Shown here piece by piece: positions 1 to 24,000 of a stretch of 24,000 nt of DNA. Under the pieces are notes generated by a model. That model had not been told where the DNA came from. It saw only the letters and a program-made list of their open reading frames with translations, and ran no database searches. The position numbers and the translations under genes were made by a program. The stretch is from Enterococcus thailandicus (lineage in GTDB: Bacteria > Bacillota > Bacilli > Lactobacillales > Enterococcaceae), in NCBI RefSeq assembly GCF_001886265.1, contig NZ_JXLE01000002.1, forward strand, positions 1-24,000, in the 5' to 3' direction. Positions within the stretch are counted from its first letter, which is position 1; each line of letters begins with the position of its first letter.

Positions 1-127
1 TTTTTCTGTCTAGTTAATTGTAGCCTATCCAATTGTCTTAGAAGAAAAACATAGTTATCGAGGAGACCGCTCAGCATTTCTGATTCGTTCAAGTCTCCCG
101 CGTTTTAAATATAAGGAAGAATCAATT

Positions 128-2184
<2,057 letters not shown>

Positions 2185-2194
2185 AGAGCCCTCA

Positions 2195-2236
2195 AAAAAG
2201 CATTCACTAACGAGAAACGTTAGTGAATGCTTTTTG
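2195..2236. terminator. bidirectional rho-independent terminator between convergent genes
   Basis: Perfect stem AAAAGCATTCACTAACG / CGTTAGTGAATGCTTTT with a 5-nt loop. An A-run lies on the left and a T-run on the right. It overlaps the last codons of the minus-strand regulator. Confidence 0.8.
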
Positions 2237-3664
2237 TGTTGTTAGTTGTTTTATTTGATTGTTGAGATCGTACCAGTTACGTTCACTAAAGTAGTCTGAG
2301 AAGCAAATAACATTTTTTATGCATTGAGGTGTATCAGCGATTGAGGTGACCAAAATAGCCTCATCGGGAATCATAATCAGCTCATCGTCCATCATTAAAT
2401 GACAGTTTATATGGTAACGGCAATGACTTTCTAATTCTTTTTTTATAAACAGTGCATGTTCTAAATCAGTATCAACAAAAATATAAATAGCAATACATTG
2501 CTCAATTTTATGCAGACAATTGTAAAGCTCGTACCAATGTGTCAGTAGAATGTAGATCAACTCATTGATTTCAGATTGAGGTGCAGCGGGAGCAAGAAGA
2601 TTGATTACATAAGCAGATAAATAGTCCTTTAGATGAGGGTACTTAATGGATAAATGTTCTAAAAAAGTTGCTCTGCGATCGTAAAGCAAAAACGTTCGAG
2701 GACTTTTAAACTGCAAAATATTGATAAAATCCAAAATGAGCATTTGTTCCGTTGACTCAGGCAGTCTGATTCCTAAATCTTGAGAAATGGTCTGCAAATT
2801 TGTTTTGATTGTTTGCATTTTCTCTGTTACTTCTATGGATTGCTCGGCCATCGTTTCAACCTGACCATAAGAATAGTAAAGGTAATAATTATTTAGTTGG
2901 TACAACAAATCGTTGATTGTTTCTAATGTTAGTGGAATCTGAAAAAGGTGCTCGAATTGATGGATAAATGTTTTATCTGATAATAAGCTACTTGTTTTGA
3001 AGCGATTCTTTTTTGGGGTGATACGATGACCGTACTTGATTCGAACGGCATTTAGATACATCCAACGAATATATTTACTGACTTGGTTTTTATAGATTTT
3101 TATTCCTCTTTGCTGAAATAAATCCTGAACTAAAGCATGTAAACATTGTCTTTGTTCCGTTGTCAAAAATTCTAGGTTGAAATACTTTTCATCATAAAAA
3201 TAATTAAAAAATTGTCTTATTTTTTCTTCTTCTCCCTCAATGGCGGCATTGTTATTTGAAATCAGGATGTCTTCCCTTTTTAAAAGTGGTTTAATTCTGG
3301 TAATCGCTCGTTTCACCGTTGAGAGACTGACAAAGTTTTTTTCGGCTAGCTCTTCTAAAGTGAGATTTTCGTTTAAAAAGATTTGTTGAAGAATGGAAAA
3401 CTCAAGGCTATGTTTCAATATGATACTGTAGACGTATCGGAAAGAATGTTCTTTGGGGATGATCAGATGCACTCCGCGATTGTCAGAGGAGATGTAGATG
3501 GGCAACTGGTAGCCATTGAACTCCTGTATATATGTCGATAACGTACGAATAGGAATAGCTAGTGTTTGACTAAGTTCTTTTAAGGAAGTGGTTTGTCGAT
3601 TTCGATTCAACTCTTCCAGCAAGGTCAATAGTTTAAGGTCATGACTTGATAGCAATTTTTTCAA
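2207..3664 (-). CDS. Mga/AtxA-like helix-turn-helix transcriptional regulator (485 aa)
   Basis: Two N-terminal HTH-like segments (LKELSQTLAIPIRTLSTYI and LSTVKRAITRIK). The size (about 490 aa) and architecture are typical of Mga-family stand-alone regulators, which are abundant in enterococci and streptococci. Family call is from pattern memory only. Confidence 0.5.
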   Translation of the reverse strand: MKKLLSSHDLKLLTLLEELNRNRQTTSLKELSQTLAIPIRTLSTYIQEFNGYQLPIYISSDNRGVHLIIPKEHSFRYVYSIILKHSLEFSILQQIFLNENLTLEELAEKNFVSLSTVKRAITRIKPLLKREDILISNNNAAIEGEEEKIRQFFNYFYDEKYFNLEFLTTEQRQCLHALVQDLFQQRGIKIYKNQVSKYIRWMYLNAVRIKYGHRITPKKNRFKTSSLLSDKTFIHQFEHLFQIPLTLETINDLLYQLNNYYLYYSYGQVETMAEQSIEVTEKMQTIKTNLQTISQDLGIRLPESTEQMLILDFINILQFKSPRTFLLYDRRATFLEHLSIKYPHLKDYLSAYVINLLAPAAPQSEINELIYILLTHWYELYNCLHKIEQCIAIYIFVDTDLEHALFIKKELESHCRYHINCHLMMDDELIMIPDEAILVTSIADTPQCIKNVICFSDYFSERNWYDLNNQIKQLTTQKAFTNVSR

Positions 3665-3790
3665 GGGATAAGCTCCTTTTTTACCAACTAAATGATTAGT
3701 TGCCGTTCTTTCTTATATCGTTTAGTTTATTATAACTTTTGCTATCTAATTATCCAACACTTGCATGAAATTGCTTACAAAAAATTCTCC

Positions 3791-4273
3791 TCATTCAAAA
3801 TAAAGAGAGTTAAACATTTTTTTGTCAACAGTTATTGAAGTATCAATAAAATGATTCATTTGCCATTCTTGTGTACGAGCGGCAGTCTTGTTTAAATCGT
3901 GTACCCAAGTGGGATAAATTCGCATCGCCATTTTCCCATTTGAAGTTTTGCTTTTGAGAATCCCTTTTTTTAGTAACACCTCTTTCGGAAAAATAAATTT
4001 CCCGGATAGTTGTCCGTCAAGAATAGTAATAATCAGTTTGTCGGGGCTATTTTCGTATAAGAATGGCTGATTTTTATCAGTAATGTCCTTTTCCCAGAAC
4101 GCAACAAAATAGCCTTTTTTCTTGGGGGTTGATTTGGCGAGTCGACTACGAAATGTGTGGGTATTTATTGAAAAAGTTGTACCTTCATACTCTTCATTTT
4201 GTCTTTCATAGTGAAGATTTTCGAAAGAAAAGTCATTCAATTTTTCAGTGATGAAACACAATGATTTATACAA
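3791..4273 (-). CDS. MepB-family protein (160 aa, TTG start)
   Basis: GGAGGA SD 7 nt upstream of the TTG. The central segment RSRLAKSTPKKKGYFVAFWEKD resembles the MepB family as I recall it. Function unknown. Confidence 0.45.
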   Translation of the reverse strand: MYKSLCFITEKLNDFSFENLHYERQNEEYEGTTFSINTHTFRSRLAKSTPKKKGYFVAFWEKDITDKNQPFLYENSPDKLIITILDGQLSGKFIFPKEVLLKKGILKSKTSNGKMAMRIYPTWVHDLNKTAARTQEWQMNHFIDTSITVDKKMFNSLYFE

Positions 4274-4672
4274 CGGTGGTCCTCCCTAAATGTTTTTGTA
4301 ACTGAAATTCTCTCATAGAGGGAAAGTCATTACAATGTTAATGCCTCGAGTGTAACTTTTATTTTTCTTTCGCTCACCAAGGAAAATAACGTATCATTAA
4401 TTAAATAAAAACTACTATCAGCAAATGGATTCACAAGAAGACCGATTCATGAGCTTAAAAAAACAACGGTTATCAAACTGAAACCAGATTCAAAGTCCTT
4501 TATTCGTTAGTTAATTCAAGAAAAAATAAATGAAACTAGCATTAATGAACGGCAAAAAAGAAGGTGATGAATTTGGTTTGAATAAAGAAAAATGATTCAG
4601 GTAAAATAACTCAAAACGATTTTAAAGGTAGAAAAGAAGTGAGTAAATAAAAAACATTTAAAAAGAAAGGGC

Positions 4673-4701
4673 TTGCATTTGTGTTCAGGCACAGTTACAA
4701 T
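4673..4701 (+). promoter_or_regulatory. sigma-A type promoter for the yhf/php-like operon
   Basis: TTGCAT (4673-4678), a 17-nt spacer, then TACAAT (4696-4701), about 65 nt upstream of the first gene. Confidence 0.55.
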
Positions 4702-4707
4702 CTGTTT

Positions 4708-4722
4708 GTAATTATTAATTAC
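4708..4722. promoter_or_regulatory. perfect 7-1-7 palindrome GTAATTA-T-TAATTAC, candidate operator
   Basis: Starts 7 nt downstream of the -10 hexamer, a position suited to repressor binding. AT-rich, so a chance occurrence cannot be excluded. Confidence 0.3.
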
Positions 4723-4767
4723 GTATCAATATACAAAAAAATGTACATTCATTTAGGAGGACTTTTG

Positions 4768-5130
4768 ATGAAAAAAATCGTAGTAGGTGGCCAAATTGAT
4801 AAAAGTGAAGTGAAAGAATTAGTTGAAAAATTCAGTGATGGAAAGTACGAAATCACAGTGAAAAGTGATTTGGATGCAGCGATGGCTGTAAAAAATGGTC
4901 AAGCCGACTATTATGTGGGGGCTTGCAATACTGGTGGTGGTGGAGCATTAGCAATGGCGTTAGCTTTATTAGGTCATGACAATTGTGTAACCGTTTCAAT
5001 GCCAGGGAAAGTAATGGCTGAAGAAGAAATTCGCGAGAATGTTCGTTCTGGTAAACAAGCGTTTGGTTTTACTGCCCAACACAAAGAAGTAGTTGTGCCA
5101 ATCATTATGGATGAATTAAAAAAACAATAG
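4768..5130 (+). CDS. yhfU: YhfU-like DUF2620 protein (120 aa)
   Basis: AGGAGG SD at 4755-4760. Motif DYYVGACNTGGGGALAMA is present and the gene lies next to yhfT/php homologs. The track's upstream GTG extension (4681) lacks an SD. Confidence 0.75.
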   Translation: MKKIVVGGQIDKSEVKELVEKFSDGKYEITVKSDLDAAMAVKNGQADYYVGACNTGGGGALAMALALLGHDNCVTVSMPGKVMAEEEIRENVRSGKQAFGFTAQHKEVVVPIIMDELKKQ

Positions 5131-5151
5131 AATGATCGTGGGGGAAAGAAG

Positions 5152-6468
5152 ATGGATTCGTCAAGAATAATTGAATTAATTGCTATCGCATCATTGGGTG
5201 GTTTATGTGCGGTATTAGCGAACAAGGGAATTGCTGTCTTTAATGATGGCTTGCGCCCAATCGTACCAGAGTTTTTAGAGGGGAAAATTGGGAAAAAAGA
5301 AATTGCTGCGACAAGTTTTGCGTTAAGTTTTGGTTTGGTTATCGGATTTGGGATACCAGTGTCGATTGGTGCATCAATTTTGTTAGTTCATAGTGTGTTA
5401 TTGATGACAGATATTATCGGCTCTTGGGCACCCGAAGGAAAAACAGGCGTAATCATTTCGGCAGTGGTGGGTGCACTTTATGGGGTTGGTTTAGTTTTAG
5501 GACTTCAAGCAGTCGTTGATTTATTCGCGATGATGCCGGTCAACTTTATGGATGCACTTTCTTCGGTCGGGGCACCTGTAGTCATTTCCTTTAGTATTTT
5601 CCCGGCAGTAGCGATTACAAGCCAACATGGATTTAAAAAAGGTGCAATCTCTTTTGGTGCGACATTATTAACTTTATTTGTTGTTAAACGTTTCGGTACA
5701 TTCAACTTAGGAAATGGAGCAACTTTGACGCTTAGCGCAGAAGGTATGTCTTTACTTGTCGGAATGATTTTTATGATTGTTTACGCAATTCAGGTCAAGA
5801 GTGATGGTAGTAATTCAAACGAAAGTTTAGTCAGTGTCTTTTTGGAACGTGTGAATCGTATCAAGAAAAATTGGATTTGGCTATCCATTACAGGTGGTTC
5901 TGTAGCGGCTGCGACTAGTTTAATGATTATCGCTGGTGATCCAATTTCATTGAATTTACTTTCTGAAGGAAAAATGAGTGAAGCAGCTTTAGCCGCATTT
6001 GCTAGAGGAATTGGCTTTATTCCATTGGTTTTCTCAACAGCAATCGTTACCGGCGTTTATAGTCCGGCTGGAACAACTTTTGTTTTTGTAGCAGGAATAT
6101 TATTACATGATAAGCCAATCCTTGCGTTTATCGTTGGTGCGTTATTGATGTTTGTCGAAGTACAACTTTTGACATTGATGGCAAAAGCTTTGGATAAATT
6201 CCCGGGAATTCGCGAAATGGGTGAATATATTCGAACAGCAATGAACAAAGTTTTAGAGGTTGCTTTACTAATTGGTGGGGCAATGGCATCCGAACAAATT
6301 GCTCCCGGCATTGGCTATTTCTGGGTGATTGGCTTGATGCTGTTGAACAGAAAAGCAAAAAAACCAGTAGTAGAGTTAGCAGTTGGTCCAATTGCCGCAA
6401 TTAGTTTAGGCGTGATTGTTAATATTCTTTACTTACTTGGTCTATTTGTGCCAGTCGTTGCAAATTAG
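5152..6468 (+). CDS. yhfT: YhfT-like polytopic membrane protein, putative transporter (438 aa)
   Basis: At least 10 hydrophobic helices. Its position between the yhfU and php homologs matches the E. coli cluster. Confidence 0.75.
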   Translation: MDSSRIIELIAIASLGGLCAVLANKGIAVFNDGLRPIVPEFLEGKIGKKEIAATSFALSFGLVIGFGIPVSIGASILLVHSVLLMTDIIGSWAPEGKTGVIISAVVGALYGVGLVLGLQAVVDLFAMMPVNFMDALSSVGAPVVISFSIFPAVAITSQHGFKKGAISFGATLLTLFVVKRFGTFNLGNGATLTLSAEGMSLLVGMIFMIVYAIQVKSDGSNSNESLVSVFLERVNRIKKNWIWLSITGGSVAAATSLMIIAGDPISLNLLSEGKMSEAALAAFARGIGFIPLVFSTAIVTGVYSPAGTTFVFVAGILLHDKPILAFIVGALLMFVEVQLLTLMAKALDKFPGIREMGEYIRTAMNKVLEVALLIGGAMASEQIAPGIGYFWVIGLMLLNRKAKKPVVELAVGPIAAISLGVIVNILYLLGLFVPVVAN

Positions 6469-6483
6469 GAGGAATCAGATTAG

Positions 6484-7356
6484 ATGTTACTTGATGGAAT
6501 TACTTATATGCATGAGCACACGACAATTGATTTGTCTCGCTTAAAGAATATTGATGATACAAATCTGAATTGTTTTGAAGAAACTGTTTCAGAATACAAA
6601 AAATTGTATAATAAAGGTGTACGCAATATCGTGGACGTGACCAATATGGATATGAAAAGAAATCCAGCGTATGTACAAAAGGTTGCGGAATTATCTGGAA
6701 TAAATGTCGTTCAAGCAACGGGTTTTTATCAAGATAAATTTCTTCCAGAATTTGTCACTGATGCAACGATTGATGAGTTGACAGAATTTATGGTGAATGA
6801 AATTGAACACGGAATTGCAGGCACTGCAATCAAAGCACAAATTATTGGTGAGGTAGGAACAAGTAAAAACTTGATGACTACACGTGAACGAAAAGTTTTT
6901 ACCGCTTCAGTCATCGCACAAGAACAAACCAATGTTCCGATTACGACCCATACAACATTAGGAACTTATGGTCATGAGCAAGTAGCTTTTTTTAAAGAGC
7001 AACATGCGAATTTAGAAAAAATCGTTATTGGTCATGTAGACTTAACAGGAGATATTGATTATATTTTGCAGATGTTGGATCAAGGAGTCTATGTTGAGTT
7101 CGATACGGTTGGCAAAGAAAACTATCAGCCAGATTTAGTCAGAGCCAAAATGTTAAAAGAAATCGAAAGACGAGGATACGAAGACAAAGTGTTTCTTTCA
7201 ATGGATATTACTCGCAAATCAAATTTAACCTATCAGGGTGGAATTGGTTATTCCTACTTGTTAGATCAATTTGTTCCATTGGCACTTGAAAATGGGGTTT
7301 CTGAACAATTCATCCAGAAGATGCTACGTTTCAATCCTCAAACCTTTATGAAATAG
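6484..7356 (+). CDS. php: phosphotriesterase-homology protein (amidohydrolase superfamily, 290 aa)
   Basis: The N-terminal GITYMHEHTTIDLS carries the HxH metal-ligand motif, aligning with the E. coli Php N-terminus. Further His/Asp ligand candidates are present (HTT, GHVD, SMDI). Confidence 0.85.
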   Translation: MLLDGITYMHEHTTIDLSRLKNIDDTNLNCFEETVSEYKKLYNKGVRNIVDVTNMDMKRNPAYVQKVAELSGINVVQATGFYQDKFLPEFVTDATIDELTEFMVNEIEHGIAGTAIKAQIIGEVGTSKNLMTTRERKVFTASVIAQEQTNVPITTHTTLGTYGHEQVAFFKEQHANLEKIVIGHVDLTGDIDYILQMLDQGVYVEFDTVGKENYQPDLVRAKMLKEIERRGYEDKVFLSMDITRKSNLTYQGGIGYSYLLDQFVPLALENGVSEQFIQKMLRFNPQTFMK

Positions 7357-7368
7357 GAGTGAAACTTA

Positions 7369-8466
7369 ATGGAAACATTTCCTTTACCAAGTTTATCGCT
7401 TGATGAAGCGATGGAGCTACAATTCAAACTAGTTGAAGCTGTGACCAATCATTTTTCTGGTGCTGAGATCTTGACTCGTGGAGATCTTGGAGTAGTGAAA
7501 GGCTTGAATCAGCCAAAAACAACGAATAAAGTTGAAAAAGTTCTTGCAGAATTTTTCGATGCAGAAGCTGCAATGCTGGTTCGCGGATCAGGAACGAATG
7601 CGATTCGACTTGCACTTCACGCGAGTGTGGGTACGGGGAAAACGTTGCTCGTTCACGATGCACCTGTTTACCCGACAACACAAGTTTCAATTGATATGCT
7701 AGGAATTAAGCTAGTATACGCTGATTTTAATGACTGGGTTAACGTTGAAGCAGCATTAAAAGAAAACCAAATAGATGGTATATTAATTCAAGTAACACGA
7801 CAAAAGATGGCTGATTCCTATGATCTGCGTACATTGATTACCCAAATTCGTTCACTGGATCAAAAAGTGAAGATTCTAACGGATGATAATTATGCTGCTT
7901 TAAAAACGAATGGCATTGGGTGCCAATTCGGTGGCAACTTAGCTTGTTTTTCGACATTCAAATTATTAGGCCCCGAAGGAATTGGCTGTATTGTCGGTGA
8001 AAAGTCACTGATTGACCAACTGAAAACTGAAAATTATTCAGGTGGTGGACAAGTTCAAGGTCACGAAGCAATTGATGTAATAAGAGGAATGGTTTACGCA
8101 CCTGTTTCATTAGCCATTTCCGCTCAAGTAGGTGAAGAAGTCTGCCAACGAATCAATCAACAAGAAGTTGTCGGATTGAAAGAGGCATTTGTCGTTAATG
8201 CACAATCGAAAGTAGTCGTAGTGAAGCTAGCAAGCCCCATTGCAAAAAAGGTCATTGAATCAGCAACCCAATATGGTGCCTTGCCAAATCCAGTTGGAGC
8301 AGAGTCAAAATATGAATTTGCCCCATTGATTTACCGTGTATCAGGTACTTTCAGGAAGGCTGATCCAGATGCAGAAGACACCATGATCCGTATCAATCCA
8401 AATCGAGCAGGAGCAGAAACGATTATCCGTATTTTGAAAAAAGCAATGGCTAGTGTTCAACAGTAA
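7369..8466 (+). CDS. yhfS: YhfS-like PLP-dependent enzyme (aminotransferase fold type I-like, 365 aa)
   Basis: SxxK candidate PLP-lysine motif FSTFKLLGPEG, a GSGTNA segment, and cluster context. Confidence 0.7.
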   Translation: METFPLPSLSLDEAMELQFKLVEAVTNHFSGAEILTRGDLGVVKGLNQPKTTNKVEKVLAEFFDAEAAMLVRGSGTNAIRLALHASVGTGKTLLVHDAPVYPTTQVSIDMLGIKLVYADFNDWVNVEAALKENQIDGILIQVTRQKMADSYDLRTLITQIRSLDQKVKILTDDNYAALKTNGIGCQFGGNLACFSTFKLLGPEGIGCIVGEKSLIDQLKTENYSGGGQVQGHEAIDVIRGMVYAPVSLAISAQVGEEVCQRINQQEVVGLKEAFVVNAQSKVVVVKLASPIAKKVIESATQYGALPNPVGAESKYEFAPLIYRVSGTFRKADPDAEDTMIRINPNRAGAETIIRILKKAMASVQQ

Positions 8467-8476
8467 GGAGTTTACT

Positions 8477-9400
8477 ATGGGAGAAGAATTTTTAAAGAAA
8501 AAAGGAATTATCGTAAATTTTTTAGCTTCTGATTTATTACAGAAGAAAAAGGGTGATCGAGTACCGAGCGTGACTGACTATCAAACCAAATATGAAGTAG
8601 CACGAGGGACGATTCAAAATGCATTGTCTTTCTTAAAGGACAGAGAAGCAATCAAAGTAAAAAGTCATGGACACCTTGGTACCTTCATTGAAGAAATCAA
8701 CTATAGCATTTTACAGGAGTATGCGTTGTCCGATACGATTTTAGGAACGATGACATTACCATATTCGAGACTGTATGAAGGTTTAGCGACGGGTATTTAC
8801 GATGTGTTTAAAGAAAATAATATCAAATTAAATCTCGCCTATATTCGTGGTTCGAAAGAAAGAGTACGTTCAATCGTTAATAAAACCTATCGCTTTGCAG
8901 TTATTTCAAAATTTGCGGCAGAGCAAGCAATCTCAACAGGTGAACCAATTGAGATTAGTCTGGACTTCGGGAGCCGTTCTTACTTAAGCAAACATGTTCT
9001 CTTGTTCCGAGATAAGAATCAAAAACAAATCGAAAAAAATATGAAGATTGCTATTGATTATAGCTCAATTGATCAACAATTATTAACCAAATCTATTATT
9101 AAAGACGAGCAAGTCGAATACGTTGAAATGCAAGGACATCAGATTATCTCTGCACTACAAAATGGTCAAATCGATGCGGGAATCTGGAATTATGATGAAA
9201 TACGTGATAAAAATCATCAGGGATTACATCATGTTTTATTGGAAGACAGCCAGATGGAAAGAGATATGAGCACTTCTGTCATCATTACACATGTAGATGA
9301 CTCTTCAATGAATGCTTTTTTCCTGAAAAGTGTAGACAAAGAAAAAATCTTGTCCATTCAAAAAGATGTTTGTGCTGGAAAAATCATTCCACAATACTAA
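8477..9400 (+). CDS. yhfZ: YhfZ-like HTH transcriptional regulator (GntR-like N-terminus, 307 aa)
   Basis: AAGGAG SD at 8465-8470. N-terminal winged-HTH-like segment PSVTDYQTKYEVARGTIQNALSFLKD. Cluster context. Confidence 0.65.
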   Translation: MGEEFLKKKGIIVNFLASDLLQKKKGDRVPSVTDYQTKYEVARGTIQNALSFLKDREAIKVKSHGHLGTFIEEINYSILQEYALSDTILGTMTLPYSRLYEGLATGIYDVFKENNIKLNLAYIRGSKERVRSIVNKTYRFAVISKFAAEQAISTGEPIEISLDFGSRSYLSKHVLLFRDKNQKQIEKNMKIAIDYSSIDQQLLTKSIIKDEQVEYVEMQGHQIISALQNGQIDAGIWNYDEIRDKNHQGLHHVLLEDSQMERDMSTSVIITHVDDSSMNAFFLKSVDKEKILSIQKDVCAGKIIPQY

Positions 9401-9460
9401 TTCTTCTTACTAAAAAAGCATCAAAAAATAAAAACTTTGTTGGAATTTAGGGGGCGTAAC

Positions 9461-9814
9461 ATGATTCGAGAGAAATTAACGATATTGCTAAGTTCAAATG
9501 TCATCGACCAAGAAACACATGAGTATGTCTTACATGTGTTAGATTACCTATTAAAAAATGAAATCATTCAAAATGAACAAAGAGCAGATGTGTTTTTGAC
9601 ACATCTGGCAATGGCTGACATGCGTAGGAAAACAAGTGAAACAATCAATGATTTGGAATCCTTTATTCGAGTAGAAATCGAAGCAGATACGAAATATCTT
9701 CATTCAAAAGAGTTATGGCAGGATTTACAAAAAATGGCTAAGGAAAAGCAGTTTACCAATGCTGAGTTGGACTATTTTTACCTTCATATCATTAATATGT
9801 TGAGGGAGGAATAG
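9461..9814 (+). CDS. yhfY: YhfY-like PRD-domain protein (117 aa)
   Basis: AGGGGG SD before the ATG at 9461. The gene is short and helical, with the conserved His context FLTHLAMA. It sits immediately upstream of the yhfX homolog with a 1-nt gap. Confidence 0.6.
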   Translation: MIREKLTILLSSNVIDQETHEYVLHVLDYLLKNEIIQNEQRADVFLTHLAMADMRRKTSETINDLESFIRVEIEADTKYLHSKELWQDLQKMAKEKQFTNAELDYFYLHIINMLREE

Positions 9815-9815
9815 G

Positions 9816-10970
9816 ATGTTTTTAGATGTTACTACCCGAAGAAATCCCAAATTAATTGAAGCAGCAGTTAACTTACATCAAGAAGGACTGATACTTCCTG
9901 ATACGTATATTTTGGATCTCGATACGATTGAAAAAAATACGAAAAGTTTAGCACGTGATGCCAAGGAACAGGAAATCGAACTGTTTTATATGACGAAACA
10001 ATTTGGTCGAAATCCTTACGTTGCACAAAAAATCCATGACGCAGGAATTGAAAAAGCAGTTGTTGTAGATTTCAAAGAGGCGCTAGTTATGATGGAACAA
10101 GGATTACCCTTAGGAAATGTTGGCCATCTTGTCCAAATACCACAACAATTGTTAAAAAAAATCATGAGTTATGGAACAGAATTTATCACAATTTACTCAC
10201 TGGAAGCCTTACTCCAAATTATTGTTATAGCAACTGAATTAGCCATCAAACAAAAAATTTTAATCAAAGTGATTGAACCCGACGACCAAATTTATGAGGG
10301 GCAGTTTGGAGGTTTTCATCTAGCTGAGCTGGCTAGTGTTGCTGAACTAGCAAATGAAACCGATTTAGTTGAAATTGCAGGAGTTACTTCATTTCCTTGT
10401 TTTTTATTTGATGGTGTTTCGCAATTAGTCCCAACAAAAAATAGCGGAACCATTCGAGCAGCAAAAGAAATTTTACAACATGAAGGAGTAGTTATCACAG
10501 AAGTGAATATTCCATCCGCAACTTGTCATAAGACCATTCCTTTGATTAAAAAAATGGGCGGAACACAGGGAGAACCTGGACATGCCTTGACAGGGACAAC
10601 GCCTTTGCATGCAAAGTTGGATTTGCCTGAACTACCAGCGATGGTATATGTCAGTGAGATTTCTCATAATCTGGATGGCCAAGCATACTTTTATGGTGGA
10701 GGTTATTATCGACGAGGAAATTTGGGCTCCGTGCTGATTACCGAGGAAGACGAGTTACTAAAAGATGACGTGATACCTTTTAGTAATGAAAACATTGATT
10801 ACTATTTAGCAACTGCTCAAGAACATGCAGTTGGTTCGACCGTCATCGCCGCTTTTCGCACACAAATTTTTGTTACCCGAAGTGACGTTGCCGTGGTTTC
10901 TGGTATCCAAAAGGGGATGCCAAAAATCGAAGGGATTTATGATAGCTTGGGAAATTTAATTAGAAGGTGA
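9816..10970 (+). CDS. yhfX: YhfX-like fold-type III PLP enzyme (alanine racemase N-terminal domain family, 384 aa)
   Basis: Candidate PLP lysine in FYMTKQFGRNP. Size and cluster context match E. coli YhfX. Confidence 0.7.
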   Translation: MFLDVTTRRNPKLIEAAVNLHQEGLILPDTYILDLDTIEKNTKSLARDAKEQEIELFYMTKQFGRNPYVAQKIHDAGIEKAVVVDFKEALVMMEQGLPLGNVGHLVQIPQQLLKKIMSYGTEFITIYSLEALLQIIVIATELAIKQKILIKVIEPDDQIYEGQFGGFHLAELASVAELANETDLVEIAGVTSFPCFLFDGVSQLVPTKNSGTIRAAKEILQHEGVVITEVNIPSATCHKTIPLIKKMGGTQGEPGHALTGTTPLHAKLDLPELPAMVYVSEISHNLDGQAYFYGGGYYRRGNLGSVLITEEDELLKDDVIPFSNENIDYYLATAQEHAVGSTVIAAFRTQIFVTRSDVAVVSGIQKGMPKIEGIYDSLGNLIRR

Positions 10971-10977
10971 AAGAAGA

Positions 10978-12207
10978 ATGGGAAGATTTATCGTAATTGT
11001 ATTAGATAGTTTTGGTGTAGGTGCAATGGCTGATGTGGCAAAAGTCCGCCCTAGAGATTTGGGTAGTAATACCGCTGGTCATATTATTGAAAAAAACGAA
11101 AAAATCCATCTTCCAACATTAGAGAAACTTGGTTTAATGAATGCGTTGGGGTATGAAATAGAGCATCATAAGTTTTCAAAAACTGCAAACTACGGAACCA
11201 GTAATTTAGCACATTATGGAGCAGATTCTTTTTTAGGACACCAAGAAATTATGGGAACAACACCAAAAGTTCCATTGATTCAGCCGTTCAATCAAAAAAT
11301 CGATGTTGTTGAAGAAAATCTTCGAAAACACGGGTACAACGTCAGACGAGTAGGCGAGCTGGGAGCGCAGATCTTAGTAGTCAATGAAGTTGCTACAGTG
11401 GGCGATAATTTAGAAACAGATTATGGGCAAGTTTACAATGTATCCGCTTGCTTGGATTTGATTTCTTTTGAAGCTTTGACTGAGTTGGGTCATGCTGTTC
11501 GAGAGGTTGTCCAAGTTTCACGAGTAATTACCTTTGGTGGTCAGCAAATTACTTTAGCAGATTTGTTACGAGCAAGAAAAATCAAGAATAATGAAATTGC
11601 AGGTGTAGATGCACCTGAATCAGGTGTTTATAATCATGGTTATCAAGTTGTTCATTTAGGTTATGGGATAGATAAGAATGTCCAAACACCAACGATTTTA
11701 GATAAAGCTGGAATCCCAGTATCCTTTCTTGGTAAAGTTGCTGATATTATTCAGACAAATAGTAAGCGCTTATCTCCTGGTGTGGATACAGAGATGCTGT
11801 TTGATTCCTTGATTAACGAAGTGAAAGCAATAACTCATGGTTTTATTGCTCTGAATATTCAAGAAACCGATTTGGCGGGTCATGCTGAAGATGTAGAAAA
11901 ATATTCGGATCGTCTAGAGGTCAGTGATCGACGAATCAACGAATTACTTTCTTACTTGAATCAGGAGGATATATTGATTGTGATGGCCGATCATGGGAAT
12001 GATCCAACGATTGGTCATAGTAACCATACGCGAGAACGTGTGCCGTTACTGATTTATAGTCCAGAAATGCAAGGAAAAACGATTGGTGAACGAACGACTT
12101 TAGCAGATGTTGGAGCGACAGTATCCGAGTATTTTCAAGTGGATGCACCACAAAACGGTCACTCATTTTTAAAAGAGTTAATGTCAACTGAGCATAAATC
12201 TGACTAA
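10978..12207 (+). CDS. yhfW: YhfW-like phosphopentomutase/metalloenzyme-superfamily mutase (409 aa)
   Basis: N-terminal IVIVLDSFGVGA and C-terminal ADHGNDPTIGHSNHTRERVPLL are typical metal-ligand motifs of the phosphopentomutase / alkaline-phosphatase superfamily. Confidence 0.8.
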   Translation: MGRFIVIVLDSFGVGAMADVAKVRPRDLGSNTAGHIIEKNEKIHLPTLEKLGLMNALGYEIEHHKFSKTANYGTSNLAHYGADSFLGHQEIMGTTPKVPLIQPFNQKIDVVEENLRKHGYNVRRVGELGAQILVVNEVATVGDNLETDYGQVYNVSACLDLISFEALTELGHAVREVVQVSRVITFGGQQITLADLLRARKIKNNEIAGVDAPESGVYNHGYQVVHLGYGIDKNVQTPTILDKAGIPVSFLGKVADIIQTNSKRLSPGVDTEMLFDSLINEVKAITHGFIALNIQETDLAGHAEDVEKYSDRLEVSDRRINELLSYLNQEDILIVMADHGNDPTIGHSNHTRERVPLLIYSPEMQGKTIGERTTLADVGATVSEYFQVDAPQNGHSFLKELMSTEHKSD

Positions 12208-12366
12208 AAAAGTTAAATGCCAGTCTTCTTTTAATGATTGATCGATAAGTAGCATTTGCAAAAGAAGAAATGAATATTTAACAAAAATGTGAGCAATAAT
12301 TTCGAAGCCAGTAGTTTATTTTTGATGCTAGGTCACCGGTTATTCCTATTTTATGGAGGTTCAGGT

Positions 12367-13401
12367 ATGGAAATGAAAAGAATTCAAGAATATTCAAGTA
12401 AGACCAGTCTGGCAATGGCAAATGTTTATCACTCTGTAATGAAAGTTTACCCCAACTGTATTTCTGACATCAATTCTGATAAGGATTATTATCTTGGTGT
12501 CAAACAAGCCACATTGATTTCGCCTGCCTTGCTAGCATTTTTAGGAGAAAATGGTTTTCATTTTCATACATTAGATAAAGCGAGCCACAAAGGACGAGGA
12601 ATTGATTTTCAGTTGAAAAATCCACTAACGGGCAAAGCAATGACGGGTTCTTCTAGCGGAACAGCATTGAATGTTTTTTTAGGTATCAATGATATTGGTA
12701 TAGGAACAGATGGTGGTGGCTCTGTGCTTTCACCTGCAGCGACGTTGAATTTAATAGGAATGATTCACCCAGCATTTGGCGCAAACTGGGTCGATTTTCA
12801 AATGTATAAAAAAGTTTCAACAGATAACATTGTTTTCACTCCATCCATTGGCTTTATCAGTCGAAAATTACAGTTGGTTGAAGAAGTCGCCACTTTATTT
12901 GTTGAAACAGAAATGGAAAAAAATGAAGTGAAAGTAGCGATTGATGCTGATATCGAGAAAGAAAAGTGGGCATCGTGGAAAATAGCCGCAGACATTCGTT
13001 CAAGAAATTTTGCGTATAAATACGAAGCAAGTAGGGAAGAACTGATTGATGAGGTGGAGGCACTTTTTACTGAGGTAGATATTATTGTTTCAAAAGAGGG
13101 GCCAATTGATGTTGATGGCATGGGTGAAACCCTTTTCGGCCATTTTGATACCCAGACAAGAGCGACACAAGTCCAAGGAAAGAAAGGCTTTGTTCGCGTC
13201 ATAAATATGTGCAACGCTATGGGGTTGATTGTCCCTGTTGGCGAATTGGCAACAGGGTATCTAATTATCGCTAGACCACAACATGGGCTAGAAAAAAAGG
13301 TCTTTCAATTGGCTGAACTGCTGATTGCAAAAGAAGATCCGTTGGTTGCTAATTATTTTTTAGATCATCATGCCTATTTTGAAGAGGGGTATAGTTCATA
13401 A
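12367..13401 (+). CDS. amidase-signature (AS) family-like protein (344 aa)
   Basis: GGAGG SD at 12355-12359, 7 nt before the ATG at 12367. The core GSSSGTALNVFLGINDIGIGTDGGGSVLSPA matches the AS pattern GGSSGG...GTDxGGSxRxPA. The protein is shorter than typical amidases of about 470 aa. Confidence 0.6.
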   Translation: MEMKRIQEYSSKTSLAMANVYHSVMKVYPNCISDINSDKDYYLGVKQATLISPALLAFLGENGFHFHTLDKASHKGRGIDFQLKNPLTGKAMTGSSSGTALNVFLGINDIGIGTDGGGSVLSPAATLNLIGMIHPAFGANWVDFQMYKKVSTDNIVFTPSIGFISRKLQLVEEVATLFVETEMEKNEVKVAIDADIEKEKWASWKIAADIRSRNFAYKYEASREELIDEVEALFTEVDIIVSKEGPIDVDGMGETLFGHFDTQTRATQVQGKKGFVRVINMCNAMGLIVPVGELATGYLIIARPQHGLEKKVFQLAELLIAKEDPLVANYFLDHHAYFEEGYSS

Positions 13402-13433
13402 TAAGGGGTCAAGAATGTTGCTTTACTAAAACG

Positions 13434-13471
13434 AAAAAGCTGGAAACAAGTGATTGTTTCCAGCTTTTTTT
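13434..13471. terminator. rho-independent terminator (bidirectional)
   Basis: Stem AAAAAGCTGGAAACA / TGTTTCCAGCTTTTT with a 6-nt loop, followed by a T-run. It lies between the end of the plus-strand cluster and the end of the minus-strand oxidoreductase gene. Confidence 0.85.
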
Positions 13472-13568
13472 GTACATGCTAATTTAGAAGCAGCTTAACT
13501 AGCTGTTTAAAAAGTGATTCTTCAGTGATGTCTTGGATGATAATTACCTTTGCAAAAAATAAGTCGAG

Positions 13569-14606
13569 TCATGAACGGATCTCATTTTCAGAATCACCGG
13601 TCATCTGCAAAATGATTTTTCCAGTAGCGCGACCAGATTGCGAATAGCTGAGAGCTTCTTTTACTTCAGACAATGGAACAATTCGATCAATCACCGGTTT
13701 AATTATTTCTGCTTCAATCAAGTGCCGTAAGACATCTAGCTGTGTACCACTTGGTTTCATGAAAAGAAAAGTATAAGAGGCTTGTGTTTGCTTTTCTAAT
13801 TTTGTTAGGTTACGTGTCACCATTTTGAAAGCAAACTGTTTCCAAAGAGGGACACCGTATTCTTTACCAAAGCGATAGTTAGGTAATCCTGCGATGCTGA
13901 CGACTTTTCCACCAGGCTTGATAATTTTGAAGGCAGCTTCTAATGTTGCACCACCACGTGTATCAAATACATAATCGTAATCTTGCAAAACTTCTGCAAA
14001 GTTTGTTGTTTGATAATTAATTGGATAATCAGCACCTAATGATTTCACGAGATCAAAATTATTTGCAGAAGTAGTCGTCGCAACATAAGCGCCTAAGTAT
14101 TTTGCAAGTTGGATCGCAATCGTTCCAATCCCACCAGATCCACCTTGAATCATGACTTTTTGTCCAGGCTGAATCTGCATAATATCATGTAGCGCTTGGT
14201 AACTTGTCAGTCCGACCAAGGGGATAGAAGCAGCTTCTTCAAAATTGATATTTTTAGGTTTGAGGGCGATAGCTCCTTGATCGACAGCAATGTATTCGGC
14301 AAAGGTTCCAATTCGATTTTTTTGAACGCGACCATAGACAGCATCTCCAATTGAATAGTTGGTCACTTTTTCGCCAACGGCAGTGATGATTCCAGCAAAG
14401 TCACTTCCCATAATAATAGGCATATCGTAGCTAAGCAGCATCTTAAGTCCACCGTCTTTGGTTTTGATATCAATTGGATTGATGCTCGCAGCAACGATTT
14501 TTACTAAGACATCATTCGAGCGAATGTCTGGGATAGGAACTTCTTTTATTTTAGGCGTCGGTTGTTTGTAAGTATCAATAACAGCGGCTTTCATTGTGTT
14601 TTTCAT
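13569..14606 (-). CDS. NAD(P)H-dependent oxidoreductase, MDR / quinone-oxidoreductase (zinc-type alcohol dehydrogenase-like) family
   Basis: Rossmann motif GGSGGIGTIAIQLAK and an MDR-like N-terminal GroES-fold region. GGAGGA SD 7 nt before the ATG (MKNTMKAAV). The track's TTG at 14621 overlaps the SD. Confidence 0.85.
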   Translation of the reverse strand: MKNTMKAAVIDTYKQPTPKIKEVPIPDIRSNDVLVKIVAASINPIDIKTKDGGLKMLLSYDMPIIMGSDFAGIITAVGEKVTNYSIGDAVYGRVQKNRIGTFAEYIAVDQGAIALKPKNINFEEAASIPLVGLTSYQALHDIMQIQPGQKVMIQGGSGGIGTIAIQLAKYLGAYVATTTSANNFDLVKSLGADYPINYQTTNFAEVLQDYDYVFDTRGGATLEAAFKIIKPGGKVVSIAGLPNYRFGKEYGVPLWKQFAFKMVTRNLTKLEKQTQASYTFLFMKPSGTQLDVLRHLIEAEIIKPVIDRIVPLSEVKEALSYSQSGRATGKIILQMTGDSENEIRS

Positions 14607-14639
14607 GGTTATTTCCTCCAATTTATACGTGTTTCATTT

Positions 14640-14663
14640 AATCGTTCAATTTTTTGAACGATT
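14640..14663. promoter_or_regulatory. perfect 10-4-10 inverted repeat AATCGTTCAA-TTTT-TTGAACGATT, candidate operator
   Basis: Lies between the predicted minus-strand promoter and the SD of the oxidoreductase gene. No T-run follows on either strand, so it is unlikely to be a terminator. Confidence 0.4.
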
Positions 14664-14673
14664 CACTTTCACG

Positions 14674-14702
14674 AGTTTAGTTCATTGGTTTAAAAATGTC
14701 AA
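14674..14702 (-). promoter_or_regulatory. sigma-A type promoter for the oxidoreductase gene
   Basis: On the minus strand: TTGACA (complement of 14697-14702), a 17-nt spacer, then TAAACT (complement of 14674-14679). Confidence 0.5.
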
Positions 14703-14738
14703 CCAATAATTATCGACAACTAAGAGACCAAAAAAACG

Positions 14739-14768
14739 AGCCACCTATACAATTTCATCTAGGTGGCT
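14739..14768. terminator. orphan terminator-like hairpin
   Basis: AGCCACCTA / TAGGTGGCT stem with a 12-nt loop. An A7 run precedes it, giving a T7 run on the minus strand, and TTGTTTCGTT follows it. No obvious gene ends here. Confidence 0.35.
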
Positions 14769-14826
14769 TGTTTCGTTAGATAGTTAGTTTTTTTTAAGGC
14801 TTATGAACGTTTTGAAGGAAACTATT

Positions 14827-14854
14827 TTGAAAGAAAAAGATTCCCCTTTATACT
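14827..14854 (+). promoter_or_regulatory. sigma-A type promoter upstream of the VOC gene
   Basis: TTGAAA (14827-14832), a 16-nt spacer, then TATACT (14849-14854). Confidence 0.45.
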
Positions 14855-14940
14855 TATCAAGAGAGAGGAGCTTGCGATGACTAATTGAGGGGAACAGTGG
14901 CAATAGATTCAGCAAAAAAAGTTTTTTAGGAGGGCGAAAG

Positions 14941-15324
14941 ATGAAATTAGATATGATTGGCATCATTACTAAAGACATGGAAAAATCAATTGAATTTTAT
15001 GCGTTGTTAGGGTTCATCGCGAATGGAGCTACTACCGAAGAATACGTTGAGCTAGCACATGAAGGTATTCGAATTTCTTTAAACACTAGCAAAATGATTG
15101 CTGGTATTTATGGATACGAACCGCAGACAATTGGAGACAAAATCGAATTAGCTTTTTTGTGCGACTCTGTGGCAGATGTTGATGAGATGTATCGAAAAGT
15201 AAGTGATGCTGGCTATGAGACTTTTAAAGAACCATGGGATGCTTTTTGGGGTCAACGCTATGCAATTATTAAAGATCCTGACGGAAATCTCCTCAGTTTA
15301 TTTGCGAATTTTCCGACAAAATAG
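14941..15324 (+). CDS. VOC (glyoxalase/bleomycin-resistance/dioxygenase fold) family protein (127 aa)
   Basis: AGGAGG SD upstream. The size and the pattern MKLDMIGIITKDMEKSIEFY...FKEPWDAFWGQRYAIIKDPDGNLLSLF are typical of the VOC fold. Confidence 0.8.
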   Translation: MKLDMIGIITKDMEKSIEFYALLGFIANGATTEEYVELAHEGIRISLNTSKMIAGIYGYEPQTIGDKIELAFLCDSVADVDEMYRKVSDAGYETFKEPWDAFWGQRYAIIKDPDGNLLSLFANFPTK

Positions 15325-15346
15325 TGAACGAAAAAGAATAGAAATA

Positions 15347-15386
15347 AAAAAACAACTTTAGTTCAGTGCTAAGGTTGTTTTTTGTT
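15347..15386 (+). terminator. rho-independent terminator after the VOC gene
   Basis: Stem ACAACTTTAG / CTAAGGTTGT (one G-U pair) with a 7-nt loop, followed by a T-run. Confidence 0.75.
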
Positions 15387-15553
15387 TATTCAAAGTAAAA
15401 ATCCACACTTTTTTTGGACTAATTGTATAAAGTTTATCAAATCATCAGCAAACAATGTTTTTCTATTTCTTGTATCTTGATAAAAATAACTATCAAGATG
15501 GGCATATACATGTGCAAATCTTCATTTGAATAAATTTTCATGTTATTTTTATG

Positions 15554-15582
15554 TTGACAAAGTAAAACTTACTTGATAAAGT
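15554..15582 (+). promoter_or_regulatory. promoter of the zinc-starvation operon
   Basis: TTGACA (15554-15559), a 17-nt spacer that includes a TG extended -10 element (15574-15575), then TAAAGT (15577-15582). Confidence 0.55.
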
Positions 15583-15591
15583 GTCGTTGTC

Positions 15592-15612
15592 AAATCGTAA
15601 CGATTACGTTTT
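15592..15612. promoter_or_regulatory. Zur box (zinc uptake regulator operator)
   Basis: AAATCGTAACGATTACGTTTT compared with the Firmicute Zur consensus AAATCGTAATNATTACGATTT gives 2 mismatches. It lies immediately downstream of the -10 and upstream of Zn-independent ribosomal paralogs. Confidence 0.8.
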
Positions 15613-15650
15613 GCTATAGACAAATCGAAAAAAAAGGAGTGTCACCACTT

Positions 15651-15920
15651 ATGGCTAAAAAAGCAAAAATCGCGCGAGCAAGGAAACAACAAGAGTTGAT
15701 TGAGCAGTATGCAGAAATCCGACTTCAGTTAAAGACTGCCAATGATTATGAAGGTTTGGCAAAGCTACCCAAAAATGCGAACCCAAATCGTTTGAAACGA
15801 CGCGATCAAATAGATGGCAGATCTCGGGGGTACATGCAAAAATTTGGTATGTCCAGGATAAAGTTCCGAGAATTAGCGCTTCAAGGTTTGATACCTGGAG
15901 TAAAAAAAGCAAGTTGGTAA
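15651..15920 (+). CDS. rpsN: ribosomal protein S14, long zinc-independent (C-minus) paralog (89 aa)
   Basis: [24 protein letters not shown]...IPGVKKASW is a canonical S14. It has no Cys residues and the 89-aa long form. GGAG SD upstream. The track's 26-aa N-terminal extension is spurious. Confidence 0.9.
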
Positions 15921-15952
15921 AAAAGAAGAAAAGAAATCTGGAGGAATAAAAA

Positions 15953-16126
15953 ATGGCAGTTCCAGCAAGAAAAACATCAAAAGCAAAGAAAAAATTGCGC
16001 AGAGCGCATTTAAAAATAGCAAAACCTGAAATTTCATTTGATGAAGAATTAGGCGATTATCGTCGTAGCCACCATGTTTCACTTAAAGGTTATTATAAAG
16101 GACGTAAAGTAAGCGGCAAAGAATAA
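15953..16126 (+). CDS. rpmF: ribosomal protein L32, zinc-independent (C-minus) paralog (57 aa); not in the supplied ORF track
   Basis: My own translation: [57 protein letters not shown]. It has the canonical L32 N-terminus, and the CxxC...CxxC zinc-ribbon cysteines are all replaced. GGAGGA SD at 15940-15945. Confidence 0.88.
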
Positions 16127-16138
16127 GGGAGGATTAGA

Positions 16139-16516
16139 ATGAACATTATTTATCCACCACTAGTTGAACAAAGCTTCCAATTTTATCAGAAAAATAGTAA
16201 CGAAGACTTCAGTAAAACGGATCTTTATCGTTCAATGGTCGCTAATCAGATTATTACTGAGAATGGTAATCCAACAGTCGAAGCAATTGAAAGAGGACTT
16301 GTTCGAGATTTTTATGAGGAACAGGATCTTTCGTTTGAAGAATTTTTAGCAATTTATCCAATTTTTACTACGTATGAAACAGAACTTTTTCAAAAAATTG
16401 ATGGTTTTTGGGAGATACCAGTTTCATTGAAAAATGAATTGATGATCCAACTTGAGCAAGGGAAATTTAACTATGATGAACAGGTTCAAGTTGAACAGTT
16501 TTTATCAGAAAGATAA
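16139..16516 (+). CDS. hypothetical acidic protein (125 aa) within the Zur operon
   Basis: GGGAGGA SD at 16127-16133. Tightly packed between the rpmF and rpmG paralogs. No Cys, no His clusters, and no recognisable family. Confidence 0.6.
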
Positions 16517-16538
16517 ATCAGAAATGAAGGTGAAACGA

Positions 16539-16688
16539 TTGAGACAAACAATTATTCTAGCATGCGAAGAAACAGGTGAACGAATTTATTTAACAAGTAA
16601 AAATAAACGAAATACACCTGAACGTTTAGTACTAAAAAAATATTCACCTAAATTACGTCGGCGTGCAATTTTTAAAGAGATGAAGTAA
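16539..16688 (+). CDS. rpmG: ribosomal protein L33, zinc-independent (C-minus) paralog (49 aa from TTG 16539; alternative ATG at 16524)
   Basis: [49 protein letters not shown] aligns with L33 (MRVNITLACTECGERNY...KKYCP...). Only one of the four zinc cysteines is retained. The longer ORF in the track (16452) overlaps the preceding gene. Confidence 0.85.
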
Positions 16689-16707
16689 GCATTTTTGAAG
16701 AAGAGAG

Positions 16708-17763
16708 GTGATTTCTTTGGGAATACCGATAACAATCGTATCCGGCTTTTTAGGAGCTGGAAAAACAACCTTGATTAATCAGGCATTAAACGCGACTGAG
16801 CTACCAAGAGAAGAAATAATTATTATTGAAAATGAGGTTGGCCAAACAGGAATCGACCACGAACTCTTACTGCACACCAAGGAACATGTCCTGCAATTAA
16901 ACAACGGTTGCATGTGTTGTAGCCTGAGAGAAGATTTGATAACAACGTTAGCAAGTATTGAAGAAGTAACCAAAGAATGGCAAGTTCCTTTGTCACAAAT
17001 TATTGTTGAAACAACAGGAATTGCTGATCCTCAGCCAATTATTCAAACTATTTTAACTACACCTGTTCTGCGAAATACCTATTATATTGATAGTCTTTTA
17101 ACTGTTGTGGATAGTCAAAATAGTTCGATGTATCAAAATGAACCTGTCAGTCTGAAACAAATCGCATTGGCGGATCGAATTTTCTTTGCTTTAAAAGAAG
17201 GAGATACTGTCAGCAATTGTTCAGAAATACTAGCAAGATTGATCGAAATCAATCCATTAGCTGATTTTATTTATTTTTCGGAAACAGCGCCGATTTCTGC
17301 AACCGACTTTTTTCACTTAGACAAATTTCAGGCGACCGAAGTGTTAAACGAGCCGGTAGCAACCCAAACTGAAATGGAATTGACGAATGAGTCGCATCAC
17401 AGAGAACATCACCACAAAGTTCATTTACAGGGTCACACACATGCAACAACTGTTCATCAACAGAACAATCATGGTTTTCAAACCGTTTTGTTGACTGCAA
17501 ATAGCGAATTAAATGAAGCCGCATTAATACGTTGGATTGATTGGTTATTATTTTTTAATCAAGAGTTGTATCGTTTCAAAGGAATTGTTGTGCTAGAAAA
17601 TCGTGAATTGGCAGTTGCTGTACAAGGCGTTAATCAGCAAGTTCGCTTTCAACTGACTCCACTAGAAAAATCAACGACAAAAATCGTACTCATTGGAAAA
17701 AATTTAGCATCAAAAGAAATAGAAGAAACCTTTAATCAATTGTGCATTGCTTATAAACAGTAA
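16708..17763 (+). CDS. COG0523 (CobW/ZagA/YciC-type) GTPase, putative zinc metallochaperone
   Basis: Walker A motif GFLGAGKTT, the CxCC metal motif GCMCCS, and a His-rich insert HHREHHHKVHLQGHTHATTVH. It belongs to the Zur-box operon. The true start may be the TTG at 16717, 9 nt after GAGAGG. Confidence 0.88.
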   Translation: MISLGIPITIVSGFLGAGKTTLINQALNATELPREEIIIIENEVGQTGIDHELLLHTKEHVLQLNNGCMCCSLREDLITTLASIEEVTKEWQVPLSQIIVETTGIADPQPIIQTILTTPVLRNTYYIDSLLTVVDSQNSSMYQNEPVSLKQIALADRIFFALKEGDTVSNCSEILARLIEINPLADFIYFSETAPISATDFFHLDKFQATEVLNEPVATQTEMELTNESHHREHHHKVHLQGHTHATTVHQQNNHGFQTVLLTANSELNEAALIRWIDWLLFFNQELYRFKGIVVLENRELAVAVQGVNQQVRFQLTPLEKSTTKIVLIGKNLASKEIEETFNQLCIAYKQ

Positions 17764-17776
17764 AAAGGAGAAATCA

Positions 17777-17896
17777 ATGGAAAAAACAGACATTTCAAGT
17801 GCGTATCGACGATTAAAAAGTCCAAACATCAAGACAAGAAAACGAGCATTAAAGATTATCAAAGAATATAAACGAAATAAACAGCGAGCTAGTTGA
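17777..17896 (+). CDS. small highly basic ORF (39 aa), unlisted in the ORF track
   Basis: AAAGGAG SD at 17764-17770, 6 nt before the ATG. Translation: MEKTDISSAYRRLKSPNIKTRKRALKIIKEYKRNKQRAS. It fills the whole cobW-adcA gap, and its stop overlaps the alternative ATG of the next gene. Confidence 0.45.
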   Translation: MEKTDISSAYRRLKSPNIKTRKRALKIIKEYKRNKQRAS

Positions 17897-17914
17897 ATGA
17901 AAAGGAGAAATCGA

Positions 17915-19438
17915 ATGAAAAAATGGAAAGTTGGTTTATTTAGCCTACTATTGGTAAGCGTGCTGGGTGCGTGCAGTACGAATGGTCAAACTAGTAAAGA
18001 AACCGGAAAAGAAAAGCTATCAGTTATCACAACTTTTTATCCCATGTATGATTTCACGAAGAACATTGTAGGTGATGAAGGTGAAGTCAAGTTGCTGATT
18101 CCAGCTGGAACGGAGCCACATGATTATGAACCATCTGCTAAAGAAATTGCAAGTATTCATGATGCAGATGTTTTTGTTTATCATAATGAAAATATGGAAA
18201 CTTGGGTGCCACAAGCCGAGAAAAGTTGGAAAAAAGGTTCACCCAATGTAATTAAAGGAACAAATGGGATGGTGTTATTACCTGGAAGTGAAGAAGAACA
18301 CGATCATGACCACGGCGAAGAAGAGCATCATCATGAGTTAGATCCGCACACGTGGGTTTCACCTAAGATGGCGATTAAAGAAGTGACATCAATCAAGGAA
18401 CAGTTAGAACAACTTTATCCCGAGAAAAAGAAAACTTTTGAAACAAATGCAGAAAAGTATCTAACAAAATTAAAAGCACTAGATGAAGAGTATACAGAAA
18501 AATTAAGTGTAGCTAAGCAAAAAAACTTTGTTACGCAACATGCTGCTTTTGGCTACTTAGCCTTAGATTACGGATTGAATCAAGTTCCTATAGCAGGTTT
18601 GTCTCCAGACCAAGAGCCTTCACCAAGTCGCCTAGCTGAGCTAAAAGAATATGTTCAAGAAAATGAGATTAAATACATCTATTTTGAAGAAAATGCTGAG
18701 GATAAAATTGCAAAGACGTTAGCAGATGAAGCGAAAGTTAAACTCGAAGTACTAAACCCTGTCGAAAGTTTAACTAAAGAACAAATAGCAAATGGAGAAG
18801 ATTATCTCTCGGTGATGAAAGAAAATCTGACGGCTTTAGAAAAAACAACAAGCGTTGCAGGCAAAGAAATCAAACCAGAAAACGTAACAGAATCGACTAA
18901 GACGGTTGCCAATGGTTACTTCAAAGATGAGGCAGTCAAAGACCGAACACTAGCTGATTATGCAGGTGAGTGGCAATCACTTTATCCTTTGTTAAAAGAG
19001 GGCGCTTTAGATCAAGTTTTCGACTATAAAGCAAAATTAAACAAAGATAAAACTGCGAAAGAATATAAGTCTTATTATACAGCTGGTTATAAAACAACTG
19101 TTGATAAAATGACGATCACAGATCATACGATTGACTTTGTTGTCGATGGCGAGCACCATCAATATGAATACAACTATGCTGGTTACAAGATTTTAAATTA
19201 TGAAAAGGGAAATCGTGGTGTACGTTTCCTTTTTGAAACGGCTGACAAGGATGCTGGGGAATTTAAATATGTGCAATTTAGCGATCACAATATTGCACCA
19301 GTTAAAGCGGAACATTTCCATGCCTTTTTTGGTGGAGAGAGTCAGCAAAAGCTTTTCAATGAACTAACTAACTGGCCCACTTTTTATCCAGCTGATTTGA
19401 CTTCGCAAGAAATCGCACAGGAAATGATTGCACATTAA
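17915..19438 (+). CDS. adcA: zinc ABC-transporter substrate-binding lipoprotein, AdcA type (ZnuA domain fused to a C-terminal ZinT/YodA domain)
   Basis: Lipobox VLGAC and the His-rich loop EEEHDHDHGEEEHHHELDPH typical of ZnuA/AdcA. The C-terminal roughly 180 aa (GYFKDEAVKDRTLADYAGEWQSLYP...HFHAFFGG) are ZinT-like. AAGGAG SD at 17901-17906 before the ATG at 17915. Confidence 0.88.
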   Translation: MKKWKVGLFSLLLVSVLGACSTNGQTSKETGKEKLSVITTFYPMYDFTKNIVGDEGEVKLLIPAGTEPHDYEPSAKEIASIHDADVFVYHNENMETWVPQAEKSWKKGSPNVIKGTNGMVLLPGSEEEHDHDHGEEEHHHELDPHTWVSPKMAIKEVTSIKEQLEQLYPEKKKTFETNAEKYLTKLKALDEEYTEKLSVAKQKNFVTQHAAFGYLALDYGLNQVPIAGLSPDQEPSPSRLAELKEYVQENEIKYIYFEENAEDKIAKTLADEAKVKLEVLNPVESLTKEQIANGEDYLSVMKENLTALEKTTSVAGKEIKPENVTESTKTVANGYFKDEAVKDRTLADYAGEWQSLYPLLKEGALDQVFDYKAKLNKDKTAKEYKSYYTAGYKTTVDKMTITDHTIDFVVDGEHHQYEYNYAGYKILNYEKGNRGVRFLFETADKDAGEFKYVQFSDHNIAPVKAEHFHAFFGGESQQKLFNELTNWPTFYPADLTSQEIAQEMIAH

Positions 19439-19456
19439 GACCTATTTATGACAAAT

Positions 19457-19487
19457 AAACGAGGACTTTTGAGGTCCTCGTTTTTGT
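19457..19487. terminator. bidirectional rho-independent terminator
   Basis: AAACGAGGAC / GTCCTCGTTT stem with a 7-nt loop, followed by a T-run. It lies between convergent adcA and traX-like genes. Confidence 0.85.
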
Positions 19488-19488
19488 T

Positions 19489-20280
19489 TTAGTGTGCGTA
19501 TAAGAAAGCAGATAAGAGATACAAAATAGCAATATGTGCAGGGTAGAAAATATAGAAGAAATACTTCATTCCTTTTCCTTTTTGACCGTTGTAGAGCAAA
19601 ATCGGAACGATTGCAAAAATCATCATCCATTGCGTAGAACCTAAGAAAAAGTAAATGGTTGCAACTACTACGATCATTAAACACTGGATTTGCCGATTAT
19701 TTCTAGCGAGATACAGTAAAGGAATCAGCAGTACCATGACATTGTTTTCTGCCAAAAGTAACGCTGGTAAAGTCGCAGTAATTGTTAAAAAAACAAATTG
19801 ATTTTGGATAATCATGGGGCTTTCCATTAATAGTGGTAATAAGAAAGAAAACAGGATTGGAAGAATAAATAGAATCGTCCCACCAAGCATTTTTTTCAAA
19901 TTAGTTGCATGTTTCCCTTCGACAAAAAGATCAATAGCGAACATCATCAGTGTACCTATAAAAAGATCTCTAAAAATATTGTTCATCAAAACAACTTGAT
20001 CATACCCCACAAGTTTTTCGAGAGTAAAGGTAAATAAGGTCATCAGAACCATCGACAGGTAGAGTCTTGACATATATTTTTTCTTGTTGTGCGTATGACT
20101 AAAGCCAATAACACTGACAAAAAAGAAAATTGTTGCGACAGGTCTACCAAACCAGTCTAGCCAGTTAGGTGCTCCAAATGGAACAAACATCTGATGGATA
20201 TGATCAATAAACATTAAGACAATGCCTAACATTTTTAAATCAAATGTTGATAGGCCTTTTTTGGGTGTATCAATCGTCAA
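19489..20280 (-). CDS. TraX-family integral membrane protein (263 aa)
   Basis: The N-terminal LKMLGIVLMFIDHI motif is typical of the TraX family, with about 8 hydrophobic helices. GGAGGA SD upstream at complement of 20289-20294. Confidence 0.6.
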   Translation of the reverse strand: MTIDTPKKGLSTFDLKMLGIVLMFIDHIHQMFVPFGAPNWLDWFGRPVATIFFFVSVIGFSHTHNKKKYMSRLYLSMVLMTLFTFTLEKLVGYDQVVLMNNIFRDLFIGTLMMFAIDLFVEGKHATNLKKMLGGTILFILPILFSFLLPLLMESPMIIQNQFVFLTITATLPALLLAENNVMVLLIPLLYLARNNRQIQCLMIVVVATIYFFLGSTQWMMIFAIVPILLYNGQKGKGMKYFFYIFYPAHIAILYLLSAFLYAH

Positions 20281-20572
20281 AAATAATTCCTCCTAACTAA
20301 TAATAACTATATGTTAACAATATGATTGATTGAAAGGCTAGTGAAATAATATAGAACGAGCGAACAATTTTGTCACAAGAGATTTTTTTGTTATCGATCA
20401 TATACTGGTCTTTATGAGGAAAGAGTTGGGTAGTTGGGGTAGTGAATTCATGGTATACTAATAAAAAAGATCCTTGAAATCTAAATAAATAGATACCAAT
20501 AGAAGCATCCAAACTGAAGCCTTGCTATGGGCAAATAGTGCGAGTACGGAACCTCAAAAATTTTGAGCCGAG
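20281..20572 (+). promoter_or_regulatory. putative CRISPR leader
   Basis: AT-rich 292 bp directly abutting the first repeat. Extended -10 element TGGTATACT at 20451-20459. The leader-repeat junction reads ...AATTTTGAGCCGAG|GTTTTAGAGC, and the CGAG ending resembles what I recall of S. pyogenes-class II-A leaders. Confidence 0.5.
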
Positions 20573-21267
20573 GTTTTAGAGCTATGCTGTTTTGAATGCT
20601 TCCAAAACTACGGAAGACTGGATTCGAACCAGAGATATGTTTTAGAGCTATGCTGTTTTGAATGCTTCCAAAACGCTTTTTAGTCGTCTAAATGAAAAGC
20701 TTACGTTTTAGAGCTATGCTGTTTTGAATGCTTCCAAAACTACGGAAGACTGGATTCGAACCAGAGATATGTTTTAGAGCTATGCTGTTTTGAATGCTTC
20801 CAAAACGCTTTTTAGTCGTCTAAATGAAAAGCTTACGTTTTAGAGCTATGCTGTTTTGAATGCTTCCAAAACTATTTGTCATTGAACTTCTCTTACGTTC
20901 CTGTTTTAGAGCTATGCTGTTTTGAATGCTTCCAAAACGGGAGGTTTTATCAAAACAAACTTCCTATTGTTTTAGAGCTATGCTGTTTTGAATGCTTCCA
21001 AAACATATATGTTTTTCCTACTGTGAATACATTTGTTTTAGAGCTATGCTGTTTTGAATGCTTCCAAAACTATCTTGTTTACATCTATTATAATAGCATG
21101 GTTTTAGAGCTATGCTGTTTTGAATGCTTCCAAAACCTTTCATTTTTCCGATAATGTCATTTGCTGTTTTAGAGCTATGCTGTTTTGAATGCTTCCAAAA
21201 CTTACAAGTTGAATGGTTGGCTAATTGGATTGTTTTAGAGCTATGCTGTTTTGAATGCTTCCAAAAC
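20573..21267 (+). CRISPR. type II-A-style CRISPR array, 11 identical 36-nt repeats and 10 spacers (8 unique)
   Basis: Repeat GTTTTAGAGCTATGCTGTTTTGAATGCTTCCAAAAC starts at 20573, 20639, 20705, 20771, 20837, 20903, 20969, 21035, 21101, 21166 and 21232. Spacers are 30 nt, with one of 29 nt. The repeat is nearly identical to the S. pyogenes II-A repeat GTTTTAGAGCTATGCTGTTTTGAATGGTCCCAAAAC. Confidence 0.97.
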
Positions 21268-21288
21268 AATAGAAAAGAAGGTTTTTCA

Positions 21289-21477
21289 ATGCTCTACCTG
21301 TGTATATTTAGGGTATACTCAAAATATACGATAATGTTCTATTTATTGATAATTATCTTCCTTAATTTTGAAATGGCAGAAATCGATATCAATGAGAGGA
21401 TAGATTTTTTCTTAATCCTAAAAAAATTGAACAACAATTTCCGGAGTTTTTTAAAATCTCTGAGTTGTACTATTTGA
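21289..21477 (+). CDS. possible small membrane ORF (62 aa) at the left edge of the array-embedded insert
   Basis: ATG preceded by GAAGG 8 nt upstream, with one hydrophobic helix (IMFYLLIIIFLNF). The region is very AT-rich and could be non-coding. Confidence 0.2.
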   Translation: MLYLCIFRVYSKYTIMFYLLIIIFLNFEMAEIDINERIDFFLILKKLNNNFRSFLKSLSCTI

Positions 21478-21922
21478 AGGGAAAAATATGTTGGATACTA
21501 GAGAGTATGAGCTAAAGCTGCAGCAGCCGTAGATTTTCCTTGTAAAAAGGTTATTAAAGGTTTAAAAAGAACGCTTGAAAGAAATTGGAATACCAGTTCC
21601 AGAAATATATCAAGATAAAATAAAAAAGATGTAGCCGAACAAATGCTTTGAAGAGGGTATAAATCCTGAAGATTATTAGGCTATAAGATTATATAGTTAA
21701 ATATTAAATGTTATTTTTTGTGAGTGTACATACTTAATAAACCTTGTTTTTTAGCGTGTTTAGGTATTGAAATTGAATTATCAATAAATTTTAAAAATGT
21801 TATCGTAATGACACCGATTTATAATTATCCCTTTTTCTAAATATCATGCATACATTTCCAAATTAGTTTATTATACTTTTTGTGAACGTTTACAAACTAA
21901 ATGAATGAATGGAGAATATCAA

Positions 21923-22531
21923 ATGAAAAACGATGTTGGTAATTATTCTAAAAGTGTCTATGCTTTATTTTTCGCAATTCTTTTATGTTTAGGTATATTT
22001 TCACCCACGGTATCAATAGTGGTGGCTGCAGATGAACTTACTGTACCTGAAGCAAGTTCAACAGAAGTGGTAAAAAATGCAAAATGGGTTGCATTAGAAC
22101 AAGAAATGGCTACACCACAATATCAAGTAGCTTCAAAAGCTAACCCTGAAGGCACTGCAAGATATATTCTTAATAAATATGAGGGAGCAGAAGCATTCGC
22201 TGCGGGATTAGGTCAACGTATACAAAATGGCGGTTGGAATGTATATTATAATTCAGCTTCGGGCAAGCAAACTGCTCGTACATCTTATAACGGTATGTAT
22301 GTTGCAGCAGCAGGAGCCGGTAGTCTATCTACCGTATTAGCAAAATTTAGTGCTTCTGGTGGTGCAGTAATTGTTGGAGCTGCAGCTCTTTTAGCAGGTA
22401 TAGCAATGGGTGCACTTAGCGTTTACTCGAAAGATTGCAGAGATAACATTGATAATCATGGAAATACTGGTACTGCACGGATTACACTTACTGAATCAAG
22501 ATGGTCTTCACAATATGATCATCGTTGGTAA
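21923..22531 (+). CDS. secreted/membrane-active protein with Sec signal peptide and Gly/Ala-zipper hydrophobic region (202 aa); candidate toxin or bacteriocin-like protein
   Basis: GGAGA SD at 21911-21915, 7 nt before the ATG. Signal peptide MKNDVGNYSKSVYALFFAILLCLGIFSPTVSIVVA|ADE. The mature part has a hydrophobic GxxxG/AxxxA-rich stretch, GMYVAAAGAGSLSTVLAKFSASGGAVIVGAAALLAGIAMGALSVY. No family recognised. Confidence 0.7.
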   Translation: MKNDVGNYSKSVYALFFAILLCLGIFSPTVSIVVAADELTVPEASSTEVVKNAKWVALEQEMATPQYQVASKANPEGTARYILNKYEGAEAFAAGLGQRIQNGGWNVYYNSASGKQTARTSYNGMYVAAAGAGSLSTVLAKFSASGGAVIVGAAALLAGIAMGALSVYSKDCRDNIDNHGNTGTARITLTESRWSSQYDHRW

Positions 22532-22550
22532 ATTGATAATTTAAACTGGA

Positions 22551-22607
22551 AAACAATCTCTGTCTTCATTTATTGTTGCAATAAATAGAATAACAGAGGT
22601 TGTTTTT
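22551..22607 (+). terminator. structured terminator/attenuator between the two cassette genes
   Basis: A 13-bp outer stem AAACAATCTCTGT / ACAGAGGTTGTTT (one G-U pair) encloses an inner 8-bp hairpin ATTTATTG-ttg-CAATAAAT. It ends in a T-run, and TATAAT follows at 22610-22615. Confidence 0.45.
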
Positions 22608-22628
22608 AATATAATGAGGAGGTGGGCG

Positions 22629-22886
22629 ATGAAATCTTTGGGTTTTATTAGACTTTTTCAATTTTTTCTTTTAATTGCAAGTCTTTTTTTTGCTATGAAA
22701 CACAATTTATTGTTAGCTTTGTTTATCTGGGCGCTATCTGGTGGGTTAAGTTTCACTGTCCCCCAAAAATATCGTTTCCCTTTTTGGTCACCTTATAAAG
22801 GCCTATTATTTCCAGTATGGATTGAAAATATTATGGATTTAGTCATAACAATAGGCGTGCTATTATTGGTAATATTTTTTTCATGA
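22629..22886 (+). CDS. small polytopic membrane protein (85 aa, about 3 TM helices); candidate immunity/partner protein
   Basis: GAGGAGG SD at 22616-22622, 6 nt before the ATG. Three hydrophobic segments. The stop at 22884-22886 lies 3 nt before the degenerate CRISPR repeat. Confidence 0.6.
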   Translation: MKSLGFIRLFQFFLLIASLFFAMKHNLLLALFIWALSGGLSFTVPQKYRFPFWSPYKGLLFPVWIENIMDLVITIGVLLLVIFFS

Positions 22887-22889
22887 TTT

Positions 22890-22925
22890 GTTTTAGTGCT
22901 ATGCTGTTTTGAATGCTTCCCAAAT
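22890..22925 (+). CRISPR. degenerate (terminal-type) CRISPR repeat displaced 1,622 bp from the array
   Basis: GTTTTAGTGCTATGCTGTTTTGAATGCTTCCCAAAT matches the array repeat at 33 of 36 positions, with mismatches at positions 8, 32 and 36. It has the same orientation as the array. Confidence 0.9.
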
Positions 22926-23043
22926 AATAATAGCTGTGTTTATCAATGGTACCCAACTGAGCCATTTGAAGGAAACGAGTTTGCAGTAATTATCCAATAT
23001 TCGTCAGAAAAGTATCAACTGATTTTTTGATACCAATTTCAAC

Positions 23044-23075
23044 AAAAAACCACCAACTAGTTGGTGGTTTTTTTG
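23044..23075. terminator. bidirectional rho-independent terminator
   Basis: Perfect palindrome ACCACCAACT/AGTTGGTGGT flanked by an A6 run and a T7 run. It lies downstream of both the degenerate repeat (plus strand) and the ABC transporter gene (minus strand). Confidence 0.85.
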
Positions 23076-23234
23076 TTGGGTAAATATTTGGGAATAACTA
23101 ACATGAGAAGATATCATACGAATAAATTGAATTGGAAGATAGGGATAATTTATTCGTACAATATTATTATAACGTATTAAAAACGCTTTTATAATTTGTT
23201 TTTGCTATAGCTATTATTATCTTTTTTACTTAAA

Positions 23235-24000
23235 TCAAGTTGCCTGAAATTGGCTATTGTAAAGTGAACGATAGAGTGTTGGACGTTTCAACAGTTGCTT
23301 ATGCGTTCCTTTTTCAATGATGTCGCCCTTATCCATCACTAAAATCAAATCAGCATTTTCGATGGTGGAAAGGCGGTGAGCAATGACGAAACTTGTCCGA
23401 TTTTGGGTCAACGAGTTCATTGCTTCTTGAATTTGTAATTCTGTGCGAGTATCCACACTAGAAGTTGCTTCATCCAAAATAACCACTGGTGGATTTGCCA
23501 AAATGACACGAGCAATGGTCAACAATTGTTGCTGCCCTTGTGAGAGGCCCCCACCATTATCACTTGTGACGATGGAATCATAGCCATTAGGAAGCGTCAG
23601 GATAAAGTGATGACACTGAGCGATTTTAGCTGCTTGGATAATTTCTTCTCGTGTTGCATCCATTTTTCCATATGCGATATTTTCAGCAATCGTACCTTCA
23701 AATAACCAAGTATTTTGTAGGACCATTCCAAATAGGGAGCGAAGATTTTCTCTTGGAAGATCAGTGGTTGGAATGCCATCGAATTCGATTTGGCCAGATT
23801 CGATGTCGTAAAATCGCATAAGTAGATTGACTAGCGTTGTTTTGCCTGCGCCGGTTGGTCCAACAATGGCAATCTTTTGGTTTGCTTTCGCATCAAAGTC
23901 AACTTTTTTCATCAATGTTTTGTCGGGGGAGTAGCCAAAGCGAACATCCTTGAATCGGATATTTCCAGCAGGATGTTGAATGGTTGTTCGACTTGTATCT
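23235..24000 (-). CDS. ABC exporter, fused permease/ATPase type (MDR-like); 3' part only, continues beyond the window
   Basis: Walker A GPTGAGKTT, ABC signature LSQGQQQ, Walker B VVILDEATS, and the H-loop AHR. The frame stays open upstream of the track's Met to position 24000 (...IQHPAGNIRFKDVRFGYSPDKTLM...). Confidence 0.9.
   Translation of the reverse strand, partial: DTSRTTIQHPAGNIRFKDVRFGYSPDKTLMKKVDFDAKANQKIAIVGPTGAGKTTLVNLLMRFYDIESGQIEFDGIPTTDLPRENLRSLFGMVLQNTWLFEGTIAENIAYGKMDATREEIIQAAKIAQCHHFILTLPNGYDSIVTSDNGGGLSQGQQQLLTIARVILANPPVVILDEATSSVDTRTELQIQEAMNSLTQNRTSFVIAHRLSTIENADLILVMDKGDIIEKGTHKQLLKRPTLYRSLYNSQFQAT

Follow-up and report, generated by a model that had tools for sequence, protein, structure and literature searches.

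IS insertions occur in CRISPR arrays, IS6110 in the M. tuberculosis DR locus being one example. Bacteriocin and polymorphic-toxin modules form another general class, in which a small membrane immunity protein is encoded and in which orphan immunity genes occur. In enterococci, orphan type II-A arrays have been described at CRISPR2 of E. faecalis and also in E. hirae and E. thailandicus (PMC5341189, PMC10165109); cas9-cas1-cas2-csn2 has been reported elsewhere in the last species. In S. pyogenes, prophage ΦAP1.1, which bears an integrase, integrates into type II-A CRISPR repeats and in doing so splits the repeat at an att core of 8 bp (Varble et al., bioRxiv 10.1101/2020.10.09.333658).

The DNA considered here (the window) is a stretch of 24,000 nucleotides of E. 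thailandicus, positions 1 to 24,000 of contig NZ_JXLE01000002.1. Its array shares with the other enterococcal orphan arrays a type II-A repeat (DR5, PMC10165109), a conserved chromosomal site, and the lack of adjacent cas genes. However, it differs from them in having 1.6 kb of gene-bearing DNA before its terminal repeat, and no report of such a separation was found in the literature searched on these arrays. As in the ΦAP1.1 case, a type II-A array has foreign DNA within it, in many instances at its decayed terminal repeat, and rearrangement or spacer loss can follow. The arrangement resembles the IS cases in that a gene-bearing insertion is tolerated within an array and is clonally inherited.

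In the array itself (20573 to 21267, + strand), 10 spacers of 29-30 nt separate 11 perfect copies of a 36-nt repeat; spacers 1 and 2 are duplicated, and spacer 1 matches Enterococcus phages. When up to 3 mismatches are allowed, the window holds 12 copies of the repeat, all on the + strand (the 11 perfect copies and one with 3 mismatches), compared with 0 in 100 shuffles of the window, and Rfam CRISPR-DR22 gives 11 matches in the array. The longest ORF in the window is at most 613 aa; thus, cas9 is absent from it. To the left lies a gene for a traX-family membrane protein (19489 to 20280, - strand; Pfam TraX, 1.5e-17). Sources of the exact TraX protein name Enterococcus thailandicus, and an 84%-identical orthologue adjoins an uninterrupted array in Ca. 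E. courvalinii. The CRISPR leader (20281 to 20572, + strand) ends in ...CCGAG, abutting GTTTTAGAGC of repeat 1. It is orthologous to the leaders of two sister-species loci, those of Ca. E. courvalinii and Enterococcus sp. DIV0660C (L024 and L046), and in the alignment hardly any position varies among the window and both loci over the ~170 bp that adjoin repeat 1.

According to a preliminary description of this DNA, the last perfect repeat ends at 21267 and the next copy, in the same orientation and matching at 33 of 36 positions, lies at 22890 to 22925, and every one of these coordinates was confirmed. The mismatches in this decayed terminal repeat (GTTTTAGTGCTATGCTGTTTTGAATGCTTCCCAAAT, + strand) are A8T, A32C, and C36T, so that two of the three do fall at the 3' end, as had been noted. 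The distance to it from the previous repeat is 1,622 nt, rather than the usual one spacer length (~30 nt). The contention that this DNA is bracketed as a spacer would be is supported by empty sites at the orthologous traX/adcA-array-ABC locus in the two sister species. In both, a perfect repeat, a 30-nt spacer, the decayed terminal repeat, and a ~310-bp trailer leading to the ABC-transporter gene are contiguous. The last spacer is an ordinary one of 30 nt, different in each species, and the terminal repeats end in ...CCCAATT (L024) and ...TTCTTCCCCAAT (L046). Between 22890 and the ABC-transporter stop codon the window is ~90% identical to these loci in the alignment. Since the homology sets in precisely at position 22890, the lone repeat is the array's own, native terminal repeat, and the 1,622 bp before it fills the position of the last spacer.

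The trailer (22926 to 23234) is ~90% identical in both sister species. An inverted-repeat search located within it a perfect 15+15-nt hairpin followed by T's (23044 to 23073), a putative terminator shared by the array and the convergent ABC operon. To the right is the 3' part of the gene for the ABC transporter, an ATPase/permease fusion (23235 to 24000, - strand; Pfam ABC_tran, 2e-29), whose protein is 99-100% identical in L046 and L024. In other species, too, arrays with this repeat close with a terminal repeat that is decayed at its 3' end and lies one spacer length (mostly 30 nt) after the previous one, and none is interrupted; this holds for the loci that include the trailer end, some 20 of the 26 from other species, and the scan of the genome-contig collection was not exhaustive, since it did not return E. 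thailandicus itself. A single perfect repeat in Enterococcus ratti (L045) was considered as a comparator and set aside as uninformative, for it lies at a different locus.

The segment between the two repeats (21268 to 22889) comprises 637 bp with no credible ORF followed by two + strand ORFs at 21905-22531 and 22614-22886, in good agreement with the ~650 bp of broken frames and two intact same-strand genes first described. The left end, ~300 bp of AT-rich DNA (21268 to 21565), follows the last repeat in identical form in all strains with the window-type (type A) allele. It contains no ORF and has no homology to the E. hirae module described below, to phages, to plasmids, or to other loci, and a metagenome scan with it returned only another copy of the same allele. 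Its first 28-30 nt after 21267 could be a remnant of the old last spacer, which in that case would have begun AATAGAAAAG.... A six-frame comparison of 21268 to 21904 against other cassette loci gave no matches, and a search for hidden decayed repeats within the segment found at best 20 of 36 positions matching, below the shuffled expectation. Next comes a decayed small ORF with in-frame stops (21566 to 21700, + strand), a counterpart of which precedes the module in E. hirae. It has 75% DNA identity to positions 4364-4464 of the E. hirae locus (L047), inside a 62-aa ORF, and its translation, KERLKEIGIPVPEIYQDKIKKM*PNKCFEEGI, pairs with KERLKKIERPIPEVYQKKIKKWLQPNSCFEEGI in E. hirae. Between the two genes an inverted repeat with 14-nt arms, 93% complementary, and a 29-nt loop is followed by a T run (22550 to 22606, + strand). 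It is also kept in the E. hirae module and may act as an attenuator.

The segment encodes no transposase or integrase; its only ORFs are these two, which have no matches in Pfam, NCBIfam, or PHROGs, and it contains no recombinase, target duplication, or split att core, and, apart from the CRISPR repeats, no convincing terminal inverted or direct repeats. Thus, unlike IS insertions, the E. thailandicus segment has no transposase, inverted repeats, or target-site duplication, and unlike the ΦAP1.1 case it has no integrase, leaves both flanking repeats intact and full length, is just 1.6 kb, and replaces a spacer. The observation that the segment is richer in AT than its surroundings holds, but only slightly (32.2% G+C versus 36.4% for the window), and it fails as a sign of foreign origin. 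The lower G+C comes wholly from the 637-bp non-coding part (27% G+C), which resembles other intergenic DNA here, such as the trailer (27.8%), whereas the large gene has 38.6% G+C. Consequently, composition is no evidence of foreignness.

The large gene (21923 to 22531, + strand) encodes 202 aa from its probable true start at 21923, or 208 aa from the ATG at 21905. The N-terminal segment of the protein resembles a signal peptide, its core is conserved, and it contains a hydrophobic hairpin rich in Ala, Gly, and Ser, with hydropathy segments at residues 5-41 (ending VVA/ADE) and 137-169; an export signal is predicted. Its family comprises 18 clusters among 5.8 billion proteins and, by profile search, 37 representatives among 1.8 billion, none annotated, and every match bearing a source name is from Enterococcus. 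The small gene (22629 to 22886, + strand) encodes a membrane protein of 85 aa (90 aa from 22614) with 2-3 segments, the hydrophobic stretches being residues 3-45, with room for two helices, and 59-85; all named members of this family are also from Enterococcus. Its stop codon (22884 to 22886) lies 3 nt short of the terminal repeat, just as reported earlier.

Together the two genes probably encode a Sec-exported, membrane-active toxin and a small membrane immunity protein. This reading is suggested by the signal-peptide-like N-terminus and Ala/Gly-rich hydrophobic hairpin of the large protein, by a gene pair that is fixed in five species, and by the tandem small paralogues of E. mundtii. It is suggested as well by alleles in which the large gene has been lost and the small one retained, and by a lipase-like toxin-type cassette that occupies the same site in another strain (L009), which has neither gene. 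The organization is like that of bacteriocin and polymorphic-toxin modules: a gene for an exported protein whose hydrophobic region is rich in small residues precedes one for a small multi-pass membrane protein, the chromosomal site varies, the small gene has tandem paralogues, and the presumed toxin can be lost while the presumed immunity gene is kept. However, the module differs from that class in that its activity is a prediction and its proteins match no described bacteriocin, toxin, or immunity family in profile searches of Pfam, NCBIfam, PADLOC, PHROGs, and the PDB. An AlphaFold2 model of a module protein (mean pLDDT 51.5) was too poor for a fold search. The assigned role thus rests on context and sequence features.

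In all five species, at unrelated sites, the small gene immediately follows the large one. The closest relative of the module is found in E. hirae between queT and bioY, where DNA identity is 81% over 21655 to 22887 and 75% further left (21566 to 21663); the homology ends 2 nt before the terminal repeat. In E. mundtii 4-5 small paralogues stand in tandem. No CRISPR repeat occurs within ~5 kb of the homologues in E. hirae, E. villorum, E. faecium, and E. mundtii, at thresholds of 10 mismatches (L011-L020) or 9 mismatches (L047-L051). When the 1,622 bp was compared by blastn with plasmids and phages, nothing was found, and neither a tblastn search with the peptide reconstructed from the decayed ORF nor a scan of viral contigs for the repeat gave a match. 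With all of these searches empty, a phage or plasmid origin of the segment was rejected.

At least 12 E. thailandicus assemblies, independent of one another and including four complete chromosomes, have the same arrangement. The 1,622-bp structure occurs in 13 loci, including CP023074.1, CP172877.1, CP172878.1, and CP187330.1, with the large ORF intact in all 13; drafts and metagenome contigs span both junctions with identical structure. Other strains (B and C alleles, for example CP172881.1) carry a 1,228-bp deletion in which the large gene is gone and the small gene is intact. At the deletion junction, repeat positions 1-35 run straight into the sequence from A22495, which opens with the final 33 coding nt and the stop codon of the large gene. 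Since the junction holds the 3' end of the large gene, these alleles derive from a window-type allele by deletion. They have one common junction yet differing adjacent spacers, which requires later spacer loss or recombination. C-type alleles keep A8 in the terminal repeat; therefore, A8T arose after the insertion, and its candidacy as a donor signature was rejected.

The 22 arrays compared contain 118 distinct spacers of 29-31 nt. Strains bearing the insertion have trailer-end spacers in common and differ in their leader-end spacers; the array is still gaining spacers. Empty-site alleles, a matter raised in the preliminary description, exist at the orthologous locus of the two sister species, but none was found within E. 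thailandicus. Consequently, the direction of the event is judged from outgroups and parsimony, which point to a gain in E. thailandicus.

The explanation that fits best is that DNA of chromosomal type, ~1.6 kb long and with a two-gene cargo of the toxin-immunity type, was inserted into, or replaced, the oldest spacer by illegitimate recombination, and that deletion alleles formed later; we consider this account probable. Insertion at the last spacer is also the best fit among the three mechanisms first put forward for the segment. The DNA would have entered or replaced the trailer-most spacer in the lineage leading to E. thailandicus, most likely in a single illegitimate-recombination event rather than by a repeat-directed mechanism, and the native, decayed terminal repeat would thereby have been parted from the last functional one. 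The trailer end would be the cheapest target, only the oldest spacer being lost, and the insertion may have persisted because the remaining spacers keep a perfect downstream repeat for crRNA processing while the leader end still acquires. A later deletion of 1,228 bp, from the last base of a repeat into the 3' end of the large gene, would then have left the small gene only. The right junction lies no more than 2 nt from the spacer-repeat boundary, for which the chance is ~1 in 10 if a 30-bp spacer is hit at random; this leaves some room for a mechanism specific to that boundary.

One such mechanism is repeat-mediated capture, in which a small circle or a linear array fragment carrying the cassette beside a repeat-like sequence enters by a Campbell-type or double crossover, leaving no remnant of a spacer. 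In its favour, both flanking repeats are full length, the direct repeat extends as TT+repeat+AATA on each side, and only 2-3 nt separate the right junction from the repeat. Furthermore, E. thailandicus genomes hold several arrays with the same repeat, 6 of them in strain a523 (PMC5701470), and the S. pyogenes prophage is a precedent for integration at type II-A repeats. However, the cassette has homologues in four other species that lack a nearby repeat, and neither repeat nor cassette was found in the phage, plasmid, and viral collections, which speaks against the earlier proposal of recombination with a repeat borne on a phage or plasmid. The companion proposal, a cassette that exploits repeats as an integration site, fares no better, since no repeat travels with its relatives and ~25 arrays of the same family are uninterrupted. 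Finally, no hybrid-repeat signature is visible, since the right repeat has a decayed 3' end orthologous to the one in the sister species and A8T postdates the insertion. Capture of this kind is therefore unlikely. Another route is off-size integration of a giant 1.6-kb spacer by Cas1-Cas2 (Csn2), after which repeat-repeat recombination would have removed the former last spacer together with the duplicated repeat. It would agree with the right-hand edge of the segment, which is in exact register with the repeat boundary, and with an array that is active in adaptation. It needs two steps, however, and type II-A integrases measure prespacer length; the segment is 1,622 nt, against 29-31 nt for the 118 spacers. 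Moreover, the flanking repeats are not one duplicated repeat, the left being perfect and the right ancestrally decayed, and no case occurs in ~25 other arrays of the repeat family. We regard this route as very improbable.

It is just as improbable that the interrupted state is ancestral and the cassette was later lost from the sister species. The comparison covered two outgroup loci, which gives this idea some room, but loss would have to be so precise that each sister species was left with an ordinary 30-nt spacer of its own, and the contiguous form is found in every other array of the repeat family. The sole deletion seen in E. thailandicus is, in addition, imprecise and leaves a gene remnant. 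As to a mis-join across repeats, short-read contigs do break inside the array (L063-L066); however, the mis-assembly mentioned in the preliminary description is excluded, for four complete chromosomes show the same 1,622-bp structure, as do numerous independent drafts and contigs from metagenomes, and the chance that the structure is artefactual is negligible.

The orientation of the genes makes read-through from the array promoter into the segment possible. A stronger form of this idea, in which the cassette was captured by a process specific to the repeat boundary (off-size Cas1-Cas2 integration or repeat recombination) and is now expressed within the pre-crRNA, seems to us quite unlikely. 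If it were true, the cassette mRNA would be freed by tracrRNA/RNase III cleavage at the flanking repeats, and the terminal repeat would give rise to a crRNA with the final 20 nt of the small gene (22870 to 22889) as its guide. In such a case, expression of the small gene in the deletion alleles would rely on the CRISPR leader promoter.

On the preferred reading, insertion at the oldest spacer by illegitimate recombination, the outgroup empty site shows that an array can hold protein-coding cargo in a spacer slot over the long term while adaptation continues, and that the trailer end of an array is a tolerated landing site. Array-calling software would cut this array short, missing its true terminal repeat. 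Different competition-type cassettes appear to occupy the stretch from the array to the ABC-transporter gene in different strains, and the alleles there form a natural series: toxin and immunity, immunity only, and neither. The protein pair, so far named only from Enterococcus, is a candidate for a new bacteriocin-like toxin-immunity family.

The CRISPR array at this locus consists of 11 perfect repeats (GTTTTAGAGCTATGCTGTTTTGAATGCTTCCAAAAC) with spacers of 29-30 nt on the + strand (20573-21267); no comparable repeat set is expected in the window by chance. A twelfth copy, on the same strand and with three mismatches (A8T, A32C, C36T), is present at 22890-22925. Its sequence is that of the enterococcal type II-A repeat "DR5" (PMC10165109). 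Because an ORF and Pfam survey finds no cas genes within the 24-kb window, the array is an orphan; cas9-cas1-cas2-csn2 loci are reported for E. thailandicus (PMC5341189), and another study gives up to six arrays per genome (PMC5701470). The 1,622-bp segment between the last perfect repeat and the decayed copy (21268-22889) begins with 637 bp that lack a credible ORF (27% G+C). These are followed by two + strand ORFs: 21905-22531 (208 aa; 202 aa from the likely start at 21923) and 22614-22886 (90 aa, or 85 aa as called), which ends with a stop codon 3 nt from the repeat. The repeat scan and ORF calls bear out the facts of array and segment given in the preliminary description. Its argument for foreign origin from AT-richness fails, since the coding parts have an ordinary composition and the non-coding part is like other intergenic DNA in the window. 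The flanking TraX protein and the 85-aa and 202-aa proteins occur as exact sequences in genomes source-named Enterococcus thailandicus. Upstream of traX (~15500-19440) lies a zinc-starvation-type cluster with S14, L32 and L33 ribosomal paralogues, a CobW-family GTPase, an RsaX20-family tiny ORF, and a ZnuA-ZinT fusion lipoprotein.

A repeat scan of species-representative genomes yields 26 loci, ~25 of which are arrays. Wherever the trailer end is captured, a 3'-decayed terminal repeat lies one spacer length (mostly 30 nt) past the last perfect repeat. Two of the 26 loci are at the window's own chromosomal site, with flanking proteins that are 84-100% identical. In Ca. Enterococcus courvalinii (L046), the order is traX, leader, 16 perfect repeats, terminal repeat, and ABC-transporter gene; in Enterococcus sp. 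DIV0660C (L024), it is adcA, leader, 5 perfect repeats, terminal repeat, and ABC-transporter gene. The three leaders align as orthologues, and window positions 22890-23260 align at ~90% identity with the terminal repeat and trailer of both sister loci. This homology starts at exactly the first base of the repeat (22890); 5' of it, the end of the small gene in the window stands in place of the 30-nt spacer and perfect repeat seen in the sister species. Judged from these alignments, the terminal repeat native to the array is 22890-22925, and the slot of the last spacer is filled by the 1,622 bp, as had been proposed. The corresponding empty site, with perfect repeat, 30-nt spacer and terminal repeat contiguous, is present at both sister loci.

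Within E. thailandicus, 13 loci share this exact structure (perfect repeat, AATAGAAAAGAAGG..., 1,622 bp, decayed repeat); among them are four from complete chromosomes, as well as loci from several drafts and from metagenome contigs. Thus, the segment is not the assembly artefact against which the preliminary description had cautioned, and its arrangement is nearly fixed. Another nine loci (eight distinct genomes) have a deletion derivative in which repeat positions 1-35 are joined to A22495 onward. After the last 33 coding nt and stop codon of the large gene come the small gene, still intact, and the terminal repeat, which gives an interval of 394 bp; because this remnant of the large gene persists, these alleles derive from the window-type allele by a 1,228-bp deletion. 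Microhomology at the junction is at most 1-2 nt. The junction is exactly identical in all of the deletion alleles (L001, L002, L006, L010, L056) and is bordered in different strains by five different spacers, which indicates either repeated spacer loss or recombination at the junction, or recurrent deletion. Another strain (L009, GCA_027693845.1) has only three repeats, one perfect and two decayed; after them comes a different cassette on the reverse strand (L009:2900-5710), which encodes proteins of 151 aa, 415 aa (lipase/phospholipase-like), 105 aa, and 86 aa, the last two small and helical. This cassette replaces the gene pair, terminal repeat and trailer, down to the ABC stop codon, and the array-ABC interval is suggested to be a hotspot for competition cassettes. 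The cassette resembles a type VII-secretion-style lipase toxin locus.

The family of the large protein is tiny, with 18 clusters in a set of 5.8 billion proteins and 37 representatives out of 1.8 billion. All hits with a source name are from Enterococcus, and the small membrane protein always comes next after the large one. The nearest relative of the module, between queT and bioY in E. hirae, has 81% DNA identity to window 21655-22887 and 75% to 21566-21663, where the window copy of a 62-aa ORF is decayed; this homology stops 2 nt short of the terminal repeat. For the left 300 bp (21268-21565), no relative is detected in the cassette loci or the E. hirae module, and a metagenome scan finds it only in the same allele. 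The gene pair occupies four unrelated chromosomal sites in E. hirae, E. villorum, E. faecium, and E. mundtii, with no CRISPR repeat near it at any of these loci. A DDE transposase remnant (DDE_Tnp_1_6, 1.3e-10) ~300 bp downstream of the E. hirae module (L047:6162-6452) hints that an IS may have helped to move it. The segment has no match in phage, plasmid, or viral-contig collections; it encodes no recombinase (ORF and Pfam survey), and a repeat search finds no terminal inverted repeats or target duplication.

The locus is most economically explained by one of the three mechanisms originally put forward, a single illegitimate event in the lineage of E. thailandicus that inserted the segment into the trailer-most spacer or replaced this spacer with it. 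The site is permissive: since a type II-A crRNA consists of a spacer and the repeat downstream of it, none of the remaining spacers is deprived of a perfect partner. Spacer acquisition, which takes place at the leader end, is untouched, with which the observed spacer turnover agrees. However, the right junction lies ≤2 nt from the spacer-repeat boundary, a position expected by chance in ~1 in 10 cases, and this keeps two rivals alive. The incoming DNA could have recombined through a repeat-like sequence of its own, or an off-size integration by Cas1-Cas2 could have been followed by loss of one repeat-spacer unit. Recombination is opposed by the A8T change, which is younger than the insertion because C-type deletion alleles retain A8. 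Off-size integration should leave a fresh duplication, which the flanking repeats are not, since the decay of the right repeat is older than the insertion. In addition, no similar case is seen in the ~25 other arrays of this repeat family. Both rivals lack positive support, as do the phage- or plasmid-borne repeat and the repeat-exploiting cassette of the preliminary description. The closest described precedent for foreign DNA in an array is prophage integration into type II-A repeats of S. pyogenes (bioRxiv 10.1101/2020.10.09.333658), which, unlike the insertion in E. thailandicus, involves an integrase and a split repeat.

The array at this locus is active in adaptation: 118 distinct spacers are counted over 22 arrays, and segment-carrying strains have trailer-end spacers in common and different leader-end spacers. 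Spacer 1 (TACGGAAGACTGGATTCGAACCAGAGATAT, 20609-20638) matches large Enterococcus phages (~150 kb), in one record under a tRNA feature. Given its resemblance to a tRNA T-arm, its target may be a phage tRNA gene. A tandem duplication involves spacers 1 and 2 together with their repeats (20566-20829; 132-bp unit, 98-100% identity); in a related strain (L005), the otherwise identical array lacks it. The last ~75 nt of the leader (20500-20572) is near-invariant across the window, L024 and L046 and contains GAAGCATCCAAAC, close to the reverse complement of the repeat's 3' half. It is recognisably similar beside an unrelated one-repeat orphan mini-array of E. ratti (L045:1721-1800; perfect repeat, 30-nt spacer, truncated repeat), located downstream of pyrE at a locus different from the window's. 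Records named "Listeria phage LM 4-11-1/4-14-1" (OR846895.1, OR848241.1 and others), ~72% identical across the whole array, appear to contain type II-A CRISPR arrays and are probably host DNA, not phage.

The 202-aa protein begins with a signal-peptide-like segment and contains a conserved core (…QRIQNGGWNVYYN…GKQTART.YNGMYVA) and an Ala/Gly/Ser-rich hydrophobic hairpin; the motif at its C-terminus (CRD.ID.HGNTGTAR.TLTE.RWS..YD.RW) is invariant. In the 85-aa protein, there are two hydrophobic stretches, a long one at the N-terminus, with room for two helices, and one at the C-terminus. Neither protein matches a known family in Pfam, NCBIfam, PADLOC, PHROGs or PDB, and the AlphaFold2 protein model (mean pLDDT 51.5) is unusable. 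From these sequence features and the loci, a secreted membrane-active toxin with its cognate immunity protein is a plausible candidate role for the pair, if one that falls a little short of probable. It fits with conservation of the pair in five species at variable sites, the 4-5 tandem small paralogues in E. mundtii, the loss of the large gene and retention of the small one in deletion alleles, and the different toxin-like cassette at the same site in L009. The E. mundtii paralogues (L018:5001-7167, L019, L020; 88 and 93 aa) follow a large-gene homologue and resemble an array of orphan immunity genes. As no terminator-like site is found on the + strand from the last repeat to the small gene, read-through from the leader into the module would be possible; since the E. 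hirae copy lacks an upstream array, the module probably has its own promoter.

The sister loci thus provide comparative proof that the original reading of an interrupted array was right. The case is best classed as a fresh variant of something already known, inserted DNA interrupting CRISPR arrays, and does not imply a new mechanism. Its value lies in the clean proof of the interruption, in the evidence that the interrupted array remains active, and in a candidate new toxin-immunity family.
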